From a phage: a DNA stretch of 46,716 nt. The stretch lies in the NCBI GenBank assembly GCA_018580065.1, contig GCA_018580065.1_4845.1; one strand, given 5' to 3'. The notes beneath the pieces are model-generated. The model worked only from the letters and a program-made list of their open reading frames with translations. It did not search any database and was not told the origin of the DNA. Below, piece after piece: positions 1-46,716 of the stretch. The position numbers and the translations under genes are program-made. Within the stretch, counting starts at the first letter, position 1. Every line of letters starts with the position of its first letter.

Positions 1-120
1 AAAAAAAAACTCCTGTCGGAAAGCGAGATGCGCATCTCTCCGATTTCTGTTAGTGGCGTGCGATTGCTCATGTTTTGCATCCTGAATTTGACTGATGTTG
101 ATTATATCATCTCAGTGGTG

Positions 121-149
121 TTGACACCTGTGAGGCGGTGATGTAGATT
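121..149 (+). promoter_or_regulatory. sigma70-like promoter, TTGACA-17nt-TAGATT
   Basis: TTGACA at 121-126, 17-nt spacer, TAGATT at 144-149; GAGGTGA RBS before ATG 185. Confidence 0.55.
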
Positions 150-184
150 CAATTCATCGAAACGAGATATGAATGAGGTGAGTT

Positions 185-478
185 ATGAAAATTAAAATGT
201 TGATTGCATCTGCTTTACTGGTTTCTTCTTTTCCCGTCAGCGCAACTTCAGAGATGTGCAAAAACATCGGAGAAATTGCCATGAATACCGCCGATGTTCG
301 CGACAGCGGTATCAGTAAGAATCTTGCCGAGGTGGTAGTAAAAGGCTCTGCAAAAAACAACGAATCAGCAGAAATAATCGGCCTTGCTATCGTAGAAATG
401 GTTTATGCGCGCAAGGATATGACTAAAGAGCAATTGCGTGATGTGGCTGTTGCTTTGTGCGAAAAGAATGGCATGTAA
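185..478 (+). CDS. small secreted/periplasmic protein with N-terminal signal peptide
   Basis: ORF track 97 aa; N-terminus MKIKMLIASALLVSSFPVSATS is a typical Sec signal; strong RBS. Confidence 0.6.
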   Translation: MKIKMLIASALLVSSFPVSATSEMCKNIGEIAMNTADVRDSGISKNLAEVVVKGSAKNNESAEIIGLAIVEMVYARKDMTKEQLRDVAVALCEKNGM

Positions 479-510
479 TATAAACAAGTTATTAACAGTT
501 GAGGTTAGCT

Positions 511-705
511 ATGGACGTTGTTATTTTGTTGCTTTTCGCTGGATTGGTTATATTTGCTTATCTTCTCCCGTCATTTGTGGCATTGCAAAGAAAGCACACA
601 AATGCGACCGCAATCTGTGTATTGAATATTCTTGTCGGATGGAGCTTTGTTGGGTGGGTTGCAGCACTTGTTTGGGCGTTAGTTAACAGTGGCGACAAGA
701 AATGA
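511..705 (+). CDS. superinfection-immunity-like small membrane protein (Imm_superinfect-type)
   Basis: Two TM helices with PSFVALQRKHTN...NILVGWSFVGWVAALVWAL pattern; ATG 511 preceded by GAGG (ORF track starts at TTG 499). Confidence 0.6.
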   Translation: MDVVILLLFAGLVIFAYLLPSFVALQRKHTNATAICVLNILVGWSFVGWVAALVWALVNSGDKK

Positions 706-845
706 ACGAGCAAACAAAAGCAGACCTGATTTTCTACACTGATCTGTATGTCGATGCAGGTTACGACTATGAAGAAGCCGAACGCATGGCGAAAGATTTG
801 CTTCGTGTGATTGGTGTGATTTTTGAAGAGGATAAGGTCATATGA
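702..845 (+). CDS. hypothetical small protein (47 aa), translationally coupled
   Basis: ATGA overlap with stop of upstream gene and with start of downstream gene; below ORF-track size cutoff. Confidence 0.35.
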   Translation: MNEQTKADLIFYTDLYVDAGYDYEEAERMAKDLLRVIGVIFEEDKVI

Positions 846-1060
846 AAATATCGCTAATTGATGACAAATGTGTATTAAATGCTGTAGGAAAGATGCTTCA
901 TGGAGAGCCTACATATTACATCAGAAACCTGCTTAGCTATACATATCCTGGGATTGACACGCCGTCAGTTCTTAGGAAGTTAAAATATATGGAAAAGAGA
1001 GGCTTAGTAAGAATGGTAAGAAGCCCAAACTTACTTAATAATATTAGCTGGACTAAGTAA
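842..1060 (+). CDS. hypothetical protein, AT-rich
   Basis: ORF track 72 aa; last gene of the 4-gene cassette; followed by hairpin terminator. Confidence 0.45.
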   Translation: MKISLIDDKCVLNAVGKMLHGEPTYYIRNLLSYTYPGIDTPSVLRKLKYMEKRGLVRMVRSPNLLNNISWTK

Positions 1061-1063
1061 ACA

Positions 1064-1088
1064 AAGCCCCTTTCGGGGCTTTTTCTTT
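1064..1088. terminator. bidirectional intrinsic terminator
   Basis: GCCCC-tttc-GGGGC stem-loop followed by TTTTTCTTT; sits between convergent genes. Confidence 0.7.
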
Positions 1089-1089
1089 A

Positions 1090-1806
1090 TCATGATACGG
1101 TGCACGCCGTGCTGATGATAATTTCAGGGTCGGTAGATGAGTCCGTCACTGTGACTGTATACACGCCAGCAGTTGGGCTTGCCAGTGATGCGCCAGACTC
1201 ACCACCAACAACCACACCATCTTTGCGCCAAACGTAGGTGTATGGTGCGACACCACCTTCAACAGCAACAGTTAACTGGCTGCCAGTGCTGCCAGTTGAT
1301 TGCAGGTCGGTGGTGAACTTCAGTGGCTCAAGGCTTTCGACGGTAACGCTGTCAGAATCGTAAACCTTGAACTCAAGGCTGCCAGTGACGATGTCGTTCG
1401 TGCCACCTTCGTAGCTGATGCTGGTAATGTTGCAGTACGCGGTAACGATAGTTGCACCAGTCACCTCGCGTACCCACAAAGAAGGCTGGCGACGCGCTTT
1501 CAGTTCAGTGGCGTAAATCTCAACCAGACGATGGAAGCCAAACTCATCGCTCGGGTCATTCTTGCGGATTTCCACTTCTGCGCTGATGGTCATATCAGAG
1601 CTGGTAACGAGAGTGGAAACAAAACCTCCAGCGGTATCCGCTTCAGACGTGGTAGTCTGCGGAGAGTAGTCAACACCTTTGCTGGTGGTTGAACCTAAAT
1701 ACTTCCAGTCTTCTGCATCAGGAACTGCGTCACCGCACCCTTCAGCAAGGAACAGTCGGGTCATGCGACCGACCAGAGCACCCTTATCATTTGCACAAAT
1801 AGCCAT
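1090..1806 (-). CDS. major tail (tube) protein with C-terminal Ig-like domain
   Basis: 238 aa; position downstream of connector genes; Thr/Val-rich C-terminal beta-sandwich-like segment (TYVWRKDG...VYTVTVTD). Confidence 0.55.
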   Translation of the reverse strand: MAICANDKGALVGRMTRLFLAEGCGDAVPDAEDWKYLGSTTSKGVDYSPQTTTSEADTAGGFVSTLVTSSDMTISAEVEIRKNDPSDEFGFHRLVEIYATELKARRQPSLWVREVTGATIVTAYCNITSISYEGGTNDIVTGSLEFKVYDSDSVTVESLEPLKFTTDLQSTGSTGSQLTVAVEGGVAPYTYVWRKDGVVVGGESGASLASPTAGVYTVTVTDSSTDPEIIISTACTVS

Positions 1807-1857
1807 TTCGATCTCCGAATTGTGTTAGCTGCTAACGTGGTGATTATATCACAGGTG

Positions 1858-1886
1858 TTGACAGTGATTATTTTGTGGTGTAGATT
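1858..1886 (+). promoter_or_regulatory. sigma70-like promoter, TTGACA-17nt-TAGATT
   Basis: TTGACA 1858-1863, TAGATT 1881-1886; no protein-coding ORF follows, leads into non-coding region and tRNA. Confidence 0.5.
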
Positions 1887-1894
1887 TATATGCA

Positions 1895-2326
1895 ACAGAG
1901 ATTTGTTCCCTGATTTCATTTAATTACAGCAAGTCCTTTAATTAAATTAGCGGTCGAGAGACGCCGGACGCGTAACCGGCACACAACAGGTGAGAGCATT
2001 TGGTGAATCGGCGATACTGCCCCACAAGCCCGTAGCCATCGATAGAGGTAGACAAGTGCTCTTTCCGTTGTGGTGAATGCGCAGGCTGATGCGCTAACTC
2101 GCGTGGGTTCCGGTGGTTTCACCGGGTAGACAGGGATTAACTGACCTGCCTCCGTAGATGAAAAGGCTAGCGGCCACAAGACACGGGGAATCATCAAGCC
2201 GGAAATCAGCACCGGCCACCACAACACTTAATATCCAGCATTATCGCAATCATATATAGGGGTATGTATGGGTTACGGGGCTGGATATTAAGAAAGCACG
2301 CTGGCAATGCTTAAACCAGCACTTAT
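1895..2326 (+). ncRNA. candidate structured non-coding RNA / long tRNA leader
   Basis: ~430 nt without plausible ORF between promoter and tRNA; several local hairpins (CCGGTG-gttt-CACCGG, GCGC-n8-GCGC, 10-bp inverted repeat AATATCCAGC...GCTGGATATT). Confidence 0.3.
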
Positions 2327-2403
2327 GGACGCGTAGCTTAATTGGTTAAAGCAACCGACTCATAATCGGCTGATTGAAGGTTCAAATCCGTCCGTGTCCA
2401 CCA
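2327..2403 (+). tRNA. tRNA with anticodon CAT (Met elongator-type or Ile2)
   Basis: Hand-folded cloverleaf: 7-bp acceptor stem GGACGCG/CGTGTCC, U8, D-loop with GG, anticodon loop CTCATAA, T-loop TTCAAAT, 3' ACCA; two stem mismatches. Confidence 0.7.
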
Positions 2404-2407
2404 AATT

Positions 2408-2438
2408 AAAAGCCGCTTCGTGCGGCTTTATTTATTTC
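2408..2438. terminator. intrinsic terminator after tRNA
   Basis: AAGCCGC-ttcgt-GCGGCTT hairpin followed by TATTTATTT. Confidence 0.65.
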
Positions 2439-2800
2439 ACAACCCGCAAAAGCAACTCATGCACAGGTCTTTTCTCTTCCGTCAGCATTGGCCTACCGAG
2501 CGGAGCCTGCAACTGGATGTAGTTAACGCATGAATCAATCGGATGGGTTTTGATGTATTCGATAATCTCATTGGCTTTAGCGTCAACATCAGCCACATTG
2601 TATTGTCCTTGTTTCCCAACAATGTACAACGAGAAATAGAAGTCACCACCGAGGTCGTCCATAACCTGCGTTCCACCGTTGGATTGCAGGACAATAAACT
2701 GCTCGTTTCCATCTCCGGTGTCATTCCAGAACTGCAACTGCGAAGTCCAGCCATTATACAACCCGGCATCCTGAAGATATGCGTCAACCAGTTCAAGCAT
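2432..2800 (-). CDS. tail terminator / tail completion-like protein (by position)
   Basis: ORF track 124 aa (GTG at 2806, ATG at 2800); last small gene before major tail gene. Confidence 0.4.
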   Translation of the reverse strand: MLELVDAYLQDAGLYNGWTSQLQFWNDTGDGNEQFIVLQSNGGTQVMDDLGGDFYFSLYIVGKQGQYNVADVDAKANEIIEYIKTHPIDSCVNYIQLQAPLGRPMLTEEKRPVHELLLRVVK

Positions 2801-2802
2801 AT

Positions 2803-3204
2803 TCACAGTTTCATCTCCTTCTTAATCACGCTGTCAACCAGGTCTTTTGTGCGTTGCGCCGCTTTGGTCAGAAATTGCGGCTCACCGCCCGGACTCCAAT
2901 ATGTGCCATTACCGTTGCTGCGCGGTTTGCCTGTAAGTTTTCCACTGGCGTTGTGGGCGTACAGCGCATATTTCGCAGAGTAGCCAACCTTACCAGTGAT
3001 TCGCGTTCCGCTAACTTCCACGGTATCAAACTGACTGTTAATCAGCGTTGATGTGTCAATTGGCGTTAGTGTGGCTGATTCGGTGCGGATGATGTATGTC
3101 GCCGATTTCAGAGCGCGCACAGCTTTCGTGGCGATTATCTCATCCACAATCTGCGATGTTCTTTCTACGGCCTGCCGGACGCCTCTTAATTTCGCTGGCA
3201 TCAT
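2803..3204 (-). CDS. head-tail connector protein, HK97 gp10-like (tentative)
   Basis: 133 aa; coupled overlaps with both neighbours; position within connector gene set. Confidence 0.4.
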   Translation of the reverse strand: MMPAKLRGVRQAVERTSQIVDEIIATKAVRALKSATYIIRTESATLTPIDTSTLINSQFDTVEVSGTRITGKVGYSAKYALYAHNASGKLTGKPRSNGNGTYWSPGGEPQFLTKAAQRTKDLVDSVIKKEMKL

Positions 3205-3542
3205 GTCACCAGTGCGAAATCAGGTGGCTCAGCGCGATTGAACGTATTGCCATAATTAATCACATTCAGAATCTGATTTGCGCCAGCAACCAGCGGGTCA
3301 GCTTCTGTCACCGTGCCAATCATGATGTAGTCGCCAGTCTTAGCACCAACATACTCAGTCCAGAACGTATTCTTCTGCACAATCTCATTGCCTTTCGCAT
3401 CGGTAGATACATCATCGTTAAAACCATAATCGCACATGATGCTCACTGGCTCATCAAAAGTCGGCTTGCCGTACTTGTCGGTTCCGGTCTTGTGCCAGAT
3501 AGTGCATGGCTGCGTGTAAGAAAACCGAGAGATTGAGGTCAT
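3201..3542 (-). CDS. head-tail joining / head closure protein (by position)
   Basis: 113 aa ORF in connector operon. Confidence 0.35.
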   Translation of the reverse strand: MTSISRFSYTQPCTIWHKTGTDKYGKPTFDEPVSIMCDYGFNDDVSTDAKGNEIVQKNTFWTEYVGAKTGDYIMIGTVTEADPLVAGANQILNVINYGNTFNRAEPPDFALVT

Positions 3543-4150
3543 AAAACATTCCTATATGAACGATTTTTCTTGATGTGCTGGATAGCACCTTTAGACACGC
3601 CAAACTCATCAGCAAGTGATTGTGAGTGCTCTCCATTTGCTAGTCTGGTTCTCACCTCCCTAACCTGATCATCAGTTAATTTAGCGTGTTTTGGAGTCCT
3701 GCCGAACATTGGGTTTTTCTCGCCAATTCTTGATTGCGATATTTTCTTTCTTGTTTCTTCTGTTTTTGGACCCATAGAGCAAGGTGGTGTTTTCCCATAC
3801 CAGCAGTTATTCTTTCCCATCCTGCTTTTGCTCATTTTAGCTTTAGCCACATCTGTTGCCTGAACCCCCAAGCACGTACCAGCTATTTTTGCCACATTAT
3901 ATTGAGGACTTAGCTTGTCTATGTAGAATTGCTCTCTACTAAGCAGGATTGATTCATCGTTAACAATTTCAAGAATTGAAAATCTGAATAATGACTCGCC
4001 ATATTTTGCTCCATCATTATACAACCTGTGTGGGCTGTGCATGCCATTCCTCATTTTGTATCGATGCACAGCAATTCTATTGGTGTAGCTTATTGTTGAA
4101 CCAACATAAATCTCTTTAGTTATTGTATTTTCAATCTGATATACAGCCAT
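3539..4150 (-). CDS. GIY-YIG homing endonuclease (Seg/I-TevI-like)
   Basis: N-terminal VYQIEN...KEIYVGST (GIY...YIG) motif, NUMOD3-like repeats (KMSKSRMGKNN, ISQSRIGEKNPMFG), C-terminal HTH-like; ORF track begins 4168, MAVYQ start at 4150. Confidence 0.75.
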   Translation of the reverse strand: MAVYQIENTITKEIYVGSTISYTNRIAVHRYKMRNGMHSPHRLYNDGAKYGESLFRFSILEIVNDESILLSREQFYIDKLSPQYNVAKIAGTCLGVQATDVAKAKMSKSRMGKNNCWYGKTPPCSMGPKTEETRKKISQSRIGEKNPMFGRTPKHAKLTDDQVREVRTRLANGEHSQSLADEFGVSKGAIQHIKKNRSYRNVL

Positions 4151-4158
4151 CACTCTCT

Positions 4159-4551
4159 TCATTTGCACTTACTCCCACGAACAACCGCAAACCACGGTTT
4201 ACCGCTTCCGTCAGGGTCTTCCACTAAATCGCCAGTGCATCCGGCTGTATCCAGTAGCTTCATCTGATTGTACAGTGCCACCCACGGCTTGCTACCATAC
4301 GCGAATGATTGTGATGCGCCAGAAGGTGCGCTCTGCCTGGTGACGTAGCGCCCTGCGGTATTTGCGCTAATCAGGATGGAAGCCCACAGCATGATCGCAT
4401 TTTGTCGGCATTCATCATTTGGATAGTTCAGTTCAAGGCATTCGCTGATTGATGACACAAGGCACAGAATGCCAGACGCATCTGTCGTGGTGATGGTCAT
4501 CCCGCGCGACGCCATCTGACTGACCAGTTCTTCAGGTGTTGGTGCTGCCAT
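4159..4551 (-). CDS. hypothetical protein, possible head-tail connector component
   Basis: ORF track 142 aa from TTG; ATG at 4551 with GGGAG RBS. Confidence 0.35.
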   Translation of the reverse strand: MAAPTPEELVSQMASRGMTITTTDASGILCLVSSISECLELNYPNDECRQNAIMLWASILISANTAGRYVTRQSAPSGASQSFAYGSKPWVALYNQMKLLDTAGCTGDLVEDPDGSGKPWFAVVRGSKCK

Positions 4552-4816
4552 TTCTTTTCGACTCCCGTACCTTCCACCACATTTCAAACAGGTTCTTTAT
4601 TACCAGAGACAGAGCGCCGAGGATTGACGCTACTGCCGCCCACTCTGTCAGGCTGTGTGGAATCATAGCCTCAAAATAAGATTGCGTGACAGGTGCTTGT
4701 TCTGCAACTTTCAGACCGATACCGGTGCCAATAGAAGCGTATCCTGCCTTGTCAATCACCTGTCCTGTCGTTCCGCTTATAATCTGCTCTGCGACTTGCC
4801 TTAGTGTCCCGTTCAT
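4532..4816 (-). CDS. hypothetical protein with C-terminal hydrophobic helix
   Basis: ORF track 94 aa, ATG start. Confidence 0.4.
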   Translation of the reverse strand: MNGTLRQVAEQIISGTTGQVIDKAGYASIGTGIGLKVAEQAPVTQSYFEAMIPHSLTEWAAVASILGALSLVIKNLFEMWWKVRESKRNGSTNT

Positions 4817-4848
4817 TGCGTGTCTCGCTGATGATATGTTTCCAGCAC

Positions 4849-5289
4849 TTATAGATTTGAATCAGCGAAAAAACAATGGCGACCACGCCAAGAATAATGT
4901 CCAATTTCGCCGCCCCATTTAAAAGTGATGGAAAGGATGAACAGATGGATGCCGATAATAATAAATGCGTACTGCACATGAAGCGGCGTTTCTACAGGCG
5001 TGATAAATTCCCATACGAATGACTCTATCGCAACCAGCCATTCGTAAAGGCTCATCGTCAGCACGCAAAGCGCCATCTTTGTACTTTTGCGCAGCGCAAT
5101 AGCCGGAAACAACCAGACCATAGACTGCGCAAGGTAATACAGATATTCGGCGGGAAATGAATCAACAAGCACCCATCCAAGATACACAGACATCACCATT
5201 GCCGGAATGAACACCAGAAACGCGAACATGCCTGTGCAGGCAAAACCCAGCACATACATGATCATGATGGTAACATCTGCGCCGAACAT
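4849..5289 (-). CDS. polytopic membrane protein (about 4 TM helices)
   Basis: ORF track 146 aa, hydrophobic segments throughout. Confidence 0.5.
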   Translation of the reverse strand: MFGADVTIMIMYVLGFACTGMFAFLVFIPAMVMSVYLGWVLVDSFPAEYLYYLAQSMVWLFPAIALRKSTKMALCVLTMSLYEWLVAIESFVWEFITPVETPLHVQYAFIIIGIHLFILSITFKWGGEIGHYSWRGRHCFFADSNL

Positions 5290-5291
5290 TA

Positions 5292-5411
5292 TTTTTTACC
5301 GCGTGATGGTGAGCGGGTGGAGCCGTTTGGTTTCACTGCGCCAGTTTTGCCGCCGGTTTTGGTGTTACCAGTAGCGCGTGAACGAGACGGACCGTTTGTT
5401 GAACCCATGTT
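5292..5411 (-). CDS. small basic protein (39 aa)
   Basis: AGGAG RBS 7 nt before ATG; stop overlaps start of next gene (TAATG); below ORF-track cutoff. Confidence 0.3.
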
Positions 5412-5455
5412 TAAATCTCCTGTTGTTTGATTAGCATGATTTTAGCATATTCCTG

Positions 5456-5484
5456 TTGACGTAGATTGATGGTGTGTTTATAGT
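5456..5484 (+). promoter_or_regulatory. sigma70-like promoter, TTGACG-17nt-TATAGT, with two copies of the GACGTAGA motif
   Basis: TTGACGTAGATT at 5456-5467, TATAGT 5479-5484, second motif copy GTGACGTAGAAA at 5487-5498. Confidence 0.6.
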
Positions 5485-5524
5485 TAGTGACGTAGAAACA
5501 ACAATAAATGTTAGAGGTGATGAA

Positions 5525-5785
5525 ATGTTTGATATTGATAACCCAAGTGATGACAAAGCCAAGCTGATTGATGCGGTCGCTTGCAGTTTCGCATCTTGCC
5601 AGACAGAAGGTGAATATCAGGTTGTGAAAATGTGCATTGTTGAGTTCTTCTCGGCAATCAACATTCCTGATGATGAGGCGGTTGATATTCTGCTGTGTGC
5701 CGCTGGGAGCTCCACTGAGGCGGACGAGTGCATTGATGAACTGGTTGAGGAGTTTGGCGGCATTTTCCAGGGTGATGAGGAGTAA
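5525..5785 (+). CDS. small highly acidic protein, candidate DNA-mimic anti-restriction protein
   Basis: 86 aa from ATG 5525 (RBS AGAGGTGA); very Asp/Glu-rich; first gene after an early-type promoter. Confidence 0.5.
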   Translation: MFDIDNPSDDKAKLIDAVACSFASCQTEGEYQVVKMCIVEFFSAINIPDDEAVDILLCAAGSSTEADECIDELVEEFGGIFQGDEE

Positions 5786-5787
5786 TC

Positions 5788-5979
5788 ATGGCAAACATGT
5801 ACTACTGTATGTTCCGCAATACCGTGATTGATTTTCGTGATTGCGTTGATGCAATTGGTAATGCTGAGTCTATTGACGAGTTCAGCAATTCAGAACACAA
5901 GTCTGCCGAGCGCCTGTACCATCTGGCTAATGAGTACGTCGCATATTACGAGCAATTGTTAGAAGAAAGTGGTGAATGA
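5788..5979 (+). CDS. hypothetical acidic protein
   Basis: ORF track 63 aa. Confidence 0.45.
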   Translation: MANMYYCMFRNTVIDFRDCVDAIGNAESIDEFSNSEHKSAERLYHLANEYVAYYEQLLEESGE

Positions 5980-5980
5980 T

Positions 5981-6790
5981 ATGAAAACACTAAGCAAAAT
6001 CTATTCAGACAAAGAAACACGCAACGGCATCGCTGTTAACAAAACCTATCTCGTGCCAGTGGAGCAAATCTATCTGGAGCCGGGATATAACATCCGTGAA
6101 GCAGATGAGCAGCATGTTGAATATTTTGCGCAGTGCTGGGAGTCCGGCCAGCCATTACCAGCATTAACAGTTATTCCAGACGAGAAGGGAATCCGCATTC
6201 TTGATGGTCAGCATCGCTATCTCGGCGCATTGCGTGCCATTGAGCGCGGAGCACCAATCGTTCGAATTGAGTGCAAGGATTTCACTGGCGACGAGGCGGA
6301 CAAAATCGCCTTCATGGTGTCATCAAGTCAGGGTAAGCAGCTTGACCCGTTTGAGCGCGCAAAGGCTTACACGCGACTGAAAGGCTTCGGCTGGACGAAT
6401 GAAGAAATCGCAAAAAAGGTAGGGCGCTCAGTATCTGACGTGCAAATGCATCTGTCTCTTGGTGATGTTCCGGCGGAAGTAAAAGCGCGAATCAGCGCCG
6501 GGCAAATCAGCTATGCAAATGCCGTAGCAGTAACTCGTGAGCATGGTGACGATGCGGTAAAGGTTATCGACGAGGCGGTCGAGGAAGCCAAAGCGCAAGG
6601 TAAGGATAAGGTCACTGCGAAGGTGCTGAAGTCGAAAAAGATTAAGCCAGTAGACCGTCTGATTGAGTTATTGAAGCCAGCAGACCACGTGATTCTTCCT
6701 GCTGGTCATGTGGTGGCAGAGGATGAGGAATTTATCCAGATTCCTGTTGCTGACATTCACGAGGTTATGGCAATTCTGGAGAAGATGTGA
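5981..6790 (+). CDS. ParB-like nuclease domain protein with C-terminal HTH
   Basis: ILDGQHRYLGALRA motif typical of ParB/Srx N-domain; RBS before ATG 5981. Confidence 0.65.
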   Translation: MKTLSKIYSDKETRNGIAVNKTYLVPVEQIYLEPGYNIREADEQHVEYFAQCWESGQPLPALTVIPDEKGIRILDGQHRYLGALRAIERGAPIVRIECKDFTGDEADKIAFMVSSSQGKQLDPFERAKAYTRLKGFGWTNEEIAKKVGRSVSDVQMHLSLGDVPAEVKARISAGQISYANAVAVTREHGDDAVKVIDEAVEEAKAQGKDKVTAKVLKSKKIKPVDRLIELLKPADHVILPAGHVVAEDEEFIQIPVADIHEVMAILEKM

Positions 6791-7281
6791 TGAACACAAC
6801 TAAAATAAATTGGGGTGATATTTTTCATTATGAAAATGGGGTGCTTAGGTGGAAGCACCAAAAAAGAAAAATGCTAAGTGGCTCTTTAGCTGGGACAATT
6901 GCAAATACAGGATATGTAATCATATGCGTTGATTACAAAAAATTCTTGGCTCACAGAATCATATGGGAGATGTTTAATGGACCAATCCCTGACGGGATGC
7001 AAATTGATCACATTAACCATATTCGTAATGATAACCGCATTGAAAACTTAAGGCTGGTAAGCCATATAGAGAACCATAGAAATCTTAGTAGGCAGAAAAA
7101 TAACAAATCAGGAAGAACTGGCGTTAGCTTTGACAGGAAGAGTGGGTTATGGAGGGCTTATGTATCAAAGATGCATATTGGTTTTTTTGCCAATAAAGAA
7201 GATGCAATATCCGCTAGAGAAAAAGCTGAAACTTCAACTGGGTATCACGAGAATCACGGAGTAAAAAGTGAACGTTTATGA
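6787..7281 (+). CDS. HNH homing endonuclease with AP2-like DNA-binding domain
   Basis: IDHINHIRNDNRIENLRLVSHIENHRN HNH motif; C-terminal GVSFDRKSGLWRAYV AP2-like segment. Confidence 0.8.
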   Translation: MMNTTKINWGDIFHYENGVLRWKHQKRKMLSGSLAGTIANTGYVIICVDYKKFLAHRIIWEMFNGPIPDGMQIDHINHIRNDNRIENLRLVSHIENHRNLSRQKNNKSGRTGVSFDRKSGLWRAYVSKMHIGFFANKEDAISAREKAETSTGYHENHGVKSERL

Positions 7282-7441
7282 TTTTCTCGTCAAGCAACTC
7301 CGCGCCAAGTTGCCTGACATTGACCAGATGGCAATTGATGCGGCGATTCAATATTACAAGCGCAATCAGAGCGCAAAGAAGGGTGGTATTTTTGAAGAAT
7401 GCCTGAAGGTTGCAAAACAGCACATGATTAAGGTGAAGTGA
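7268..7441 (+). CDS. hypothetical small protein (57 aa, GTG start)
   Basis: Fills gap between HNH and next gene; helical basic sequence; start uncertain. Confidence 0.25.
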   Translation: MNVYDFLVKQLRAKLPDIDQMAIDAAIQYYKRNQSAKKGGIFEECLKVAKQHMIKVK

Positions 7442-7977
7442 TGAAACTAAAAATCAGCAAATTATTACTTGAGTCAGCATTAATATTTCAGGCGCGAAAC
7501 GATGTTCGCTACTACCTGAATGGCATCTGCTTCATGCCTGATGGTCGTATTGTCTCAACTGACGGTCATCGCGCATTCATTGGTGGCAGCCATGACAACA
7601 AGCTGACAGAGAATGTGATTATCAAGATGGTAAAGTCGCCAACAAAGCGATATGAATACGCCATAATTGATACCAAGTCGAAAATTGCAACGTATCATGA
7701 TGAAGCTGGCGTGATGGTTGGTACTGGTATCTGCGAAGAGATTGATGGTCGATTCCCTGATATTGATCGCGTCATTCCTAAGCAGACCTTGCCAACAGAG
7801 GAAATTGGCTTCAATGCTGGTTACCTTGTGGATATCGAGAAAGTGGCGAAGCTGTTTAACCCTAAATTCTGTGGGGTTAAGTTTGAACTGAATGGAAACA
7901 CAAATGCCGCAGTTTGCTGTCTTATCGCGCCATCTGGCGAGGCGGCGAAGATTGTTGTTATGCCTATGCGTCTGTAG
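7438..7977 (+). CDS. DnaN (beta sliding clamp) domain-like protein
   Basis: VRYYLNGICF...STDGHRAF resembles the LNGV...ATDGHRLA clamp signature; single-domain size (179 aa). Confidence 0.4.
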   Translation: MMKLKISKLLLESALIFQARNDVRYYLNGICFMPDGRIVSTDGHRAFIGGSHDNKLTENVIIKMVKSPTKRYEYAIIDTKSKIATYHDEAGVMVGTGICEEIDGRFPDIDRVIPKQTLPTEEIGFNAGYLVDIEKVAKLFNPKFCGVKFELNGNTNAAVCCLIAPSGEAAKIVVMPMRL

Positions 7978-7982
7978 CAATA

Positions 7983-8010
7983 AAAAACCCGCATAATGCG
8001 GGTTTTGTTT
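7983..8010. terminator. bidirectional intrinsic terminator
   Basis: AACCCGC-ataat-GCGGGTT flanked by A-run and T-run. Confidence 0.7.
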
Positions 8011-8206
8011 ACTCTGCTTTCTTTTTCTTTGTCGTCTTTTGTTGTGGTGTTGCGACTTCGAAAGACTTTTCCAGTTCTGGCATGATGCGCAATTTTGGTA
8101 GCAGATGCTCGTCTGGTTCGGTAATCACTTCGCCAAGCTGCAACTCACGAATCTTGCCTTTCTCTTTAACAAAGATTCCGCGTGCGATGACTTCGTATTT
8201 GGCCAT
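8009..8206 (-). CDS. hypothetical protein
   Basis: ORF track 65 aa, lysine-rich C-terminus. Confidence 0.4.
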   Translation of the reverse strand: MAKYEVIARGIFVKEKGKIRELQLGEVITEPDEHLLPKLRIMPELEKSFEVATPQQKTTKKKKAE

Positions 8207-8223
8207 TATTCACCTCAAATTTA

Positions 8224-8249
8224 TAAAGGGGCTTTCGCCCCTTTTTATT
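8224..8249. terminator. intrinsic terminator immediately after major capsid gene
   Basis: AAAGGGGC-tttc-GCCCCTTT hairpin with T-run. Confidence 0.65.
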
Positions 8250-9320
8250 ACTGCGGAGTTTGCGTACCGTAGCCGTTAAATACTTTCGAACGACCAGCGA
8301 AATCCTTGCGTATCTGGATTCCGTAAGCAGACCATACCATAAAGTTAAAGTTATCGTGCGGGTTGACACGGGCTGCTGCGTAGGTGGAAACAGGCTGAGC
8401 AACACGCGGGCGGATGTACATGTCGTTGCGAACGTAGCCAACGAAATGGTTACCAGTCAGCAGGAAGTTGGTGCCAATCTTGCCGATGCGACCATTACCA
8501 AACTGCGTGATGTACTGCTCAACAGTGCCGCCTTTGAAACCTGCTGCATCAGAATACGGACGCATGAAGCTGCGACGCACTGCCGGGGAAACCCACAGGG
8601 TCACCTGCTCAAATACGTTCTGCGCATCCAGAATAGCCTGGAAATCCTGATTGAAGAAGGTCACGATTTCGTCTGGCGTTGCAGTTTGCAGGTCGATATT
8701 AAGGCCGCCGGAAGCATTCAGGTTAACCTGAACAGTGTTCGGGTGGTTGGTGATACCGTAACCAGTGTAAACGCCGTTCACGTTCAGAGTCTGGTCGCCA
8801 GTCAGCAGATACTGCGCCATGTCGGAACGCAGGTTGAAGGTGACGTTGGCCTGATCGTCCAGCAGTGGGTCGAAGCCTTCAGACTGCATACCCAGCAGTT
8901 CGCGCCATTCGCGGCTGTAGCCAGTCTTGAAGATTGGAATCACATCACCAGTGTAATCGTAGCGAGTTTTATCCAAATCTTCCGGTTCCTGACCAGACAG
9001 AGTGCGGACAACCTTGCCAGCATCGGAAGCAATGCGGCTGATTGCCACAGTCTTACCAATGTTGATGTTTGCCGCGATACCCATCAGGTCAGCCATCATG
9101 TCCTGACCAGCTTCATTGCGGAAAACTCGGGTGGTCACGTTATCCACGTCGCGCCAGTAATCTTTCGTTACCAGTGCGGTAGCGTTCACACCGTAAGTTT
9201 TCGCCAGTTCAGCTTCTGCATTGCAGAACACCTTACGGTCGATGGTGAGATGTTTCCACTGGTCAGCCACCACTGCGGAGTTGGCTACCAAATCTTTGGT
9301 AAAAATAATCTTTTCCATCA

Positions 9321-9321
<1 letters not shown>
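8248..9321 (-). CDS. major capsid protein (lambda gpE-like position)
   Basis: 357 aa; follows decoration-like and scaffold genes in lambda C/Nu3-D-E order; terminator right after. Confidence 0.65.
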
Positions 9322-11200
<1,879 letters not shown>

Positions 11201-11537
11201 GGTTAACTCTCCACGGTTAGTTTGTGGTCGAATTATAACACAGGGAGATGTAGCACCATGAGGCGGTAGCCAGTGCAAATAATGGCGAATCGGTGAGTGC
11301 GTAGAGTGTGAGAAAGTAAGTGATAGGGATTATGTTCATGGGCTACCTCCTGATTAAATGATAGCAGCCCATGATGAATAAAAGATATACGGTGTTAGTC
11401 TGAAATTACATCATCCATGAATGCGAGAGCAGCACCTGTAAGACAAAACAGAGCGCCATAGCAAATCATCTGGTACAGAGTGTCAGCCTCAAATACCCTT
11501 GCGAATGCGTATGCTGATAATATCCACAGTAATGGAA

Positions 11538-11726
11538 TCATGGTCTACCCCTGTTTTCTTTGTAGAGTGCATCGCAGATTTTTTGATACTCCCTCTGAAA
11601 CCAGTCTATGTTCCTGTTGTAATCACTGCCTATTGCCTCAATCTTCTTTGTCGCCATTGCACTTGCTGCATTAATCAATGCAACCTGAACCTCAACAGGC
11701 AGCTCTGGAAATTTTGGGGTGTTCAT
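11538..11726 (-). CDS. hypothetical protein
   Basis: ORF track 62 aa. Confidence 0.4.
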   Translation of the reverse strand: MNTPKFPELPVEVQVALINAASAMATKKIEAIGSDYNRNIDWFQREYQKICDALYKENRGRP

Positions 11727-12049
11727 AACCCAGACTCCTGTTTTGCGCGATGCACGTATGACATAAACTTGCCAATCGGCATTTCCTTGCGGATTTGCGC
11801 CAGAATTGCTCCATGCAACATCCTTTCCTCACCAAAATACAGTTTATCAAGACGAGTTTTGATGAGTGCTCGCGTGCGCTTCATGTGGTCGCGCGCCTTA
11901 AGTGCCTTCTCATGCCAGATGCGGTCATTCTTCTTATCCGCATATTGAAGTTGGCGCTCAACGGTTTCGATTTCAAACGCAAGTTGCATGTCATAATCCT
12001 CAAGCTGAATGATGTCTGCTTTCATGATGTCGTTCAGTTGGATAATCAT
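11723..12049 (-). CDS. hypothetical protein
   Basis: ORF track 108 aa. Confidence 0.45.
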   Translation of the reverse strand: MIIQLNDIMKADIIQLEDYDMQLAFEIETVERQLQYADKKNDRIWHEKALKARDHMKRTRALIKTRLDKLYFGEERMLHGAILAQIRKEMPIGKFMSYVHRAKQESGL

Positions 12050-12438
12050 TTTTTCACCTTTAGTCCTGCACTGATAATTGCTTTCTCTGTCGCCATGACG
12101 CCATCGTTATAGCCTTGAGTCCATTCGTTATCATTATCACCGTCTCCGCATAGCCACGGCGTTGCAACTTCAATTGCTGCACGGGATGCCTGCCACGCCA
12201 TCCATGCAAGGTTTGTTTGATGGCATTTGTACTGCTGGTCATCCCATTCTGTCATTGGGTACTCCGTGCGCCATAAATCAAAGCCTGTTTCTTCCTTAAT
12301 CCACTCCTCAAACTGCTCTCTACTCGTCATCTTCACTTCCTCCACTATCCAGCCCATCTTTCTACGGTTATTGGCAATAAACTCATCCGATGTTACAAAC
12401 AGAGTTCTGCCTGATTTATGCTTAATAGCCCATCTCAT
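12046..12438 (-). CDS. hypothetical protein
   Basis: ORF track 130 aa. Confidence 0.45.
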   Translation of the reverse strand: MRWAIKHKSGRTLFVTSDEFIANNRRKMGWIVEEVKMTSREQFEEWIKEETGFDLWRTEYPMTEWDDQQYKCHQTNLAWMAWQASRAAIEVATPWLCGDGDNDNEWTQGYNDGVMATEKAIISAGLKVKK

Positions 12439-12563
12439 TTAGTACATCCTCAGCAAGTTTGCGGAACATGATTTGCACTCTTGCCACCTTGCGCCACTCA
12501 GCCTCGGTGAGAATCACATCTTCCTGCCGCGGCATTCCTGACATTTCGCATGGCGGTAATGGC

Positions 12564-13052
12564 TCATACTCTTGCTTCTTGCGTTTGGACTTCCCCATGA
12601 TGACCTCTTACATTGCGAAGAAGTGAATTAAACAGATTGCCGACGTTAACCTCCTGCTCACTCCATGAATAACGCCATATCTTCTTGTGGTGGTCATAGC
12701 TTCGCGTTACATCGCCGTTATGAAACATGATGCGAATGCGGCTTTTCACGATGCGGTAATCAATACCAGTGGCGGCGCTAATCTCTTTCACCTCTGCGCC
12801 AGCGTTATCAAGCATGTGGCACTTAATCGCATCATCAATACCTGCCGCATCATCAGATATAAAATATTTATACTGCCACTTCCCGCCACGAATCACTGAC
12901 TTCTCGCGGCGAATAAAGCCAAGCGCAAGCATCTCATGCAAACGATGCGTTGTGGTGCTTGAATGCTTTCCTCTGCAATGCTCCTCAATGTATGCACGCG
13001 TTGCGCCGGGATGCATCATAATCACGCGCATGATTTGCGATTTATAATCCAT
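12564..13052 (-). CDS. putative DNA-binding protein (winged-helix-like)
   Basis: ORF track 162 aa; basic helical N-terminal region. Confidence 0.4.
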   Translation of the reverse strand: MDYKSQIMRVIMMHPGATRAYIEEHCRGKHSSTTTHRLHEMLALGFIRREKSVIRGGKWQYKYFISDDAAGIDDAIKCHMLDNAGAEVKEISAATGIDYRIVKSRIRIMFHNGDVTRSYDHHKKIWRYSWSEQEVNVGNLFNSLLRNVRGHHGEVQTQEARV

Positions 13053-13299
13053 GAGCGCGCTCCTCTACTGCCTGATTAAAGTCTTCGGCGATGTACAGAT
13101 GTCCGTTGCGGGTGTTCCATTTTTTAATTATGACTGATTTCTGTTGATACAAATCAGTTGCAATGCCACACCCCAAGCAAACAATTTGCGATAATCCATC
13201 CTCTCTATCCATTGTCGCATCTCCGCTACCACAGAACGGGCACTCAAGCAATCCTTCATCATTCATCATCGGCATATGTGGTGCGCTCATTTCAACCAT
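13042..13299 (-). CDS. Lar-like zinc-ribbon protein (restriction alleviation family)
   Basis: CPFCGS...CLGCG zinc ribbon followed by KKWNTR, matching Lar-family pattern. Confidence 0.5.
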   Translation of the reverse strand: MVEMSAPHMPMMNDEGLLECPFCGSGDATMDREDGLSQIVCLGCGIATDLYQQKSVIIKKWNTRNGHLYIAEDFNQAVEERAHGL

Positions 13300-13481
13300 T
13301 CTCCAATGTTGTTAAATTTAGGCGCATCGCCAGACCAGTCGATGACATCTCTTTGCTGACTGCGCTTGCGTTGCAGACGGTTTCGCACCTCTCGCAGCTC
13401 ACATTCAAGCCATTCACGAGTGCGCTCAACTTCATTCAGTCGCCGGATTAGCGATTGTTCGTACAGTTCGTCATGCGCCAT
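13287..13481 (-). CDS. hypothetical coiled-coil protein
   Basis: ORF track 64 aa. Confidence 0.4.
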   Translation of the reverse strand: MAHDELYEQSLIRRLNEVERTREWLECELREVRNRLQRKRSQQRDVIDWSGDAPKFNNIGEWLK

Positions 13482-13541
13482 TTGTAATTTCTCCCGTAGA
13501 ACTTAATAACAACGTGCTCAACGCACAGATAACCTTCGTCT

Positions 13542-13739
13542 TCAACCGTTACTGGTTGAACTATAAACCACCGCAGATATAAGTTCGTCAGCCTTTTCAC
13601 GACCAGCAACCTCCGCTTCAAGCGCCAGTGAACACATGGCAGTTTCCACATACTTAATGGTGTCCTCGCGTACGTTAAGTATTTCCATAACCTCGCGCAC
13701 CTCTTTCTGATATCTCGCTGCTATTTCTTTGTATCGCAT
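13542..13739 (-). CDS. hypothetical protein
   Basis: ORF track begins with TTG at 13769; first ATG at 13739. Confidence 0.4.
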   Translation of the reverse strand: MRYKEIAARYQKEVREVMEILNVREDTIKYVETAMCSLALEAEVAGREKADELISAVVYSSTSNG

Positions 13740-13767
13740 TTCCACATCACCTTTTACGTTGTGGTAC

Positions 13768-13814
13768 AATCTACGTCAATAAGTATTGACTATGTGACGT
13801 AGAAACGTCAAGAT
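13768..13814. promoter_or_regulatory. divergent promoter/operator region with inverted GACGTAGA motif pair
   Basis: AATCTACGTCAA (13768-13779) and TGACGTAGAAA (13795-13805) form a dyad; TTGACT -35 at 13786-13791. Confidence 0.45.
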
Positions 13815-13837
13815 GTTTTCGAGAAGGAGTAGTAAAT

Positions 13838-14032
13838 ATGCCAAGACCACGACGCGAGCCGATGGACATTATCACCAGCATTGTGGAGAAGCGGCAGCCG
13901 CTGACACTCCGTGATGTTCGCTACTTTGCCCGTTGCTATGTGGCACTGGCTGATATGCCTAAAGATGAGATGTACCAGATGATTCGTGAGAATTTTAATG
14001 TTGATGAAAATAACCGGGTGACGATGAAATGA
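13838..14032 (+). CDS. hypothetical protein
   Basis: ORF track 64 aa; GAAGGAG RBS. Confidence 0.5.
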   Translation: MPRPRREPMDIITSIVEKRQPLTLRDVRYFARCYVALADMPKDEMYQMIRENFNVDENNRVTMK

Positions 14033-14613
14033 AAAAATGGAAATATCTGAAAGGCTGTGAGGATGATTTTGCTGGCCATGACACGGCTTATCTTGTAGTT
14101 AAGTCAGGAAGTACTGGTGAGATTTTCTATCTAAGCATAGATTATGCTGGTCGCATTGAAGTGATTGAGGGTTGCGGGGATGTTGTTATTGCATACCGCG
14201 AGCCAATTACCGACGAGCAAGACCTCAATGATTGCATTGGTGCGCCGGAAGCAGATTTGAATCGAGGTGGCTTTATTCCCAACACCACATTTGTTGGCGG
14301 TTTCCTGCCTGAAGGATATCCGACCTTTGGTCACACCAATTGCCGATGCAAGTCAGTTAAAGTTGGCGAGACTCACATCGACGGGAAATGCCATGAGGCG
14401 CAACTTGGAAACAAATACCTGCACGAAATTAAGCCTGGTGTATTTGTTGACGTGTACGATGTGCTCATGGCGTGGAATGTCACAAATCCAGCGCTGCAGC
14501 ATCTGATTAAAAAGGCACTGCAGCCAGGCGAGCGCGGACACAAATCACGCGAACAGGATTTACAGGACATCATTGATAGCGCAATTCGCGCAAAAGAACT
14601 GGAGATTAAATAA
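14029..14613 (+). CDS. hypothetical protein
   Basis: ORF track 194 aa, coupled to neighbours. Confidence 0.5.
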   Translation: MKKWKYLKGCEDDFAGHDTAYLVVKSGSTGEIFYLSIDYAGRIEVIEGCGDVVIAYREPITDEQDLNDCIGAPEADLNRGGFIPNTTFVGGFLPEGYPTFGHTNCRCKSVKVGETHIDGKCHEAQLGNKYLHEIKPGVFVDVYDVLMAWNVTNPALQHLIKKALQPGERGHKSREQDLQDIIDSAIRAKELEIK

Positions 14614-14921
14614 TGGCATTCTGCGACATCACCATCGCGCAACGAAACGCGAACTTTACCAACATTGCTGACACATCAGCGCAGCTGGTATCACTGAATA
14701 GCGACGGCAGTGCGGTGCTGAAAATCGGCACCGAAACAGCGCAATTCATTGTGCAGAATCTGTCACAGGCGAATGCAAAGCAGGTGCTGATTAGCACTGG
14801 CAGCGTGCTGTTTCTGGCTGGTAATTACAATGCGCCGAACCTTGAATGTTCACTGGTGCGCATCGTTGAAGCTGCGGTTGAGGAATCTGTTGATGAGCCA
14901 ACAACATTGCCAGCAGAGTGA
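14613..14921 (+). CDS. hypothetical protein
   Basis: ORF track 102 aa. Confidence 0.45.
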   Translation: MAFCDITIAQRNANFTNIADTSAQLVSLNSDGSAVLKIGTETAQFIVQNLSQANAKQVLISTGSVLFLAGNYNAPNLECSLVRIVEAAVEESVDEPTTLPAE

Positions 14922-15051
14922 GCCACCAAAACCATCTGCATGGTGTGAGCAAATGGAACGCAATGCGAAGGATGGTGATGAGGCTTATACTTATTTCCAG
15001 CTGAAGCAAATGTGGAAGCAGAGAGAAAGTTCAGAGCAAGCCACTTAAACA

Positions 15052-15078
15052 CAAGCCCCTTCACGGGGCTTTTTTATT
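15052..15078 (+). terminator. intrinsic terminator
   Basis: AGCCCC-ttca-CGGGGCT followed by TTTTTTATT. Confidence 0.7.
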
Positions 15079-15319
15079 GGAAGTTGTCACGATACCATCC
15101 CTGCCAATCGTAAATAGTCATCTTCCTTTTGGTAGCGCACTCCGTATTCTGGTTTTCTATAACAATGCTCTCATCGCTGTTTTTCGGTGCCACTTTCGAC
15201 AATTCGCACACCTCCCCCAACATTTCTGCTGACGGCTGAGTCTGCGTTGAGAGCTGATTGGCGCAACCGGATATAGTCATCATCAAAAGTGCAAACGGTA
15301 CGGTTCTGGTCGGAGACAT
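15074..15319 (-). CDS. o-spanin (Rz1-like outer-membrane lipoprotein)
   Basis: Lipobox LLMMTISGC after short signal; overlaps 3' end of i-spanin gene in another frame. Confidence 0.6.
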   Translation of the reverse strand: MSPTRTVPFALLMMTISGCANQLSTQTQPSAEMLGEVCELSKVAPKNSDESIVIENQNTECATKRKMTIYDWQGWYRDNFQ

Positions 15320-15560
15320 ATTTCACCACATCGCGATAAATGGTTTTGTATTTAGTTTCGGTCACCACGCGCACCTGTTGGGATTGCGCGGTTGACTTTG
15401 CCTGTTTGTTTTCTGCGTTCTGTTTGCGCTTGGCGGCATCAAGATTGACCTTATCACTATGAGCATACCATCCTTTCAGGTAGCCAGCGCCAAATAATAG
15501 CGAACCAATAGCAATGCCGGTCAATAGCAGAATTATAATTAATTTAACTTTTACCATCAT
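15171..15560 (-). CDS. i-spanin (Rz-like)
   Basis: N-terminal TM helix then charged coiled-coil; downstream of holin and endolysin. Confidence 0.6.
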   Translation of the reverse strand: MMVKVKLIIILLLTGIAIGSLLFGAGYLKGWYAHSDKVNLDAAKRKQNAENKQAKSTAQSQQVRVVTETKYKTIYRDVVKYVSDQNRTVCTFDDDYIRLRQSALNADSAVSRNVGGGVRIVESGTEKQR

Positions 15561-15780
15561 TGCGCAGCCTCCGGTTTTCCTTCCTCATGCCGTGCATCTT
15601 GCCGAGAATACCAACCAGCATGATTGAATAGCTCACACCTTTGACCACGATTGGCGGCAGCGCTGCTTTCAGGTCGTCCGGCATCATTACCCACACATGC
15701 ATCATTGCGTCAGGCCATAGTTGCAACAGTGAGCAGAACGAAATCCACGCGCCGAGCAGCCAGTTGCTTAGCTTTTTCAT
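15544..15780 (-). CDS. holin-like protein (two TM helices, charged C-terminus)
   Basis: 78 aa, two hydrophobic helices, C-terminal KENRRLRNDGKS; within lysis cassette. Confidence 0.5.
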   Translation of the reverse strand: MKKLSNWLLGAWISFCSLLQLWPDAMMHVWVMMPDDLKAALPPIVVKGVSYSIMLVGILGKMHGMRKENRRLRNDGKS

Positions 15781-16241
15781 GTCACAGCCCCGCCAGCATC
15801 CTTGTATACCTGAATCAGCTTATCCAGTTTCTGCTCATGCTGACCATAGCCAGCACCCGGCAATGAAGCCCAGCGGGAACGGCATTTATGGATGGCATCA
15901 GCAATGCGACCAGCCTCGATGTCGGTAGTGGCCTTGCATTCACGGATTAGCTGCATTGCAATGGCATCCTGTGATGCAGGAGAGAAGTCAGGCAGGCGCA
16001 GTTGCTTTTTGTATGCATCATAAAACTTAGCCAGCACCTGATAGCGCCCGGCGGCGGTGGATTTGATGCCCAGCCTAGGCAGACTAATCAGCTTGCGCGG
16101 GTGATCGGAATAGTCAGTAAACAGTGAGCCGCCAACGATCACATCATAACCATGATTATTGGTTTTCTGTCGCCCGTTATCAGTCCCCTCGCTGTACGCC
16201 AGCATATCCAGAAACGCCTTCATGTTTTTGCTAATAGCCAT
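15777..16241 (-). CDS. endolysin, lambda R-type lytic transglycosylase
   Basis: MKAFLDMLAYSEGTDNGRQKTNNHGYDVIVGG...YSDHPR...WASLPGAGYGQ closely matches lambda R; start MAISKN at 16241 (ORF track extends to 16322). Confidence 0.85.
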   Translation of the reverse strand: MAISKNMKAFLDMLAYSEGTDNGRQKTNNHGYDVIVGGSLFTDYSDHPRKLISLPRLGIKSTAAGRYQVLAKFYDAYKKQLRLPDFSPASQDAIAMQLIRECKATTDIEAGRIADAIHKCRSRWASLPGAGYGQHEQKLDKLIQVYKDAGGAVT

Positions 16242-16509
16242 ACCAGTAAACCTCTTTTTCAGCTTTGCGTTTTGCCTTATCACCAGTCTTCTCGCACCAC
16301 ACGATGAAATGCGCAACAGCACATGAGAAGCAGCGGAGATTGTGCTTCTTCAGAAGCGTTGATTTACGGAACACGTCAATGCCAATGTCAGTAGCAAGGC
16401 TCGTCAGCGCGTCGAACTGATTCTGTGTCGTCTTGGTAGTGATATAGGGCGATATATCTACGGCATCGGTGATTCCAAGGGTCTCTATGCCGCGTTGCGA
16501 TAGTTTCAT
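16231..16509 (-). CDS. truncated GH24 lysozyme-like protein lacking the catalytic N-lobe
   Basis: TQNQFDALTSLATDIGIDVFRKSTLLKKHNL matches lysozyme C-lobe; only about 20 aa precede it; AGGAGG RBS, in-frame stop 5 codons upstream of ATG. Confidence 0.5.
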   Translation of the reverse strand: MKLSQRGIETLGITDAVDISPYITTKTTQNQFDALTSLATDIGIDVFRKSTLLKKHNLRCFSCAVAHFIVWCEKTGDKAKRKAEKEVYWYGY

Positions 16510-16553
16510 CCTGCCTCCTGCTCAAATAATAACTAATTCTATCACAATGGCTA

Positions 16554-16584
16554 TTGACGTAGATTGAGCGGTGGTGCATAGTAT
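16554..16584 (+). promoter_or_regulatory. sigma70-like promoter with GACGTAGA dyad
   Basis: TTGACGTAGATT 16554-16565, -10 candidates CATAGT/TAGTAT 16577-16584, inverted copy ATCTACATCA 16583-16592. Confidence 0.5.
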
Positions 16585-16614
16585 CTACATCAAGTGATGA
16601 GTGAGGTGATGAAG

Positions 16615-16836
16615 ATGGAAATAAAACTTAACAAAGAAAGTAATATGCTAAGTCTTACCGGGCAGGGCGAGATGGTGTTCACAAGGCTAAAAAATGGAAA
16701 TGAAACCGCAATAACAATGATATGTGAAGGAGCGAAAACTTCTGTTTCAAATATGTATCTGGTCAATTTGAAAGAGAAAACAAGGGTTGGTAGATTTCTC
16801 TCTGCGCTGAAGCATGTGTGGATTCTTGCCAAATGA
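16615..16836 (+). CDS. hypothetical protein
   Basis: ORF track from GTG 16594; ATG 16615 has GAGGTGA RBS. Confidence 0.45.
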   Translation: MEIKLNKESNMLSLTGQGEMVFTRLKNGNETAITMICEGAKTSVSNMYLVNLKEKTRVGRFLSALKHVWILAK

Positions 16837-16846
16837 AGGTGTAATT

Positions 16847-16990
16847 ATGGTAATGGTCAAATTCAAAGAAAACGGACGCTGCGGAGTGTTCGGTCTTGAA
16901 CAAATCAAAATCCGTCCGTGCGGTAAAGTGGTTGCACCATTTGGTCTGGTGCAGATGCGTGAATGTGAGATCGTGGAATATATTAAGTGA
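16847..16990 (+). CDS. hypothetical small protein (47 aa)
   Basis: Fills inter-ORF gap, ATG start; below ORF-track cutoff. Confidence 0.3.
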   Translation: MVMVKFKENGRCGVFGLEQIKIRPCGKVVAPFGLVQMRECEIVEYIK

Positions 16991-16998
16991 GGTTAGAA

Positions 16999-17277
16999 AT
17001 GACAAAACGCGAATTACACCAATTATTTAACAAATGGCTTGATTCTGTTGGTTTTGGCGACATGAATGATAGAGAGAAGGACTTGCTTTGGTTTGGGTTT
17101 TCTGTTGGATATTGCCACGACAATAACAAGACCATGCTCGCAGCACTCCAGCAGCTTCTGGAAATCTACGACGACCATTCAGGAAAAGCCTGGACAACAT
17201 CAAGCAAGCGTCGTGCTCTGGATAATGCGCGCGATGCGGTTAATAAAGCGCTGGGGGAGCGCAATGAAACAATGTGA
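16999..17277 (+). CDS. hypothetical protein
   Basis: ORF track from GTG 16987; ATG at 16999. Confidence 0.45.
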   Translation: MTKRELHQLFNKWLDSVGFGDMNDREKDLLWFGFSVGYCHDNNKTMLAALQQLLEIYDDHSGKAWTTSSKRRALDNARDAVNKALGERNETM

Positions 17278-17749
17278 TCTTTTCCGTGTTCTTAGTTATA
17301 ACCCTGAATCTGGTGAATTCACGTGGATTAAATCAAGAAGACATGGGTTTAGCGGTCGAAAGGCTGGGTCGGTAAATGGGAAAGGGTACATACAGATCTG
17401 CATTGATGGAAAGCTTTATCTTGCGCACAGGCTTGCTCTTCTATACGTGACAGGAGAGATGCCAAAGGAGGTGGATCATATTAACAGGGTGAGAGATGAC
17501 AATAGATTATGCAACTTAAGGCCATGCACTTCATCTGAAAATAAGCACAACAAGGATATCACATCCAGAAACAAAACAGGGATGAAGGGCGTCAGCTGGT
17601 ATCCTGCCGGAAATTCATGGCGAGTAAGGATATGCGTAAATAAAACACAGATTCATCTGGGCTACTACGAAGACATTGAGCTGGCAGAGCTTGTGTCGCA
17701 AGAGGCGAGAATTAAATACGCAGGAGATTTTAATTATGAAGCTTATTGA
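17264..17749 (+). CDS. HNH homing endonuclease with AP2-like domain (second copy)
   Basis: VDHINRVRDDNRLCNLRPCTSSENKHN HNH motif; GVSWYPAGNSWRVRI AP2-like; paralogous to 6787..7281; ORF track begins upstream in-frame at 17066. Confidence 0.8.
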   Translation: MKQCDLFRVLSYNPESGEFTWIKSRRHGFSGRKAGSVNGKGYIQICIDGKLYLAHRLALLYVTGEMPKEVDHINRVRDDNRLCNLRPCTSSENKHNKDITSRNKTGMKGVSWYPAGNSWRVRICVNKTQIHLGYYEDIELAELVSQEARIKYAGDFNYEAY

Positions 17750-18371
17750 TTTACTGGTTAAAGAATTACCTAAGCGTGGCGGGTGGCCTGAGGGTGCCGT
17801 TGAGTGTCAACGATTTGTTGATGAGGCAACCATTGATTTTTACGATGAAAATGGCAACTGGGATGATGACTGCTCACTTACTTACGGCTCGATAGCGGTG
17901 GAACTCGTCAGAAAGCAGACGTACCCTTGCGAGAGCGAGCAAGTAACTCGCAAGCAATACGAATCCGCACTTGCAGCATCTCAAAAGCCAGCATGGAACG
18001 GCGAAGGTCTTCCGCCAGTTGGTGAGAAAGTTGAGTTCTTCATTAATCCAAAACTCGGATACAGAAACGCCTGGAATCCTGATGCTGGCACTGAAATGGA
18101 AGTGGTTGCACACAAGACAACAACGGATGGCAATAATGTGGCAGTTTGTTATTGGGATGAGCGCGGCGCAGGAAGGTCACACTGCTTCGTACCAGAAAGC
18201 CTAAAACCACCACGCTCAGAAGCAGAGCGCAAGCGTCATGAGGCAGCAGAATCCATTGACTTTTATATGCCGGAATTTATTACCGATACGCCAAATGAGT
18301 TTTACCACGCCAAAAAGATTTACGACGCCATCGCGGCAGGTAAGATTCCCGGCGTGAAACTGGAGGATTGA
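17736..18371 (+). CDS. hypothetical protein
   Basis: ORF track from 17676; ATG at 17736 overlaps HNH stop. Confidence 0.45.
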   Translation: MKLIDLLVKELPKRGGWPEGAVECQRFVDEATIDFYDENGNWDDDCSLTYGSIAVELVRKQTYPCESEQVTRKQYESALAASQKPAWNGEGLPPVGEKVEFFINPKLGYRNAWNPDAGTEMEVVAHKTTTDGNNVAVCYWDERGAGRSHCFVPESLKPPRSEAERKRHEAAESIDFYMPEFITDTPNEFYHAKKIYDAIAAGKIPGVKLED

Positions 18372-18372
18372 T

Positions 18373-18501
18373 ATGTGGTTATTCCCGTTTCTTCTCGGTA
18401 TTGCGTGGTTTGTGATGTATATGTTTGGTGGTAATGATTTCGACGTGGTGATTGCAAATATATGGATGGCGACTAGCTTCATGCTTGCTAACAATAAATA
18501 A
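18373..18501 (+). CDS. small membrane protein (42 aa)
   Basis: Hydrophobic ORF between 17736..18371 and terminator; below ORF-track cutoff. Confidence 0.3.
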   Translation: MWLFPFLLGIAWFVMYMFGGNDFDVVIANIWMATSFMLANNK

Positions 18502-18504
18502 AAC

Positions 18505-18533
18505 CAAGCCCTCACTTAGAGGGCTTTTTGTTA
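18505..18533. terminator. bidirectional intrinsic terminator
   Basis: AAGCCCTC-actta-GAGGGCTT with T-run. Confidence 0.7.
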
Positions 18534-19433
18534 TTGCTCTGGTTTTCCTCCGAGCTTTCTAATAATTTCTGCAGCAACGCACGGATCAACATTAAAAAAT
18601 TCAGTCGCCCCATCGAAACCTGACAACCCAGCATTTAAGTCCTTTAGCTTTCTATGCGCAGCGCCTTCCGCTTTCCTTGCTTTGTAATAGCTTTCGAATG
18701 AGAACTGACACAACAAAGATATAGAAAGACCTGATTTTTTAGTTAGTTGCTGAATCCTTAGAGGAACGTTATTTGATAACCCTATCTTTATCATTCCATT
18801 TGCTTCCAACAAATAAACCATAGTCTTTTTGAATGGGTTTCTTCCTGCGCATTTTGCACACCCGTGCCCCTTGGCGTGATGGCCAGCAAACTGGCGAAAA
18901 CTGCCATGAATAGGGCATATTATTTCAACCATGCTATTCATGCCACTAAAAACTACCTCATCATATGAATATTTCCCGCCATGGGCCTCTTTGCATCTTG
19001 CTATGAAGGATTCTGTATCCATGCCGCCCTTTCCACTGCAAACCCTGCACCCAATATTCCCTCTCAAGTGATCTCTTGCTATTTGCTGGAATTCACCATG
19101 TTTTTTGCACCTTATGGTTATCATTGACAGCATTCCAGAGTATTTGGTTGGTGAATAATCATAAATATCATGGTTTTTACTGGGAATCATATCCATAAAC
19201 TCATCATGACTGTACCCGTTATGCATTCCCCTGCCGGGCCTGCACTTTCTGCATCCGTTGCAACCGTTGAGGTGATCATTTGGCGTCTGTTTAAATAACA
19301 CATCATGCTTAATACATCTGATTATTACTGGCGATTTCCTTTTGATGTATTTAGTTTCTGAATAGTCAAATTTATCGCCGTGGATTAACTTAGCGCGTGA
19401 AATGAAATCTTCTGTGGTAGGTCTTTTTGCCAT
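18531..19433 (-). CDS. T5orf172-domain (GIY-YIG-related) protein with three N-terminal Cys-rich repeats; putative homing endonuclease
   Basis: C-terminal VYLLEANGMIKIGLSNN...GATEFFNV; three ~45-aa repeats each ending GCxxC; ATG 19433 (ORF track starts TTG 19517). Confidence 0.6.
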   Translation of the reverse strand: MAKRPTTEDFISRAKLIHGDKFDYSETKYIKRKSPVIIRCIKHDVLFKQTPNDHLNGCNGCRKCRPGRGMHNGYSHDEFMDMIPSKNHDIYDYSPTKYSGMLSMITIRCKKHGEFQQIARDHLRGNIGCRVCSGKGGMDTESFIARCKEAHGGKYSYDEVVFSGMNSMVEIICPIHGSFRQFAGHHAKGHGCAKCAGRNPFKKTMVYLLEANGMIKIGLSNNVPLRIQQLTKKSGLSISLLCQFSFESYYKARKAEGAAHRKLKDLNAGLSGFDGATEFFNVDPCVAAEIIRKLGGKPEQ

Positions 19434-19528
19434 TATTAACCCCGTAGCAGGTTCGTAGATTGAGGATTGCAGCAGGGTGTCTACGTTCACCTTTTCGTCT
19501 GGCCGGACTAGCTGCAATTGAGATTATA

Positions 19529-20485
19529 TCACTTTGCCTTGTGAGCTGAAAGCCACTTATCTCTCGCTGATATCATCCTGTCAAGAGAAGATTCAAGCAT
19601 GATCACATTACCATTTTCATCTAATAGGCATGGCGTTTGACCACAATGGCACCGAAATCTATTTCCGTCCTTGCTGTAAAACTCCTCCACCTGTTCTGGC
19701 GAGTACGCCTTAGAGTGTCTGATGGCGTGAGTTTGTCTGGTTGTTGGTAATAGCGCCGACACCCAAAATAGGGCACTATTTAGCCCCAAAATAATCTTTG
19801 ATTCCTGAACTTCGTCAGACTGCGACTTGCGTAAAATGCCCGTAAGCTCGGTTTGGGCAATGTTTTTTGCTCGCGATTCACTTACACCAACGCGCTTAAT
19901 GATGTCTGATTCAATATCTCTCGGATTAGAACCAACAGCGATAGCATTCATGATCACCTGAGACAAATCATTACGTGCCGCGTCTCCAATTCCAACCCAA
20001 TCGCTGTAAGTGGAGGCATTGGCAATAGACAGGCGCTGCAAATATGGCTCAGAGTAAATAATGTCTGCAATTGAACGGCGCTCAGCATAGAGTGGAGACA
20101 TGGCTGCCAGTTGCTGTTGCGCCTCAACCGTACCAGCTGAATAGGCGTCAGAGACATAAATTGACATCCAGAACTGACCAGCATCCATTGGCTGAGTATC
20201 ATCAAGCAGTATTTCATCAATTAGCTGTTGCAGCGCCTCATTAAATTGAGCTGCCCTAGCGGCTGAAAAATCATACCTGTAACCATAGGCATCAATGGAG
20301 TTAATTGCGGCAACTGGAATTGACCTGAATAAGTCTATGACTGACGATTTAAGGCGCTTGTATCGCGCCTCAATCTGTTTGTTTGCCTTGCTTAGTCTCC
20401 TGTTAGCGCCAACAGGGTCTGTTTTGCTGGTTGGTATCTTCGGGCCAACCAGTCTGGCGCTAACCTTAAAGATTTTGATTTTCAT
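19529..20485 (-). CDS. head morphogenesis protein (SPP1 gp7 / Mu F-like, by position)
   Basis: Immediately downstream of portal gene; ATG 20485 overlaps portal stop (ORF track from 20557). Confidence 0.55.
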
Positions 20486-21869
20486 CGTCAGGATTACCCT
20501 CTGTGACGATCTGAATTTCTTCAATCGGCTCCATGCCAACCATGCCGCGAGCCTCATCGACAGTTAACAGCGCAGACTGACCAGCATCAAAGAATGACTT
20601 GTTCGCAGTGGCCAGTTTGGCTAGCAACTCCGCTTTATCCAGTTCCGATGGTGCCAGCAGGTCATCCCACTTAACTTTGTAGCCATTTTCTGGTGCTTTA
20701 TCGACAATGCCGAACTGAATCATGCGCTCAACAAACATTGAAATGACATAATCAACCCATGTTTCGCGGCGTTGTTTGGCGGTCATCGCCTCCTGCATCT
20801 TGTCTTCATCGCTTGCAAGGCGCCCTGTCTGCTGCCCGAAAATGACGGTGAACGGAAGCGCCATAGATGCAGCGAACTGGTTGGCAGCAACTTCCCATGT
20901 TGGTTTCGGATCGGCTGGCGCCACAGCGAGAACCTTTGCGTCAGCGCCCATTGTGAACATGGCGGCGTCGATGCCTGAGTTCAGCGCCTCAATGTTCTCA
21001 TTCATGATGTCGGTGAGTTCTTCGATGTCGACACCCATCGACTGAGCGAGACTTGCTGGTGTTACATTATCCTCCGTATAGTTAACAGCCAGTTGGCGGC
21101 TTGCATTCTTCAGGAATCCTTCTGCGGAGCTACCGGAAACCTTAGCCATGTCGATAAGGCTGTTGTAGCCAGCACGCAACATCGGGACGCCACTGAACAT
21201 GCTGCCGTCAAAGCTCCCCTCCGCCAGAATAATGATGCGGTCAGGGTGAATCTGCACGGAACGCTCAGGCTTGCCGTCGCTGTCGAAGTCTTCCACGGCG
21301 CTTTCCTGATATTCGTACATCTCAGGCATTCCGTAGTCTTCGCTGGTTTCGTCGTTATTCCACGCACTGACTTTGAGCTGCTCCTCCCATACCGGAATAA
21401 AGCGGACGATGGATTTATCTTTAATGCGGCGTGTTTTTGTGATGTCTACCGGTTCACTCCATTGCTTACCATCGCGGATTTGCAGGATGACGGCGGAATA
21501 GCGGTTGATGGCGTTGCGCTTGTCGGCCTCCTTGATGAACGGATAGGCACGCTTCATCATGCCGTTGATGGACAGTTCCCACGACGTAGAGTTCTTGTCA
21601 TCCTCGCCATCTTCGACCACCTCTGGGTACTTCTGCCAGCATTTATTAATAATGCGGTTAATGCCAGCTGCGGCGGCAGGATGTCGCTCGTAGGCGTAGC
21701 GGAACATCTCAGCGGTGATTTCCTGCGGGTAGCCGCATTCCGTCCAGAGTCTGTCGTGCTTCTGGTCAAGATTCTTCCCACCAGCACAAAGCCGTTGCTG
21801 CTGAATAGCCCGGTTATTGTTCGCCACGCGGTCGCGTATGTAGGCGTTTAAAGCATCAATTTTGGACAT
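20466..21869 (-). CDS. portal protein
   Basis: 467 aa, acidic C-terminus, followed by head morphogenesis gene. Confidence 0.75.
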
Positions 21870-21878
21870 ATGTCACCA

Positions 21879-21906
21879 ATAAAAAAACCCATCACGTTGG
21901 ATGGGA
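21879..21906 (-). terminator. terminator-like hairpin directly upstream of portal start
   Basis: Minus-strand CCCATC-caacgt-GATGGG followed by T7 run. Confidence 0.5.
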
Positions 21907-21919
21907 TTATAGCATGGTA

Positions 21920-22126
21920 TCAATAGTCGAAGGCTCGCCTGTGCATCGTGGCGTTACTGTGATGGAATACAACATTTTCCATCCTATCCCCTAGCACCAA
22001 CCCTCTGCATTTTGCGTAAATCTGATACTGCTTATTATTGAATTTATCATGACTATCAAACCAGATGCCCTCAAACCTTTTTCTAAGTTCAACAGCCATC
22101 TCGTGAAGATGTTTTCTGTCCATCAC
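21920..22126 (-). CDS. hypothetical protein
   Basis: ORF track 68 aa. Confidence 0.4.
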   Translation of the reverse strand: MMDRKHLHEMAVELRKRFEGIWFDSHDKFNNKQYQIYAKCRGLVLGDRMENVVFHHSNATMHRRAFDY

Positions 22127-22311
22127 TCCACCTTTTCCAGTTTATCAATGATAACGTCGTAGCCCTTTATTTCGTACTTTGCAACCAATTCGCAACCCAA
22201 AAACCAATCGAACGCTTCATTGGCGTTAGATGTCGTGGCTGTCGCGCAAACCTTGGTAACAACTTCACCACCATCAAGCACTTCAGCATGAATAAAATAA
22301 ACGCTCATCAC
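22123..22311 (-). CDS. hypothetical protein
   Basis: ORF track 62 aa. Confidence 0.4.
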   Translation of the reverse strand: MMSVYFIHAEVLDGGEVVTKVCATATTSNANEAFDWFLGCELVAKYEIKGYDVIIDKLEKVE

Positions 22312-22487
22312 TCAATCTCCTCACCATCAACCCAGCGTTGCAGGACTTCGATTAGCTGCATGGCTTGGTGTTTGTCAATAATAATAGCGTTATGACCCTG
22401 AGTAATCATTGGATTAAACTTGAAATCAACAGCTATTGTGCACATTGGCGTTTTTGTTTCGTCTTCAATAACAATCATCACATCACC

Positions 22488-22895
22488 TCAACAAAGCTCA
22501 CCATCAGTTATCATCAATAACTTCTGCCATTTAGCTACCGGCTTGCACAACTCAGACTTCAACCTGCTTAACGAGCCTGTAATATCAGACCATTCGGCAA
22601 ACGGAACGAATCGCACAAACCGGTAGTCAGCTCCAGCCCAGTGCCAGCCAAGCGTGTAGTCGATGTATGTGCCGTCTGACTGCATGTTTATGTAATGTGC
22701 AGTCACAGACTTATCATCAATCACCACAACCTCAACCACTGCGCACGAACTTCCGTCACGCGCCCTGTTCACTGCATTCAGATGACAGGCGTGATTGTAC
22801 AGGCCAGTACCATCAATGAATGATATATCAATCTTTTTGGTGTATTTCTTATCCGCAGCGTCGCGGATTATTTTCTTTAATTTATCCCTGAACAT
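22488..22895 (-). CDS. hypothetical protein
   Basis: ORF track from TTG 22946; ATG 22895 with GGTGG RBS. Confidence 0.45.
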   Translation of the reverse strand: MFRDKLKKIIRDAADKKYTKKIDISFIDGTGLYNHACHLNAVNRARDGSSCAVVEVVVIDDKSVTAHYINMQSDGTYIDYTLGWHWAGADYRFVRFVPFAEWSDITGSLSRLKSELCKPVAKWQKLLMITDGELC

Positions 22896-23085
22896 GATTA
22901 ATCCACCATGCGGCAATGGCTGAGAAAATCCACAATCCGATAACAAGTCTGAAAACCTGCCAGTTTAGAATGTCATCAATGCTTGGTGCTTCCCATCTAA
23001 TCAACCAGATAAGCGGAAAAGCAATCGCTAGTGCAATGGTGTACTTAATACCAATAAACAGAAAATCTCTCACAAAATCTCTCAT
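22882..23085 (-). CDS. small membrane protein
   Basis: ORF track 67 aa, two hydrophobic helices. Confidence 0.45.
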   Translation of the reverse strand: MRDFVRDFLFIGIKYTIALAIAFPLIWLIRWEAPSIDDILNWQVFRLVIGLWIFSAIAAWWINHVQG

Positions 23086-23100
23086 ATCACCCTCTCAAAA

Positions 23101-23298
23101 TCAGTTAACCATATAGTAAATATCATCACGAGCAAACTCGTCAGCATCCTCCTGGCATTCAATTGCAACATCCTCATCGTAATATGATGCTAACTGCCGC
23201 GCCGTAGCTCTGCGTTTTTTCTTGCTATTGCGCATATCTCTGAACACGCACAGTTCTTTATCATAAGCCCGGACCATTCTTTTCATTATGCTTTTCAT
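23101..23298 (-). CDS. hypothetical protein
   Basis: ORF track 65 aa. Confidence 0.4.
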   Translation of the reverse strand: MKSIMKRMVRAYDKELCVFRDMRNSKKKRRATARQLASYYDEDVAIECQEDADEFARDDIYYMVN

Positions 23299-23302
23299 GT
23301 TT

Positions 23303-23509
23303 TCACCCTCTCAAAAAATCATTCTTGCAGCAGATACCTTTATATCCGCGCTTCTCTTGCAGGTTAACGAAAACATCATCAATAACACGCAGCAGAAAAT
23401 CCTCGTCAATATCATACCGACGACAAATCACATCATCAGGAACACCAGCTCGTGCCAGGGAATAAACCTGCTCTTTTTCCTCCTGTGTGAATCCTGCATA
23501 GCTGCGCAT
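23303..23509 (-). CDS. hypothetical protein, first gene of minus-strand early operon
   Basis: ATG 23509 downstream of minus-strand promoter (ORF track starts upstream at 23569). Confidence 0.45.
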   Translation of the reverse strand: MRSYAGFTQEEKEQVYSLARAGVPDDVICRRYDIDEDFLLRVIDDVFVNLQEKRGYKGICCKNDFLRG

Positions 23510-23530
23510 AGTGATATCTCCGATAAACCT

Positions 23531-23640
23531 GATGTAGATTATACTATGCGCTCGGTGTAGATTGGTCAAGTGTGGTGATGCAGATTTATCAACAACAATA
23601 ATAAATGTTGACGTAGATATGTTGGTGACGTAGAATCATC
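23531..23640. promoter_or_regulatory. divergent promoter region with five copies of the GAYGTAGAWW motif
   Basis: Minus promoter TTGACC-17-TAGTAT (plus coords 23541-23569); plus promoter TTGACG-17-TAGAAT (23608-23636); motif copies at 23531, 23554, 23577, 23610, 23627. Confidence 0.6.
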
Positions 23641-23670
23641 TTATCGAAAAGAGATTAAGGAACAAGAGAA

Positions 23671-23826
23671 ATGTTTGAGACTAAAAAAGAATGCGAAGCG
23701 TACATTGCCGAAACTTATGGTGCTGACTACGTTAAATTTGGCATCGTTACCGCCCAGAAAGTTGGCTCAACAGTCGCCAAGATGCTTGGCATCAAAGAAG
23801 GTTACTACCCATCAAATGCCTACTAA
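23671..23826 (+). CDS. hypothetical small protein (51 aa)
   Basis: ATG 23671 with AAGGAACAAGAG RBS, first ORF after promoter; different frame from ORF-track entry 23675..24028. Confidence 0.4.
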   Translation: MFETKKECEAYIAETYGADYVKFGIVTAQKVGSTVAKMLGIKEGYYPSNAY

Positions 23827-23830
23827 TTAC

Positions 23831-24028
23831 ATGCCAAGATGCCTTCGTGAAATACCGAAGTCGAAAGTGAAACCAAGTAATCAAGCGATAAGGGAGGCAA
23901 AGATTGAGGCTTTCAATATTGCCATTTCGATAATAAAAGACAGATGCAGAGATGAAAAGTCTGAGCGCGTTAAATCGAACATGTATGCAGCTGTGAGTGA
24001 TATATCCAGATTGAGAGATGAGCTTTAA
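23831..24028 (+). CDS. hypothetical protein
   Basis: In-frame ATG within ORF-track entry 23675..24028; the upstream part of that ORF is low-complexity. Confidence 0.4.
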   Translation: MPRCLREIPKSKVKPSNQAIREAKIEAFNIAISIIKDRCRDEKSERVKSNMYAAVSDISRLRDEL

Positions 24029-24055
24029 GCCCTCGATTGAGGGCTTTATTTTTAT
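24026..24055. terminator. bidirectional intrinsic terminator
   Basis: AAGCCCTC-gatt-GAGGGCTT with T-run; between convergent genes. Confidence 0.7.
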
Positions 24056-25515
24056 CGCCTGCGCCGGATTAGCATCCCGCTACCGCGCTGTACGATGTGG
24101 TCATTGAGTGCGTAGCGAACCGCATCCCAATAGTGGTTGTATGCATCAACAATATCAGTCAGCACATTCCCAGTCAGCTTATCAACCTTATAGCTGTACA
24201 TTGCAGCCTCATTCTGCATTTCCTTGCATCGCTCGTGGATGACAATGCTGTCACATCCGCGCAGCCATGTTACGCCATCTTCAACGCTACCCGGCCATTT
24301 TGTGCATGGATGAATATCAAATCCAGAGCGCTTAATATGGCTAATGGTTTCGGGTCGAGCACAGTCGGCATACCATCTTGCGCGTTTAGCCATCGGGAAT
24401 GATTGCTCCATCGCGGCTGGTGTATCGGTAATCTCAAGGCCAACCTTGCCATACTCGCGATTAATATAAATGTTGCGTCGTCCACCTGGTAATTCTTCAA
24501 TGTAAACCTCAACCATTGCGGTAGGATCGGTGGAAAACCCGAAGTCCATCCCGAAATATGGACCATGCCATTCAGGCTTAACCTCAAAGTTATCAATGCG
24601 CCATTTTCCGCCGAATACCTGCTCGTCGCTGCGTTTGTTGAATGCTCCCATCCAAATCCAGCGATAACGGTCGTAATCAGTTCGCTTCATTTGCTCCATA
24701 GCGGACGGCAGGGGAGTGTCCCAGAACCACGGGTTGTCTGAATAGTTACATTCGATAATCAGAATTTCATCGTTTTCGAATATGCCATCAACCATCTGCG
24801 AGTGATAAGGCGCAATCCAGTTTTTCCACGTCGGGTCTGTTTCCTTGTTTGGGTTGAATGAGCACCACAACTCGGAATTGGCGGCACGGATGGTAGGCAC
24901 AAGAATATCCCAGCTTGTCTGGCTGACGTTCTCTGCTTCCTCTACCCAACCAACGGTAATGCCAGCGAAGCCCTTAACGGTTGTCTGATTGCGATACAGC
25001 CCCTTGAAGCGAAACTTCGCTTTGGTCTTCTTGTGTGTTATCTCGTTGTTGATAACGCGAAACTCTGCCGATTCACCCTTCCGGGCTATCTCATCAACAA
25101 GTTCCTGATAGCTTGAATCCTCAATGGATTGCTGAATCTCACGAAAGCAAGCAAAGCGGTCAGGTCGAAACCTTGCGCGCTCGGTAAGGATAGTGATAAT
25201 TGTTCTCGTCTTCCCTGACCCACGGCCACCATAGACGAACTTGAATCGTTTGGGGTAAAGCAGTCGCTCCAGTTTTGCGGGAATCAGGTGGTCGGCATGA
25301 GTGGTTGCATTGGTCACGTCATCAACGCCAGTAGCGGTCATCCTTAACCGCTTGATGACGTTTTTCTGCATGTCGCAGATACCAAAGATGGCAGACTCTG
25401 CAACATCTGTCATTGCATCATCAATCTGCGCTTCCAGCTTTTCTATTGCCAGTGCAGAGAGGCGTTTACGAGCCATTGGTTGGCTCCTGAAGAATGTCGG
25501 CCACCTCCTCATCAC
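24052..25515 (-). CDS. terminase large subunit
   Basis: Walker A VYGGRGSGKT, ATPase then nuclease-type C-terminal half; true start may be MARKRL at 25476. Confidence 0.85.
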   Translation of the reverse strand: MMRRWPTFFRSQPMARKRLSALAIEKLEAQIDDAMTDVAESAIFGICDMQKNVIKRLRMTATGVDDVTNATTHADHLIPAKLERLLYPKRFKFVYGGRGSGKTRTIITILTERARFRPDRFACFREIQQSIEDSSYQELVDEIARKGESAEFRVINNEITHKKTKAKFRFKGLYRNQTTVKGFAGITVGWVEEAENVSQTSWDILVPTIRAANSELWCSFNPNKETDPTWKNWIAPYHSQMVDGIFENDEILIIECNYSDNPWFWDTPLPSAMEQMKRTDYDRYRWIWMGAFNKRSDEQVFGGKWRIDNFEVKPEWHGPYFGMDFGFSTDPTAMVEVYIEELPGGRRNIYINREYGKVGLEITDTPAAMEQSFPMAKRARWYADCARPETISHIKRSGFDIHPCTKWPGSVEDGVTWLRGCDSIVIHERCKEMQNEAAMYSYKVDKLTGNVLTDIVDAYNHYWDAVRYALNDHIVQRGSGMLIRRRR

Positions 25516-25601
25516 TCATTGACTCATCAAACACAACGTCTCGCTCATCTCCGCTGCGCAGAAGAATCACCTCATCACATCTTTGTTTATAATAAACTGA
25601 A

Positions 25602-26021
25602 TCATCCATTCTGCTGCTCCAGTAGTTTCTCCAGCCGCTCAAGTCTCGCGGCGAGTTCAGTAACTTCGGCAATATCCAGCCCTGTCCTGATAACCTCGGC
25701 AAATGTCTTACCAATGTCCACAGGTATAACACCAGCGGCTATACCTCGAATGACGGCGTCAATCTTCTGCACCGGAGTTCCGTCATCAGGGAAGTCCACC
25801 TCAAACACTGGGGCAACTGGTTTAGGTAGCGGACTGAATCGAACGATAAGCTCCTTCATCATTGCGGTGTCACGCTCAATCATTGCCATCTCAATGATGG
25901 TGTCATAGAGCTTTTCTTCGCTAAATCCCTTTCTCTCAAGAGCTTCAACAAGCAGCTTACGCTTATCTTTCCCGCGTTTGTTTTGTGGTTGATTTTCTTT
26001 ACTGAATAGCTTTTTAGCCAT
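25602..26021 (-). CDS. terminase small subunit (putative)
   Basis: 139 aa basic N-terminus, immediately upstream of terminase large subunit. Confidence 0.5.
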   Translation of the reverse strand: MAKKLFSKENQPQNKRGKDKRKLLVEALERKGFSEEKLYDTIIEMAMIERDTAMMKELIVRFSPLPKPVAPVFEVDFPDDGTPVQKIDAVIRGIAAGVIPVDIGKTFAEVIRTGLDIAEVTELAARLERLEKLLEQQNG

Positions 26022-26094
26022 AGATAAAACCTATCAATATTCCGCTATTTTTCCGTTATTCGATATTGTAACAGATTCTACACCATAGCGTTAA

Positions 26095-26126
26095 TGGCAA
26101 AAAAAGAACCCGCACGGGGCGGGCCA
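26095..26126 (-). terminator. intrinsic terminator ending the minus-strand early operon
   Basis: Minus-strand CCCGC-loop-GCGGG followed by TTCTTTTTTT. Confidence 0.6.
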
Positions 26127-26169
26127 AAGGTTGGGTGATGATATGAGGAAAGCAATGGTGGTTATGCGT

Positions 26170-26343
26170 TTATTGTACACCATGATTATCACGCTTGCCA
26201 GCATAGCACCACGCGTTTTCTGTTCTGGTCTGCACATGAACGATTTCAAGCGCATCAGGAAATGTTTTGGCGACCTTAGCGATAAAATCGTCCAGCTCGT
26301 GCTGTTTTGCGAGTTGCCAGACTTTCTGTTTAGTGGTTTGCAT
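26170..26343 (-). CDS. hypothetical protein
   Basis: Internal ATG of ORF-track entry 26170..26409. Confidence 0.35.
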   Translation of the reverse strand: MQTTKQKVWQLAKQHELDDFIAKVAKTFPDALEIVHVQTRTENAWCYAGKRDNHGVQ

Positions 26344-26527
26344 TAGCAAAAGCCCTCGTTGAGCACATACACTTAATGTCATGTACCCCAGTATCAGGAA
26401 CAACCTCAATGTAATTTCCGAGCTGAACCATCATGTAGTGACACGTCATGCCGCCGTCCCAGTAGCGTTTCCACATGAATTCCATTGCGGAGTTGATGTC
26501 ATTAAACATAATGCACAACTCCTGCAA
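26330..26527 (-). CDS. hypothetical protein
   Basis: ORF track 65 aa. Confidence 0.4.
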   Translation of the reverse strand: MQELCIMFNDINSAMEFMWKRYWDGGMTCHYMMVQLGNYIEVVPDTGVHDIKCMCSTRAFANANH

Positions 26528-26672
26528 TAGCTGCCATCAGTGTCAGCACATAGACAGCAAGAAAGATTTTAGCGCCAGGGGTGTATCGGCTTCGTTGGTG
26601 TCTGGTCATTTGCATGTCTCCACTAAAGCGTGCGCCACGTAGAGCGCACTGATAATTAACATTAACGGGTAG

Positions 26673-26975
26673 CTATTCACTTTTAGCCAGGCTTTCGAAT
26701 TGCTGGTTGGTAGTGTCGAACTGAACCATCTTGACAACATCGTCGAACATGACAAATTCTCCTTCATGGTCTTCAGCCATGTCAGCACAGAAGTTCGGAC
26801 TTAATGGGTCGCAACCACCAGTATTAAGCTCGTATCGCTTCAGGTTTGCGATATTTGATAAATTCAGCGCCAGTACAGCAAGGTCATAAACCTCATCAGC
26901 GGTATACCCGGCACCATGCCCATACATTTCAATACGGGATATGATTTCTTCTACACGTTGTTTTGTGATTGTCAT
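26673..26975 (-). CDS. hypothetical protein
   Basis: ORF track 100 aa. Confidence 0.45.
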   Translation of the reverse strand: MTITKQRVEEIISRIEMYGHGAGYTADEVYDLAVLALNLSNIANLKRYELNTGGCDPLSPNFCADMAEDHEGEFVMFDDVVKMVQFDTTNQQFESLAKSE

Positions 26976-27205
26976 ACCCTAACCCCCATAATTTCTTCGT
27001 AATAACCATCCTCTTCAAACTCAATCTTTGCGATTGTGAGCGCATCCTCATCAGTGATGTCAATCGCTTTGAATTTGCACTTTGCCAGCACTATGCATCC
27101 TGACAAGATTAGCCACTTATTCCACCATCGCACTCGCCTGATTGTTTTGCTGTCATACATTTTATTCTGCACTATCCAGAACTCGTATGTTTTTACTTTT
27201 GCCAT
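26972..27205 (-). CDS. hypothetical protein
   Basis: ORF track 77 aa. Confidence 0.45.
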   Translation of the reverse strand: MAKVKTYEFWIVQNKMYDSKTIRRVRWWNKWLILSGCIVLAKCKFKAIDITDEDALTIAKIEFEEDGYYEEIMGVRV

Positions 27206-27241
27206 ATCATCACCATTAAAAATAAGAATGCTGAATCGTGT

Positions 27242-27424
27242 TCAGAACACGATAATTAGCTCATCCATTACTCTTCGCTTACCTTCACCATTGAACACGC
27301 GCACAACGCGATTCACACGGATAGATTCCATTGCATTGCGTGCCTGCTTGCTCATAAAGTTCTGCGCGCCAACGCGACCGAGTTCTGGTTCCAGCTTCTC
27401 GCGACGATAGATAGTCTTTGCCAT
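27242..27424 (-). CDS. hypothetical protein
   Basis: ORF track 60 aa. Confidence 0.4.
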   Translation of the reverse strand: MAKTIYRREKLEPELGRVGAQNFMSKQARNAMESIRVNRVVRVFNGEGKRRVMDELIIVF

Positions 27425-27427
27425 TTG

Positions 27428-27586
27428 TTATTTCTCCACGTGCGCCTGATACATTGCTTGCCAGATGAAAACAACAGTGTCACTCATCTCATCATCTGTC
27501 ATGCACTCAACATCAATATTTTCCATAAGTTCATGGATGCCAGCTTCAATCATTTCTTCTGTTGGTTGGATTGGTTTGTTGCTCAT
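27428..27586 (-). CDS. hypothetical acidic small protein (52 aa)
   Basis: ATG-to-stop ORF in early operon, read by hand; below ORF-track cutoff. Confidence 0.3.
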   Translation of the reverse strand: MSNKPIQPTEEMIEAGIHELMENIDVECMTDDEMSDTVVFIWQAMYQAHVEK

Positions 27587-27765
27587 TTTGTTAAGCCTCA
27601 TAAGAGTTAATGATTGCCTTGATGCGACGACGATACCACTGCATGATGTGTTCGTTATGCCAGTTACTCATTGTTACTCCCTATACCCTGATTTAGAAAC
27701 TGCCACTGCGATAATGATGAACGCCACGATAACCAGACTGGCGATAAGCTCGAATGATGCGCCTG

Positions 27766-27912
27766 TCATTTACCTAACCCATACGCCGAGATTAAAGCCT
27801 GCATTGCTGCGTTCCAGAATGCTTCTGCAGGAATACTGTTATTTGTGCGCTCAACTGCAATGCGCGCCATAGCCTGTGCATCTTTAAATTCTTCGCGGTC
27901 TTTAATTTTCAT
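27766..27912 (-). CDS. hypothetical small protein (48 aa), first gene after early promoter
   Basis: GAGGGTGAAGG RBS before ATG 27912; followed by overlapping tiny ORFs (31 aa membrane peptide 27674..27769, 26 aa 27591..27671). Confidence 0.35.
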   Translation of the reverse strand: MKIKDREEFKDAQAMARIAVERTNNSIPAEAFWNAAMQALISAYGLGK

Positions 27913-27942
27913 ACCTTCACCCTCGTTTGTTTCGATGAGTTC

Positions 27943-27971
27943 AATCTACATCAGTTGTGATTCTACGTCAA
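27943..27971 (-). promoter_or_regulatory. sigma70-like early promoter, TTGACG-17nt-TAGATT
   Basis: Minus strand TTGACGTAGAAT...GATGTAGATT; both elements are copies of the recurring motif. Confidence 0.6.
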
Positions 27972-27984
27972 CATGCAGAGAAAG

Positions 27985-28135
27985 AAAAAGCACTACCAAA
28001 TGTTAGTTAATGCTAGCCAACATATATAGTTACATATATTACTAATAGTAACCTTTGTTTATTACCTCTATAAAGTATATTAAGATCTTCTTTATATTTA
28101 TTGTAGATATTAATACCTTACGCTACAGAAACACG
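27985..28135. other. AT-rich block with dyad symmetries (candidate DNA unwinding element)
   Basis: Visibly AT-rich, non-coding, next to iteron array; contains TTGTAGATAT motif copy. Confidence 0.4.
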
Positions 28136-28165
28136 AAAACCAGCAGTTAAGCTGGTTATTTTTTA
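28136..28165 (+). terminator. hairpin with T-run inside the non-coding origin-like region
   Basis: AAAACCAGC-agttaa-GCTGGTT followed by ATTTTTTAG. Confidence 0.4.
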
Positions 28166-28185
28166 GTGGTTTTTAGTGTTTTTTG

Positions 28186-28414
28186 GCTTCCCGCGCTTCC
28201 CTGAATTCCCTGGAAGCATTTTTTTCTTTGTTTTCAGTAGCTTCTGAGTGTTTTTTGTATCGCTTCCCGCCTCCCAAGAAAATAATTTTTGAATTTTAAA
28301 ACTCTCAATTTTTTTCGAAAATCTTCCCGGGAAGCGGGAAGTTGGGAAGCGACGACTTAAATAATTGATTTTCCTGTATTTTCGCTTCCCAAGCTGTTTT
28401 GGTTTTTTGGAAGC
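28186..28414. repeat. iteron-like array of GCTTCCC / GGGAAGC heptamers (candidate replication origin)
   Basis: At least 8 copies in both orientations, including CTTCCCGGGAAGCGGGAAGTTGGGAAGC; located just upstream of the replication module. Confidence 0.55.
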
Positions 28415-28581
28415 AAAGCTATTGAAAATAAAAGAAAAATTACCCCTCTGGTAAGCGTTATACTCCTGTTGGAGTGTGCTGTCAACCAGCCGCACGGAAC
28501 AAAGATCATCCCCGTGTAAATGTGTTTGACTAGCTTCCTTTTTCCCTTTATTCTTTTTTTTATCAAACAAGAAGTGGAGAA

Positions 28582-28809
28582 ATGGCGATGAGCAAAGAAT
28601 ACCGATTTGGCAGTGCGATTGGCGAGGTCTGGGATTTTGTGCGTGATATGTTGGTTGGTGATCGTAAGGAGTTTAAATTTGATGAGTTTACCGCTAATGA
28701 AGGATTAAGGGGATTCAGAGTGAACCTTCATAAGGTTGCAGTGCGGAACGGATGGATGTTTAAAACGCGAGCTAAGGAGGGTGGCTTGTGGGTAAAACGG
28801 ATTAAGTGA
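28582..28809 (+). CDS. hypothetical protein
   Basis: ORF track 75 aa; TTGACT-17-TATTCT promoter-like sequence and GGAG RBS upstream. Confidence 0.5.
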   Translation: MAMSKEYRFGSAIGEVWDFVRDMLVGDRKEFKFDEFTANEGLRGFRVNLHKVAVRNGWMFKTRAKEGGLWVKRIK

Positions 28810-28820
28810 GGTGTTTGGAT

Positions 28821-29243
28821 ATGAAAAGGTACTACATTGAGGCAATTGGGGCTGATGGTAAAAAGTTATATGCCAGCGGTAGATGTGGTTTTCTGCATGA
28901 TTTTACCTATGCGAAGTTTTTCAAAACAATAGAGGAGGCTGAGGGGTATATGGCGTGGCGGAAGCCTCATCTCCCATGTGAAATAAAATGCAAGGAGCAA
29001 AGGGTAAAAAAACGGTCTGCGTCTCAGGTGGAACAAAAAACGACAATGGAGGGAGAAGCTAGAAACTTCGTCTACCGCCTTGGTTTGGATAAGGGAAAGC
29101 ATTTTGTGTTTGATGATTTTAAGTTGATAAAGAGCATTGATCAGTTGAGAACTTCCCTTGACAGGGTGGGTAAGAAGCTGCAAAAAAAATTCAGTGTCAA
29201 TATGGTTGCGCGTAATACCGCTTATGTGGTGAGGGTTAAATGA
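28821..29243 (+). CDS. hypothetical protein
   Basis: ATG 28821 with GTGAGGTG RBS (ORF track from 28806). Confidence 0.45.
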   Translation: MKRYYIEAIGADGKKLYASGRCGFLHDFTYAKFFKTIEEAEGYMAWRKPHLPCEIKCKEQRVKKRSASQVEQKTTMEGEARNFVYRLGLDKGKHFVFDDFKLIKSIDQLRTSLDRVGKKLQKKFSVNMVARNTAYVVRVK

Positions 29244-31573
29244 TGATTGGTTATGAAGATTACCGCAAATGTGGCTTCCCTATTATTGGAATCCATGCGA
29301 TGGATATCGACCGAAATTGCACATGCGGTGATCCAGAGTGCAATGCTGCCGGTAAGCATCCGGTTATGAGCAACTGGCAGCTTGGAGTTATATGGGCTGA
29401 TGACCAGATTGAAAATATGGCTGAATATGGTCAGTTGCAGTCATTCGGTGTCCTTGTGAATGGTTATCTGGTCGTTGATATTGACCCACGCAACGGAGGT
29501 AATGATGGATATGAATCGCTTTGTGATGCCTTAGACGTAGAGCTTGCTGACGAAGCTGGTTTTACGGTCAAGACTGGTGGTGGTGGTCGCCACATCTATT
29601 ACAAACTTCCTGAAGGAATAAAGCTGCGCTCTCATGACAGAAGATTTAATGGTATTGACTTTAAATCATCTGGTTTTGTTGTTGGATGTGGTTCTTTTCA
29701 TAAAACTGGAAACTTTTATGAGGCCGAGCATGGATCCCCTTCAGAGATAACTGAATGTCCATCTGAACTTATTGAGCTTTTGTTGCGTCCTGAGAGAACG
29801 GAAGACGAGGTTTTCACGCTTGATAGTAAAAATTACAGCATTGCCGAAATGGAGGATATGCTCAAATACATCAAAGATGGTGATGAGTATGACCCATGGC
29901 TTCATGTAGGTATGGCTATCCACGAAGCTACAGAAGGCAATGGTTTTGAGCTTTGGGATAGATGGTCATCGCAGTTCAGCAAATACAGAGCTGAAGAGAT
30001 GGACGCAAAATGGCATTCCTTTGGAAAGGACGGCGTTAGCGAAAAGATAACAGAAGCAACGCTGGTTTATCTCGCGCAAGAGGGGGGGTGGGTAAGGCAA
30101 GTAACTTTTGAGGCTACGCCAGAGGAAATTGAGAAACTTGAGTCTTTCGAACGAGAGATGGCAATGGGTGTTGGTGAATGCCCTGTAGAGTACAAAAGTG
30201 TTGATGTCCGTTATCCGCCTGGATTTGTTGGTCGCCTTGCGGCGTGGATTAATAAGAACTGTGCAGAGAAGCGAGAGAATATTGCAGCACTTGCCGCATT
30301 GCATGCCGCATCCATGATTTGCGGTGCGTCATCTGATATTTACCTTACAAACAGGAAGGCTTTACCAAACCTTTTTGCTGTTGGTATCGCTGGTTCAGGT
30401 TCAGGTAAGGGTGATGTCCTTGCTGCGCTACAAAAGATAATTGATTGCTCAGGATTGAGTAAGACAGTTGCCGGTAAGATACGCTCAGAGCGTGCGATAT
30501 ATGAAGGTCTTTGCGCTAACCAGATGTTTAATATCATCATGGATGAGATTGGGATAAAACTTGGGAGTGTTGTTGGTCAGAAAGTAAGCGAGTACAACAT
30601 GGCAACCGCTGGTGCGATCATGGAGGCTTACACGTCAGAAGTTCTTTATTGTGACCAGCGGGTTACTGAGGATTTCATTAAGTCTTTTGAAAAAAGAAAG
30701 GCTATGCTGTTGATGGCTATTGAGGAAAATGAAATACAGGCAGACCCCGTTGACATTAAGTGTCAGTTTGATGATGTGATAAACAGAATTGACGGAGCTA
30801 TAAGGAATCCATTTTTTTCAATCTTTGGTGTATCTACTGATGATCAGTTTAAGCGCCTTATTACAGAAGAAAACATTAAGTCAGGCCTTATGGGTCGCGC
30901 AATGATTATGCAGGAGTTACAGGAGATTGCTGATGAAAACGAAAACGTAAACTACTGTGATCTACCTATGGATATGCAACTGACCATAAAAACAATAATA
31001 AATGGCGGAACGGCTGGGCACAAAAACTGGACAGACTCAATAATCAGTCAAAAAGAAAGACGGATTATAAAAGCCACGCCTGAAGTTTCTCAGCTCGCCA
31101 AGGAGTTCTTCTCATGGATTAAAACCGTTGCAAGAAAGCATGTAGAAAATGGTACTGGTTATCACCCATTGATAAACAGATGCGCCGTGAAGGTGGCAAA
31201 GATTGCTGGAATTCTCGCGTGCGATACTGGCGTCATAACCATGGAGCACTTGAGATATGCGGTAGCATTAACAATTAAATCAACAAGCGATCTGATGATG
31301 CGTGCCGACAGTATCGCCGGAGCGAAGTCTAAAGCTATGGAAGAGAGAATTGAAGGCATTTTCTCCATGGTTAAAGAATATGTGAAGCGAGGAATGACCA
31401 AAACAGCAATGGTTAGAGGGGTGGCAAAAGAAGGTGGTTATAAACGTGCTGATGTCGAGAGGTGCGTAGAGAAGTTGTTATCAGATGGTGTTATTTGCAT
31501 TGATGAAAATGCAAAAAGAACATCTCACAACGTAATAATTTACAAATTAACAAATGATGAGGTTGAGATATGA
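29240..31573 (+). CDS. bifunctional DNA primase-polymerase with helicase-like C-terminal domain
   Basis: Prim-pol motifs VVDIDPRNGG and GGGRHIYY, PriCT-like DPWLHVGMAIHEA, Walker A GIAGSGSGKG. Confidence 0.8.
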   Translation: MMIGYEDYRKCGFPIIGIHAMDIDRNCTCGDPECNAAGKHPVMSNWQLGVIWADDQIENMAEYGQLQSFGVLVNGYLVVDIDPRNGGNDGYESLCDALDVELADEAGFTVKTGGGGRHIYYKLPEGIKLRSHDRRFNGIDFKSSGFVVGCGSFHKTGNFYEAEHGSPSEITECPSELIELLLRPERTEDEVFTLDSKNYSIAEMEDMLKYIKDGDEYDPWLHVGMAIHEATEGNGFELWDRWSSQFSKYRAEEMDAKWHSFGKDGVSEKITEATLVYLAQEGGWVRQVTFEATPEEIEKLESFEREMAMGVGECPVEYKSVDVRYPPGFVGRLAAWINKNCAEKRENIAALAALHAASMICGASSDIYLTNRKALPNLFAVGIAGSGSGKGDVLAALQKIIDCSGLSKTVAGKIRSERAIYEGLCANQMFNIIMDEIGIKLGSVVGQKVSEYNMATAGAIMEAYTSEVLYCDQRVTEDFIKSFEKRKAMLLMAIEENEIQADPVDIKCQFDDVINRIDGAIRNPFFSIFGVSTDDQFKRLITEENIKSGLMGRAMIMQELQEIADENENVNYCDLPMDMQLTIKTIINGGTAGHKNWTDSIISQKERRIIKATPEVSQLAKEFFSWIKTVARKHVENGTGYHPLINRCAVKVAKIAGILACDTGVITMEHLRYAVALTIKSTSDLMMRADSIAGAKSKAMEERIEGIFSMVKEYVKRGMTKTAMVRGVAKEGGYKRADVERCVEKLLSDGVICIDENAKRTSHNVIIYKLTNDEVEI

Positions 31574-31992
31574 TTAATTACAAGTATCTGGTGATGAGAG
31601 GTTTGTATGACTATTTTGAGTCAGAAAATCCTGAGCGCGCACATGATAACGCAATATCCATGATGACAGGAAAACACCTGATGGAAGTTTACTACTGGAA
31701 AATGCCAGTATTCCGCTGCAATATGGGTATCTGCATTGATGATGACGTACTGTTTTGTCGAATACAATATGAAAACAATGTAGGCATAGTGACAGCATCG
31801 TACAGGGATGTCGCAAGAAAATCCGGGAAATGGCATCCAAGCGAAGTATTTGCTGGTGACGCACTATTTAATTTCTGCAAGGCGTTTGGTGTTTTGTATG
31901 AGGATGTAAGCAAAGAGTATAGCGGAAGGCGTGAGAAAGATAGCTTGAGTTCCAAAGGCGTGACTAACTACAAGGATAAAAACCATGTGTAA
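31570..31992 (+). CDS. hypothetical protein
   Basis: ORF track 140 aa. Confidence 0.45.
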   Translation: MINYKYLVMRGLYDYFESENPERAHDNAISMMTGKHLMEVYYWKMPVFRCNMGICIDDDVLFCRIQYENNVGIVTASYRDVARKSGKWHPSEVFAGDALFNFCKAFGVLYEDVSKEYSGRREKDSLSSKGVTNYKDKNHV

Positions 31993-32188
31993 CACAATTA
32001 GAACAATATCAGGCGAACTTTGTCGCTCAGAAGGTTCATGGCATTTCAGGCCGCATGGTTATTCGACATGGTTTTTCTGGAGCGGGATTAACAAAGTATG
32101 GATTCGCTCTAATTACCACGTGCTTGATGATTACTGGCATAGATTTTGTGTTGGTTATGTTGATATTTCAAAATTGATGATTAAGTGA
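31985..32188 (+). CDS. hypothetical Trp-rich protein
   Basis: ORF track 67 aa. Confidence 0.3.
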   Translation: MCNTIRTISGELCRSEGSWHFRPHGYSTWFFWSGINKVWIRSNYHVLDDYWHRFCVGYVDISKLMIK

Positions 32189-32198
32189 GGGCAAGGAA

Positions 32199-32450
32199 AT
32201 GGATGTGAAAGATAAGGTTTTGTACGTGATGAGAAAGAGAAAATCCATTGAGGAGGAGACCCTTGGGATTTGTCGAAAGTTCTCCGTTGCCCCGTGGAGT
32301 TTACGTCTATCGATGGTGAATGAATTTCCTGATGATGAATGGACGGCGGCAAAGTTACGGAAGGTTCTGGTTTCTCTTTGTAAGGAGAGCCTTGTATCAA
32401 AGGATTTAAATAACAGTCGCATTGGTAATTCAGTTTGGATTCTGGAGTAA
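32199..32450 (+). CDS. hypothetical protein
   Basis: ORF track 83 aa. Confidence 0.45.
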   Translation: MDVKDKVLYVMRKRKSIEEETLGICRKFSVAPWSLRLSMVNEFPDDEWTAAKLRKVLVSLCKESLVSKDLNNSRIGNSVWILE

Positions 32451-32455
32451 AACTG

Positions 32456-32761
32456 ATGGCTAACTTGCAACTTGCCGTCAAAGGCGAATACTTCGACGCC
32501 ATGATTCGTGGAGAGAAAACGGAAGAGTATCGCCTTTTTAATGACTACTGGAAGAAACGCCTTATTAACTTTAAAGATAGCGGACAGATTGGAAGGAAGT
32601 ACGAAAGGTTAATTATCACAAAAGGATATCCAAAGAAGGACGATAAATCCAGGCGCATTGACATCCCATATAATGGATGGACGGTTAAAACCATCACGCA
32701 CCTGCACTTCGGTCCTGACCCAGTGGAAGTGTTCGCAATAAAAGTTAACATCAAAGCATAA
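32456..32761 (+). CDS. ASCH/PUA-like domain protein (tentative)
   Basis: YFDAMIRGEKTEEYRL resembles ASCH N-terminal motif; ATG 32456 with GGAG RBS. Confidence 0.4.
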   Translation: MANLQLAVKGEYFDAMIRGEKTEEYRLFNDYWKKRLINFKDSGQIGRKYERLIITKGYPKKDDKSRRIDIPYNGWTVKTITHLHFGPDPVEVFAIKVNIKA

Positions 32762-32763
32762 CA

Positions 32764-32792
32764 AAAAGCCCGCAAACGCGGGATTTATTATT
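32764..32792. terminator. bidirectional intrinsic terminator
   Basis: AGCCCGC-aaac-GCGGGAT followed by TTATTATTT. Confidence 0.65.
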
Positions 32793-33030
32793 TAACAATC
32801 CATTTTGTAACGGCTGGCCTTAAATCTTCCTTTCTGAAAACGCCACCAGTAAGTCTCTCGGCATCAATTGCTGCTGTAGCGCTAATTCTTCCTCTTGACA
32901 CCCACTGATTGACAGCCTGTTTTGACACACCAAGAAACCTTGCCAGTTGTGATTGCCCTCCAACATAATCAATCAGCTCTGACAGCTTCGTCTGTTCCAT
33001 TTCTCTTATCTGTTCTGCGATGCTTTTCAT
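32788..33030 (-). CDS. XRE-family (Cro/CI-type) HTH transcriptional regulator
   Basis: SQLARFLGVSKQAVNQWVSRG helix-turn-helix; lone minus-strand gene with its own TTGACG-17-CATTAT promoter. Confidence 0.6.
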   Translation of the reverse strand: MKSIAEQIREMEQTKLSELIDYVGGQSQLARFLGVSKQAVNQWVSRGRISATAAIDAERLTGGVFRKEDLRPAVTKWIVK

Positions 33031-33059
33031 GTGTTTACCTCTGCTATCTGTATGCAGCA

Positions 33060-33088
33060 ATAATGAACTCAAAAAAAATTTTCGTCAA
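33060..33088 (-). promoter_or_regulatory. sigma70-like promoter for the HTH regulator
   Basis: Minus-strand TTGACG (plus 33083-33088), 17-nt spacer, CATTAT (plus 33060-33065). Confidence 0.5.
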
Positions 33089-33164
33089 GGTATTGTGTTT
33101 ACCATCACGTTGACGTATCTTTAAGTCACACCAGCGATATGCTGAGTTAAATCGAGGGGACACT

Positions 33165-34007
33165 ATGAGCTTATCAATGATTCAAAAACCAAAACCAGCA
33201 GCGCCAATCATAACATTGGTTGGTACTCCAGGTGTAGGCAAGACAACTCTTGCGGCGCTATTCCCAAACCCAGTGTTTATTCAGGCTGAAGAGATCACTG
33301 GTGTTTTTGATGACTGGGATGATGAAAAGAAACCTGATTCATTTCCTGTTCTGAAGCGCGCTGACGTTAAACGCAAAACAAGCACAAAGGATGATTTGCT
33401 GTCACAGCTACGCGCATTAATTACTGAGGAACATAATTACAAAACGCTTGTAATTGACTCAATCACAAGCCTGCATTCAATGTTTGAGCATGAGGTTTGT
33501 GAAAATTACGGTGTTGACAACGTAGGTTCTGCGGCTGGTGGTTACAACAAAGGATATATTGTTGTTTCTGAAATGCACGCTGAAATAATAAATGCATGTA
33601 AGTATCTTCGCAAAGAAAAAGGGATGAGCATTATTTATCTTGCACACGCAGGTGTTAAAAAGATGAAGAATCGCCCTGATGCTGATGAATACACTGTTTA
33701 CACACTTGACATGCATGACGCTTCAGTTTCTGGTTATGTGAATCTGAGTGATGCTGTTATTTACATCAGGAATGAGGAGTTCGTGAAAGGAACTGAGACT
33801 GATAAGAAAGGTCAGGTGACCAAGTTTGGAAAGGTTGTTCAGACTGGTCAGCGAGTTCTTATCACCTCTGGTGATGGTCGGGTTGGGTATGTTAATGCAA
33901 AAAACAGATATAACCTTGAACCTGAAATTCCTTTTGAAAAAGGTGAGAATCCACTTTTGAGTGAGATTAAATATTATGCATCTCTACGAGATAACCAAAC
34001 AGCTTAA
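33165..34007 (+). CDS. Sak4-like RecA-fold recombination ATPase
   Basis: Walker A LVGTPGVGKTT near N-terminus; size and neighbourhood match phage Sak4-type proteins. Confidence 0.65.
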   Translation: MSLSMIQKPKPAAPIITLVGTPGVGKTTLAALFPNPVFIQAEEITGVFDDWDDEKKPDSFPVLKRADVKRKTSTKDDLLSQLRALITEEHNYKTLVIDSITSLHSMFEHEVCENYGVDNVGSAAGGYNKGYIVVSEMHAEIINACKYLRKEKGMSIIYLAHAGVKKMKNRPDADEYTVYTLDMHDASVSGYVNLSDAVIYIRNEEFVKGTETDKKGQVTKFGKVVQTGQRVLITSGDGRVGYVNAKNRYNLEPEIPFEKGENPLLSEIKYYASLRDNQTA

Positions 34008-34455
34008 TGAACTGCTGGCGATGGAGGATATTCCACGGGAGCAGATTGAAGATACCATAAATCTTATTGAAGAGGAGTTTGAAGGAAAGGCTGAAATGGT
34101 TGCTGCTTACATTCGTGAGCTTGAAGCTGATGATGCCGGACTTAAGTCCGAGATTGACCGTCTTTCTGAGCGTAAGCGTGTTTTAGTTGCGAAGATTGAT
34201 AACCTTAAAGATTATCTTCGTCAAAACATGATGGCGTCAGGAAAGACAGATATCAAAGGTAAGTTGTTCAGTATCACTCTTGGCAAACCGTCACCAGTTC
34301 TTGATGTGTTTGTCCCTGTTGAGCAGCTTCCTGAGCAGTACCGGGTTGTGAAAGTGTCGGCAGATAACGCAGCAATTAAAAATGCGATAAAAGCCGGGAT
34401 TGAAATTAATGGTTGTGCCATCACCGACGGCAAACCAAAACTGATCATCAAATAA
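33976..34455 (+). CDS. Gp157-like protein (tentative)
   Basis: Coiled-coil N-terminus; adjacent to Sak4-like gene; ATG 33976 (ORF track from GTG 33961). Confidence 0.4.
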   Translation: MHLYEITKQLNELLAMEDIPREQIEDTINLIEEEFEGKAEMVAAYIRELEADDAGLKSEIDRLSERKRVLVAKIDNLKDYLRQNMMASGKTDIKGKLFSITLGKPSPVLDVFVPVEQLPEQYRVVKVSADNAAIKNAIKAGIEINGCAITDGKPKLIIK

Positions 34456-34472
34456 ATCGAGAGGACACAAAA

Positions 34473-34994
34473 ATGGGTTTCTGGAATCTTTCTGACGGTA
34501 AAGCTGTTGAGTCTAAATCTGAATTTGAACTGGGTGGTGGTTTCGAAGTAATTCCTGATGGCAGCCGTGTTCTTGCTGCCGTTGAAGAATGTAAAGACGA
34601 TCAGTGGGAAGGTGAGCGATTCTTCAATCTTAAGTGGCGAATCCTTGAGGGTGATTATAAAAATCGCATCATCTTCCAGAAGCTGAAAGTATTTAGCTCA
34701 AAAGAAAAGCAGCGCGACAATGCTATCACTATGCTTGCAGCAATTGACGCAAACGCCGGTGGCAAGCTGATGGCTTCAGGTAAAGAGCCGACTGATTTTG
34801 CTATTGCTAGTGCGCTTGCAAATCGCCCAATGATTCTTCTTCTTCGCGTTTGGGAGTCTGAGGATAAGCAAAAAACTGGTAACTATGTGGCTGGTGTTTT
34901 CAGTCGTCAACAGACAAAAGCATCACCTACTACTAAGCAATCAGCGCCGTCTAACGAGCCGCCGATGGACTTTGACTCTGACGTGCCGTTTTAA
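34473..34994 (+). CDS. putative ssDNA-binding protein with E. coli SSB-like C-terminal tip
   Basis: C-terminus SAPSNEPPMDFDSDVPF nearly identical to E. coli SSB tip PSNEPPMDFDDDIPF; N-terminal domain does not look like a canonical OB-fold SSB. Confidence 0.55.
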   Translation: MGFWNLSDGKAVESKSEFELGGGFEVIPDGSRVLAAVEECKDDQWEGERFFNLKWRILEGDYKNRIIFQKLKVFSSKEKQRDNAITMLAAIDANAGGKLMASGKEPTDFAIASALANRPMILLLRVWESEDKQKTGNYVAGVFSRQQTKASPTTKQSAPSNEPPMDFDSDVPF

Positions 34995-35015
34995 TGACTT
35001 GATATTTATTTAAAT

Positions 35016-35040
35016 AAAGCCCCTTAACGGGGCTTTTAAT
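35016..35040 (+). terminator. intrinsic terminator
   Basis: AAGCCCC-ttaa-CGGGGCTT followed by TTAATT. Confidence 0.6.
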
Positions 35041-35051
35041 TGGTGGTTTAT

Positions 35052-35426
35052 ATGTACGAAGTTATCTGTGATTACTGCAATATTGCGACAAGACTAGCCA
35101 AAGGGAGTGAAATTTACCCACACAGACCAGACCTTTCGTCTCTTAATTTTTATCTGTGTGATTCTTGTGGTGCTTATGTTGGTTGCCATAAAAATGGTGA
35201 TGGTAAAAGGCCACTTGGGCGTGTGGCTAATGAAGAATTAAGGAAGGCAAAAAGCAAAGCCCATGCTGCATTTGATCCATTATGGAAATCAGGAAAAATG
35301 TCAAGAGGCTCTGCTTATTCTGCATTAGCTAGTTCGATGGGAATAAGAAAAGAGAAGTGTCACATAGGAATGTTTGATGTTAAGCAGTGCGAGCATGTTG
35401 TCGAGTGGTGCAAGGAGTTTGACTGA
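35052..35426 (+). CDS. zinc-ribbon protein
   Basis: CDYC...CDSCGAY...C cysteine pairs; ATG 35052 (ORF track from TTG 35040). Confidence 0.45.
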   Translation: MYEVICDYCNIATRLAKGSEIYPHRPDLSSLNFYLCDSCGAYVGCHKNGDGKRPLGRVANEELRKAKSKAHAAFDPLWKSGKMSRGSAYSALASSMGIRKEKCHIGMFDVKQCEHVVEWCKEFD

Positions 35427-37291
35427 TGAAATACACACTAAGGCCATACCAACAGGAAGCTGTTGATTCAGCTATGGCACACATTCGCAGCACAATCTCA
35501 TCATGCGTTATCATCCTGCCTACAGGTGCAGGAAAATCTATGGTTGTAGCAGAACTTGCATCTCGTATTTATGGTATGAGCAAAAAGCGAGTTTTGTGCA
35601 TTGCTCCCACGGCGGAACTCGTCACACAAAATCGCGCTAAATATCTTCTCACCGGAGAACCAGCCAGCATGTTCAGTGCAAAGGCTGGCCCCAAAAACCT
35701 GCGTCATCCGGTGGTGTTTGGTTCACCAGTTACAATCAAGAACTCAATAGAGATGTTTGGTGATAAGTATGGTGCTGTCATTATTGATGAGTGCGATGGA
35801 ATAACACCAACCATTAAATTTATTATTAATGAAATGAAGCGTCGCAATCCAAAACTGCGTGTTATTGGAATGACCGCTACGCCTTATCGCCTTGGAACTG
35901 GATACATCTACAAAGAGCATTACCTCGACGGTCCTACAGATGAAGAAACAGCCATAGACCCATATTACGACAAAGTCGTTTATGAGCTTGAGGCGAAATT
36001 CCTCATTGAAAACGGATACCTTACGCCTCCAGTAACAGAGCCTGTTTTTGACGAGTATGATACGTCTTGTCTTGAAAAAGATAAGTTGGGTCGGTACACG
36101 ACGGCTTCAGTGGAAAAGGCGATGGTTGGCAAAGGAAGGAAAACATCACGTATTGTTGAAGATATTATCCGTCGCTCTGTTAATCGGCGCGGAACGATGA
36201 TTTTTGCCAGCACCAAAAAACACGCTATGGAGATAATGGAGTCACTTCCTCCCGGTTCTTATAGTTATGTTTTTGGTGACATGCCGACAGCTGAACGCAA
36301 TAAGGCAATATCAGACTTCAAGGCGCAAAAAGTTAAATACATCGTTAACCAAAATATACTTACTGTAGGGGTTGATGTTCCTCATTGTGATCACATAGCA
36401 GTAATGAGAGCCACAGAATCACCAAGGCTCTATCAGCAAATAATTGGCAGGGGGACGCGTCTTTATGAAGGAAAGGAAGACTTTCTTGTCAGCGATTACG
36501 CAGGCAACATTCAGCGCCACTTTTCTGAGACTGGGGACTTGTTCACTCCAGAAATAAAAGCAACAAGGAAAAAACCATCCGTGCCAATGGATGTCAAATG
36601 CCCTCTTTGTGGCTTTATTAATGAATTTGGTGTGCGCCCAAATCCTGAAAATCTTGAAGTTGACAAGGAAGGTTACTGGCTGGATTTGGCGGGTGACAGA
36701 GTAATGATTGATATTTTTGATAAGTCAGGTGAAAAGATTGGAAGCAAGCCTATGCCTGCTCATTTTGGTAGGCGGTGTAAAAACTACGTTATGCATGGAC
36801 CACTAAGGGAAATGCATAGGTGTACTTATAAATGGTCGGTAAAGGAGTGTCCTGATTGTGGGTTTGAAAATGATATAGCGGCAAGAAACTGCACATCATG
36901 CGGAGCTGAAATCATTGACCCCAACCAAAAGCTAAAAGAAGAAGCTGACAGGCTTGATTCCTCTCCTTATGCAACCAAGCAATCAAACGTAACCATGATG
37001 AACATCATGAAGCATTACGTTTCAAGCGGTGAAGATTTGGTACACGTAAAATTTGCTATTGAACATAAACCATTTTTTGTTAGTAAGTTCTACAATCCAA
37101 ACTCTGAGAAGGGATGGATGAAGAAGGAGTGGGAAGAATTTTGTGAGAAGTGCTTTGGTGAACATAACATGTCAATTGATGATGCAATAGCAAAAAGAGA
37201 TGAGGCTGTCGCGCCATCAGTGATTATGTTCAGAAGAGACAAGGGTAGTAAATATTTCAACGTTAAAGGCATGTATTGGGGGGTATTATGA
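35426..37291 (+). CDS. SF2 DNA helicase with C-terminal zinc fingers
   Basis: Walker A ILPTGAGKS, Walker B VIIDECDG, helicase C-domain motifs, CPLCGF and CPDCGF...CTSCGA zinc ribbons. Confidence 0.8.
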   Translation: MKYTLRPYQQEAVDSAMAHIRSTISSCVIILPTGAGKSMVVAELASRIYGMSKKRVLCIAPTAELVTQNRAKYLLTGEPASMFSAKAGPKNLRHPVVFGSPVTIKNSIEMFGDKYGAVIIDECDGITPTIKFIINEMKRRNPKLRVIGMTATPYRLGTGYIYKEHYLDGPTDEETAIDPYYDKVVYELEAKFLIENGYLTPPVTEPVFDEYDTSCLEKDKLGRYTTASVEKAMVGKGRKTSRIVEDIIRRSVNRRGTMIFASTKKHAMEIMESLPPGSYSYVFGDMPTAERNKAISDFKAQKVKYIVNQNILTVGVDVPHCDHIAVMRATESPRLYQQIIGRGTRLYEGKEDFLVSDYAGNIQRHFSETGDLFTPEIKATRKKPSVPMDVKCPLCGFINEFGVRPNPENLEVDKEGYWLDLAGDRVMIDIFDKSGEKIGSKPMPAHFGRRCKNYVMHGPLREMHRCTYKWSVKECPDCGFENDIAARNCTSCGAEIIDPNQKLKEEADRLDSSPYATKQSNVTMMNIMKHYVSSGEDLVHVKFAIEHKPFFVSKFYNPNSEKGWMKKEWEEFCEKCFGEHNMSIDDAIAKRDEAVAPSVIMFRRDKGSKYFNVKGMYWGVL

Positions 37292-37743
37292 TTTTTCCAG
37301 AAGGCGTTAAGGTATATGGTGATTTAGATTACAGAAACAAAAAGTGCCCGTCAGAAGATGCTGAGCTTGAGACTTTTGTGAATCAGATAAGGAAGCTATA
37401 TCCTGACTTTGCAAGAGTTATGATTCATGTACCAAATGAAGGAAAGCGTAAAGGGTATGAAGTTGAAAACCTGAAGAAAAAAGGCGCGCTAAACTTCGGG
37501 GCGTCAGACATCATTATCATCGGAAAGCAATCATTCGTTATGGAGATGAAAAGAATGGATCATACTTTATCAAAATGGCAGCCCGGTCAAATGGCATACC
37601 TAAAGGCGGCAAAAGAATTAGGTTCCTTCGCGTGTGTATGCCTTGGCTGGGAAGCTGCAATGATGGCATTTAACGACTGGAGAGCAATGAATTACCCAAA
37701 CTATAAGAAACCATCAGAGCCATTGATATTTGATGGTTTTTAG
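37288..37743 (+). CDS. VRR-NUC domain nuclease
   Basis: 151 aa from ATG overlapping helicase stop (ATGA); VMIHVPNEG...GASDIIIIGK...EMKR motifs; ends at amber TAG 37741-37743. Confidence 0.6.
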   Translation: MIFPEGVKVYGDLDYRNKKCPSEDAELETFVNQIRKLYPDFARVMIHVPNEGKRKGYEVENLKKKGALNFGASDIIIIGKQSFVMEMKRMDHTLSKWQPGQMAYLKAAKELGSFACVCLGWEAAMMAFNDWRAMNYPNYKKPSEPLIFDGF

Positions 37744-37860
37744 CAACCACGCCAGCAATCAGGCCAACAACCGCAAAGACAACAGCAGCCACCAAAACAA
37801 CAAAGACCACAAGGAGGCAATGAGCCTCCGATTGACTTCGACGATTCGATACCCTTCTAG
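37744..37860 (+). other. in-frame post-stop extension encoding SSB-like disordered linker and acidic tip
   Basis: 38 sense codons after TAG translate to QPRQQSGQQPQRQQQPPKQQRPQGGNEPPIDFDDSIPF, then TAG. Confidence 0.5.
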
Positions 37861-37865
37861 ATGAT

Positions 37866-37905
37866 AAAACCAACCCCGCCGAAGCGGGGTTGGTTTTCCA
37901 TTGTT
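37866..37905. terminator. strong bidirectional intrinsic terminator
   Basis: 12-bp stem AACCAACCCCGC-cgaa-GCGGGGTTGGTT with flanking A/T runs; between convergent operons. Confidence 0.75.
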
Positions 37906-37986
37906 TAATCACCATCCATTCGCCAACAAGCGGGTCAGTTACGGAGAGATAAGCCACAGTCAGCCCATGAATATCCACACTAAGCA

Positions 37987-39897
37987 TTAAGCGCCCTTCA
38001 TCACAGCATACTGGCCCAGGGAGGCACGCACCACCGTGAACTCCGCAGCAGACAGGGGTGGAATAGCATACGGGTTATTAACTCCAAGGCCCAGAATCTG
38101 CTGCCCAATCACAGGGTAGACGTTCACAGTGTGCGCTGTACCATTATAAATAATCACACTGTAACCATCACCTGCATCAGTAGTACTGGTAAGTTTAACA
38201 CCAGTACCGGCGCTCCCTGATTCCACAAACACGCGACTAGCGGTATTACCATACCCAGTAGCAGTTGCCTGATCACCACCTGCCGCTGTAACTACGGCAA
38301 TGGGTACATTGTCAGCTTTAACCACTTTACGCACAATCTGAGCTTTACCGCCGGATACAACCACGTCCAGATCATCCGTAGCATGTGGAGTGCCCTGCAC
38401 TGCTACGTGCGTAGTGCTAGCGGTATAGCCTCGGATACGAATACTATTGTAACCGGCGCTATCCCCTACGTACAGCGTGCCACCATCTTGACCATTAGCG
38501 ATACAGTCAATCACGGAGCCAGACACACCACCAAAGCCTCCGGCCAGTTGCACACCAATCGCCGGTGGTAGACCAATTCCTTTGTACTCCTCACCGATGT
38601 AGCAGGATATGCGAGCGTTAGAGCCTGCTAGGACAATGTTTGCACCGGACCACGGGTAGTAGACCTTACAGGACTCACTCAGGGTAAAGTTGTTAGCCTC
38701 TACAAATACGTTTGTATCAGCTCCCTCGAAGTGTGAGGTGTCGAACTCATTACCCTCTGCTGGGCGGGATACCTTGAGAGCATACTTAGAACGAGCATCA
38801 TCAGCACTAGTCCAGCAGTGTACGCCTGACCAACGGGCATTACCGCGCTCAAGCCACAGACCGGAGTAGGTGCTAGCCGTATTCTGACCGGAGCTGATAA
38901 TAATGATATCGGAGCACACACTGTCATGTGGTCCTGCAAAGCGCCATCCGTCCTCGCCAGATTTATCAATAAGAATATTTTTGAAGGAGCCCTCCATACC
39001 ACCGCTGGCGTTACCTGAGTCGGCCCACTCGGTGCGCATACCGTTACGACCGCAGTTGATGATATTGACGCCCTCTACGCGGATACGGAAGCCATACAGG
39101 GCGATACCAGAACCGGTAGCATTGTTGGCCTTGTTCCCGTCGATGGTGAGGTTCTTAATGATAGTACCATCTACACCACCCAGGGACTGTGTGCCCCACA
39201 GGGCATCAGCACCATCGCTGTAGATACAGGCTGCGTTAGTCCCGTTCTTCAGCTTCAGGAACGAGCGCTCCTGCCCAACACCTTGGATAGTAGTCTTGGA
39301 GTAAACAGTCAGCCTGCCAACCAGAGTAGTACCCTCTGGTACACGGCAGGGTTTACCTGTAAGTTTGTTCTCATTAATGGCAGCCTGGAAGTTAGCGGTA
39401 TCGTCGGTTACACCATCACACTTACAACCCCACCCGCGAATATCACCCTCATCACGCCAGCGTTGAATCTGAATTGATGGAATCAGTTTATAACCATCGT
39501 TTGATGCCAATTCCGTTCTCAATGATGCATCACCAACACTAATCCACGCGCCAAAACCAACTCCGCCGGAATTTTCAGGAGTTGAAGCGGCAGAAACGGT
39601 TTTAGGAAATTCACCATCCCAGCGGTAATATTCTCCAGTGGATTCGTATCGCAATACCTGATTAGGCAATGTCAGCGTTGCGCCATCCTCGAAGCTATCC
39701 ATTGTGATATATCCATAGTTACGAATAGCTTCTTCTGCTGTGTATTGGAACCCAGCAATTGTCCAGCGGCGCACTCCGAATCTGTCGGTATAGTAATGCG
39801 CGTCAGATGTCACTACCTCGTCAATCTTACCAGCATTAAATTTCAGGTCGCGCGGGTCTTCTGACGGAATTGGTTTATTCGTTGGTGTGGTAGCCAT
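37987..39897 (-). CDS. tailspike protein with right-handed beta-helix (pectate-lyase-like) domain
   Basis: 636 aa; N-terminal anchor-like domain, then Gly/Asn/Ser/Thr-rich repetitive rungs typical of beta-helix depolymerases. Confidence 0.7.
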   Translation of the reverse strand: MATTPTNKPIPSEDPRDLKFNAGKIDEVVTSDAHYYTDRFGVRRWTIAGFQYTAEEAIRNYGYITMDSFEDGATLTLPNQVLRYESTGEYYRWDGEFPKTVSAASTPENSGGVGFGAWISVGDASLRTELASNDGYKLIPSIQIQRWRDEGDIRGWGCKCDGVTDDTANFQAAINENKLTGKPCRVPEGTTLVGRLTVYSKTTIQGVGQERSFLKLKNGTNAACIYSDGADALWGTQSLGGVDGTIIKNLTIDGNKANNATGSGIALYGFRIRVEGVNIINCGRNGMRTEWADSGNASGGMEGSFKNILIDKSGEDGWRFAGPHDSVCSDIIIISSGQNTASTYSGLWLERGNARWSGVHCWTSADDARSKYALKVSRPAEGNEFDTSHFEGADTNVFVEANNFTLSESCKVYYPWSGANIVLAGSNARISCYIGEEYKGIGLPPAIGVQLAGGFGGVSGSVIDCIANGQDGGTLYVGDSAGYNSIRIRGYTASTTHVAVQGTPHATDDLDVVVSGGKAQIVRKVVKADNVPIAVVTAAGGDQATATGYGNTASRVFVESGSAGTGVKLTSTTDAGDGYSVIIYNGTAHTVNVYPVIGQQILGLGVNNPYAIPPLSAAEFTVVRASLGQYAVMKGA

Positions 39898-39936
39898 TAT
39901 AATAAATGCTCCTTTGTGAATTTGATGTATATTGTA

Positions 39937-43737
<3,801 letters not shown>

Positions 43738-43738
<1 letters not shown>

Positions 43739-46080
43739 TATTCGGTTGCTCTCCGGTTTGCGTTATAGTTTCTGCCAATACTTTGCCCGATTGGTCCATT
43801 GTTCTCAATGTCGCTAACAATGGTCTCAATTGTCACGCTGCCGTCACCATTATCTCTGGCGCTGCTGCTAACCTGCGCTGAGCTGTTATTGATGATGCTA
43901 TTATAAACCACGACGCCACTACCACCTCCGGTAATGTCTTTGTTGCTGATAACGCGACCACTATCGCCCGGTATCATGTACTGGTGACCGTTTGATGCCC
44001 GGAATATCTCAGGCAGGTTATTCTCTCCGACACGGTACATTGAACCTTCCTGTGCGGGGCCACCGTTTTTAAGCGCGCCAGCAATGGATAGTGTTTTTGC
44101 AAGACCAACTGTTGCTGACATTCCTGCCATAGCTGGTGCTGAGTTTGTACCTGCGGTGGCGAGAGAAGTCATTGCTGCTGCTGGAGCCATCGCGGCTGAT
44201 ATCGCTGCCGCCTGAGCCATTGTTGCTGCTGATGCTGCTGCCATTCCAGCCTGACCCATGATTACTGACTGCGCCCACTGGATACCCATTTGAACGAAAG
44301 CATTAATAACGCTGGACAGGATGTTTGAACCAACTGAACGAAGCGCATCTGATACAGACATTGAGCCAGTGAGGATGCCAGTAAGCGCATTTCCAGCGGT
44401 CTGCCCAAAAGCATCAAACGCCGCAGCGGCCGCCTGTGTTGCTGCATTCTGTTGCGACCACTCAGACCACATAGCCTCAAGTCGTTTTTGTCTGTATTGT
44501 TCTTCAATGGTGGCTCTTGTTTGCTGTATCTCTGCCATTTTTTGCGGATACGCCTTGGCATACGCATCCAAATCAGCCATATCTTTTTGATATGACGTTT
44601 CAACAGCAAACATTGGTGAGGTTTGTGATTTTAATGCGCTGTAACCTTTTACTGCATCTATCCTTTTCTTCTCAGCCGCTGCCTGCTCCTTCAGTGCATT
44701 CTTCTGGTCCCAAATCTTAGCGGCGTACTCACCAGCCAGTTTTATTTGCTCCTGAGTGGCGGCCTTGCCAAGCGATTGCTGCGCGTTGAGGATTGCCTGT
44801 TCGCGGGATAACTCGCTGGTAGATGTGGCATTGAGCATGGTTTGCTGGCGTAATTTCTCCAGCTTTTCAGCTACTGATTCAGCTTGTCTTTCTTCGGCGC
44901 TTTTGCCCTTTCCTTTTCCTTTTTTGTCTTTGGTTGGTGCTTGTGCAATCTTCAGGTGTTTTGTTGCTTCAGCCTGTTTCTTTGTCTGCTCGTAACCTTC
45001 TGCTGATGCCTTAACGAATCGCTCAACCTGATCGTTATATTGTTTTTGCTTTTCAATATCGTCATCACCAAAAAGCGCATCAACTCCCATTTGCGCCCAC
45101 GCACCCGGATTTAACTTCGATATAACCGTGGCGAGAGATAAAACCTTATCGCTTGTGCTGGTCGATTTATCACCAAGAAAATCAATGTATTTTGCTAGCT
45201 GGTCGATAATCTCTACCGCTGTTTTTGATGCGCCAGTCGCATCGTTAACAGCAACCACAAGTTTGGAGAATGAAACCTCGAGAGAGCCTACGGCCTGATC
45301 CATTGTGCGAGGAAGTTTTTCAAACTCAGCATTGACGACGCTTGTTCTGTCCTGAATGGCATTTAGCGCATCTTCTGCTGTCAGTTTGCCATCGAGCATT
45401 CTGGCTCGAAGCTCACCCATTGAAATGCCAAGCCCCGCCGCAATTTGGCGTGCAAGTTCAGGCATCTGCTCAAGGATGGAGTTGAACTCTTCCGCACGTA
45501 TTGTGCCAGATGCGATTGACTGACCGAACTGACGTAATGCGTTCGCCATTTCTTCGGTTGATGACCCACCGATTCGACCTATTTTTTGCAGGGTGTCTGT
45601 AAGGTTAAGAACTTGCGCATTTGTTGCGCCAGCCTCTTTCAGTGATGATGTTAATGTCTCCCACAGCTTCGTGGTGTCACTGAGGCTTGCGCCAGTTGTT
45701 GAGGCGATATTTGCCAGTGTGCTGAATGTTTCGTTCGCGGTTTTCGCATCAGTTGACAAGCGAGCAATCCTTGCCTGAAGTTGTGTCATGTTATCGGCAA
45801 CCTCAAGGAATCGCTTTCCCCATTCGATAATCAGTGACACGGATATTGCGCCAGCCAGCATCGACATACTGGTCTTGAGTCCTGAAGCTGCGCCGCCAGC
45901 ATTCTTCATTCCGCTGCCAGCATTTCTGGCGTTTTTATCCAGCTTACCAAGCGCGCTTGTGGTTTTGTTGGTTGATGATTCAAGGTCATCTAAAGTCTTA
46001 TTGGCTGTTGTCGCGCCAGCTTTCAGGCCTTTAACATCCATCCCGACTTCATAGACAATTCCGCCGACTTCTTCAGCCAT
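43738..46080 (-). CDS. tail tape measure protein
   Basis: 780 aa, Ala/Gln-rich helical repeats, Gly/Ala/Met-rich C-terminal region. Confidence 0.85.
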
Positions 46081-46697
46081 TATGTATTCCTCGCTTTTTT
46101 CGCTTTGCGTTCAGCCAGTGCCTTCATGCGCTCACGGTCTGCTTTAGCCTGATCGTACTCTGCCGCGCGCTCTTCTTTCGTTAACCCTTTCGGCTCTGGA
46201 TATTTATTCTTAATCATCATCTGAAACTCTGTCATGGACAGGTTTTCTGCCTCATCGCGCGTCATGTCGAAATGCGTGCGTGCTGAGATAATGTATTGCG
46301 ACGCATGAAACTCATTTGTGGTTTTCTTGCCCTGCTCTTCCAGACGCTCAGGTACTTTGAGTGGTGACTTGCCAATGATGCCATGCTGCATCAGGTTGCG
46401 CGCAATAATAATAATGTCGCTCACTGGCATGATGCCGGGAACGTATCGCACGCCGCGCGGCGTTGGCTTCCAGCCACCAATCAGCACAGAAATATCATCT
46501 TCACAGCATGACTGCATTACGATATAGGCCGCACTCAGTACATGGCGACCATACACTGGTTTGCTGATTGTCTTCATAACCTGCATCTGCGCGCCAAATG
46601 GCAGGTATTCGACGTGCTGCAGCGGCGCAACATAATCAATGCCATTGAGCTTAGCGTATACCTCAACGATTTCCTTTGGTGTGCCAATTTCATTCAT
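46080..46697 (-). CDS. tail assembly chaperone (putative; may be truncated by window edge)
   Basis: 205 aa directly upstream of tape measure; reading frame stays open upstream to the window end. Confidence 0.4.
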   Translation of the reverse strand: MNEIGTPKEIVEVYAKLNGIDYVAPLQHVEYLPFGAQMQVMKTISKPVYGRHVLSAAYIVMQSCCEDDISVLIGGWKPTPRGVRYVPGIMPVSDIIIIARNLMQHGIIGKSPLKVPERLEEQGKKTTNEFHASQYIISARTHFDMTRDEAENLSMTEFQMMIKNKYPEPKGLTKEERAAEYDQAKADRERMKALAERKAKKARNT

Positions 46698-46716
46698 TGC
46701 GCGAAATGATGGCTTG

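Follow-up and report, generated by a model that had tools for sequence, protein, structure and literature searches.

A Lar-family zinc-ribbon protein with a hypervariable, recombining central cassette in the accessory operon of a Skatevirus-like siphophage

[quoted passage not shown] In Rac, the gene ralA adjoins ralR with an overlap of only 2 nt. RalR has been described as a non-specific DNase acting on both methylated and unmethylated DNA and as the toxin of a type I toxin-antitoxin pair, whose antitoxin ralA is a trans-encoded RNA (PMC4041452). The functional analogue invoked for Lar is Ral of phage lambda, which is small, is made early and has two effects, alleviation of type IA restriction and enhancement of modification, the protection being only partial (PMC2993543; 10.1101/2023.04.06.535777).

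We have analyzed a Lar-like gene in a DNA stretch of 46,716 nucleotides, hereafter the window, which is a new Skatevirus-like siphophage. The gene belongs to a leftward operon whose accessory genes are very small and translationally coupled, and an acidic ORF that the earlier note had cited as a further anti-restriction candidate is found elsewhere in the window:

13770..13837, unstranded: divergent intergenic region, putative start of the leftward (Lar-containing) and rightward small-gene operons, inferred from sigma-70-like hexamers on both strands
13287..13481, minus strand: upstream 64-aa ORF (phrog_15697), whose TGA overlaps the Lar ATG (ATGA)
13042..13290, minus strand: Lar-family zinc-ribbon protein CDS, 82 aa from its likelier start (PF14354, TIGR03655, PHROG 599, BLASTP to Rac Lar/RalR, AF2 model, BFVD fold matches)
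13042..13052, minus strand: 11-nt overlap ATGGATTATAA of the Lar stop with the start of the 162-aa ORF (coordinate check; translational coupling)
12564..13052, minus strand: 162-aa basic protein, pI 9.4, with two putative tandem winged-helix-like modules and a C-terminal helix (phrog_1687, sub-threshold Pfam matches)
12422..12598, minus strand: downstream 58-aa ORF (phrog_17117), with a 35-nt overlap with the 162-aa ORF
12046..12438, minus strand: 130-aa ORF (phrog_343), variable as well, the second such gene in the operon (allele comparison)
5525-5785: acidic ORF, 86 aa, pI 4.05, 22 D+E against 3 K+R, matching phrog_14587 'anti-restriction protein' (E=2e-43)

The 82-aa product genuinely belongs to the Lar family, with a predicted four-cysteine zinc ribbon followed by a helix ending in the invariant WNxR. 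The earlier note had pointed to a CPFCG…CxxCG ribbon and a KWNTR segment in an 85-aa product and had suggested a profile search against the Lar family; the motifs are indeed present on the minus strand as C17PFCG, C38LGCG and K57WNTR61 (82-aa numbering), and the thresholds of both family models are passed, with 44.1 bits for PF14354 in the Pfam profile search (gathering score 28.6; E=2.4e-11) and 41.2 bits, only just above the cut-off of 39.6, for TIGR03655 in NCBIfam. The ORF also matches PHROG 599 'Lar-like' (E=3.6e-13), aligns with Rac Lar/RalR at 28% identity over 53 aa in a single BLASTP comparison (E=3e-8), ranks first when RalR is compared by phmmer with all ORFs of the window (E=8.8e-6), and is the sole match in the six-frame translation of the window to the motif C..C-8..30-C..C-5..30-W[NDS].[RK]. 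The AF2 model (pLDDT 85.8) consists of a zinc ribbon and a helix, with a β-hairpin between the knuckles, and Lar-family proteins are its best matches in the BFVD fold search. Among solved structures, a PDB sequence search returned chance-level GATA, aIF2-beta and TFIIB zinc-ribbon matches only, with no solved Lar relative, and a Foldseek search of the model against the PDB returned generic zinc ribbons (TFIIB, Elf1, aIF2-beta) at E >= 0.03 and none at E <= 0.001. The protein is acidic (pI 4.7), as are its relatives (median of the clade 4.6; below 7 in 54 of 55). Searches by motif, by clade HMM and by phmmer with RalR, together with the ORFs at 25.5-29.3 kb, revealed no second Lar-like gene in the window of the kind annotated in phage KFSST1. 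Since the GenBank entries of relatives already use the names "Lar-like restriction alleviation protein" and "MarR family regulator", the identification as such is not new: a Lar-family gene is a routine finding, which annotation pipelines label in dozens of related phages beside a clade-specific helix-turn-helix-like gene.

The ORF spanning 13042-13299 exists as the earlier note had given it, but its start is probably the ATG at 13290, giving 82 aa, rather than that at 13299, giving 85 aa. The former is favoured by its stop/start overlap (ATGA) with the 64-aa ORF upstream, by a GGAG situated 10 nt upstream, and by the relatives, which are annotated with 228-252 nt (mostly 246-249) and whose family alignment starts at that methionine, whereas the ATG at 13299 stands only 1 nt after GGAGA. 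At the other end of the gene, the overlap with the 162-aa ORF in one operon, also part of the earlier description, amounts to 11 nt, and a GAGGAG Shine-Dalgarno sequence sits near the end of the Lar gene, on its 3' side. An overlap of 11 nt is likewise annotated in Bas77, INT55, Skate, DS8, swi2, KpV2811, pYD38-A and ZCKp20p, and is reduced to 1 nt in the Segz_1 type. Overlaps along the operon are ATGA, 11 nt, 35 nt and 17 nt, and relatives may carry an optional 222-nt gene upstream or HNH endonuclease insertions. On an unrelated 54-kb viral contig (L021), an ORF judged by eye to be helix-turn-helix-like shares 4 nt with the start of a Lar-domain gene, a single anecdotal case. A promoter and terminator scan of 11.0-14.2 kb gave counts not above those of shuffled sequence, and a search for operator-like repeats at 13440-13900 yielded just short ones at chance level.

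The Lar-like protein can be divided into segments with sharply different patterns of conservation:

13228..13290, minus strand: conserved N-terminal segment MSAPHMPMMNDEGLLECPFCG (entropy 0.48 bits, median pairwise identity 86%)
13231..13242, minus strand: first zinc knuckle C17-P-F-C20 (translation check)
13120..13227, minus strand: hypervariable cassette, aa 22-57, comprising the β-hairpin, the second knuckle and most of helix 51-58 (DNA identity, allele families)
13168..13179, minus strand: second zinc knuckle C38-L-G-C41 (translation check and clade alignment)
13108..13119, minus strand: W58-N-T-R61 motif, 17 residues past the second knuckle, matching Rac Lar
13042..13107, minus strand: conserved, clade-specific C-terminal tail NGHLYIAEDFNQAVEERAHGL with the stop codon (clade alignment)

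Across 55 cluster representatives C20 is invariant and C17 is found in at least 90%; the W, N and R of WNxR are invariant across the 55 relatives and in an alignment that includes RalR. The N-terminal segment MSAPHMPMMNDEGLLECPFCG is under purifying selection at the protein level, with a flank pN of 0.02-0.13 and a pS of 0.21-0.79, and the region of the C-terminal tail NGHLYIAEDFNQAVEERAHGL contains the GAGGAG Shine-Dalgarno sequence and the start of the next gene. A distinct pattern is observed between these two ends. When compared at the DNA level with nine relatives, the flanks are 73-98% identical while the cassette is 33-60% identical, the exceptions being INT55 and IME207, which carry the allele of the window; the drop in identity is sharp and restricted to nt ~60-180 of the gene. 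In terms of amino acids, the median pairwise identity is 25% in the cassette, 86% in the N terminus and 60% in the C tail, and the second knuckle C38-L-G-C41 provides the only invariant residues within the cassette.

The cores of these proteins fall into at least 23 allele families. Within one family, the core shows a pN of 0.03-0.07 against a pS of 0.23-0.48, corresponding to a pN/pS of roughly 0.06-0.16 (VSt472, Skate, D10). The same core is found in divergent flanks, and near-identical flanks are found with different cores: identical cores sit in flanks differing at 30-43% of synonymous sites, and between the window and INT55 the pS is 0.09 in the core and 0.43 in the flank. The occurrence of identical cores in synonymously diverged flanks indicates recombination of maintained alleles and not a local fast drift. 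The core of the window is an INT55/IME207-type allele (90% and 83% identical). In the closest genomic relatives the flanking genes are 90-97% identical, but the core alleles only 50-61%. Residues 22-57 are a discrete cassette, with purifying selection within alleles, recombination between them and strongly conserved termini. This swappable, hypervariable cassette in a Lar-like protein was unexpected and is the new point of this analysis. The 130-aa ORF has a conserved N terminus of ~36 aa followed by discrete allele families, which reassort independently of Lar; two variable genes of the operon are embedded among genes that are 90-97% conserved. A diversity-generating retroelement was considered as a source of the cassette and rejected, as the window holds no template-like repeat of the gene (longest match 13 nt).

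A sharply bounded, recombining, allele-structured core is a signature typical of direct host-virus interfaces, and suggests that the cassette is a specificity module directed at a variable host target. A wider version of this idea, which we regard as conceivable though rather doubtful, is that the Lar-like proteins of the Skatevirus/Roufvirus clade make up a polymorphic specificity system, in which an unchanging frame made of the first 21 aa, the WNxR motif and the C tail would act as effector or anchor, and more than 20 anciently diverged, selected and recombining cores would each match one variant of host defence (e.g. type I R-M families) or evade one abortive-infection sensor. Lar would then not be an alleviation protein with a single target but a programmable scaffold for anti-defence.

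The earlier note had further taken the Lar-like protein and its 162-aa neighbour as a possible anti-restriction pair, and this proposal finds no support, as there is neither co-variation nor co-occurrence beyond shared vertical synteny. The rank correlation between Lar-core distance and neighbour distance is close to nil (rho about 0), and the 162-aa protein is maintained at 88-94% identity as the Lar core switches among unrelated alleles. What is conserved of their linkage is confined to synteny and translational coupling within one phage clade: in the phage collection the family of the 162-aa protein (156 records, with 202 for Lar-like proteins) is found solely in the Lar-carrying clade, and Lar-family proteins occur without it in unrelated phages and prophages (Rac, with no neighbour of the 162-aa type; BFVD matches). 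Twelve of the 14 loci retrieved in a related-locus search for Lar contexts come from the same clade, and tblastn with RalR retrieves mostly Rac-like phages, six of them at 97-100% identity, and one Klebsiella phage at 49%.

The description of this neighbour as putatively DNA-binding holds in so far as winged-helix matches are found, but all of them are below threshold. The protein matches phrog_1687 (E=1e-56), a family that PHROGs and RefSeq label 'MarR family'. In Pfam, it misses the thresholds of MarR_2 (18.6 bits against 27, in the N half) and MarR (13.4 against 24.6), the Klebsiella-phage orthologue likewise misses the MarR and MarR_2 gathering thresholds, the C half gives HTH_24, AF2008 and AspA matches that are all sub-threshold, and NCBIfam yields weak Lrs14 and Sta1 matches only, far under their cut-offs. 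The two halves align in register (hhalign E=0.012, a low-probability match), and the AF2 model, built from a shallow alignment, has a pLDDT of 52, too low for use; the N-terminal 65 aa have a helix-helix-helix-hairpin topology in this low-confidence model, together with weak MarR_2/PadR-like matches. With 8 representatives at E<=1e-3 among 1.84e9 proteins, it is, as judged from sequence, a clade-restricted orphan, and probably a clade-specific tandem winged-helix protein. Most likely it has a separate, putative DNA-binding or regulatory function and is co-translated with Lar without being its anti-restriction partner.

In respect to restriction itself, Bas77-80 all carry the Lar-like gene, with different alleles, and have one EcoKI site each and 2-3 EcoCFT_I sites. 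Their efficiencies of plating are 0.02-0.2 on EcoKI and 10^-4 to 10^-3 on EcoCFT_I (PMC11990801 S1 data), with no obvious difference between alleles. The single EcoKI site per genome suggests continuing selection by type IA restriction, and as alleviation of the Ral/Lar type is partial by nature, the sensitivity of these phages weakens the type I idea and does not exclude it. The window has type I target sites and is thus a substrate for such systems; no site avoidance is observed in it, with 5 EcoKI sites against 7.45 +/- 2.8 expected and 7 occurrences against 3.8 expected of GAGN6RTAYG, which we take to be the StySB recognition sequence. The acidic ORF at 5525 stands as a second candidate by its PHROG match and its pI, its longer reading (5474-5785) having no NCBIfam match; Bas77, whose copy is 95% identical, is still RM-sensitive. 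As such sensitive relatives carry Lar-like genes, "two anti-restriction functions" should not be taken as demonstrated protection.

The reading that we tentatively put forward, with somewhat less than even confidence, is that of a Lar-family accessory protein that binds a host protein, for which the type I R-M complex is the favoured target, using constant termini and an exchangeable specificity surface at residues 22-57, the 162-aa neighbour being separate; both the target and the role of the cassette are inferred. Binding to a host protein rather than to DNA is most likely, because acidity is shared by the window protein and 54 of its 55 clade relatives. On the model of Rac Lar, it may engage a type I restriction-modification complex and push its methyltransferase toward de novo methylation, by which restriction of replicating or co-infecting genomes would be partly alleviated. 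The constant part of the activity would reside in the conserved N- and C-terminal segments and WNxR, whereas residues 22-57 would form a surface represented by more than 20 allele families and moved between phages by recombination. Against the type I model, the window protein exceeds Rac Lar by 18 aa, has clade-specific tails and is of opposite net charge.

A target other than type I R-M, such as a housekeeping protein, a type IV restriction enzyme or some other defence based on a nuclease, would make the product a host-takeover or anti-defence factor with a Lar fold, and its variability might alternatively be a means of escaping abortive-infection sensors that recognise the product; we consider this unlikely, albeit a serious candidate. 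It would account for the fact that Lar-carrying relatives are sensitive to both type I systems tested, whatever the allele, and discrete, recombining alleles under purifying selection are as expected from an arms race with a polymorphic host factor. In a PhageMaP preprint the Lar-like gene of Bas63 was conditionally important in strains that lack intact type I R-M and have type IV systems (PMC11482910), the interpretation there being the authors' speculation; as to sensor escape, anti-restriction proteins are known triggers of sensors such as PARIS (PMC11455837). However, no such target has been demonstrated for any family member, type I alleviation being the sole experimental function counted here. 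Neutral drift of a structurally tolerant loop, with no specificity role, has very little probability in our view: conservation across the whole Pfam family is limited to the Cys ligands, CPFCG and WNxR, meaning that the fold tolerates almost any core sequence, but the low pN/pS of the core within families, the identical cores in synonymously diverged flanks and the sharp DNA-level boundaries are all contrary to it.

The coupling to the neighbour is at the basis of an improbable reading, in which the zinc ribbon and the 162-aa winged-helix-like protein would form a two-part transcription or DNA-binding regulator of the phage early/late switch, the Lar name being misleading here. The tight coupling is kept across Skatevirus and Roufvirus-like clades despite divergence to 36-50% identity, the Lar C tail is better conserved than the 162-aa neighbour, a helix-turn-helix-like ORF also overlaps a Lar-domain gene on L021, and zinc ribbons, among them the TFIIB, Elf1 and aIF2-beta folds matched here, commonly contact nucleic acid or RNA polymerase. 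These points are countered by the exchange of the Lar core among more than 20 unrelated alleles beside a nearly constant, uncorrelated neighbour, by the acidity of the Lar-like protein, by fold matches in the PDB that are generic and not significant, by a divergent promoter region with no operator-like repeats beyond chance, and by the absence outside the clade of the neighbour family but not of Lar proteins. We give hardly any credence to a RalR-type endodeoxyribonuclease that would damage host DNA as a toxin or host-shutoff nuclease: homology to Rac RalR (its RefSeq product name), the reported DNase toxin (PMC4041452), speaks for it, but the score on the RalR equivalog model NF007260 is 18.3 bits against a cut-off of 113, the pI is 4.7 as compared with 9.1 for RalR with 54 of 55 clade members acidic, the ~80-aa zinc ribbon has no recognisable active site, and no counterpart of the trans-encoded antitoxin RNA is evident from the gene context.

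Binding to a host protein, with a type I complex as favoured target, remains the reading that we tentatively favour. As E. coli K-12-infecting phages with different alleles exist (Bas77-80), target-binding tests of Lar-fold proteins are straightforward. Users of annotations should be cautious, as the prophage protein of the 1995 experiment is just 28% identical to that of the window and has the opposite charge.

When compared with known systems, the window protein shares with Rac Lar the CPFCG and WNxR motifs and the spacing between them: C12 to C30 is 18 residues in Rac Lar, as is C20 to C38 in the window, and C33 to W50 is 17, as is C41 to W58. Both are small single-domain proteins among early or accessory phage genes. 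They differ in length, Rac Lar having 64 aa against 82 aa with clade-specific conserved N- and C-terminal extensions, so that Rac Lar has no equivalent of the tail NGHLYIAEDFNQAVEERAHGL; in charge, Rac Lar/RalR being basic (9.1) and the window protein acidic (pI 4.7); in context, the window having no recET and, as judged from the gene context, no ralA antisense RNA; and in host element, a lambdoid prophage as opposed to a virulent-type siphophage. Ral of phage lambda is an analogue in function, has no sequence relationship to Lar according to the literature, and is not a zinc ribbon. With the DNA mimics Ocr and ArdA, the acidic ORF at 5525-5785 shares the character of a small, very acidic protein, a likeness at the level of sequence. 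MarR-family and winged-helix regulators have one wHTH between dimerisation helices, whereas the 162-aa protein seemingly has two tandem wHTH-like modules; its likeness to them consists of a weak MarR_2/PadR-like signal in the N-terminal 65 aa and weak wHTH signals (AF2008, AspA) in the C half, and its family, unlike those regulators, is confined to one phage clade. The Lar-like genes of Skatevirus, Swiduovirus, Deseoctovirus, Shuimuvirus and Roufvirus (e.g. VSt472 gp22, Bas77_0030, IME207 gp32, KpV2811 gp45) have in common with that of the window their position, operon, coupling to the 'MarR family' gene and conserved termini, and it is the core allele, of the INT55/IME207 type, that separates the window from its closest genomic relatives.

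Two overlapping minus-strand ORFs occupy positions 12564-13299 of the window. They belong to an operon of very small genes that overlap one another and are read leftward, in the direction of the head genes, from the divergent intergenic region at ~13770-13837, where promoter matches are at consensus level only. The features considered are:

5525-5785, plus strand: acidic protein of 86 aa (phrog_14587), whose listed ORF starts at GTG 5474
5969-7281, plus strand: ParB-like protein (phrog_1033), directly followed by an HNH endonuclease (phrog_99)
9788-11278, minus strand: 496-aa ORF with a TTG start
12046-12438, minus strand: 130-aa ORF (phrog_343), the other variable gene in this operon besides Lar
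12564-13052, minus strand: 162-aa ORF, its first 11 nt shared with the end of the Lar ORF (ATGGATTATAA)
13042-13290, minus strand: Lar-like ORF
13120-13227, minus strand: hypervariable cassette (residues 22-57 of the Lar-like protein), an identity drop between conserved termini
14029-14613, plus strand: 194-aa ORF, which looks chimeric

The upstream ORF translates as MVEMSAPHMPMMNDEGLLECPFCGSGD...VCLGCG...KKWNTRNGHLYIAEDFNQAVEERAHGL and contains all the CPFCG, CxxCG and KWNTR elements that an earlier note had claimed for it, being the sole match to a Cys-Cys-Trp motif scan of the six-frame translation of the window. The ORF is thus real, but the length of 85 aa from 13299 given in that note is not retained: the more likely start is ATG 13290, predicting 82 aa, as inferred from its overlap (ATGA) with the stop codon TGA of the 64-aa ORF ahead of it and from a GGAG 10 nt upstream. 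Only 1 nt separates the rival ATG 13299 from GGAGA; orthologues are annotated with 228-252 nt, mostly 246-249 nt, and the family alignment begins at the Met encoded at 13290. The overlap with the 162-aa ORF, also claimed, is indeed present and amounts to 11 nt, and the GAGGAG of the latter sits within the 3' end of the Lar gene.

By its sequence the window joins the Skatevirus-like cluster of siphophages (45-48 kb; Salmonella, E. coli, Shigella, Klebsiella) as a new member, with an identity of ~90% to its nearest relatives across ~70% of its length. In many RefSeq/GenBank records the gene already bears the name 'Lar-like restriction alleviation protein' and the next gene is a 'MarR family' one; the finding is another case of an already annotated kind and the identification is not new. 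In most relatives (Bas77, Bas80, INT55, Skate, IME207 and DS8) an extra gene of 219-222 nt lies between the 64-aa ORF and Lar (for example at 2283-2504 of the compared locus L004), and it is missing from the window, VSt472 and swi2. Positions 13287-13290, directly upstream of Lar, are an accessory-gene insertion point.

The proposed Lar assignment held in the profile searches, with both thresholds passed: Pfam PF14354 Lar_restr_allev gave 44.1 bits (curated threshold 28.6, E=2.4e-11) and NCBIfam TIGR03655 anti_R_Lar 41.2 bits (cut-off 39.6), and PHROG 599 ('Lar-like restriction alleviation protein') was a further match. The founding member, Rac Lar (ralR/lar, b1348, E. coli K-12), shares 28% identity across 53 aligned residues, with the same spacing between knuckles and from the second knuckle to WNxR. 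A confident AlphaFold2 model (pLDDT 85.8; 55-sequence alignment) places a beta-hairpin between the two knuckles and contains two helices, one that ends at W58 and one within the C-terminal tail. Compared with predicted viral structures, it comes closest to entries that bear the name Lar-family restriction alleviation protein, and the PDB holds no relative, only generic zinc ribbons (E >= 0.03). On the basis of the profile thresholds, the Rac Lar alignment and the fold matches we accept the protein as a Lar-family member, to which every sequence criterion points. Membership of the RalR equivalog was tried and rejected (18.3 vs 113 bits).

A per-gene comparison of twelve clade phages, with figures from nine Skatevirus-group relatives, evidences flanking genes with 90-97% amino acid identity and a Lar-like protein with only 50-61%, the exceptions being INT55 (90%) and IME207 (83%). 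DNA identity drops only at gene nt ~60-180, where it is 33-60% vs 73-98% on either side. Across 55 cluster representatives the median pairwise identity falls from 86% in residues 1-21 to 25% in residues 22-57 and is 60% in residues 58-82; C38 and C41 are the sole invariant residues of the core. The cores sort into at least 23 families with less than 50% identity, and how far they differ shows no correlation with the distances in the termini, the 162-aa neighbour or the other variable gene. That such variability is neutral seems very improbable, as the codon analysis within and between allele families indicates more than fast drift alone: cores of one family differ with a pN of 0.03-0.07 and a pS of 0.23-0.48. 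The window and INT55 have nearly identical cores (pS 0.09) and flanks in which 43% of the synonymous sites differ. The same pattern is observed for Bas80 and DS8 (0.05 in the core vs 0.30 in the flanks); Bas80 and swi2 carry unrelated cores in near-identical flanks, and the swi2 core looks chimeric. The allele families are each under purifying selection and are exchanged by intragenic recombination between the conserved termini. A diversity-generating retroelement is excluded, since there is no template repeat. HNH endonuclease genes are inserted near Lar in relatives and may promote local recombination. Our literature searches found no paper describing this cassette structure, which to our knowledge is unreported and is what makes the family attractive for experiments.

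The 130-aa ORF has a conserved N-terminus of ~36 aa (MRWAIKHKSGRTLFVTSDEF...) and a remainder in discrete allele families, whose reassortment is independent of that of the Lar cassette; IME207 and DS8 have a Cys-rich acidic sequence in place of the variable part. In the 194-aa ORF, residues 1-78 hit other PHROGs of unknown function than residues 109-192 do; in relatives, one part only is matched at high identity (61-97%, 30-100% coverage). HNH gene positions vary from relative to relative, and the related phage KFSST1 has a RusA-like resolvase annotated downstream of ParB. The 496-aa ORF is probably over-extended from its TTG; its counterparts (DUF2213 / 'prohead core protein serine protease') have 1287-1422 nt, most often 1413, and its PHROG 760 match starts at residue 70.

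The downstream 162-aa protein is basic (pI 9.4) and is assigned to phrog_1687 'MarR family'. Its description as putatively DNA-binding is partly sustained by weak winged-helix matches, but all lie below the Pfam and NCBIfam thresholds, none of which it reached: the N half scores 18.6 bits with MarR_2, where 27 are required, the C half has a weak similarity to the wHTH proteins AF2008 and AspA (E ~0.04), and the C half of a Klebsiella-phage orthologue weakly matches HTH_24. The two halves can be aligned in register (hhalign E=0.012, low probability) and so may be tandem winged helices; with a pLDDT of 52, the AF2 model is unusable. HMMER, run exhaustively against 1.84 billion representative proteins, returned only 8 relatives, all of the same family, which among phage genomes is confined to this clade. 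An unrelated phage, the G+C-rich (by eye) IMG/VR contig L021 (54,449 bp), encodes at 1711-2426 a 147-aa protein with an N-terminal Lar domain (CPFCG...WNTR) and a C-terminal extension helical-looking by eye; a 91-aa ORF, HTH-like by eye, lies directly upstream with a 4-nt overlap, a single anecdotal adjacency outside the clade.

Concerning restriction itself, Bas77-80, relatives that infect E. coli K-12, plate on the type I system EcoKI with an EOP of 0.02-0.2 (1 site per genome) and on EcoCFT_I, also type I, with 1.4e-4 to 1.3e-3 (2-3 sites per genome; PMC11990801 S1 data), and on the type II and III systems EcoRI, EcoRV, EcoCFT_II and EcoP1_I, with many sites, mostly with 1e-5 to 1e-7 (PMC11990801). 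Their Lar-like genes carry different core alleles, and Bas77 is sensitive despite an acidic protein 95% identical to that of the window (pI 4.05, 22 D+E, 3 K+R), which matches phrog_14587 'anti-restriction protein' (E=2e-43); the longer 5474-5785 reading had no NCBIfam match. Therefore neither gene strongly protects against EcoKI or EcoCFT_I, and no effect of the allele can be seen. The anti-restriction hypothesis becomes less likely as a result, though not decisively, since Ral/Lar-type alleviation is partial and deletion mutants do not exist. The window has five EcoKI sites (5225, 19107, 21784, 22440, 44043; expected 7.45 +/- 2.8), and so no avoidance; the one site in each of Bas77-80 (PMC11990801, S2 table) suggests a host-specific depletion.

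We tentatively read the gene product as an accessory protein of the Lar family that would bind a host protein, by homology most plausibly the type I R-M complex, its zinc-ribbon core being an exchangeable specificity surface and the 162-aa protein a separate, merely co-translated product. A target other than type I, or evasion of a sensor, appears rather less probable; a preprint reports by PhageMaP that the Bas63 Lar-like gene is conditionally important where intact type I systems are lacking (PMC11482910), and homology points to type I.

The anti-restriction pair proposed in the earlier note is not upheld, as the 162-aa family is clade-confined and Rac Lar has no neighbour of this type. The overlap is conserved (11 nt in Skatevirus and Roufvirus-like phages, 1 nt in the Segz_1 type), and this coupling is shared synteny, not an independent association; a joint regulatory role is improbable, and the best-supported view is that of a clade-specific, predicted DNA-binding or regulatory protein with its own function. 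A RalR-like nuclease would accord with the re-description of Rac Lar as the non-specific DNase toxin RalR (PMC4041452), yet we consider it scarcely credible: the Lar-like proteins of the clade have a median pI of 4.6, with 54 of 55 below pI 7, and this acidity, in contrast to the pI of 9.1 of RalR, favours a protein over a DNA target.

Follow-up and report, generated by a model that had tools for sequence, protein, structure and literature searches.

Lysis operon and position of ORF92

In the window, the whole 46,716-nucleotide stretch of phage DNA analyzed here, the lysis genes lie on the minus strand. The first gene of the operon is a short reading frame, ORF92, whose product is predicted from the ORF list and an AF2 model to be small, soluble and helical. 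The gene is found in ~185 deposited phage genomes and has its own PHROG family (10457), which places it far beyond chance. Our literature searches found no study of the protein, and the announcement of phage Skate mentions the transglycosylase only. The genes and features of the locus are as follows, in the direction of transcription.

16526..16553, minus strand: promoter-like region of the lysis operon (consensus scan and conservation across 14 loci; putative function), containing the conserved extended -10-like TGATAGAAT at 16536-16544
16514..16519, minus strand: Shine-Dalgarno sequence AGGAGG, 4 nt ahead of the ORF92 ATG, read from the sequence and kept in relatives including the full-length D10 locus
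16231..16509, minus strand: ORF92, 92 aa, ATG start, TAG stop (ORF list)
16474..16509, minus strand: helix A equivalent MKLSQRGIETLG, ORF92 residues 1-12
16462..16467, minus strand: deletion junction, ORF92 residues 15/16 (alignments with full-length relatives, including MAFFT)
16339..16431, minus strand: core GH24 motif TTQNQFDALTSLATDIGIDVFRKSTLLKKHN, ORF92 residues 27-57, the most constrained part
16321..16332, minus strand: CxxC (C60-F-S-C63), opening the helix of residues 61-75 (helix boundaries from the AF2 model)
16234..16248, minus strand: C-terminal aromatic tail Y-W-Y-G-Y, residues 88-92, partially overlapping the R start codon
15777..16241, minus strand: lambda R-type lytic transglycosylase (R), 154 aa, the actual endolysin (phmmer; PHROG 90, endolysin)
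15544..15780, minus strand: holin, 78 aa, DUF7940 (Pfam PF25612; PHROG 13249, holin; class II holin in the Skate annotation)
15171..15560, minus strand: i-spanin, 129 aa (ORF list; position and annotation of the Skate and Sa179lw equivalents)
15074..15319, minus strand: o-spanin, 81 aa, with lipobox TISG|C read from the translation, overlapping the i-spanin gene (ORF list)
15053..15071, no strand assigned: GC-rich hairpin between convergent operons, with the T-run weaker on the minus strand

The preliminary description had noted an AGGAGG ribosome binding site ahead of ORF92 and an overlap of 11 nt (16231-16241) between its end and the gene of an R-type transglycosylase, and both were borne out by the sequence and the ORF coordinates. 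The R product matches lambda lysozyme (PDB 3D3D/1AM7) over residues 3-153 at E=2e-61 (phmmer), retains the catalytic Glu of the SEGT motif (AYSEGTD aligned to AWSEGTD), and is preceded by a GAGG ribosome binding site of its own. The GC-rich hairpin is likely to be the end of the lysis transcript.

Relationship of ORF92 to GH24 lysozymes

ORF92 had been described as the C-terminal lobe of a GH24 lysozyme that has lost its N-terminal catalytic lobe, and profile searches and alignments agreed with this on both counts. The Pfam profile Phage_lysozyme (PF00959) scored 41.4 bits against ORF92 (gathering cut-off 22.3; E=2e-10), with the match restricted to residues 19-78, equivalent to profile positions 55-114 of 125, and GH24 chains of the PDB matched at E=2e-9 to 1e-6 over their C-terminal halves only. 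When ORF92 was aligned with full-length relatives, a gap of ~50 residues followed residue 15. The segment deleted there is the N-terminal beta-sheet lobe, with which the catalytic Asp and Thr are lost (the equivalents of D20 and T26 of T4 lysozyme, T4L), and in the absence of this lobe ORF92 does not have the two-lobed GH24 fold. The column of the catalytic Glu (T4L E11; xEG motif) holds D15 in ORF92, so that the GH24 alignment proposed in the preliminary description found the catalytic residues to be absent. Across 17 short members of the family the same column contains D in 13, N in 3 and E in 1, with the next Gly replaced by Ala. The short family comprises three diverged types (A, B and C) that keep the architecture down to 38% identity; as an E is seen in this column in some type B and type C representatives, the position is not conserved. 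By its sequence, ORF92 is a non-catalytic GH24 fragment made up of helix A, a short linker and the C-terminal lobe. A tblastn search of the window with the N-lobes of D10, 6991 and P22 detected no N-lobe encoded elsewhere (best E=0.37), and a split enzyme with its N-lobe at another place in the window was rejected.

The retained part also differs from active enzymes. Their invariant [YF]-N is T-D in ORF92, and T or A followed by D, S or A in all short members, which also have D in place of G45 and a deletion of the GKVxxGL loop. Active enzymes lack the acidic substitutions D18, D41 and D45, which are specific to the family. H56 and the CxxC never vary among the short members or within a full-length clade represented by D10 and the Klebsiella phages, and are absent from other GH24 lysozymes; the CxxC column contains C in 17/17 short members and in 5/5 members of that clade, versus D or G in 14 other lysozymes. 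The Y-W-Y-G-Y tail is specific to the short family, apart from its occurrence in two chimeric full-length forms. In type C the tail motif is internal (YYYGYPAEQSE), and overlap with the R gene alone therefore does not explain it.

The AF2 model of the 92 residues (pLDDT 92.3, pTM 0.86) is all-alpha, with six helices and no strands. Its Foldseek matches were C-lobes of GH24 endolysins (8APP, 9KBS, 7M5I, 3HDE, 2ANV and 6H9D) with TMq of 0.67-0.82, the best scores (0.81-0.82) being obtained when the alignment spanned helix A (7M5I and 6H9D), in keeping with a GH24 C-terminal helical lobe on which helix A is packed. As modeled, helix A and the C-lobe correspond to the C-terminal subdomain of T4 lysozyme, a discontinuous unit (residues 75-164 plus 1-12) that folds autonomously (bioRxiv 10.1101/353649). 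ORF92 and the engineered T4L fragment keep the same parts, with residues 13-74 gone, so that ORF92 mirrors in nature what the classic T4 lysozyme subdomain experiments did in the laboratory, its N-terminal subdomain having been removed at the same boundaries. The fragment from the Marqusee laboratory is a circularly permuted, marginally stable laboratory construct (bioRxiv 10.1101/353649) that folds by itself, whereas ORF92 is a natural gene of native order from the P22/phage-21 branch of GH24, is under selection, and is predicted with high confidence to fold on its own.

Full-length relatives, partner endolysins and selection

The preliminary description had called for a comparison with phages holding a full-length lysozyme at this position, and two such phages were found. 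The close relatives Salmonella phage D10 (a Skatevirus) and Klebsiella phage 6991 carry a full-length GH24 lysozyme of 145-146 aa (QXV72061 and URY99550, respectively) in the ORF92 slot, followed by the holin and then the spanin, and have no R gene. These lysozymes are 47-51% identical to ORF92 over the shared part, contain H56 and the CxxC, and are likewise encoded at the head of the lysis operon, ahead of a DUF7940 holin. Features that ORF92 lacks are all present in them (beta-sheet lobe, catalytic E/D/T, [YF]-N and GKVxxGL loop), and each is the sole endolysin of its cassette, whereas ORF92 is always accompanied by a second enzyme encoded downstream. Promoter, ribosome binding site and first codons are common to the D10, 6991 and ORF92 loci. 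In the comparison with D10, the promoter, the first ~9 codons and the holin are 88-94% identical at the nucleotide level, and blastn found homology at 16606..16484 and none between the first ~9 codons and the holin.

Because a full GH24 gene occupies the same slot where R is missing, and because the flanks are common to D10, the comparison supports an origin of ORF92 from the superseded full-length endolysin of this phage group, which would have lost a lobe of ~50 residues. Types A, B and C agree in N-terminal length (F32) and all have the CxxC and a YxYGY tail, and the identical N-terminal length suggests that the lobe deletion happened once. Metagenomes still hold intermediate or chimeric forms, some with a full-length gene together with R and others with a full-length gene with dead catalytic residues together with GH108; a full-length relative adjoining GH108 (P0223) has its catalytic E changed to Y and its T to R.

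We classified the loci according to the endolysin that accompanies each form. Types A and B are always upstream of a lambda-R gene and type C is upstream of a GH108+PG_binding_3 endolysin, the overlap with the start of the downstream endolysin being 11-14 nt in types A and B and 4 nt in type C. Proteins of the short family remain 92-98 aa long even where identity falls to 38%; the helix A region is missing from some type C members, which are 90 aa long. A search of IMG/VR found no type C. In a census of 77 loci anchored on the holin, 36 had the short form with R and 29 a full GH24 alone, while neither R nor the short form was ever found by itself (0 loci each). The short form occurs only in cassettes with a complete endolysin of another family (lambda-R or GH108).

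Every short form lies upstream of a DUF7940 holin, yet the fragment is missing beside some related holins. Holins 45-59% identical to this one pair with a PF11860 muramidase, and Septimatrevirus DUF7940 holins pair with GH108 alone, in both cases with no GH24 lobe. We therefore rejected an obligatory partnership with this holin family, and since these holins manage without the fragment, it is not generally required for such lysis. Holin alleles (60-99% identity) assort independently of ORF92 type. R proteins encoded beside type A and beside type B are 94-96% identical even though the short proteins themselves are only 58% identical, so there is no sign of co-evolution at a tight ORF92-R interface.

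The reading frame of ORF92 was intact in 40/40 loci analyzed. Across these loci, NG86 omega was 0.12-0.13, and tree-based counts gave 260 synonymous versus 107 non-synonymous changes (omega 0.118), compared to a neutral expectation of ~3.5:1 non-synonymous to synonymous. Constraint was strongest in core residues 27-57 (130 synonymous versus 24 non-synonymous; omega ~0.05), and helix A residues 1-12 (17 versus 41) were near-neutral at the exposed positions 8, 10 and 12. Omega was 0.11-0.12 in type B and 0.21 in type C, and three contigs differed only synonymously. Values for ORF92 are 3-10 times that of the partner endolysin (0.04-0.05 for R). Two frameshifted variants, P0029 and P0034, were considered as possible cases of relaxed constraint and rejected; since their contigs are indel-ridden (5-12 indels per ~1.1 kb) and the R gene is broken too, we regard them as long-read assembly artefacts. 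Purifying selection at the protein level has thus acted on ORF92 across deep divergence and despite the change of its partner from lambda-R to GH108, and the loss of its catalytic motif together with this selection is the pattern of a pseudo-enzyme. The preliminary description had viewed ORF92 as the remnant of a replaced lysozyme. The replaced lysozyme holds good as its origin, given the slot in D10 and 6991, but the word remnant does not suit a gene that is intact in every locus with dN/dS of ~0.12. Because it has also kept its architecture down to 38% identity and survived the partner swap, a repurposed fragment appears to fit better.

Proposed role of ORF92 and alternatives

It is highly probable that ORF92 is non-catalytic, is selected, and came about through loss of a lobe once a second endolysin was present, and the sequence evidence strongly implies that a non-catalytic function has been retained. 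In our preferred composite reading, to which we assign a probability of roughly 55%, ORF92 is a real gene, to all appearances translated, for a pseudo-enzyme, the stand-alone C-terminal subdomain of a D10-type GH24 endolysin, which would contribute to lysis in a non-enzymatic manner, through binding. It would no longer cut peptidoglycan and would share its late transcript with the endolysin. Lacking a signal or SAR sequence, it would accumulate in the cytoplasm. The mechanism that we prefer, though we rate it as less likely than not, is that it then passes the holin lesion together with the endolysin and acts in the periplasm as a folded binding module for murein or for the endolysin itself, the candidate binding parts being the strongly conserved half-cleft surface, a CxxC that could be oxidised and the aromatic tail specific to the family. 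The changed cleft residues and deleted GKVxxGL loop argue against the ancestral mode of peptidoglycan binding. Also weighing against this reading are the near-identical R proteins beside types A and B, the related holins that manage without the fragment, the near-neutral helix A and its loss from some type C members, and an omega above that of the partner endolysin. Somewhat more doubtful is the idea that the GH24 C-subdomain is a dedicated lysis accessory, a folded binding module with a redox- or metal-sensitive H-x3-C-x2-C site and an aromatic tail, that tunes lysis by partnering whichever endolysin or holin is present. This would explain why ORF92 survived endolysin replacement, and, if true, the C-lobe of the parent lysozyme has a second, non-enzymatic function. 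In Gram-negative lysis cassettes, holin, endolysin and spanin are generally taken to be sufficient. The persistence of a fourth component, conserved and non-catalytic, through exchanges of the endolysin suggests that the fragment, or else the parent C-lobe, has a function so far overlooked.

Two known systems are comparable in part. The muramidase domain of SpmX in Caulobacterales is a phage GH24 lysin co-opted for a non-lytic job (bioRxiv 10.1101/418723), and SpmX (PDB 6H9D) is a structural match to the ORF92 model, with a weak NCBIfam match. However, the domain in SpmX is whole and two-lobed and is part of a larger membrane protein that serves bacterial cell polarity, whereas ORF92 is half a domain, free-standing and still located in a phage lysis operon. 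Similarly, the lysis module of Drexlerviridae includes a small, non-catalytic, stand-alone SH3 protein proposed as an auxiliary lysis component (PMC13164509). Like ORF92, it is encoded alongside holin, endolysin and spanin in a phage of Gram-negative bacteria; unlike ORF92, it is an SH3 beta-barrel not derived from an endolysin, occurs in only ~1/3 of the family and has no tie to endolysin replacement.

Alternatively, though we consider this unlikely, ORF92 may be a cytoplasmic, antiholin-like regulator of lysis timing whose target is the basic C-terminal tail of the DUF7940 holin, or else a different lysis protein. Binding before triggering would tune the timing of hole formation, and the ancestral full-length C-lobe would have done so as a second job. 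Consistent with such a role, the gene is first in the operon and persists whichever enzyme is the endolysin, its product is small, soluble and helical with family-specific acidic residues, and H56 and the CxxC are common to short and D10-type full-length forms, both of which adjoin this holin family. The T4 RIII antiholin and the Ms6 Gp1 chaperone of mycobacteriophages are short, soluble, lysis-gene-linked proteins that bind holin or endolysin, and Ms6 gp1 is directly upstream of, and overlaps, the endolysin gene; neither is known to be related to ORF92 in sequence or fold. The regulator is opposed by the related holins that work beside PF11860 or GH108 enzymes and by the independent assortment of holin alleles.

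A function outside lysis, in which the fold blocks the wall-degrading enzyme of a competitor phage or a host factor and merely rides the late transcript, is less credible still. It could account for purifying selection without catalytic residues, for the new conserved surface features, and for the lack of co-variation with R or holin, but not for the strict linkage to the lysis cassette and a replacement endolysin (0/77 loci otherwise), and no sequence feature points to another activity.

It is very unlikely that ORF92 is a leader, its frame preserved solely to bring ribosomes from the promoter-proximal ribosome binding site to the endolysin gene, whether to couple translation or to protect against Rho or RNases, with the peptide itself irrelevant. 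The overlap with the endolysin start, the strong ribosome binding site and the low synonymous change in the last 16 codons, where the R ribosome binding site lies, would be expected of such a leader. However, the constraint is on amino acids (omega 0.12 overall and 0.05 in the core), with synonymous sites near saturation between types; furthermore, R has its own ribosome binding site, and coupling does not need a leader of 92 codons. RNA structure masking the R start, and thus requiring ORF92 translation, was rejected, as shuffled controls are more structured than the region where R initiates (MFE -11.6, z=+1.49) and nothing there therefore needs unmasking. A programmed frameshift producing a C-lobe-R fusion was also rejected, as no canonical slippery site is present; the R frame is +1 relative to ORF92 and is open for 36 codons upstream in most loci and for only 7 or 10 in two.

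We give very little credence to a neutral, pseudogene-like leftover that has not yet been deleted. The presence of ORF92 only where another endolysin exists, the loss of catalytic parts by different routes (deletion, and the point changes of P0223) and the nearly neutral helix A are in its favor, but the selection data contradict it, as do the intact frames and maintained length, and the sole frameshifted variants are the artefactual ones described above.

Least credible of all, and nearly excluded, is a still-active miniature muramidase, as implied by the GenBank labels, by the Skate annotation 'endolysin/glycosidase, has Ex5Dx8T motif' and by the acidic residue (D, or E in some members) in the catalytic-Glu column: the lobe forming half of the cleft is wholly absent, none of the 77 loci has the short form as its only endolysin, and the motif was rejected because its residues vary (K or E at 9-10; D, N or E at 15) and its spacing (E9/D15/T24) is the reverse of the canonical E-x8-D/C-x5-T (T4 lysozyme E11/D20/T26). 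Judged on these sequence features, ORF92 cannot be the endolysin or lysozyme that database labels for its family state. The ~185 genomes that list it as such include several proposed biocontrol agents, and as it cannot be a lysozyme, cloning it as an antibacterial enzyme would probably mislead. A 'two endolysins' paper on phage vB_Sal-S-S10 concerns an unrelated Jerseyvirus ORF.

The lysis operon and its truncated lysozyme

The window, a siphophage genome of ~46.7 kb, is ~90-91% identical to Escherichia phages ECO95 1-6-1 and Sa179lw (Buchananvirus), and Salmonella phage Skate is also related to it. The minus-strand lysis operon has five genes, ORF92 coming first, followed by R (the full endolysin), the holin and the i-/o-spanin genes:

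16231..16509 (-), ORF92, 92 aa, ATG start, TAG stop
16514-16519 (-), AGGAGG, 4 nt 5′ of the ORF92 start
15777-16241 (-), R, lambda-R-type transglycosylase, 154 aa, matching lambda lysozyme (3D3D/1AM7, E=2e-61)
15544-15780 (-), holin, DUF7940, 78 aa
15171-15560 (-), i-spanin gene, overlapping the o-spanin gene
15074-15319 (-), o-spanin gene, overlapping the i-spanin gene
15053-15071, GC-rich hairpin at the end of the operon

The AGGAGG ribosome-binding site and the 11-nt overlap between ORF92 and the start of R are both present, as the preliminary description had reported. Compared with lambda lysozyme (3D3D/1AM7), R keeps the SEGT motif containing the Glu.

Pfam Phage_lysozyme (PF00959) matched ORF92 above threshold over residues 19-78 only (profile positions 55-114 of 125), and GH24 chains in the PDB aligned to it by their C-terminal halves only. 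Alignments with the nearest full-length relatives contain a single ~50-residue gap after residue 15, which takes out the beta-sheet lobe (N-lobe) including the catalytic Asp and Thr. The catalytic-Glu column holds D15 in ORF92 and D, N or E across the family of short homologues, and the next Gly is lost. These alignments bear out the initial view of an ORF consisting of the lysozyme C-lobe without its catalytic residues. No separately encoded N-lobe was found in the window by tblastn. What ORF92 retains is the N-terminal helix (helix A) and the C-lobe. Residues 1-12 and 75-164 of T4 lysozyme form a discontinuous C-terminal subdomain, which folds autonomously when residues 13-74 are removed (bioRxiv 10.1101/353649). 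This engineered subdomain is among the closest concepts to ORF92, together with the co-opted GH24 domain of SpmX (bioRxiv 10.1101/418723) and the stand-alone SH3 protein of Drexlerviridae lysis modules (PMC13164509). ORF92 is likewise predicted to fold, its AlphaFold2 model being an all-helical domain (pLDDT 92.3, pTM 0.86). Foldseek matches of the model were GH24 endolysins, with top TM-scores of 0.81-0.82 from alignments spanning helix A, the gap and then the C-lobe; in the BFVD viral library the sole match of equal size was the KFS-SE2 orthologue. ORF92 is a homologue of half a lysozyme without the catalytic apparatus. It is a GH24 member by descent that lacks the defining catalytic and two-lobe features, and we therefore file it as a GH24-derived pseudo-enzyme, not an endolysin.

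This assignment corrects a widespread annotation. Our literature searches found no paper describing the protein, and no NCBIfam model exists for it. The Skate genome announcement lists a transglycosylase-type endolysin only (PMC6606912). In the Skate GenBank record the short gene appears as "endolysin/glycosidase, has Ex5Dx8T motif". We rejected this motif (E9, D15, T24) as catalytic, since its residues are not conserved in the short family. The catalytic triad spacing of T4 lysozyme is the reverse of this pattern.

Descent, selection and partner endolysins

A full GH24 lysozyme of 145-146 aa occupies the slot of ORF92 in Salmonella phage D10 (Skatevirus) and Klebsiella phage 6991, with holin and spanin directly after it and no R gene. 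D10 and the window share 88-94% nucleotide identity in the intergenic promoter region, the first ~9 codons and the holin, with no DNA homology between these flanks. Because the flanks are common and what lies between is not homologous, the rest of ORF92 plus R and the rest of the full lysozyme are alternative modules. H56 and a CxxC (C60, C63) are common to the short proteins and the full-length D10/Klebsiella clade and absent from other GH24 lysozymes, which marks this clade as the parent lineage; the CxxC is older than the truncation. The preliminary description had proposed either the remnant of a replaced lysozyme or a repurposed fragment. The origin is supported by D10 and 6991, "remnant" does not fit a gene under selection and free of decay, and "repurposed" is likely.

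Annotations of this 279-nt gene exist in Skate, Sa179lw, KFS-SE2 and Sf11 among many other phages, and ~185 phage records match at least 80% of its length; the family has a PHROG of its own (10457). Pairwise Nei-Gojobori dN/dS over 40 loci was 0.12-0.13 for ORF92, 0.12 for the holin and 0.036 for R. Counts on a neighbour-joining tree gave 260 synonymous and 107 non-synonymous changes in ORF92 (omega 0.118), the neutral expectation being roughly 1:3.5. Constraint is uneven, with 130 synonymous and 24 non-synonymous changes in the core (residues 27-57, omega ~0.05) and 17 and 41 in helix A (residues 1-12, omega ~0.7). ORF92 is selected at the amino-acid level and is not decaying. The only members that appear frameshifted, the public protein clusters P0029 and P0034 (at L057 and L058; ENA ERZ1948697/ERZ1948695), were dismissed as artefacts of indel-rich long-read assemblies that also carry a broken R; in surveys based on proteins alone, entries of this kind can look like relaxed selection.

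Metagenomic searches recovered three diverged types with one architecture: all keep the CxxC, lack the GKVxxGL loop, have N-termini of equal length as far as F32 and carry a C-terminal Y-[WY]-Y-G-Y motif.

Types of the short gene: length; identity to ORF92; downstream endolysin; within-type dN/dS
Type A (window): 92 aa; includes ORF92; lambda-R type; 0.12
Type B: 93-96 aa; 53-58%; lambda-R type; 0.11-0.12
Type C: 90-98 aa; ~38%; GH108 + PG_binding_3; 0.21

The R adjoining type B is 94-96% identical to that of the window, and three type B contigs differ at synonymous sites only. In a census of IMG/VR loci anchored on the holin (n=77), 36 carried the short gene with R, 29 a full GH24 alone and 12 neither; R without the short gene and the short gene alone each occurred in 0 of the 77. 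The short protein is never the sole endolysin, and it is retained alongside two unrelated replacement enzymes.

Putative function

We infer that ORF92 functions by binding and not as an enzyme, lysis being the simplest setting for that role. Every short member differs at residues invariant in active relatives ([YF]-N to T/A plus D/S/A, and G45 to D) and lacks one of their loops; it is therefore probable that the way the ancestor bound substrate has changed. The acidic substitutions and the aromatic tail are new conserved features and suggest a new interface. The CxxC lies at the N-terminus of helix 61-75 in the AlphaFold2 model and would be open to oxidation once in the periplasm. In our preferred model ORF92 would be a binding module released together with the endolysin. 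The finding as a whole points to a fourth component, open to testing, in a Gram-negative lysis cassette.

In the chief rival model, ORF92 would act on the holin in the cytoplasm as a regulator of timing. A strict holin partnership is disfavored by holins 45-59% identical to that of the window that function alongside a PF11860 muramidase without any GH24 piece, and by Septimatrevirus DUF7940 holins that work with GH108 alone. A pure leader ORF is argued against by the constraint at the amino-acid level, by R having its own ribosome-binding site and by the unstructured R initiation region (z=+1.49). A +1 frameshift fusion of ORF92 to R was unsupported.

Mixed forms and exchange around the cassette

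Two full-length proteins on short metagenomic contigs combine features of both forms. P0221 (L066:332-763) keeps its catalytic residues intact, has a C-terminal third resembling type B and is followed directly by an R homologue 83% identical to the R of the window. P0223 (L065:95-538) has the catalytic Glu changed to Tyr and Thr to Arg, and a type-C C-terminal third, with GH108 directly downstream. Identities compared region by region suggest a chimeric origin for both, the crossover lying near the conserved STLLKKHN segment; alternatively, P0221 and P0223 may be evolutionary intermediates.

The endolysin slot beside DUF7940-type holins is highly exchangeable across phages (L126:1797-2504, L128:1929-2501; L062:1667-2236), holding GH24, short GH24 with lambda-R, short GH24 with GH108, PF11860 muramidase or GH108 alone. 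One JGI contig encodes a 101-aa protein (P0071, L061:120-425) that has the helix A plus C-lobe layout and the SLTADIGID motif, with no CxxC or aromatic tail and no Pfam matches among its neighbour genes. This may be an independent or very remote case of a GH24 reduced in this way, and PHROG 7910 (96-position profile) may be another.

The i-spanin of the window (15171-15560 (-), 129 aa) is a minority allele, closely matched in 2 of 40 short-type loci (L036, L037); most relatives have a DUF2514 spanin of ~163-165 aa in its place, and Sa179lw has an additional small ORF between holin and spanin. These differences are further mosaicism within the cassette.

In the intergenic region (16510-16593), the block TTGACGTAGATTGA (TCAATCTACGTCAA on the opposite strand; 16554-16567 (+)) is invariant in 14 loci including Klebsiella phages, and includes a -35-like hexamer of a putative divergent plus-strand promoter. 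The divergent control region, ~70 nt in all, is better conserved than the genes on either side. The divergent operon carries, ~750 nt from the cassette, a homing-endonuclease-like gene with HNH_3 and AP2 domains (17264-17749 (+), 161 aa). Type B and type C cassettes (L005, L059) are likewise flanked by HNH_3 genes, which may help drive lysis-module exchange. One search hit (H101, OR544125.1), named Acinetobacter phage vB_AbaM_AB4P2, has a holin 96% identical to that of this Salmonella/E. coli phage group, and its host assignment or sample purity looks doubtful.

What the first reader, a model, noticed from the sequence alone, without database searches (positions are those of the whole stretch)
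18531..19433. T5orf172-domain protein with a triplicated ~45-aa Cys/His-rich N-terminal module
Three tandem repeats of the form Y(D/S)Y…I…C…HG…F…Q…HL…G…GC…C (for example KFDYSETKY…CNGCRKC, YDYSPTKY…GCRVC, YSYDEVVF…GCAKC) precede the T5orf172 domain. This looks like a modular zinc-binding DNA-recognition array. A promoter-like TATAAT and motif-like copies lie just upstream.
Basis: seen in the sequence. Interest (0 to 1): 0.45.

Follow-up and report, generated by a model that had tools for sequence, protein, structure and literature searches.

The report
Phage homing endonuclease with zinc-finger array
This is an ordinary member of a described class of selfish phage genes, a nuclease that finds its DNA target with three zinc-finger repeats; the more interesting part is its short upstream leader, a known orphan RNA motif that turns out to sit in front of many such nuclease genes.

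Summary
The minus-strand ORF 18531-19433 (300 aa) has three tandem repeats of about 65 aa. Pairwise alignment scores are 97-107, against 22±4 for shuffles. Each repeat carries an invariant C-x2-H…C-x2-C set, and a T5orf172 domain follows. The model of that domain has a GIY-YIG nuclease fold, and the conserved Tyr, Arg and Glu are present.

This architecture is already published: T5orf172 homing endonuclease genes with repeated CapR/DUF723/DUF4379 zinc fingers (Barth, Dunham and Seed 2023). The local context fits a free-standing homing endonuclease cassette in a Skatevirus-like Salmonella phage:
- It is inserted to the nucleotide after the head-morphogenesis gene.
- It is absent from phage DS8.
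- Other endonuclease alleles occupy the same site in relatives.
- A 42%-identical homologue sits between the portal and head-morphogenesis genes in others, and reduced seszw mutant genomes lack it.

The upstream TATAAT is a conserved extended -10 (TGATATAAT) whose TGA is the stop codon of the upstream gene. The 5' leader behind it matches the Rfam int-alpA RNA. In viral contigs this leader precedes mostly endonuclease genes. Its P3 loop is complementary to two downstream sites, one at the ribosome-binding site.

The protein is a new member of a known kind. The leader is the lead worth following.

The parts
18531..19433 (-). Homing endonuclease gene of 300 aa: three zinc-finger repeats followed by a T5orf172 (GIY-YIG-type) nuclease domain.
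   Evidence: ORF. Pfam T5orf172, MUG113 and DUF723. PHROG 681 'endonuclease', E 4.9e-66. 1413 homologues.
19236..19433 (-). Repeat 1 (aa 1-66). Predicted zinc ligands C40, H43, C61, C64.
   Evidence: AlphaFold2 pLDDT about 90.
19032..19235 (-). Repeat 2 (aa 67-134). Predicted zinc ligands C109, H112, C129, C132.
18834..19031 (-). Repeat 3 (aa 135-200). Predicted zinc ligands C173, H176, C192, C195. This is the unit that Pfam DUF723 recognises.
   Evidence: A single-repeat model has pLDDT 91.9 and pTM 0.74.
18552..18824 (-). T5orf172 nuclease domain (aa 204-294). Conserved residues Y207, K216-I-G218, R226, E256, H260, D274, E278.
19523..19531 (-). Extended -10 promoter element TGATATAAT. Its TGA (19531-19529) is the stop codon of the upstream head-morphogenesis gene.
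   Evidence: Sequence. The element is conserved in the three leaders aligned (window, LPST10, PHA46_2). In the wider set it is TGATATAAT in eight of nine, and TGGTACAAT in Klebsiella phage XY3. 59 of 99 leader copies have a -10 hexamer matching at least 5 of 6 positions and ending 10-12 nt before the RNA core, 39 of them with TG; the control gives 9 of 99. The two-hexamer scan did not report it because there is no good -35.
19453..19518 (-). int-alpA RNA motif (Rfam RF02996) in the 5' leader. P1 is 19515-19511 with 19473-19469. P2 is 19508-19506 with 19499-19497. P3 is 19491-19488 with 19479-19476, and its loop is 19487-19480.
   Evidence: cmscan 37.3 bits (gathering score 35.8), full length 1-71. 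In RNAalifold on 42 variants, 8 of 12 pairs show compensatory changes.
19431..19459 (-). 3' part of the leader. Site 1 is TCTACG (19459-19454) and site 2 is CTACG (19447-19443); both are complementary to the P3 loop. Hairpin P4 is AACC (19453-19450) with GGTT (19441-19438). The Shine-Dalgarno sequence GGGG is at 19443-19440 and the ATG at 19433-19431.
   Evidence: In the set of 45 distinct loops, the cognate loop-to-downstream helix averages 5.58 nt and the non-cognate 3.73 nt. Both sites are complementary over at least 5 nt in 35 of 56 distinct variants; permuted loops give a mean of 1.4 and a maximum of 5. Site 2 abuts or overlaps the Shine-Dalgarno sequence in 49 of 52. The P4 stem averages 5.65 bp for cognate arms and 3.67 bp for non-cognate arms.
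18506..18526 (.). Bidirectional intrinsic terminator that closes the cassette. The same terminator directly follows, and overlaps the end of, the head-morphogenesis gene in phages that lack the cassette.
   Evidence: Junction comparison with DS8 and PHA46_2.
19529..20557 (-). Head-morphogenesis (Mu F / SPP1 gp7-like) gene, the conserved gene behind which the cassette is inserted. The portal gene lies at 20466-21869 on the minus strand.
   Evidence: ORFs. Annotation of LPST10, which is 93.6% identical over 18494-21900.

Best explanation
The gene is a free-standing homing endonuclease gene of the T5orf172 class.

How the protein most likely works (inferred). Three tandem zinc-finger units of about 65 aa form a beads-on-a-string DNA-recognition array. 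Each unit has a helix, a beta-hairpin that carries C-x2-H, and a C-x2-C at the start of a short helix, which is a treble-clef-like arrangement. The array reads an extended, asymmetric target. It holds the C-terminal GIY-YIG-type nuclease domain next to that target to cut the DNA of related phages that lack the gene. Recombinational repair during co-infection then copies the cassette, together with flanking markers, into the cut genome.

How the cassette is built (shown by sequence comparison). It is self-contained. It starts with an extended -10 promoter whose TGA supplies the stop codon of the truncated upstream gene. A leader of about 85 nt that folds as an int-alpA RNA follows, then the ORF. 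The cassette ends at the resident terminator.

What the leader most likely does (inferred). It limits or times translation. Its P3 loop can pair either with an upstream site, forming a pseudoknot, or with a copy of that site at the ribosome-binding site.

Status of the evidence. Shown: the repeats, the domain identities, the fold, the conserved residues, the exact insertion junctions, the patchy distribution, the RNA covariation and the association of the leader with endonuclease genes. Inferred: zinc binding, DNA binding, cleavage, homing and the regulatory role of the leader.
For: Repeats: z is 18-20 and the C/H/C/C set is invariant in 69 units.

Modularity: homologues carry 3-7 repeats. Their C-terminal ends differ. 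The 22-protein alignment shows T5orf172-type ends alongside other, unclassified ends. JGI labels a few 'very-short-patch-repair endonuclease'. The protein at the same site in PJN025 ends in an HNH-like motif read by eye, although Pfam finds no family in it.

Mobility signature:
- Only 8 of 117 records that match the 18400-19600 query cover at least 80% of it, that is, carry this gene.
- DS8 has the terminator directly after the head-morphogenesis gene. The junction is GGCAAA|CAAAAAGCCC.
- The same site holds a four-repeat T5orf172 allele in AB4P2 and 64795_sal3, and a one-repeat allele with an HNH-like end in PJN025.
- PHA46_2, Seszw_1 and Skate carry a 42%-identical homologue between the portal and head-morphogenesis genes. 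In PHA46_2 the leader plus the first 62 nt of the gene are 89.5% identical to the window and the junctions are exact to the codon.
- Similarity to LPST10 stops at 18494, the 3' edge of the cassette.
- The reduced mutant genome seszw_280S lacks the homologue that seszw_10L keeps.

Literature: PMC10448857, PMC8096241 and PMC8263062.

Leader.
Against: Nothing here shows cleavage or homing, and the target site is unknown. Barth et al. themselves note that homing by T5orf172 genes has not been verified experimentally.

The second Tyr of the GIY-YIG motif is a Lys (K216), as in other T5orf172 domains.

On its own, the leader does not fold better than shuffled sequence (z 0.17). Its Rfam score is only 1.5 bits above the gathering score, and the ten related leaders score below it (29.5-34.3 bits).
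Confidence: 0.75

Rival explanations
1. The protein is a domesticated or weaponised nuclease, not a homing element. Like ICP1 Odn, it would use its DNA-binding array to destroy a competitor (a satellite, a co-infecting phage or host DNA) without copying itself.
For: Odn is a T5orf172 nuclease with a borrowed DNA-binding domain that cuts a satellite origin (PMC8263062). The catalytic residues are intact here. The gene has its own promoter and is independent of the late operon.
Against: The gene is patchily distributed and inserted with nucleotide-exact junctions at two different sites next to conserved structural genes. Diverse alleles replace it at the same site. The seszw homologue is absent from a reduced mutant genome. 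No satellite-related DNA-binding domain such as RepA_N is present.
Confidence: 0.15
2. The protein is a DNA-binding regulator whose nuclease domain is inactive, a CapR-like repressor derived from a homing endonuclease gene, perhaps acting on its own promoter or on the morphogenesis operon.
For: CapR is such a derivative and represses a capsid operon by binding at the -35 element (PMC8096241). I-TevI represses its own promoter (PMC2988022). The gene sits at the end of the portal and head-morphogenesis operon.
Against: CapR has lost the nuclease domain, whereas this protein keeps a full T5orf172 domain with every family-invariant residue. Pfam CapR (PF21817) does not match it at E up to 1. The same leader sequence is found in front of unrelated nucleases, so the leader is not a protein-specific operator.
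Confidence: 0.05
3. The repeats bind RNA, not DNA. For example, they could bind the structured leader of the protein's own mRNA.
For: The only solved proteins with a weakly similar fold are DUF4379-type components of kinetoplastid mitoribosomes. The gene has a conserved structured leader.
Against: Those structural matches are not significant. The related CapR domain binds double-stranded DNA. The arrays are fused to DNA nucleases of at least two unrelated kinds. The leader is shared by nucleases that have no such repeats, such as HNH_3/AP2 proteins.
Confidence: 0.03

Closest known systems
T5orf172 homing endonuclease genes with repeated CapR/DUF723/DUF4379 zinc-finger domains (ICP1 gp174, gp165 and others, Vibrio phage Helene; Barth, Dunham and Seed 2023, PMC10448857)
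   Same: The domain order is the same: N-terminal zinc-finger repeats, then a C-terminal T5orf172 domain. Also shared are the variable repeat number, the location next to essential structural genes, the patchy presence among relatives, and the position at a boundary of sequence similarity.
   Different: The host phage lineage differs (Skatevirus-like Salmonella siphovirus). The repeats are of the DUF723/DUF4379 type, not the CapR type (no CapR match). Three repeats is the low end of the 3-7 range seen in homologues. The shared RNA leader was not found in the passages of that paper read here.
ICP1 Odn (Gp88), the T5orf172 nuclease whose DNA cleavage has been shown biochemically (PMC8263062)
   Same: It has a C-terminal T5orf172 domain with a conserved Arg and a catalytic Glu. 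Odn E180 corresponds by family alignment to the GIY-YIG Glu, which is E256 here.
   Different: Odn targets DNA through a RepA_N domain taken from a satellite and acts as an anti-satellite weapon. The protein here uses a zinc-finger array.
CapR of Vibrio cholerae PLE satellites (PMC8096241)
   Same: It has a related zinc-finger DNA-binding unit. For CapR, DNA binding and its dependence on the cysteines were shown by gel shift.
   Different: CapR has a CxxC…CxC motif and no nuclease domain, and it acts as a repressor. The unit here is C-x2-H…C-x2-C, and Pfam CapR does not match.
Classical GIY-YIG homing endonucleases (I-TevI and the Seg proteins of T4; PMC2988022)
   Same: They have a GIY-YIG-fold catalytic domain tethered to a modular DNA-binding region (beads on a string). 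They are free-standing cassettes next to conserved genes. Their expression is restrained by RNA structure around the ribosome-binding site.
   Different: The domain order is reversed: in I-TevI and the Seg proteins the nuclease is N-terminal. Pfam GIY-YIG (PF01541) does not match this protein. The DNA-binding modules differ (NUMOD/helix-turn-helix and a single small zinc finger in I-TevI).
int-alpA RNA motif (Rfam RF02996; to my recollection one of the motifs reported by Weinberg et al. 2017, PMC5737381, though the term was not found in that paper's main text)
   Same: The leader matches the whole 71-nt model above the gathering score. It has the P1/P2/P3 three-way junction and the conserved CUAG, CGAAAAG and CCUG junction sequences.
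   Different: Rfam types it as an sRNA gene, and its name refers to neighbouring int and alpA genes. Here it is a 5' leader at a fixed distance (71-85 nt from core to start codon; 91 nt in one copy) in front of homing endonuclease genes. It is usually preceded by a -10 element. It extends 3' with two loop-complementary sites and a hairpin around the ribosome-binding site, and these extra elements are not in the Rfam structure line.

Membership tests
T5orf172-class homing endonuclease genes (as in Barth et al. 2023) | T5orf172 domain (Pfam PF10544, GIY-YIG clan) above the curated cut-off | tested here: met
   37.9 bits against a cut-off of 20, residues 206-294. MUG113 scores 33.8 against 22.3.
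T5orf172-class homing endonuclease genes (as in Barth et al. 2023) | GIY-YIG-type fold with the catalytic Tyr, Arg and Glu retained | tested here: met
T5orf172-class homing endonuclease genes (as in Barth et al. 2023) | [quoted passage not shown] | tested here: met
   DUF723 scores 27.9 against 20.9. DUF4379 scores 19.6, below its cut-off of 24.5. Three repeats are statistically supported.
T5orf172-class homing endonuclease genes (as in Barth et al. 2023) | Variable presence among related phages, and location next to or within essential genes | tested here: met
T5orf172-class homing endonuclease genes (as in Barth et al. 2023) | Site-specific cleavage of the cassette-free allele and super-Mendelian inheritance (homing) | not testable with these tools
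   This needs biochemistry and phage crosses. According to the authors it has not been verified experimentally for any T5orf172 gene of ICP1 either.
CapR homology domain (Pfam PF21817) | Match to the CapR profile, with a CxxC…CxC ligand pattern | tested here: not met
   There is no CapR match at E up to 1. The ligand pattern here is C-x2-H…C-x2-C. The domain is related but distinct.
Canonical GIY-YIG homing endonucleases (I-TevI / Seg) | N-terminal GIY-YIG domain (PF01541) with a C-terminal DNA-binding region | tested here: not met
   PF01541 does not match, and the nuclease is C-terminal. The fold is shared.
int-alpA RNA (Rfam RF02996) | Covariance-model score at or above the gathering score over the full model | tested here: met
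   37.3 bits against 35.8, model positions 1-71 of 71, E 3.1e-4 for the whole window against all families. The default-filter gathering scan of 96 kb did not list it. Ten related leaders score 29.5-34.3 bits.
int-alpA RNA (Rfam RF02996) | P1, P2 and P3 helices supported by covariation | tested here: met
   8 of 12 pairs show compensatory double changes in 5-25 of 42 sequences. P1 is fully paired in 83 of 99 copies despite differing sequences.
int-alpA RNA (Rfam RF02996) | Genomic association with integrase or alpA genes (the basis of the name) | tested here: not met
   In the window and in most of the 98 viral-contig copies the gene downstream is a homing-endonuclease-type nuclease: HNH_3 in 23, T5orf172 in 21, and HNH, HNH_5, GIY-YIG, AP2 and NUMOD3 in others. 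Upstream genes were not classified.

The most novel reading that the evidence does not exclude
The int-alpA RNA, so far an orphan motif typed as an sRNA, is a portable cis-acting leader that travels with homing endonuclease cassettes of unrelated nuclease families (T5orf172, HNH_3/AP2, HNH, GIY-YIG) in enterobacterial phages.

It would work as a translational switch or throttle. The P3 loop pairs either with site 1, forming a pseudoknot, or with an identical site 2 at the Shine-Dalgarno sequence inside hairpin P4. This would set how much nuclease is made, or when. The strongly conserved three-way-junction core (CUAG / CCGGCCAG / CGAAAAG / CCUG) would be the binding site for an unknown factor or ligand that selects the state.
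Probability: 0.4. Interest if true: 0.6.

Novelty: new member of a known kind. Interest (0 to 1): 0.35.

Why it matters
The protein matters little by itself. It adds a Salmonella-phage example to a described class, and it should be annotated as a putative homing endonuclease rather than 'hypothetical protein', the label it carries in LPST10 and ZK22. It marks a recombination boundary next to the portal and head-morphogenesis genes, which is useful when these phages are compared or engineered. Reduced seszw mutant genomes lack the homologue, which suggests the gene can be removed.

The leader matters more. It gives a functional context to an RNA motif of unknown role, and it offers a simple, testable model for how selfish nuclease genes are kept at a tolerable expression level. 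It also suggests that promoter, leader and ORF move together as one unit between nuclease families and insertion sites.

Tried and rejected
- NCBIfam gave no family.
- A sequence search of the PDB with the whole protein gave nothing meaningful.
- Foldseek of the whole model against the PDB gave no hit below E 0.05, as expected for a beads-on-a-string model with pTM 0.42.
- The two-hexamer promoter scan did not report the upstream element, because it has no -35. It was recognised only as an extended -10.
- Folding the leader alone was not better than shuffles (z 0.17). The structure became visible only by comparing copies.
- I first read the inverted repeats in the leader as two overlapping stems. 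The Rfam alignment showed that the inner one is P3 and that my 'stem B' is a contact between the P3 loop and the tail.
- I considered the repeated 5-7-nt sequence as an operator for the downstream protein. I rejected this because the same sequence precedes unrelated nucleases.
- BLAST of the leader against the window found no second copy, so the HNH/AP2 gene at 17066-17749 does not carry it.
- The MAFFT alignment of leaders is unreliable 3' of P1, so the pseudoknot and P4 were tested by cognate-versus-permuted comparisons, not by column counts.
- The Sandegren 2005 paper on Hef is not held. The relation to 'Hef-like' endonucleases rests only on one annotated tblastn hit, PTm1, at 26% identity.
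- Literature searches found nothing that links int-alpA to homing endonucleases.
Full report
**The object.** The finding lies on the minus strand. The ORF runs from ATG at 19433 to TAA at 18533-18531 and encodes 300 aa. An in-frame TTG further upstream (19517) would add 28 residues. However, homologues start at the ATG, which is preceded by GGGG 7 nt upstream, and the extension would run through a conserved non-coding leader.

**The repeats are real.** The segments 1-66, 67-134 and 135-200 align with one another with local scores of 97-107. Shuffled sequences give 22-24 ± 4 with a maximum of 47, so z is 18-20. None of the three aligns with the C-terminal part. An HMM built from the repeats finds three units in this protein, with E-values of 1e-19 to 2e-25, and 3-7 units in 120 homologues, most often 5 or 6.

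In an alignment of 69 diverse units the invariant residues are one Tyr and the set C…H…C…C, and a further His and two Gly are nearly invariant. In this protein the ligand sets are C40/H43/C61/C64, C109/H112/C129/C132 and C173/H176/C192/C195. The unit is about 65 aa long.

**Structure models.** AlphaFold2 models are confident per domain. The whole protein has pLDDT 84.6 and pTM 0.42, and a single repeat has pLDDT 91.9 and pTM 0.74. Each unit is a helix, a beta-hairpin with C-x2-H at its turn, a short helix, and C-x2-C at the start of another short helix. That layout is what Pfam calls a probable treble clef for DUF4379. I could not inspect coordinates, so the zinc site is inferred from residue conservation and secondary structure.

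**The C-terminal domain is a nuclease domain of the GIY-YIG superfamily.**
- Pfam T5orf172 scores 37.9 bits (cut-off 20) and MUG113 scores 33.8.
- A profile of the domain matches the GIY-YIG-type protein 1zg2 at E 9.7e-5. It aligns Y207, R226 and E256 with the motif Tyr, Arg and Glu.
- Y207, K216, G218, R226, E256, G272, D274, G275, E278 and F280 are invariant in 11 homologues, and H260 is nearly so.

For one T5orf172 protein, ICP1 Odn, DNA cleavage and its loss in the Glu mutant have been shown (PMC8263062).

**This architecture is known.** PHROG 681 ('endonuclease') matches at E 4.9e-66. The protein database holds 1413 homologues at E ≤ 1e-5. Barth, Dunham and Seed 2023 (PMC10448857) describe T5orf172 homing endonuclease genes in which 200 of 229 carry CapR, DUF723 or DUF4379-type zinc fingers, often repeated, and they discuss the repeats as a substrate for recombination. 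CapR, a relative of the unit, binds DNA in a cysteine-dependent manner (PMC8096241).

The array also occurs with other C-terminal ends:
- Several homologues in the 22-protein alignment have non-T5orf172 ends.
- JGI labels a few 'very-short-patch-repair endonuclease'.
- The protein at the same site in PJN025 ends in an HNH-like motif that I read by eye, although Pfam finds no family in it.

**Genomic context.** The window is a Skatevirus-like Salmonella siphovirus. LPST10 is 93.6% identical over 18494-21900, and ZK22 encodes a 99% identical protein. The gene is the last of a minus-strand run, after the portal gene (20466-21869) and the head-morphogenesis gene (19529-20557). It ends at a bidirectional terminator (18506-18526) that faces plus-strand genes.

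Of 117 phage records that match the 18400-19600 query, only 8 cover at least 80% of it, that is, carry this gene. The site is occupied differently in relatives:
- In Shigella phage DS8 the head-morphogenesis gene runs straight into the same terminator. The cassette in the window sits exactly between GGCAAA and CAAAAAGCCC of that arrangement. It replaces the last few codons of the upstream gene and supplies it with a new stop codon.
- AB4P2 and 64795_sal3 have a four-repeat T5orf172 allele at the same site, and PJN025 has a one-repeat allele with an HNH-like end.
- PHA46_2, Seszw_1, Skate and others have a 42%-identical three-repeat homologue at a different site, between the portal and head-morphogenesis genes. 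In PHA46_2 the junctions were read and are again exact: the cassette's TGA ends the portal gene, and its stop overlaps the ATG of the next gene.

Similarity to LPST10 breaks at the 3' edge of the cassette, as expected if such genes mark boundaries of exchange. In the deposited series of reduced seszw mutants, clone 10L keeps the homologue. Clone 280S has lost it and retains about 56 nt of leader-matching sequence. This suggests the gene is dispensable, although the records themselves do not state viability. Together these are the standard signatures of a free-standing homing endonuclease gene. Cleavage and homing themselves are not shown.

**The region just upstream.** The about 95 nt from this element to the ATG, plus the first 60 nt of the ORF, are 89.5% identical in PHA46_2, although the two proteins are only 42% identical.

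The same leader, or at least its 5' part, also precedes these genes:
- the alleles in PJN025, AB4P2 and 64795_sal3;
- an annotated HNH endonuclease after the lysis genes of SB28 and seszw, where the match covers the first 45-75 nt;
- a T5orf172-like gene among unannotated genes in Klebsiella phage XY3.

Comparing these copies showed compensating changes. A search of Rfam then identified window 19453-19518 (minus strand) as int-alpA RNA (RF02996) at 37.3 bits (gathering score 35.8), full length. The ten other leaders match the same family at 29.5-34.3 bits, and no other family appears there.

**Survey of the leader in viral contigs.** A pattern taken from the conserved core (CTAGNCCGGCCAGNCGAAAAG) retrieved 115 stretches from viral contigs, and together with the earlier loci these gave about 100 distinct sequences.
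- RNAalifold on 42 variants recovers P1, P2 and P3. Eight of 12 pairs are kept through changes on both sides in 5-25 sequences each.
- In 59 of 99 copies a -10 hexamer with at least 5 of 6 matches ends 10-12 nt before the core, and 39 of these have the TG. A control scan inside the ORFs gives 9 of 99. The RNA therefore probably starts at P1.
- Where a downstream ORF was called (100 of 103 copies), it starts 71-85 nt after the core begins (91 nt in one), almost always behind a Shine-Dalgarno-like sequence.
- Of 98 distinct downstream proteins, Pfam finds HNH_3 in 23, T5orf172 in 21, AP2 in 14, NUMOD3 in 5, HNH in 3, HNH_5 in 2 and GIY-YIG in 1. At least half are therefore homing-endonuclease-type nucleases of unrelated families.
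- A subgroup of 14 copies has a distinct P1 and no -10 element. The copies of that type listed precede small ORFs of unknown function. These may be the prophage copies after which the motif was named.

**Structure beyond the Rfam model.** The P3 loop (AACGUAGA in the window) is complementary to two downstream sites. Site 1 lies about 8 nt after P1 (UCUACG, 19459-19454). Site 2 lies about 20 nt after P1 (CUACG, 19447-19443), immediately before the GGGG Shine-Dalgarno sequence.
- Among 45 distinct loops, the longest Watson-Crick helix with the cognate downstream region averages 5.58 nt, against 3.73 nt for non-cognate pairs.
- In 35 of 56 distinct variants both sites are complementary over at least 5 nt. 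Two hundred permutations of the loops give a mean of 1.4 and a maximum of 5.
- Site 2 abuts or overlaps the Shine-Dalgarno sequence in 49 of 52.
- A hairpin (P4; AACC/GGUU in the window) that encloses site 2 is supported in the same way: 5.65 bp for cognate arms against 3.67 bp for non-cognate arms.
- The same loop sequence occurs in front of different nucleases, which argues for RNA-RNA pairing and against a protein-specific operator.

The most economical reading is a cis-acting leader that restrains or times translation of the nuclease. This is analogous in purpose to the hairpins that sequester the ribosome-binding site of T4 homing endonuclease genes (PMC2988022). That reading is an inference. 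The single sequence does not fold better than shuffles. I also found no paper that links int-alpA to homing endonucleases.

**Verdict.** The protein is a new member of a known kind and should be annotated as a putative T5orf172-type homing endonuclease with a three-unit DUF723/DUF4379 zinc-finger array. The part that deserves follow-up is the promoter-leader module. It is a known but functionally orphan RNA motif that, in phages, travels with homing endonuclease cassettes and carries a covarying contact between the P3 loop and the ribosome-binding region.

Noticed in passing
window 19431-19531 (minus strand): The leader of the gene is an Rfam int-alpA RNA preceded by an extended -10. In viral contigs the same promoter-leader module precedes homing-endonuclease-type genes of several unrelated nuclease families. 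It has a covarying contact between the P3 loop and two downstream sites, one at the Shine-Dalgarno sequence, which is not in the Rfam structure line.
   Followed up: yes
window 17066-17749 (+): A second homing-endonuclease-type gene lies about 800 nt from the first, on the other strand: HNH_3 (E 5.7e-12) plus a weak AP2 match (19 bits, below the cut-off of 33.3). The true start is probably internal, near MKQCDLFRVLSYNPESGEFTW. It has no int-alpA leader. LPST10 has a different HNH endonuclease in this region, and the whole stretch 16600-18490 is mosaic among relatives.
   Followed up: partly
window 100-109 and 1842-1852 (minus strand): Two further copies of (G)TGATATAATC occur here, each with a GTCAACACC-like -35 region about 17 nt upstream. 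They look like strong sigma-70-type phage promoters. TGNTATAAT occurs 5 times in the window, all on the minus strand, against 1.7 expected.
   Followed up: partly
window 5460-5475 and 16550-16570 (minus strand): The sequence CAATCTACGTCAA precedes a promoter-like -10 at two places: upstream of the lysis genes and of another minus-strand gene block. It shares TCAATCTACG with site 1 of the leader. This may be chance (each 10-11-mer match has E of 1 or more) or a shared regulatory word.
   Followed up: no
window 2327-2403 (+): A tRNA-Met gene (anticodon CAT) is found by both ARAGORN and Rfam (63.4 bits).
   Followed up: no
L011 1501-2496 (Klebsiella phage VLCpiS13c) and L127 1501-1556 (seszw_280S): These look like decayed or deleted cassettes. 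In VLCpiS13c the leader follows the portal gene but only a 118-aa 'endonuclease' fragment is annotated. In the reduced seszw mutant only about 56 nt matching the leader remain between the portal and head-assembly genes.
   Followed up: partly
window 18501-18533 compared with L001 1823-1854: In cassette-free phages the last codons and the stop codon of the head-morphogenesis gene lie inside the terminator hairpin (the TGA is in the loop). The cassette is inserted just upstream of that hairpin and reuses it as its own terminator.
   Followed up: yes

Follow-up and report, generated by a model that had tools for sequence, protein, structure and literature searches.

The window, a 46,716-nucleotide stretch of phage DNA (contig GCA_018580065.1_4845.1), carries the genes for the terminase large subunit (TerL) and the portal protein on its minus strand. 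TerL occupies 24052..25515 (Pfam Terminase_3, 3.3e-37; Terminase_3C, 1e-11), and translation likely begins at the ATG at 25476, for a protein of 474 aa that agrees with the swi2 annotation. The portal gene lies at 20466..21869 (Pfam Phage_portal_3, 1.4e-20). The distance from the TerL stop (24052) to the portal ATG (21869) is 2,182 bp, and both genes are confirmed by Pfam, which bears out the first-pass annotation that 2.2 kb of small genes separates them. The interval contains a two-gene unit on the plus strand and, on the minus strand, a tightly coupled operon of seven small genes. The G+C content of this small-gene block is 0.40-0.45, versus 0.48-0.53 for TerL and portal.

A minus-strand gene at 25602..26021 (139 aa) is a candidate for the terminase small subunit (TerS). 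Position was the sole basis for naming it TerS, and the name gained no support from Pfam, NCBIfam or PDB, in which the protein had no match; it belongs to phrog_9747, a family of unknown function. The scan placed a terminator (26125-26107) before this gene and an extended -10 promoter, TGTTACAAT, ahead of it at 26065-26073. Across the region, the total number of predicted promoters equaled that expected by chance (17 found versus 16.6 expected), and terminator-like sites were enriched (16 versus 8.5).

The plus-strand unit forms a cassette of 466 bp (23591..24056) composed of a promoter, two ORFs and a terminator, with a direct repeat, TTTATC, at either end (23585-23590 and 24051-24056). Junction alignment showed that the cassette is missing in phages C1 and ST46, in which ...GATTTATC is joined straight to GCCTGCG... 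of the TerL stop region, where the window has 466 bp more. Similarity between the window and seszw, Vi II-E1, LPSTLL and AB4P2 is lost within or close to the plus-strand promoter, P(+), and returns at the terminator hairpin; the stretch between holds other cargo. On these alignments, the plus-strand unit is a discrete insertion, a textbook moron.

P(+) (TTGACG-17-TAGAAT, 23608..23636) matches the sigma-70 consensus at 10 of 12 positions and had the highest score of the scan. The strict pattern TTGACR-N17-TAKWWT, which includes P(+), was found four times genome-wide versus 0.11 expected (0 of 100 shuffles), and the promoters of this family carry TGAYGTAGAW at both hexamers. P(+) is kept in swi2, SeSz-2 and Klebsiella phage 6991. 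The first ORF, orf51 (23671-23826, 51 aa, phrog_8009), has nucleotide and protein matches that include RB49ORF205c, about 59 Krischvirus genomes and Sashavirus; judged by this distribution, it is a promiscuous small gene. The RB49-like T4-type phages share orf51, where it lies between early promoters with the stem-loop form described for PeSLs (PMC2839356). In Sashavirus Solent, its homologue (gene 004) adjoins that (gene 003) of the second ORF, orf65(+) (23831-24028, 65 aa, phrog_5305).

The cassette ends in a strong hairpin at 24027-24046 (-18.1 kcal/mol, z -3.5), followed on the plus strand by UAUUUUUAUC, with a U-run. Thus, the two-gene unit, with its consensus-like promoter and its terminator, was found as first proposed. 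The same hairpin also forms on the minus strand, but UUAAAG comes next, without a U-run, and the scan lists the hairpin on the plus strand only. The claim of a bidirectional terminator after TerL was therefore abandoned: the hairpin is the terminator of the plus-strand unit and, for TerL, weak at best. Further, C1 and ST46 have no terminator at all at this place, so TerS-TerL transcripts can read into the minus-strand operon. This, together with the location of the small genes within the packaging and head module, favors an alternative in which they are late morphogenesis or packaging factors (scaffolding helpers, head completion proteins or terminase cofactors) expressed by read-through with terminase and portal. 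The relatives, described below, provide the evidence against it.

The minus-strand unit has its own promoter and terminator, as the first-pass annotation stated, but it comprises seven ORFs rather than six: 23303-23509, 23101-23298, 22882-23085, 22488-22895, 22308-22478, 22123-22308 and 21920-22123. Six of them have PHROG families and the seventh has homologues in five relatives. The first encodes a helix-turn-helix (HTH)-like protein, considered below, and the others we regard as cargo. The second, orf65(-) (65 aa), matches phrog_8758 over the C-terminal half of that family only and is rare, being found in 2 of the 35 loci compared; it is flanked by exact 14-nt junction repeats, TTTTGAGAGGGTGA (23303-23316 and 23087-23100; two copies versus 0.01 expected). 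The third encodes a 67-aa protein with two hydrophobic segments (cluster C11, homologues in five loci), which had no family match in profile searches including PHROG and which we judged to be a small membrane protein. The fourth, orf136 (135 aa, phrog_6596), belongs to an uncharacterized family of 238 representative clusters in which Cys38, Asn41, His68 and Gly84 are invariant; it had no match in Pfam or PDB, and its structure model was of low confidence. Homologues are found in virulent phages, N4-like ones among them, and in a marine phage as an opposite-strand insert. The remaining genes are orf57 (phrog_13627, cluster C1; 21 of 35 loci), orf62 (phrog_26739, cluster C0; 28 of 35, often duplicated) and orf68b (phrog_17303, cluster C3; 15 of 35). 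The upstream stop overlaps the starts of both orf62 and orf68b at the junction GAGTGATG. Given such stop-start overlaps and shared RBS junctions, these genes must be co-transcribed with the HTH-like gene. None of the window's cargo proteins matched a family of known function in Pfam, NCBIfam, PADLOC, the PHROG annotation or PDB.

The leading gene of the operon (23303-23509, 68 aa, phrog_13301) is 93-100% identical in protein sequence over 34 IMG/VR loci and 90-94% identical in nucleotide sequence in nine phage records. The 288-nt segment that contains it and its promoter, P(-), has 88-95% nucleotide identity in the 34 IMG/VR relatives. This strong conservation could reflect purifying selection instead of recombination. 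An AF2 model built from seven sequences (pLDDT 83) has three helices, and its best fold matches in PDB were HTH domains, which were not significant (best E about 0.5). We therefore call the protein HTH-like, as a predicted small protein of DNA-binding type. Being kept in every relative, its gene behaves as part of a conserved core and as an anchor of the locus rather than as cargo.

P(-) (TTGACC-17-TAGTAT, 23541..23569, minus strand) matches the consensus at 9 of 12 positions, which by itself is at chance level. A 16-nt inverted repeat (23504-23519/23536-23551) covers its -10 element and the start codon of the HTH-like gene. Further, five copies of TGAYGYAGAW in the same, plus-strand orientation (starting at 23530, 23553, 23576, 23609 and 23626; array 23530..23635) extend over both divergent promoters. 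Genome-wide, exact copies of the motif cluster between genes, 52 matches were found with one mismatch or fewer versus 26 expected, and the motif is also conserved in Klebsiella phage 6991. These copies are a candidate operator array; the motif may instead belong to the promoter proper, or be the target of a MarR-like protein encoded at 12564-13052.

Back-to-back promoters with repeated motifs over both and an adjacent small HTH-like gene resemble a remnant of an immunity or lysis-lysogeny switch of the cI/Cro kind. However, many relatives lack the plus-strand partner, which is an optional insertion, no integrase-like or repressor-like protein was found among the approximately 28 window proteins scanned, and relatives are described and treated as lytic phages (PMC8954984, PMC9825161). 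A switch at this site is thus hardly credible.

A composite element lies between the operon and portal (21881..21914, minus strand). It consists of an extended -10, TGCTATAAT (21914-21906), and a hairpin (21905-21888; -12.3 kcal/mol, z -2.5) followed by U7. The extended -10 had been missed in the first-pass annotation. This pattern is enriched in the genome (eight versus 3.9 expected) and precedes portal, the candidate TerS and the T5orf172 gene. The element is kept in all relatives; in swi2 the stem is shortened yet still pairs, and Klebsiella phage 6991 combines this layout with another hairpin sequence. The extended -10 is predicted to restart portal transcription from a start inside the hairpin, and such transcripts would thereby escape termination.

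These features bear on the proposal that the HTH-like protein is a late or structural regulator, such as a portal-head activator or an anti-terminator, and that the variable genes are mere passengers. The protein is conserved in every relative, its gene is retained in all the reduced seszw mutants listed, and it lies just upstream of portal with a terminator between, so that control of read-through is conceivable. However, the perfect TGnTATAAT portal promoter should need no activator. Further, conservation upstream of the extended -10 extends for only about 3 nt, so that no conserved site for an upstream activator is present, and family and fold searches gave no similarity to Q, Ogr, Mu C or other known late regulators. 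We consider this role rather unlikely, although it is compatible with the explanation of the cargo that we prefer.

We compared 35 loci, namely the window and 34 Skatevirus-like IMG/VR relatives. The HTH-like gene, P(-) and the portal-upstream element were present in every relative fetched, and the 35 loci had 34 different gene architectures. Thus, the separation of TerL and portal belongs to a lineage-wide framework and is not an insertion particular to one genome. The comparison shows a fixed framework of the HTH-like gene with P(-) plus the composite element at portal, and two variable slots. Slot A, from the TerL stop to just upstream of P(-), takes self-contained morons on the opposite strand, each bringing its own promoter, genes and terminator; the distance from TerL to the HTH-like gene is 75-1411 bp. 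Slot B, from the HTH-like stop to the composite element, takes zero to six small co-transcribed genes; the distance from the HTH-like gene to portal is 96-1599 bp, and the slot is empty at 96-98 bp. In the relatives, slot A carries DpdA-like (phrog_887, 8.5e-76) and Vut_1/YhhQ-like genes, a PAPS reductase gene or, by the record's own annotation, Dam and polynucleotide kinase genes. The slot B cargo of relatives includes HNH-AP2, HslV-like and HigA-like genes and genes for membrane and zinc-ribbon proteins. In contrast to the segment with the HTH-like gene, the TerL 3' and portal 5' ends fall into two identity classes (about 71-75% versus 88-92%), which occur in mosaic combinations. In four loci a non-homologous large ORF of 435 aa, a putative TerL by its position, lies beside the same HTH-like gene.

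This variability argues against the small genes being late factors, as does the fact that slot B may be empty. Further, viable genome-reduced mutants of seszw lack its slot B genes 64 and 65 (PMC9825161), and unrelated phages with other virion architectures, T4-like and N4-like ones among them, have homologues of the cargo. Virion mass spectrometry of STGO-35-1 detected 18 proteins (PMC8954984); in the part of its Table 1 that was covered, the entries start at CDS10 (portal), and the interval proteins CDS2-9 were apparently undetected. The late-factor reading is therefore very improbable, and the suggestion that the small genes are accessory is upheld. In the listed seszw mutants, which reach down to 36 kb, the HTH-like gene and the plus-strand gene were always retained (PMC9825161); these genes could be important or simply not have been hit.

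The mosaicism could also be the footprint of homing endonucleases, left by co-conversion of flanking DNA through free-standing HNH or T5orf172 enzymes encoded close to TerL and portal, with small ORFs that are decayed or hitch-hiking and without function. In favor of this, seszw, Klebsiella phage 6991 and three IMG/VR loci carry HNH or HNH-AP2 genes beside portal in slot B. In the window, a gene for a T5orf172 endonuclease follows the MuF gene and HNH genes lie at other places, and TerL and portal both show mosaic alleles. However, the window's block carries no endonuclease gene, and its intact cargo ORFs show translational coupling. That the cargo protein families persist in distant phages points to selection at the protein level. 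We consider this origin highly unlikely.

The TerL-portal interval is, very probably, a lineage-wide variable accessory locus of Skatevirus-like virulent siphoviruses. We favor, as the probable explanation as a whole, an early accessory island that is shuffled at its regulatory junctions. To judge from its promoters, the locus is probably expressed early. Host RNA polymerase would fire P(+) and P(-) early; the HTH-like protein, or possibly the MarR-like protein of the phage, would then bind the TGAYGYAGAW copies and/or the inverted repeat and later silence both promoters. The cargo transcript would be stopped by the hairpin at 21888-21905, and portal transcripts would start within it from the extended -10. 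From where the junctions fall, we infer that cargo turnover may proceed by recombination at the promoter motif, the terminator, and the TTTATC and TTTTGAGAGGGTGA repeats. A role of the cargo in counter-defense or host takeover is suggested tentatively, through guilt by association with what relatives carry in the same slots. The locus is thus a genuine accessory-gene hotspot, of a kind that is ordinary in phages.

The TerL gene (24052-25515, minus strand) and the portal gene (20466-21869, minus strand) were assigned by significant family-profile matches that covered most of their length (Pfam Terminase_3, 3.3e-37, with Terminase_3C; Phage_portal_3, 1.4e-20). The order on the minus strand is TerS candidate, TerL, portal, MuF-like head protein and T5orf172 endonuclease, the last two being placed after the portal by gene order. 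From the TerL stop to the portal start there is a gap of 2,182 bp, which holds a plus-strand and a minus-strand unit, and the first-pass annotation was therefore correct that terminase and portal are split by 2.2 kb of small genes on both strands. The G+C content of this block is 40-45% compared with 48-53% in TerL and portal. The gene at 25602-26021 (minus strand, 139 aa), previously called TerS, is kept here as a candidate by its position upstream of TerL alone; its product had no match in Pfam, NCBIfam, PADLOC or PDB, and phrog_9747, to which it belongs, has no assigned function. A 47-aa ORF (25466-25609, minus strand) spans the boundary between these two genes, overlapping the TerS candidate at its end and TerL at its start; in the relatives swi2, SeSz-2 and LPSTLL it is annotated as a gene of 147 bp. 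Since the size of the window (46.7 kb) is near that of the genomes of relatives (45-48 kb) and tail, replication, packaging, head and lysis genes are all present, the window probably represents a whole phage genome. In Rfam, the stretch 21500-26500 gave a single chance match, which was below threshold.

The plus unit consists of the promoter P(+) (23608-23636, plus strand; TTGACG-17-TAGAAT), which obtained the top score of the scan (10/12), two ORFs, orf51 (23671-23826, 51 aa) and orf65(+) (23831-24028, 65 aa), and a hairpin with a U-run (24027-24046; folding energy -18.1 kcal/mol). The hairpin had been described as a bidirectional terminator past TerL, a reading that we rejected for want of a U-run on the minus strand. 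With its U-run on the plus strand only, the hairpin terminates the plus unit and could stop TerL transcripts weakly at most. The minus unit starts at the promoter P(-) (23569-23541, minus strand; TTGACC-17-TAGTAT) and ends at a hairpin followed by U7 (21905-21888, minus strand) that was found in the hairpin scan; at the sequence level, it thus has its own sigma70 promoter and terminator as had been proposed. It comprises seven ORFs instead of the six first reported, coupled via shared RBS/stop junctions or TGATG stop-start overlaps. PHROG families without an assigned function account for both plus ORFs and all but one of the seven minus ORFs; that remaining minus ORF (67 aa) has two hydrophobic segments and homologues in five relatives. 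Terminator-like sites were enriched in the region (16 found, 8.5 expected), and promoter-like sites occurred at the level of chance (17 found, 16.6 expected).

The window phage is a Skatevirus-like siphovirus. Its closest record is Escherichia phage swi2 (89% identity), in which the layout is alike. Swiduovirus, Skatevirus, Deseoctovirus, Segzyvirus and Macdonaldcampvirus are grouped as one cluster in the BASEL study. In every relative examined, a 207-bp gene encoding a 68-aa protein (23303-23509, minus strand, in the window; hereafter the HTH gene) lies between TerL and portal. We fetched 34 loci from IMG/VR with the 68-aa protein and compared them together with the window (35 loci). Slot A, from the TerL stop to the HTH start, ranged from 75 to 1411 bp, with sizes of ~75 bp (empty; 75-76 bp in 7 of the 35 loci), ~335 bp (one gene), ~542 bp (two genes) and larger. 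Slot B, from the HTH stop to the portal start, ranged from 96 to 1599 bp and held between zero and six genes. When the slot ORFs were clustered, the 35 loci showed 34 different architectures, in which the gene order was partly kept. There were at least 40 clusters before filtering, some of them made up of spurious ORFs that overlap others.

The HTH gene and its promoter segment were uniformly 88-95% identical among the loci, whereas the TerL 3' ends and portal 5' ends were bimodal (~71-75% or 88-92%) and occurred in mosaic combinations. Further, a non-homologous 435-aa ORF, a TerL by position only, adjoined the same HTH gene in four loci. The uniformity of the HTH segment between bimodal and mosaic flanks indicates that this segment is a module boundary. 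In the modular theory of phage evolution, exchangeable modules are joined by conserved linker sequences. The HTH gene and its promoter resemble such linkers in their uniformity between freely recombining TerL and portal genes of two allele classes, and in that even the ORF in the TerL position was swapped for a non-homologous one. In contrast to those linkers, however, the conserved segment is a protein-coding gene with its promoter, and its conservation could be explained by purifying selection and not by a role in recombination. With regard to the four loci (L014, 2700-4443; L016; L024; L039), the 435-aa ORF, preceded by a 153-aa ORF in L014, occupies the place of TerL/TerS, and the HTH gene directly downstream is 97-100% identical; judged by position, they look like a swap of the whole terminase module. 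In Salmonella phage ST46 (L006, 3406-5925), TerL is annotated as 2,520 bp (840 aa) compared with about 1,425 bp, which could reflect an intein/endonuclease insertion or a fused ORF.

Morons were reportedly defined by Hendrix and colleagues in lambdoid phages as promoter-gene-terminator units located between genes that are adjacent in related phages. Junction alignment showed that the plus cassette (23591-24056, 466 bp), which is flanked by TTTATC, is absent from phages C1 and ST46, in which ...GCAGATTTATC joins directly to GCCTGCG... of the TerL stop region. Different cargo occupied this site in seszw, Vi II-E1, LPSTLL and AB4P2, and similarity to the window broke inside or near P(+) and resumed exactly at the terminator hairpin. 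The plus cassette resembles a moron in that it possesses its own consensus-like promoter and a predicted factor-independent terminator, in its G+C content, which is below that of its neighbors, and in being precisely missing in C1 and ST46, whose TerL stop lies directly next to the P(-) region. The plus unit reads as a moron on these features. It differs from the lambdoid examples in that its transcription is convergent to the terminase genes and in that it sits in a virulent siphovirus and not in a prophage, so that it cannot serve lysogenic conversion. Further, because the site takes alternative cassettes, it behaves as a reusable slot and not as the site of a one-off insertion. In slot B, orf65(-) (23101-23298, minus strand) was present in only 2 of the 35 loci and has an exact copy of TTTTGAGAGGGTGA on either side (two copies found, 0.01 expected); it is a second, smaller case.

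The AlphaFold2 (AF2) model of the 68-aa protein (pLDDT 83) contained three helices (residues 9-20, 25-32 and 36-53). Its best structure matches in the PDB were HTH DNA-binding domains (NarL/GerE, CENP-B, IstA and resolvase), none of them significant, and sequence searches of the PDB returned nothing. From the predicted fold, we call the protein HTH-like.

The pattern TTGACR-N17-TAKWWT, which P(+) fits, occurred four times in the window (0.11 expected), and these promoters carry the 10-mer TGAYGYAGAW at both hexamers. Exact copies of the 10-mer formed intergenic clusters at 139, 5457/5488, 13769/13795, 16555/16583, 23530-23626 and 27944/27961; five copies in one orientation span both divergent promoters of the locus (23530-23635). 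A 16-nt inverted repeat lies across the -10 element of P(-) and the HTH start codon. The five copies and the inverted repeat are candidate operators. The TTGACGTAGATT...GTAGATT promoter was also found at the equivalent site of Klebsiella phage 6991, which is only ~70% identical overall. Across the window, near-identical sigma-70-type promoters were observed at 121-149, 1858-1886, 5453-5500, 13740-13805, 16550-16595, 23530-23636 and 27943-27971. This family carries TGAYGTAGAW at -35 and -10, several members then continuing with ...TCATCGAAA, and some form divergent pairs with TGATATAAT extended -10 partners (101-109 and 1843-1851). One copy of the promoter motif lies just ahead of a gene for a MarR-family regulator (12564-13052, minus strand; phrog_1687, 1e-56). 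The MarR-like protein, which may recognize TGAYGTAGAW, is a rival to the HTH-like protein as the candidate for binding the motif.

Directly upstream of the hairpin that ends the minus unit (21905-21888), there is a perfect extended -10 promoter, TGCTATAAT (21914-21906). Conservation among relatives begins ~3 nt upstream of TGCTATAAT and continues into the portal gene. The stem is shortened in swi2 and still pairs, and in Klebsiella phage 6991 TGATATAAT is followed by a different, stronger hairpin and then a T-run. Judging from the geometry, transcription would start ~7 nt past the -10 element, within the 5' arm of the hairpin, so that transcripts arriving from upstream would terminate and those started locally would escape. 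That the HTH protein activates the portal promoter is not our preferred reading, since conservation stops so close to the extended -10 element. The same extended -10 pattern recurs immediately past the terminator that precedes the TerS candidate, and again ahead of the T5orf172 gene. The latter, a free-standing T5orf172/MUG113/DUF723 endonuclease gene (18531-19517, minus strand) located after the MuF head gene, has its own extended -10 promoter, TGATATAAT, at 19523-19531. Further HNH endonuclease genes are present at 6787-7281 and 17066-17749.

None of the cargo proteins of the window had a recognizable function in Pfam, NCBIfam, PHROG annotation, PADLOC or PDB; for all nine small proteins, the Pfam, NCBIfam and PADLOC scans gave nothing of value and PHROGs gave families of unknown function only. 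In relatives, slot A contained a DpdA-like transglycosylase (phrog_887, 8.5e-76) with a Vut_1/YhhQ-type transporter, a PAPS reductase or, according to the annotation of the phage 6991 record, a Dam methylase and a polynucleotide kinase. Slot B in relatives contained HNH-AP2 endonucleases, an HslV-like protein, a HigA-like HTH protein, and membrane and zinc-ribbon proteins. The DpdA-like transglycosylase and its YhhQ/Vut_1 transporter were observed in slot A of L016 (3603-4847) and L024, a pair that implies modification of DNA with 7-deazaguanine in some Skatevirus-like phages.

The homologue search with orf51 returned close relatives only, and a tblastn search against phages was more informative, with homologues in ~59 RB49-like T4-type genomes. 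One of these, RB49ORF205c, lies within a block of small ORFs between early promoters that have a stem-loop in the spacer, a promoter form described for PeSLs (PMC2839356). In Sashavirus Solent, homologues of orf51 and orf65 are adjacent as in the window. The family of orf136 (22488-22895, minus strand) comprises 238 clusters at 50% identity and is found in N4-like and other virulent phages; in a marine phage contig, it is part of an opposite-strand insert of four genes amid structural genes. The cargo of the window is thus promiscuous across phage groups. The orf136 family has four invariant residues (Cys38, Asn41, His68 and Gly84) and a consensus Asp80; a predicted helix starts at the Cys, and predicted beta-strands carry the His and the Asp. 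This arrangement of Cys, His and Asp suggests a thiol enzyme. PDB searches with orf136 (single sequence and profiles of 17 and 57 sequences) gave chance matches only (Kaiso, CARDS toxin and polybromo), no Pfam family was recognized in 57 diverse relatives, and the structure model was too poor for use.

Evidence on the dispensability of the cargo came from the CRISPR-based genome reduction of Skatevirus seszw (PMC9825161). Gene 65, the HNH gene of slot B, was missing from about 44 of 70 seszw-type records (at least 99% identical), and in one or more of them gene 64 was missing as well. The HTH gene (63) and the plus-strand gene (62) were kept in every listed seszw record, down to 36 kb, their removability being judged indirectly from these deposited mutant genomes. 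Further, 18 virion proteins are listed for STGO-35-1; the table entries compared begin, in genome order, with CDS10 (portal), and none of the interval CDS2-9 is among these entries (PMC8954984). As far as these entries go, the deletable slot-B genes and the absence of CDS2-9 from the virion proteins argue against the small genes being late structural components in these relatives. The earlier suggestion of accessory functions is likewise supported by the variable content of the locus, the deletion of cargo in seszw and the virion proteins listed for STGO-35-1. Early expression of the block, which had also been suggested, would be expected from the promoter type.

Hyperplastic regions and PeSL cassettes of promoters and stem-loops are known from T4-type phages (Arbiol et al., 2010, PMC2839356; follow-up in 2014, PMC4122927). 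The window resembles these systems in its conserved, strong sigma-70-like promoter motif with many copies across the genome, and in that its promoters and stem-loop terminators enclose small, non-essential ORFs to which no function has been assigned. Relatives also differ with breakpoints inside regulatory motifs (slot-A cargo inside or near P(+) and at the hairpin), and orf51 is homologous to RB49ORF205c, which is located between PeSL-like promoters. In contrast to the RB49ORF205c promoter, however, no stem-loop terminator was found between -35 and -10 in the spacers of P(+) or P(-). The repeat in the window is instead TGAYGTAGAW at both hexamers, the only promoter-hairpin composite, before the portal, has its hairpin after the -10 element, and the window phage is a 47-kb siphovirus and not a T4-type phage. 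We concluded that this is a hyperplastic locus shared by the whole lineage, with two slots around a conserved HTH-like gene, and that it combines classic features of morons with PeSL-like shuffling at regulatory motifs.

acr-aca loci are anti-defense operons under the control of an HTH autorepressor, and the accessory regions of phages that encode counter-defense are compared with them likewise. The present locus resembles them in that a strong promoter and a string of small, fast-evolving and exchanged genes lie beside a conserved small HTH-like gene, in that repeats (the inverted repeat and the five direct repeats) overlap the promoter, and in that relatives have DNA-modification genes at the site (DpdA-like with YhhQ-like, Dam or PAPS reductase). 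In contrast to acr-aca loci, the HTH gene is the first in its operon and not the last. Further, neither the cargo nor the HTH protein was similar to any named regulator, inhibitor, Acr, Aca or anti-defense family in Pfam, NCBIfam, PHROG annotation, PADLOC or PDB. A fuller reading, which we offer as speculative and think rather unlikely as a whole, is that the locus is a dedicated, regulated island for counter-defense and host takeover. In that case, the HTH protein would be an Aca-like master repressor acting on the TGAYGYAGAW array, the conserved segments would be recombination linkers in a siphovirus analogue of PeSLs, and the cargo, including orf136 and orf51/orf65, would represent new families of inhibitors or effectors.

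The two-slot locus does not overturn the current view of phage genome organization, and the arrangement would not surprise a phage genomicist. The analysis gives a precise map of one site of gene exchange in a group of phages of Salmonella, E. coli and Klebsiella now under development for biocontrol and therapy. Because the flanks of the locus (the TerL stop, the HTH gene and the element upstream of portal) are conserved, cargo is easy to harvest from any relative, and the same flanks are a natural landing pad for engineering. The promoter-hairpin composite before the portal is a compact natural insulator design. Further, the slot pool (at least 40 unfiltered clusters in 35 loci) already contains recognizable DNA-modification genes, and its unknown families are therefore reasonable candidates for functions in counter-defense or host takeover. 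The locus is useful both as an engineering site and as a source of candidate counter-defense and host-takeover genes.

What the first reader, a model, noticed from the sequence alone, without database searches (positions are those of the whole stretch)
26170..27971. Early operon of about ten very small ORFs (26-100 aa), including micro-membrane peptides
Behind the promoter at 27943..27971 lies a chain of tightly coupled tiny genes (TGATG/ATGA overlaps), several under 50 aa and therefore missing from the ORF track, for example 27766..27912, a 31-aa hydrophobic peptide at 27674..27769, 27591..27671 and 27428..27586. Such promoter-proximal micro-ORFs are typical host-takeover factors with no characterised homologues.
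Basis: seen in the sequence. Interest (0 to 1): 0.45.

Follow-up and report, generated by a model that had tools for sequence, protein, structure and literature searches.

The report
Small-gene phage operon containing Stp homologue
The ten tiny genes are real, conserved phage genes forming one transcription unit, and one 26-residue gene is a clear relative of phage T4 Stp, a known inhibitor of a host restriction enzyme, so this is an ordinary phage accessory-gene cluster in which one gene has a characterised relative.

Summary
On the minus strand, ten small ORFs (26-100 aa) lie between a sigma-70-type promoter (27943..27971) and an intrinsic terminator (26107..26125). Each has a Shine-Dalgarno-like sequence, and most junctions overlap or are 2-4 nt apart. 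In 11-12 related virulent siphophages (Sa179lw, Sf11, swi2, LPST10 and others, about 88% nt identity) the frames are kept under purifying selection: pooled dN/dS is 0.06-0.25, and 0.48 for one membrane peptide. The long antisense ORFs are broken by stop codons in about half of the relatives. Promoter and terminator are invariant while their flanks vary.

ORF 27591..27671 ([26 protein letters not shown]) belongs to the T4 Stp family: Pfam PF08133 scores 35.1 bits against a cut-off of 25, and 12 of the 18 N-terminal residues match T4. T4 Stp inhibits type IC restriction and triggers the PrrC anticodon nuclease. The gene is unannotated in every sampled relative that carries it as a 26-27 aa ORF. 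tBLASTn finds no Pnk or RNA ligase tRNA-repair genes in the window.

The other nine genes fall in function-unknown families. The unit has a conserved backbone and variable slots, like a phage accessory region. Early timing is inferred, not shown. Interest is modest.

The parts
27943..27971 (-). Sigma-70-type promoter TTGACG-17 nt-TAGATT of the small-gene operon
   Evidence: Found by the promoter scan. It is the only match in the window, with 0 of 100 shuffles matching. The -35 hexamer plus the following TAGAAT, and the TGATGTAGATT block, are invariant in 12 related phages while the flanks and the middle of the spacer vary.
27766..27912 (-). o1, 48 aa, first gene; function unknown (phrog_2180)
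   Evidence: SD-like GAGGGTGAAGG upstream. Present with an ATG start and the same stop in 11 of 12 relatives. dN/dS 0.12, with codon-position differences of 38/14/106. PHROG E = 3e-23.
27674..27769 (-). o2, 31-aa single-pass hydrophobic peptide (phrog_35977)
   Evidence: ATGA overlap with the o1 stop. Maximum Kyte-Doolittle window 2.92. dN/dS 0.25. Frameshifted or stop-interrupted in ST1UNAM, VSt472 and Vi II-E1, so it appears dispensable.
27591..27671 (-). o3, 26-aa homologue of phage T4 Stp (type IC restriction inhibitor and PrrC activator family)
   Evidence: [quoted passage not shown] Alignment with T4 Stp [26 protein letters not shown] gives 12 of 18 N-terminal residues identical and the same length. 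dN/dS 0.06, with codon-position differences of 5/15/57. SD TAGGGAG upstream.
27428..27586 (-). o4, 52 aa, very acidic (pI 4.1); variable-slot gene of unknown function
   Evidence: Among the 12 related loci it is present only in Sa179lw and ST1UNAM. dN/dS 0.07 over 2 pairs. Weak PHROG matches to the C-termini of larger unknown proteins. Charge -10.
27242..27424 (-). o5, 60 aa, basic (pI 10.9), Pfam DUF7540
   Evidence: PF24386 at 111 bits. Present in 12 of 12 relatives, dN/dS 0.14. The best AF2 model has pLDDT 93.7 (the other four models 51-61) and a beta-alpha-beta-beta fold. No significant match in the PDB. In BFVD the only matches with E below 0.01 are three unnamed viral proteins, one of them a 95%-identical homologue (TM 0.99). 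A 98%-identical homologue (DS8 QCQ57318.1) was orf79 in the accessory-gene screen of Silas et al., and no phenotype is discussed for it.
26972..27205 (-). o6, 77 aa, phrog_10786; function unknown
   Evidence: Present in 11 of 12 relatives, dN/dS 0.18. PHROG E = 1e-43. The DS8 homologue QCQ57319.1 was orf29 in the Silas et al. screen, and no phenotype is discussed for it.
26673..26975 (-). o7, 100 aa, acidic (pI 4.3), phrog_3126; occupies the variable slot
   Evidence: ATGA overlap with o6. Full-length homologues in 8 of 12 relatives and a 16-residue remnant in ST1UNAM; replaced by other genes in Sf11, gmqsjt-1 and YX3973. dN/dS 0.25. 257 homologues, those listed being 78-95% identical and, where the contig is complete, on phage-sized contigs of about 46-48 kb. 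The AF2 model is unusable, with pLDDT 49.
26502..26609 (-). o8, 35-aa (37 aa from the first ATG at 26615) single-pass hydrophobic basic peptide, phrog_9340
   Evidence: The first ATG is not a start codon in 8 of 11 relatives. The second ATG lies 8 nt after GGAG. Maximum Kyte-Doolittle window 2.29, pI 10.4. dN/dS 0.48.
26330..26509 (-). o9, 59 aa, phrog_5407; function unknown
   Evidence: 8-nt overlap with o8. dN/dS 0.15. Truncated to 40 aa by a stop codon in Segz_1, VSt472 and gmqsjt-1.
26170..26343 (-). o10, 57 aa, Pfam DUF7334; last gene of the unit
   Evidence: PF24022 at 134.8 bits, matching profile positions 2-58 of 58, which fits the 57-aa start. 14-nt overlap with o9. dN/dS 0.08.
26098..26125 (-). 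Intrinsic terminator (7-bp GC-rich hairpin plus T-run) closing the unit
   Evidence: Found by the terminator scan. 21 of its 28 columns (hairpin and T-run) are invariant in 9 phages. The window's AA-to-GG change keeps pairing as G-U. The MFE fold shows the hairpin.

Best explanation
The region is one transcription unit of a virulent siphophage of the Sf11 / Sa179lw / swi2 / LPST10 group. It runs on the minus strand from a host-type sigma-70 promoter (27943..27971) to an intrinsic terminator (26107..26125).

It encodes ten small proteins that are packed closely enough to be translated in a coupled fashion. It points away from the prim-pol replication operon across a 610-bp AT-rich spacer, and it lies just upstream of the terminase genes.

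The unit behaves like a phage accessory region. It has a conserved backbone (o1, o2, o3, o5, o6, o8, o9, o10). It also has slots in which genes come and go between relatives: o4, o7, an Eae-like gene and a Lar-like restriction-alleviation gene.

The third gene (27591..27671) is a 26-residue homologue of T4 Stp. The most likely mechanism (inferred from T4) is as follows. Soon after infection the peptide binds a host type IC restriction-modification complex of the EcoR124I / EcoprrI type and blocks DNA cleavage. This protects the unmodified phage DNA, which carries recognition sites for such enzymes. In the rare hosts whose type IC locus also carries prrC, the same binding would unmask the tRNA-Lys anticodon nuclease. 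This phage has no detectable Pnk or RNA ligase to repair the tRNA, so infection in such hosts would abort.

The other nine products are conserved proteins of unknown function: two single-pass membrane peptides, two very acidic proteins, one very basic protein and four others. They are best guessed to be further modulators of the host or of host defence.

Shown here: the genes, their conservation, the promoter and terminator, and membership of the Stp family by sequence. Inferred: early timing, the anti-restriction activity, and PrrC sensitivity.
For: Gene reality:
- SD motifs upstream of every start.
- In-frame conservation, with dN/dS 0.06-0.48.
- Antisense ORFs broken by stops in relatives.
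- ORF tiling above all 300 shuffles.
- All ten ORFs hit PHROG families.

Boundaries of the unit:
- Promoter invariant in 12 phages and unique in the window.
- Terminator conserved, with a pairing-preserving change in the window.
- Prim-pol lies on the opposite strand and terminase (Terminase_3) lies downstream.

Stp assignment:
- PF08133 above its gathering score and phrog_6763.
- Alignment with T4 Stp.
- In residues 4-14, where most T4 loss-of-function mutations cluster and whose C-terminal 8 residues are largely dispensable (PMC3014915), 8 of 11 residues are identical and 3 are conservative changes (F/W, V/I).
- T4 Stp inhibits EcoprrI and EcoR124I but not type IA enzymes (PMC3014915).

Accessory-region behaviour:
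- Promoter-to-terminator length varies from 1862 to 2755 nt, and gene content varies between o3 and o5 and between o6 and o8.
- VSt472 carries a Lar-like restriction-alleviation gene in the same unit.
- Homologues of o5 and o6 from phage DS8 were chosen as accessory genes by Silas et al..

Other points:
- The window holds 9, 7 and 13 copies of three type IC recognition sequences (the sequences are recalled from memory).
- No Pnk or RnlA homologue by tBLASTn.
Against: - No expression data exist for this phage group in the searched literature, so 'early' is unproven.
- The C-terminal 8 residues differ completely from T4 Stp, and no Stp outside the T-even phages has been tested, so the target could differ.
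- NCBIfam gave no hit for o3.
- Homologues of o5 and o6 have no phenotype discussed in the Silas et al. screen.
- o2 and o9 are disrupted in some relatives.
- Only a subset of relatives has the promoter-like site in front of the small terminase gene. Read-through into the packaging genes therefore cannot be excluded.
Confidence: 0.7

Rival explanations
1. The unit is a generic set of early host-takeover genes. The Stp-like peptide has a different target in this phage, and the Stp N-terminal motif is a reusable binding module. Anti-restriction is not the theme of the operon.
For: Nine of the ten products have no assignable function. The C-terminal third of o3 is unrelated to T4 Stp. Unlike T4 and the T1-like phages BEC3 and Pocis76, this phage lacks the Pnk partner.
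Against: The part of Stp that carries its activity, residues 1-18, is the part that is conserved. A Lar-like anti-restriction gene sits in the same unit in VSt472.
Confidence: 0.2
2. The unit is not an early operon. It is a middle or late leader of the packaging operon: transcription from 27971 reads through the terminator into the small and large terminase genes, and the small genes serve packaging or morphogenesis.
For: The unit has the same orientation as the small terminase gene (25602..26021) and the large terminase gene (24052..25515) and lies directly upstream of them. The promoter-like site at 26065..26094 is present in only four of the eight relatives compared.
Against: A strong, invariant hairpin plus T-run terminator separates the two units. 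The promoter is a near-consensus host-type promoter that diverges from the replication genes. T4 stp is expressed as a delayed-early gene (PMC3014915). Gene content is too variable for morphogenetic functions.
Confidence: 0.08
3. The micro-ORFs are chance ORFs. The real genes are the long plus-strand ORFs 27036..27410 and 27465..27872.
For: The plus-strand ORFs are longer, at 124 and 135 aa. Antisense ORF coverage of the region is also fairly high, at 0.76.
Against: The plus-strand ORFs carry stop codons in about half of the relatives. The minus-strand frames show a third-position excess and low dN/dS. They have SD motifs and match PHROG and Pfam families.
Confidence: 0.02

Closest known systems
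Phage T4 Stp (26 aa; Pfam PF08133 Nuclease_act; phrog_6763), inhibitor of type IC restriction (EcoprrI, EcoR124I) and activator of the PrrC anticodon nuclease
   Same: Same length of 26 aa. The N-terminal core MSN[FW]HNEH[VI]MQ[FW]YR is shared. The Pfam score is above the gathering threshold. Both are embedded in a run of micro-ORFs that includes small membrane peptides; in T4 these are ndd.1-ndd.6, stp, ac and 52.1.
   Different: The host genome is a 47-kb siphophage, not a T-even myophage. The C-terminal 8 residues are unrelated (AIINSYEA against TKGVFGRQ). No Pnk or RNA ligase 1 is detectable in the genome. Activity is untested.
Stp-like micro-ORFs of other siphophages: BEC3 and Pocis76 (Drexlerviridae, Tempevirinae), Sf12 (Rogunavirinae), RP180 (Kagunavirus)
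   Same: Same family and same short length, lying among small genes of unknown function. BEC3 is the closest outside the group, at 74% identity over 23 residues.
   Different: In Pocis76 the Stp-like ORF directly abuts a polynucleotide kinase/phosphatase gene, and in BEC3 one lies about 500 nt downstream. The window has no such gene. RP180's copy is almost identical to T4's (24 of 25 residues), unlike the window's.
Phage accessory regions, i.e. hotspots of variable counter-defence genes (Silas et al., bioRxiv 10.1101/2023.04.06.535777); the ea genes of P22 are cited from general knowledge
   Same: A conserved frame with variable slots, very small genes, co-occurrence with known anti-restriction genes (Stp here; Lar-like in VSt472), and Eae-like genes in relatives. 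Homologues of o5 and o6 were picked as accessory genes in that study.
   Different: Most of this unit (8 of 10 genes) is a stable backbone rather than a fast-changing set. No phenotype is reported for the two homologues that were screened.

Membership tests
T4 Stp / anticodon nuclease activator family (PF08133) | Sequence match to the family profile above the curated threshold | tested here: met
   PF08133 scores 35.1 bits against a gathering score of 25, E = 1.2e-8, covering residues 1-18 of the 26-position profile. phrog_6763 E = 2.5e-13. NCBIfam gave no hit.
T4 Stp / anticodon nuclease activator family (PF08133) | Peptide of about 26 residues with a conserved N-proximal 18 residues; loss-of-function mutations cluster at residues 4-14 | tested here: met
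   o3 is 26 aa. 12 of 18 N-terminal residues are identical to T4. In residues 4-14, 8 of 11 are identical and 3 are conservative changes.
T4 Stp / anticodon nuclease activator family (PF08133) | The reading frame is maintained by selection, i.e. it is a real gene and not a chance ORF | tested here: met
   An ATG start and a stop are kept in 11 relatives. dN/dS is 0.06, with 57 of 77 differences at third codon positions. An SD motif lies upstream.
T4 Stp / anticodon nuclease activator family (PF08133) | Inhibits type IC restriction (EcoprrI, EcoR124I) but not modification | not testable with these tools
   This needs in vivo restriction assays. The property is known only for T4 Stp (PMC3014915).
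T4 Stp / anticodon nuclease activator family (PF08133) | Activates the latent PrrC tRNA-Lys anticodon nuclease | not testable with these tools
   This needs prrC+ cells or extracts.
T4 Stp / anticodon nuclease activator family (PF08133) | Accompanied by tRNA repair genes (Pnk and RNA ligase 1), as in T4. This is an associated feature, not a defining one. | tested here: not met
   tBLASTn with BEC3 Pnk and T4 RnlA against the window gives no hit below E = 1. Neither gene is annotated in the relative ST1UNAM.
Early (host-RNA-polymerase-dependent) phage operon | Conserved sigma-70-type promoter at the 5' end and a terminator at the 3' end | tested here: met
Early (host-RNA-polymerase-dependent) phage operon | Transcribed in the first minutes of infection | not testable with these tools
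   No transcriptome of this phage group was found in the literature search.
Phage accessory region (variable counter-defence hotspot) | Gene content varies between closely related genomes within conserved flanks | tested here: met
   Promoter-to-terminator length is 1862-2755 nt. There are slots between o3 and o5, between o5 and o6, and between o6 and o8.
Phage accessory region (variable counter-defence hotspot) | Contains known counter-defence genes | tested here: met
   An Stp homologue in all 11 units compared, and a Lar-like gene in VSt472. This rests on homology only.
Membrane micro-peptides | A hydrophobic stretch long enough to span the membrane | tested here: met
   Maximum 19-residue Kyte-Doolittle windows are 2.92 for o2 and 2.29 for o8. 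This is hydropathy only; no topology predictor was run and there is no experiment.

The most novel reading that the evidence does not exclude
The Stp-like peptide of this phage group keeps the restriction-inhibiting N-terminus but has a remodelled C-terminus. This could let it block type IC restriction, or another restriction family, without setting off PrrC-type retaliation. That would explain how a phage can carry Stp without tRNA repair enzymes. By extension, the neighbouring conserved micro-proteins (o1, the o2 membrane peptide, acidic o4 and o7, basic o5) would be further, still unknown counter-defence factors.
Probability: 0.15. Interest if true: 0.55.

Novelty: new member of a known kind. 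Interest (0 to 1): 0.3.

Why it matters
There are three modest points.

- Gene callers skip 26-aa ORFs, so a recognisable anti-restriction gene is missing from nearly all deposited genomes of this phage group. It was unannotated in all ten records of the group listed. In the one sampled record that names it, a 1-nt frameshift has fused it to the upstream gene.
- The Stp family is spread across T-even myophages and at least four further siphophage groups, with or without the Pnk repair partner. This gives natural variants for studying how Stp blocks type IC enzymes, a mechanism that the 2025 review still calls unknown (PMC12707154). It also gives variants for studying how PrrC senses Stp.
- These Salmonella, E. 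coli and Shigella phages are used in biocontrol work. The gene predicts better plating on type IC hosts and abortive infection on prrC+ hosts.

Otherwise the region is a normal cluster of small phage genes of unknown function.

Tried and rejected
- Structure of o7: AlphaFold2 on a 24-sequence alignment gave pLDDT 49, so the model was not used.
- Structure of o5: the best model has pLDDT 93.7, but the other four models score 51-61. Foldseek against the PDB gave nothing below E = 0.4. BFVD returned only unnamed viral proteins below E = 0.01, including a 95%-identical homologue. No function could be inferred.
- Sequence searches of o3, o5, o6 and o7 against PDB chains gave nothing meaningful.
- NCBIfam gave no credible hit for any ORF. 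The remaining Pfam hits were below threshold.
- Pnk and RnlA searches in the window were negative.
- The 8-bp palindrome at the o5/o6 junction and the hairpin in the o7/o8 gap were rejected as elements. The first is not conserved in relatives, and neither folds better than shuffled sequence.
- Stp-like peptides on plasmids: only one weak hit, on a 44-kb non-mobilizable record.
- A literature search for transcriptomes of this phage group found none.
- Silas et al. screened homologues of o5 and o6, but neither is mentioned in the text.
- The relatives' 'Eae protein' annotation does not apply to o7. The Eae-like gene is a separate gene that the window lacks.
Full report
**What the window is.** The 46.7-kb window is a siphophage genome. 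Its operon region is about 88% identical at the nucleotide level to Escherichia phage Sa179lw (Buchananvirus), swi2 (Swiduovirus), Shigella phage Sf11 (Cedarrivervirus), Salmonella phages LPST10, VSt472 and Seszw_1 (Skatevirus), Segz_1, Vi II-E1 and DS8. A 25-kb stretch of the window is 90-93% identical over 60-72% of its length to ECO95 1-6-1, Sa179lw and Sf11, so it is a distinct member of that group. swi2 is described as virulent (PMC8185280).

The finding lies on the minus strand. On one side, on the opposite strand, is a prim-pol replication operon (29240..31573: Prim-Pol, PriCT_2). On the other side, on the same strand, are the terminase genes (24052..25515: Terminase_3).

**Check of the observation.** Ten ORFs tile 26170..27912 on the minus strand. 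Their sizes in residues are: o1 48, o2 31, o3 26, o4 52, o5 60, o6 77, o7 100, o8 37 (35 from the second ATG), o9 59 and o10 57.

- Every start is preceded by a GGAG/GAGG-type motif.
- The o1/o2 and o6/o7 junctions are ATGA overlaps. o8/o9 and o9/o10 overlap by 8 and 14 nt. Three junctions have 2-4 nt gaps, and two have gaps of 36 and 57 nt.
- Same-strand ORF coverage is 0.886. Dinucleotide shuffles give 0.575 +/- 0.091, and none of 300 reached the observed value.

The decisive test is conservation.

- In 12 related loci, nine of the ten ORFs have in-frame homologues with ATG starts and matching stops. o4 is present in only two.
- Pooled Nei-Gojobori dN/dS against the window is 0.12 (o1), 0.25 (o2), 0.06 (o3), 0.07 (o4), 0.14 (o5), 0.18 (o6), 0.25 (o7), 0.48 (o8), 0.15 (o9) and 0.08 (o10). 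Differences are in clear excess at third codon positions. The pairs share the window as reference and are not independent, but the direction is unambiguous.
- The two long antisense ORFs (27036..27410 and 27465..27872) contain stop codons in 5 of 11 and 6 of 12 relatives. They are shadows of the real genes.
- For o8, the first ATG is not a start codon in most relatives, and the second ATG has the better SD spacing. The gene is therefore probably 26502..26609, 35 aa.
- o2 and o8 are hydrophobic enough to be single-pass membrane peptides.

**Boundaries of the unit.** The promoter TTGACG-17-TAGATT (27943..27971) is found by the scan and is unique in the window. In an alignment of 12 phages, the -35 hexamer with the following TAGAAT, and the block TGATGTAGATT, are invariant. 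The upstream flank and the centre of the spacer vary.

Downstream of o10 a hairpin plus T-run (26098..26125) is largely invariant in nine phages, at 21 of 28 columns. The window's AA-to-GG change in the stem still pairs as G-U. The region is therefore a discrete unit. It diverges from the replication genes across a 610-bp AT-rich spacer and is separated from the packaging genes by a terminator. That it is early is an inference from the host-type promoter. No expression data for this phage group were found.

**What the genes are.** All ten match existing PHROG families. o5 is Pfam DUF7540 and o10 is DUF7334. Nine have no functional annotation.

The exception is o3 (27591..27671, [26 protein letters not shown]).

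- It matches Pfam PF08133 'anticodon nuclease activator family' at 35.1 bits against a gathering score of 25.
- T4 Stp is [26 protein letters not shown]. The two peptides have the same length and 12 of 18 identical N-terminal residues, with F/W, V/I and L/I exchanges.

According to the T4 review PMC3014915:

- Stp is necessary and sufficient to activate PrrC.
- It inhibits the type IC enzymes EcoprrI and EcoR124I but not type IA enzymes.
- Most loss-of-function mutations fall in residues 4-14.
- Removing the last 8 codons only moderately lowers activity.

The conserved part of o3 is thus exactly the functional part. A 2025 review still calls the inhibition mechanism unknown (PMC12707154).

**Distribution of Stp-like peptides.** tBLASTn with o3 finds 784 phage records. 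133 of them are at 80% identity or more (this phage group). The rest are T-even phages and several siphophage lineages. In all ten sampled records of this group the ORF is unannotated. In ST1UNAM it is annotated only because a 1-nt frameshift fuses it to the N-terminus of o2, giving a 59-aa product.

Other siphophage copies were read from the DNA:

- BEC3: [26 protein letters not shown].
- Pocis76: [24 protein letters not shown].
- RP180: [25 protein letters not shown], nearly identical to T4.
- Sf12 also carries a copy.

In Pocis76 the Stp-like ORF directly precedes a polynucleotide kinase/phosphatase gene, and in BEC3 one follows about 500 nt downstream. This mirrors the T4 Stp/Pnk relationship. 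The window has no Pnk or RnlA homologue by tBLASTn, and neither is annotated in ST1UNAM. Plasmids essentially lack the family.

**Architecture across relatives.** The promoter-to-terminator distance varies from 1862 to 2755 nt. The order is o1, o2, o3, [o4], o5, [Lar-like in VSt472], o6, [Eae-like gene], [o7 or alternatives], o8, o9, o10. The window lacks the Eae-like gene. o7 corresponds to the gene after it (VIP0051-like), not to Eae. o2 and o9 are disrupted in a few relatives.

This is the pattern of a phage accessory region as defined by Silas et al. (bioRxiv 10.1101/2023.04.06.535777). Their 200-gene screen list contains DS8 QCQ57318.1 and QCQ57319.1, which are homologues of o5 and o6. 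Their table carries no comment on them and the text does not mention them.

**Mechanism.** The best-supported reading is that the unit is expressed by host RNA polymerase soon after DNA entry. Its third product would then act like T4 Stp, binding type IC restriction complexes and preventing cleavage of the incoming unmodified DNA.

The window carries 9, 7 and 13 copies of the EcoprrI, EcoR124I and EcoDXXI recognition sequences. These sequences are recalled from memory and were not checked against a source. The counts are somewhat below shuffle expectation but far from zero, so the genome would be a substrate. In prrC+ hosts the peptide would be expected to trigger tRNA-Lys cleavage, and without repair enzymes infection would abort. 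These steps are inferred from T4. None was tested.

**Attempts on the other genes.** The o7 model was unusable (pLDDT 49). o5 gave one confident beta-alpha-beta-beta model (pLDDT 93.7) but no informative structural neighbour. PDB sequence searches were empty. The functions of these genes remain unknown.

**Verdict.** It is wrong on 'no characterised homologues'. The finding is an ordinary phage accessory-gene cluster containing a new, largely unannotated member of the Stp anti-restriction family. Interest is modest.

Noticed in passing
window 28186..28390 (within the intergenic spacer 27972..28581): Six of the window's nine copies of GCTTCCC/GGGAAGC, in both orientations, lie within 205 bp of the AT-rich spacer between the small-gene operon and the replication operon. 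They look like iterons or operator sites, and the spacer is a candidate replication origin or regulator-binding array.
   Followed up: partly
window 28138..28157: A perfect 7-bp hairpin with T-runs on both strands, i.e. a bidirectional terminator-like site, lies in the spacer upstream of the operon's promoter.
   Followed up: no
window 27943..27971: Inside the promoter, the bases just after the -35 hexamer (GTAGAAT) and the -10 region (GTAGATT) form a direct repeat. Both copies are invariant in 12 phages, although spacer sequence is not normally constrained. This may be an operator that overlaps the promoter.
   Followed up: no
window 26126..26169: In the 44-nt untranslated stretch between the o10 stop and the terminator hairpin, 35 of 44 columns are invariant in nine phages, whereas the sequence after the terminator diverges completely. 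The reason for the conservation is unknown; it might be a 3'-UTR element.
   Followed up: partly
window 26016..26100; loci L001, L004, L006, L010, L011: The leader of the small terminase gene comes in several unrelated versions among close relatives. The promoter-like TTAACG-18-TACAAT (26065..26094) occurs only in the version shared with swi2, LPST10 and gmqsjt-1.
   Followed up: no
window 2327..2403 (+): A single tRNA-Met (CAT) gene, found by ARAGORN and by Rfam at 63 bits. There is no tRNA-Lys that could bypass a PrrC-type nuclease.
   Followed up: no
L017 (Hafnia phage Pocis76) 1854..2767; L013 (phage BEC3) 2501..3629: In T1-like phages the Stp-like micro-ORF is genetically linked to a polynucleotide kinase/phosphatase gene. 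The two are directly adjacent in Pocis76. This pairs the trigger of PrrC with part of its antidote.
   Followed up: partly
L018 (Raoultella phage RP180, Kagunavirus) 2501..2578: An unannotated Stp ORF, [25 protein letters not shown], is identical to T4 Stp at 24 of 25 positions. This suggests recent transfer between a T-even myophage and a siphophage.
   Followed up: no
L002 (Salmonella phage ST1UNAM) 2707..2886: The 59-aa 'anticodon nuclease activator family protein' annotated here is a fusion of the o2 N-terminus with the Stp ORF. A 1-nt deletion relative to the other phages causes it, through either mutation or sequencing error.
   Followed up: yes
window 27036..27410 (+) and 27465..27872 (+): Long antisense ORFs of 124 and 135 aa lie opposite the micro-genes. 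An ORF-length filter would pick these instead of the real genes. They are interrupted by stop codons in about half of the relatives.
   Followed up: yes
window 5969..7281 (+): A ParB/KorB-HTH protein (5969..6790) is followed by an HNH_3 homing-endonuclease-like gene (6787..7281). Relatives carry HNH genes at other positions, for example next to the terminase gene.
   Followed up: no

Follow-up and report, generated by a model that had tools for sequence, protein, structure and literature searches.

A probable replication origin of short opposed iterons beside the primase-helicase operon of lytic Sf11 / Skate-like siphoviruses

The P4 origin is built of octamer iterons in both orientations and does not need DnaA for initiation. 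In origins of the iteron plasmid and lambda type the iterons are 17–22 bp long and helically phased, a Rep or O protein that is not itself a helicase recruits the host DnaB, and DnaA boxes are usual; in lambda the origin lies within the O gene. The Rep proteins of the SaPIs are helicases that load themselves, and they bind iterons of 5–6 nt through a C-terminal winged helix (PMC9371898). In SaPI origins an AT-rich centre is bordered on each side by two or more of these iterons, in opposite orientation (PMC9371898). A common order of primase, helicase and winged helix is found in the P4 alpha protein and in ORF904 of pRN1 (PMC2777425).

Here we describe a 46,716-nucleotide stretch of phage DNA (contig GCA_018580065.1_4845.1, hereafter the window), in which an initial annotation had proposed an origin-like region beside the genes for a primase-polymerase and helicase. 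From the sequence, and by analogy with the systems above, we consider this region to be probably the replication origin of a lytic siphovirus of the Sf11 / Skate-like group, used by a self-loading primase-helicase. The comparisons below establish the anatomy of the sequence, how it is conserved among relatives and that the repeat word co-varies with individual residues of the winged helix, and the opposed iterons, their syntenic recurrence, the co-variation and the minima of GC skew and duplex stability all support the origin-like region as first annotated. The kind of origin is already known from SaPI Rep, P4 alpha and pRN1, and no new mechanism is revealed. In the literature searched we found neither replication data nor a described origin or initiator for this phage group, and nothing on genome ends or origins of Sf11; the Skate announcement contains nothing on these either, and a genome-reduction study of a Skatevirus does not mention intergenic DNA.

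The non-coding stretch upstream of the replication operon covers positions 27913–28581 (669 bp), so the region is indeed non-coding but larger than the approximately 450 bp first assigned to it. It contains a sigma-70-like promoter at each side: a leftward one on the minus strand at 27943–27971 (TTGACG, 17 nt, TAGATT) for a small-gene operon leading to the terminase genes, and a rightward one on the plus strand at 28526–28554 (TTGACT, 17 nt, TATTCT) for the replication operon. The AT-rich block that had been noted between them lies at 27985–28135 (25.8% GC), is about 90% conserved in Sf11, Sa179lw, YX3973, ECO111 and gmqsjt-1, and reaches, at 28070, the lowest 46-bp duplex stability in the genome (dG −43.1, compared with a mean of −61.9 and an sd of 4.3); the third least stable 46-mer, at 28277, is also in the region. 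This block could serve as an accessory site for unwinding or for a host factor, or else belong to the leftward promoter as an upstream element. A promoter search and inspection by eye gave no convincing rightward promoter inside it from which a short RNA ending at the adjoining hairpin could arise, and an Rfam scan of 27700–28800 returned only sub-threshold chance matches to microRNA and snoRNAs, so that a known RNA gene is not indicated. The minus-strand open reading frame at 28163–28570, which had been dismissed as an artefact, has lysine at 26 of its 135 residues, no match in PHROG, and no counterpart at 70% or more length coverage in Sf11, Sa179lw, YX3973 or phage 6991, in agreement with that dismissal.

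Exact copies of the heptamer GCTTCCC or its complement GGGAAGC occur nine times in the window, and six of these lie within 28186–28390, on the plus strand at 28186, 28195, 28262 and 28384 and on the minus strand at 28329 and 28344. The remaining copies are singletons at 22988, 29274 and 37649. With only six exact copies in the array, the figure of at least eight given initially therefore holds only if degenerate copies are included. When one mismatch is allowed, 12 of the 115 copies in the window fall inside 28186–28456 (six exact and six with one mismatch, in both orientations), while any other 280-bp stretch of the window has at most about five or six. The core of the array is the octamer CGCTTCCC, all five window copies of which are found here; the repeated word measures 7–9 bp and successive copies are irregularly spaced, from 7 to 53 bp. 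An unbiased scan of all 7- and 8-mers ranked the array as the top cluster genome-wide. In 200 genomes simulated with a first-order Markov model, an exact 7-mer cluster of six or more was reached in five (2.5%) and an 8-mer cluster of five or more in one. By itself the exact-match cluster is moderately unusual, and its syntenic recurrence in relatives is the stronger argument.

The iterons are arranged in inner and outer groups about a 46-bp AT-rich spacer at 28276–28321 (15% GC, and third lowest in duplex stability among the 46-mers of the genome), which we propose as the unwinding element, the AT-rich block being the other candidate for this role. The outer-left group (28186–28217) consists of GCTTCCC at 28186 and 28195 on the plus strand and TGGAAGC at 28211 on the minus strand, with one mismatch. 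The inner-left group (28262–28275, plus strand) is CGCTTCCC followed by GCCTCCC at 28269, both oriented towards the spacer. Across the spacer, the inner-right group (28322–28351) has TCTTCCC at 28322 on the plus strand and then GGGAAGC at 28329, GGGAAGT at 28336 and GGGAAGC at 28344 on the minus strand, which face back to the spacer, and it contains the palindrome CTTCCCGGGAAG. The inner sets are thus in opposite orientation, with the plus-strand copies at 28262 and 28269 set against the minus-strand copies at 28329, 28336 and 28344. The outer-right group (28384–28456) holds GCTTCCC at 28384 (plus) with TGGAAGC at 28408 and GGTAAGC at 28450 (both minus), and a further degenerate copy, GCTTCCT, lies at 28533 in the spacer of the rightward promoter. 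A minus-strand match to the IHF consensus, AATCAATTATTTA, falls between the right-hand groups at 28358–28370, and IHF-like elements were seen by eye in several relatives; because the consensus is weak and the DNA AT-rich, we treat this match as a lead only. No DnaA box was found in the region, even with one mismatch. Cumulative GC skew reaches its lowest value of the whole genome at 28328, inside the region; transcription also changes direction there, which confounds this signal. The spacer is identical in the window and in the loci ECO95 and L022, save for two left-edge substitutions in ECO95 (28276–28277). Some iterons differ among these three while the spacer stays nearly fixed, and at least one of the two inner-left copies is still perfect in both ECO95 and L022.

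This layout is close to that of the SaPI origins, in which iterons are short (5–8 bp) and present in 6–12 copies, compared with the six exact and six one-mismatch copies here, and in which two or more opposed iterons on each side of an AT-rich centre are found as they are here. The position of the array is a point of difference. The SaPI origin lies immediately 3′ of rep, whereas the array here is 0.2–1 kb upstream of the gene, beyond the promoter and two small open reading frames; in phages of the 6991 type its place is downstream of the entire operon, again departing from the SaPI rep order, so that the array is adjacent without being fixed in position. The host element also differs, as the SaPIs are satellites and this is a lytic phage of Gram-negative bacteria. 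Unlike P4, which needs a second cis-acting cluster, crr, several kb from its origin, the window has no second cluster of the GCTTCCC word, by exact search or by the word-cluster scan. As in the iteron plasmids (pSC101, R6K, RK2, P1) and lambda, repeated initiator sites would lie beside an AT-rich unwinding element with a possible IHF site, but the word of 7–9 bp, the irregular spacing and the lack of a DnaA box set the array apart from that type. For pRN1 the origin is likewise in non-coding DNA by the initiator gene (PMC2777425).

The array is adjacent to the primase-polymerase operon, as had been annotated, but not directly upstream of the primase-polymerase gene, since two small plus-strand genes intervene. 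The first, at 28582–28809, codes for a gp1-like small protein (phrog_28700); it adjoins the helicase gene upstream in window-type relatives and in ST46, and its position is taken by a Cro-like gene in 6991-type phages and by an AP2-domain gene in Akira. The second, at 28806–29243, is a 145-aa open reading frame with no assigned function that is not present in Sf11 or Sa179lw. The initiator candidate follows at 29240–31573 on the plus strand and is a protein of 777 aa with Prim-Pol, PriCT_2 and DUF3987 AAA+ helicase domains in Pfam, a PHROG assignment as DNA primase and a predicted C-terminal winged helix. Sequence searches of this primase-helicase and of the ST46 helicase against the PDB gave no matches, and a fold comparison was therefore needed. 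The AlphaFold model has a pLDDT of 84, and the best Foldseek matches place its ATPase part closest to MCM and Orc1/Cdc6. The predicted winged helix (aa 695–770, encoded at 31322–31549 on the plus strand) comprises three helices, a strand, a wing (755–766) and a second strand. Its top 50 Foldseek matches are all winged-helix domains, almost all of them DNA-binding, with weak E-values of 5e-3 and above, and a model of the winged helix only is of modest confidence (pLDDT 71.5). Among the operon products scanned with Pfam and PHROG there is no Rep- or O-type protein, while recombination genes for Sak4-like, Gam-like and SSB proteins lie downstream in the operon.

Like SaPI Rep, the initiator would be a helicase with a C-terminal winged helix, here predicted from AlphaFold and Foldseek. 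With MCM as its best match, the ATPase fold resembles that of SaPI Rep2 and not the SF3-type Rep1 and PriRep5. P4 alpha is also 777 aa long, a match in length that is coincidental. In SaPI5 the primase is fused to the helicase, and specificity varies between SaPI elements (PMC9371898). Like P4 alpha, the candidate would join primase, helicase and a C-terminal origin-binding winged helix in one polypeptide (PMC2777425), but the alpha primase is of the DnaG/Toprim kind while Pfam assigns an archaeo-eukaryotic Prim-Pol with PriCT_2 here. The order of Prim-Pol, helicase and winged helix is that of ORF904 (PMC2777425), and the MCM-primase of a Bacillus cereus prophage and phage NrS-1 belong to the same Prim-Pol/helicase group. 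For ORF904 the cognate site could not be pinned down by biochemical means, whereas a candidate site and candidate reading residues can be named here from comparative data.

In all five whole genomes compared (the window, Sf11, Sa179lw, YX3973 and Klebsiella phage 6991) the top word cluster lies in a large intergenic region beside the primase-helicase operon; in YX3973 it is the top non-trinucleotide cluster of the unbiased scan. Eight metagenomic or Yersinia-phage loci have a repeat cluster in the same region, with the word top-ranked in six and weak in two (L054, L055). The arrays occupy the same syntenic place with a lineage-specific word, that of the window being common to Sf11: the word is CTATTTGCC in Sa179lw and L038, CTATTTCCCG in ECO111 5-P, GACTTTAG in phage 6991 and CTAAATGCC in YX3973. 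ECO111 5-P and gmqsjt-1 have fewer copies, below the scan threshold, and their word was read from the sequence, as were the repeats of ST46 and Akira. Vibrio and Brucella phages, in which the protein is only 33% identical, have the same layout with words of their own. Rescanning the viral contigs with a protein alignment yielded hardly any further loci, and the diversity reported here came from a protein search with contig look-ups. In 6991-type phages the array lies past the operon terminator and not at the operon promoter. Six relatives have paired G/C homopolymer runs (7–10 nt, 40–46 bp apart) around the AT-rich core and four more have a single run; these runs might mark the start of the primase-polymerase or a stop to melting by the helicase.

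Although the window and Sf11 have the word in common, their flanking DNA cannot be aligned beyond about position 28168. ECO95 and L022 also have the GCTTCCC word, and CGCTTCCC is present in three contigs whose protein is 68–75% identical to that of the window over the N-terminal domain and core. In ECO111, gmqsjt-1, YX3973 and L038 the helicase cores are about 99% identical, yet the words are other ones.

To compare words with protein residues we used a column-by-column separation test over 19 loci and 19 proteins of 777 aa. Among the positions and proteins tested, the only ones to follow the word are residues 740, 754, 763 and 764 of the primase-helicase (K/E740, I/K754, H763 encoded at 31526–31528 and N764 at 31529–31531), which sit in the third helix, the second strand and the wing of the predicted winged helix. 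The only columns that set the GCTTCCC class apart from all others are 763 and 764; those for the CTAWWTG class are 740, 754 and 764, and for the CTATTTCCCG class 764 is the sole one; for the GACTTTAG class, five of the nine separating columns are within 700–753. At residue 764 the amino acid (N, A, K or R) depends on the word class, and residue 740 in helix 3 appears to track the 3′ half of the word (TCCC as opposed to TGCC). The co-variation rests on a handful of independent lineages, and the changes at 763/764 may go back to one event. The C-terminal domains of YX3973 (CTAAATGCC) and L038 (CTATTTGCC) are identical and yet their words differ by two middle bases, so that either these two bases are not read or there is another contributor. 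We would suggest, tentatively and with some doubt, that the natural variants make up a small readable recognition code, in which wing residue 764 differs in every word class and 763, 740 and 754 support it. If this were so, a change at one or two residues would be enough to re-target the initiator, relatives infecting the same cell would keep separate replicons that do not cross-activate, and matched origin-initiator pairs could be designed.

Other proteins were considered as binders of the word and rejected. The gp1 proteins of the window and Sf11 are only 47% identical despite the common word, and the 145-aa open reading frame is absent in Sf11. A 227-aa protein (17066–17749), at first suspected to be a winged-helix regulator, proved to be an HNH endonuclease, and ECO95 and L022, in which it is replaced, have the same word. 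The Cro-like protein (32788–33072) does not track the word. The gp3 protein (31570–31992) is 44–56% identical in three genomes with the same word compared with 79–82% in genomes with other words; its gene is physically linked to the helicase gene, and it has one weakly separating, non-conserved column.

The mechanism that we propose begins with the winged helix at the C-terminus of the 777-aa protein, which would recognise an 8–9 bp word, (C)GCTTCCC(G/A). Proteins on the inner copies would form ring helicases and open the spacer, the helicase would load itself, and the N-terminal primase-polymerase domain would lay the first primers, which the host polymerase would presumably extend. Binding, melting, self-loading and priming are steps that we infer from SaPI Rep, P4 alpha and pRN1 ORF904. 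A related phage genome was reported by its authors to lack a DNA polymerase gene (PMC11769527). The outer copies and the AT-rich block probably raise the local protein concentration and bend or destabilise the DNA, and may let the initiator influence both divergent early promoters.

A different reading of the repeats is that they are operators only, to which the primase-helicase or another regulator would bind so as to control the two divergent early promoters, with replication starting elsewhere, for instance by a recombination-dependent route using the Sak4-like, Gam-like and SSB proteins. The array does lie between the two promoters, one degenerate copy is inside the rightward-promoter spacer, the operon codes for recombination proteins, and many initiators repress their own genes. 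We nevertheless regard this reading as unlikely, as the only protein that tracks the word is the primase-helicase and not the Cro-like or other helix-turn-helix proteins, the promoter-spacer copy is missing in ECO95, and the 6991-type array is not at the operon promoter. Inverted sets around a very AT-rich core bounded by G/C runs are, moreover, the layout of an origin (PMC9371898).

Recognition of the region by terminase, whether as a packaging signal (pac) or as a genome terminus at the edge of a direct terminal repeat, is a good deal less probable. It is suggested by the Sf11 record, which has an exact 335-bp duplication at both ends starting inside the AT-rich spacer, by the Akira record, which also opens within the repeat region, and by the P1 pac site, where short repeats flank the cleavage zone; these record starts may, however, be mere convention or assembly overlap. 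The large terminase subunit of the window has 60% identity to its Sf11 counterpart, where the word is the same, and 80% to that of phage 6991, where it is not. The presumed small-subunit gene (25602–26021), 1.9 kb from the array with several small open reading frames between, shows 98.6% identity to its counterpart in YX3973, whose word differs, and 44% identity to the one in Sf11. A related phage was also reported to be terminally redundant and permuted, without fixed ends (PMC11769527), which counts against packaging from this site.

A centromere-like site for the ParB-like protein (5969–6790), which had been named at the outset as an alternative binder, is more improbable still. The gene is present, and short repeats arrayed in both orientations are common at centromeres, but the gene lies 22 kb away in a lytic phage with no known plasmid stage, and the protein is 97–98% identical in Sa179lw and 100% identical in ECO111 5-P, both of which have different words; the ParB-like protein does not track the word. 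That the repeats are a functionless low-complexity product of chance or slippage is scarcely credible. In favour of it, the exact cluster size was reached in some simulated genomes and the array lies in AT-rich, repetitive DNA. Against it, every relative examined, over three host groups, has this architecture at the syntenic site, with different words, and between the window and Sf11 the word persists where its surroundings have been replaced.

Reading the region as an origin matters for Sf11, Skate, Akira and their relatives, lytic enterobacterial phages that form a widespread group with many members proposed for therapy or biocontrol. A candidate origin, its initiator and the few residues that apparently set specificity can now be named, so that direct experiments are possible, and the lineages offer a set of naturally separate origin-initiator pairs. 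By sequence and analogy, the logic of a winged-helix primase-helicase acting with short inverted iterons, described for satellites and an archaeal plasmid, would extend to virulent phages of Escherichia, Klebsiella, Yersinia, Vibrio and Brucella.

The left flank of the array has conserved features of its own. A block around the leftward promoter (TTCTACGTCAA at 27961) is kept in all window-type relatives and in ST46 and Akira. The annotated hairpin with a T-run was found at 28138–28157 (AACCAGC-agttaa-GCTGGTT), with an A-tract before it and ATTTTTT after it, and from this sequence it looks like a two-way intrinsic terminator that would insulate the iteron region. RNAalifold counts on it are unreliable because MAFFT misaligned three sequences; read by eye, the stem shows compensatory changes among relatives (CCAGC/GCTGG, CCCGC/GCGGG and CCCGG/CCGGG). 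The direct repeats reported next to it are likewise present at 28161–28179 on the plus strand, as two copies of TTTTTAGTG at 28161 and 28171, and are conserved in ECO95 and L022.

The region between the two divergent operons of the window is best supported as an origin that uses a self-loading initiator-helicase. The origin interpretation of the initial annotation stands, on the anatomy of the region, its conservation and the co-variation of its repeats with one protein domain. The window looks like the complete genome, of approximately 46.7 kb, of a lytic siphovirus, with relatives in Shigella phage Sf11 (Cedarrivervirus), Escherichia phage Sa179lw (Buchananvirus) and Klebsiella phage YX3973; one paper has proposed the name Skateviridae for the group holding these phages (PMC11769527). 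The largest intergenic region (27913-28581) holds the iteron array. To its left a leftward operon of small genes leads to the terminase, and to its right a rightward operon encodes a 75-aa protein (gp1, 28582-28809, +), a 145-aa ORF (28806-29243, +) and the 777-aa primase-polymerase/helicase (29240-31573, +), which contains the Pfam domains Prim-Pol, PriCT_2 and DUF3987. These are followed by gp3, a Cro-like gene, a Sak4-like ATPase, a Gam-like protein, an SSB and a DEAD-box helicase. The 145-aa ORF, which lies between the gp1 and primase-helicase genes, has no match in Pfam or PHROG and is found in some relatives only, being present in locus L022, 38% identical in YX3973 and absent from Sf11 and Sa179lw. 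The product of gp3 (31570-31992, +; 140 aa, phrog_33005) could be an accessory replication factor. Its gene overlaps the primase-helicase stop codon in most relatives, with some 3' neighbour in every locus, and its divergence roughly parallels that of the primase-helicase.

The word GCTTCCC/GGGAAGC occurs nine times exactly in the window, with six of these copies within 28186-28390, while copies with at most one mismatch number 12 in 28186-28456 and 115 window-wide. The core of the word, CGCTTCCC, has five copies in the window, all inside the array region. In a scan that took in every 7-mer and 8-mer and was blind to this word, the cluster ranked first genome-wide, confirming the repeat array that had been annotated. 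As clusters of equal size by exact match arose in 5/200 Markov-chain genomes for 7-mers and 1/200 for 8-mers, the array alone is unusual but not overwhelming. The other annotated elements are also present: two direct repeats (two copies of TTTTTAGTG), an AT-rich stretch (27985-28135, 25.8% GC) and a hairpin with a T-run (28138-28157). The ORF at 28163-28570 (−), which had been called an artefact, is indeed lysine-rich, with no PHROG match and no conservation.

From left to right the anatomy comprises a leftward promoter (27943-27971), the AT-rich block, the hairpin, an outer-left iteron group (28186, 28195, 28211), inner-left iterons facing right (28262, 28269), a 46-bp AT-rich spacer of 15% GC (28276-28321), inner-right iterons facing left (28329, 28336, 28344), an IHF-consensus match (28358), outer-right iterons (28384, 28408, 28450) and a rightward promoter (28526-28554). 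A plus-strand copy ahead of the inner-right iterons completes the palindrome CTTCCCGGGAAG. Among the 46-bp duplexes of the genome the least stable is at 28070, and the spacer (28277) ranks third; the segment that melts first may be either the AT-rich block or the spacer. The global minimum of cumulative GC skew falls at 28328, but transcription also switches direction there, which confounds the signal. No DnaA box was found in the intergenic iteron region. In the equivalents of the hairpin in relatives (loci L049, L050, L051 and L052) the A-tract and T-tract flanks are kept, and the stem changes are compensatory (CCAGC/GCTGG in the window, CCCGC/GCGGG in L049, CCCGG/CCGGG in L050 and L051), indicating that the hairpin is under selection. 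It is probably an insulating terminator; a search for a promoter for a rightward short RNA ending at the hairpin found none.

The AT-rich block and hairpin are approximately 90% identical in Sf11, Sa179lw, YX3973, ECO111 5-P and gmqsjt-1. Nucleotide similarity to these five phages ends just past the hairpin, and beyond this point the array is phage-specific. The word is CTATTTGCC(A) in Sa179lw, CTAAATGCC(A) in YX3973, AGACTTTAG in Klebsiella phage 6991, where the array is downstream of the operon terminator, and GCTTCCC in Sf11, where the rest of the sequence cannot be aligned to the window. In ECO111 5-P and gmqsjt-1 the word, CTATTTCCCG, was read from the sequence because the copies are fewer and fall below the scan threshold. 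In the window, Sf11, Sa179lw and phage 6991 the unbiased scan places the top genome-wide cluster at the syntenic site, as it does in YX3973 once trinucleotide words are set aside. Eight loci from metagenomic contigs and Yersinia phage P400 have a repeat cluster at this site, which is top-ranked in six and weak in P400 and locus L055; their words include TCTGTAAA, with 12 copies.

Repeats at the same site were spotted by reading the sequence of phages ST46 (Macdonaldcampvirus; L020 5014-5814) and Akira (Akiravirus; record ends L047/L048), as arrays of [AG]TGCCC or GTGGGGCA/TGCCCCAC. The Akira record labels them merely 'repeat_region'. After the array ST46 has a gp1-like gene and then a DUF3987 helicase without Prim-Pol, and Akira has an AP2-domain gene and then a 517-aa ORF; in both phages the primase is a separate zinc-ribbon gene nearby. 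The scan also recovers arrays around an AT-rich core in Vibrio phage pYD21-A (ACTTATGATCAC, L057 3340-3690) and Brucella phage A1 (GATCCCA(A), L058 3160-3510), though the protein is just 33% identical. GATC lies inside both of these words, and the gene order is conserved in these distant relatives. Every locus read by sequence has the same layout, in which sets of opposite orientation surround an AT-rich core. This core lies, in six relatives, between paired C or G runs of 6-10 nt, 40-46 bp apart (L050 5517/5558; L051 5520/5562; L046 4316/4359; L045 9605/9648; L040 42997/43037; L054 8935/8981), and four further relatives have just one such run, of 7-8 nt (L041, which is Sf11, 46081; L052 825; L053 9459; L056 8807). 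Such runs are nearly absent elsewhere in these genomes and might be priming signals or melting limits. The window is without them, having GCCTCCC on one side of the core and CTTCCCGGG on the other.

Co-variation with the word narrows the binder proposed in the initial annotation, the primase-polymerase, to its predicted winged helix. CGCTTCCC is kept in contigs whose 777-aa protein is, in its N-terminal domain and helicase core, just 68-75% identical to the window, while ECO111, gmqsjt-1, YX3973 and locus L038 have cores approximately 99% identical to the window and different words. Using a 19-sequence alignment, we determined for each word class the positions at which its residues are disjoint from those of all other sequences. 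The separating columns are 763 (H vs N) and 764 (N vs A/K/R) for GCTTCCC, 740, 754 and 764 for CTAWWTG, and 764 for CTATTTCCCG, all inside one 25-residue stretch of the 777; class GACTTTAG has nine, of which five fall in 700-753. Depending on the word, position 764 holds N, A, K or R. Judging from these sequences, independent lineages are few and the 763/764 change may be a single event. The words of YX3973 and L038 differ at two central bases, yet their proteins match exactly in the C-terminal domain.

An AlphaFold model of residues 301-777 (pLDDT 84, pTM 0.85) has an AAA+ core followed, at aa 695-770, by three helices, a strand, a loop and a second strand, which as modelled is a winged helix. 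Position 740 belongs to the third helix, 754 lies where the first strand ends, and 763/764 lie at the wing end; winged helices contact DNA through the third helix and wing (PMC2777425). The best Foldseek matches to the whole model are MCM subunits and Orc1/Cdc6 (E-values 3e-6 to 1e-3). For a model of the last 94 residues, of modest confidence (pLDDT 71.5), the top 50 are all winged-helix domains, nearly all DNA-binding, with E-values of at least 5e-3.

Other candidate readers were rejected. gp1 is just 47% identical between the window and Sf11 despite their common word, and is alike by eye in Sf11 and Sa179lw (both start MYRFGSAMAE), yet their words differ. Sf11 is without the 145-aa ORF, and the HNH endonuclease (17066-17749), the Cro-like protein and both terminase subunits vary without regard to the word, as does the ParB-like protein (gene 5969-6790), the alternative binder that had been suggested. 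gp3 is 44-56% identical in three divergent CGCTTCCC contigs vs 79-82% in phages whose word differs; with its gene linked to that of the helicase, it is an improbable but conceivable reader.

At such an origin the 777-aa protein would bind the inner iterons, assemble on both sides of the spacer and then open it. The helicase would load itself, the Prim-Pol domain would prime synthesis and the host polymerase would presumably carry out elongation, since a related phage genome has no DNA polymerase gene according to its authors (PMC11769527). This kind of origin is already known: the winged helix of SaPI Rep has been demonstrated to bind 5-6 nt iterons, with no loader required, and at least two iterons per side flank an AT-rich centre in opposite orientation (PMC9371898), as the opposite sets in the window also do. 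The same kind of origin has been put forward for P4 alpha and pRN1 ORF904 (PMC2777425), in which primase, helicase and winged helix follow one another as they do in the phage protein. What is added here is a natural specificity-swap series that names candidate recognition residues.

The main alternative is that the array is regulatory and consists of operators only. On this reading, too, the 777-aa protein could be what binds the repeats, and an origin may well double as a site of autoregulation. A role in packaging is disfavoured: the word is indifferent to the terminase genes and a relative is reported to be permuted without fixed ends (PMC11769527), although the Sf11 record (NC_054636.1) has an exact 335-bp end duplication (1-335 = 46120-46454) that could reflect overlap in the assembly or a true terminal repeat. 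The duplicated stretch starts within the T-run of the spacer, the AT-rich segment that separates the iteron sets, and ends within gp1. The co-variation test rules out a ParB centromere, and the recurrence of arrays across relatives rules out chance.

Elsewhere in the window, the 227-aa HNH endonuclease (17066-17749, +; phrog_99) is 99% identical in Sf11 and replaced or absent in ECO95, L022, Sa179lw and phage 6991, a pattern like that of a mobile homing-endonuclease gene. Mosaicism is seen in the packaging genes (24052-26021, −): the large terminase subunit has 60% identity with that of Sf11 and 80% with that of phage 6991, and the 139-aa gene upstream of it, presumed to encode the small subunit (phrog_9747), is 98.6% identical to YX3973 and 44% to Sf11.
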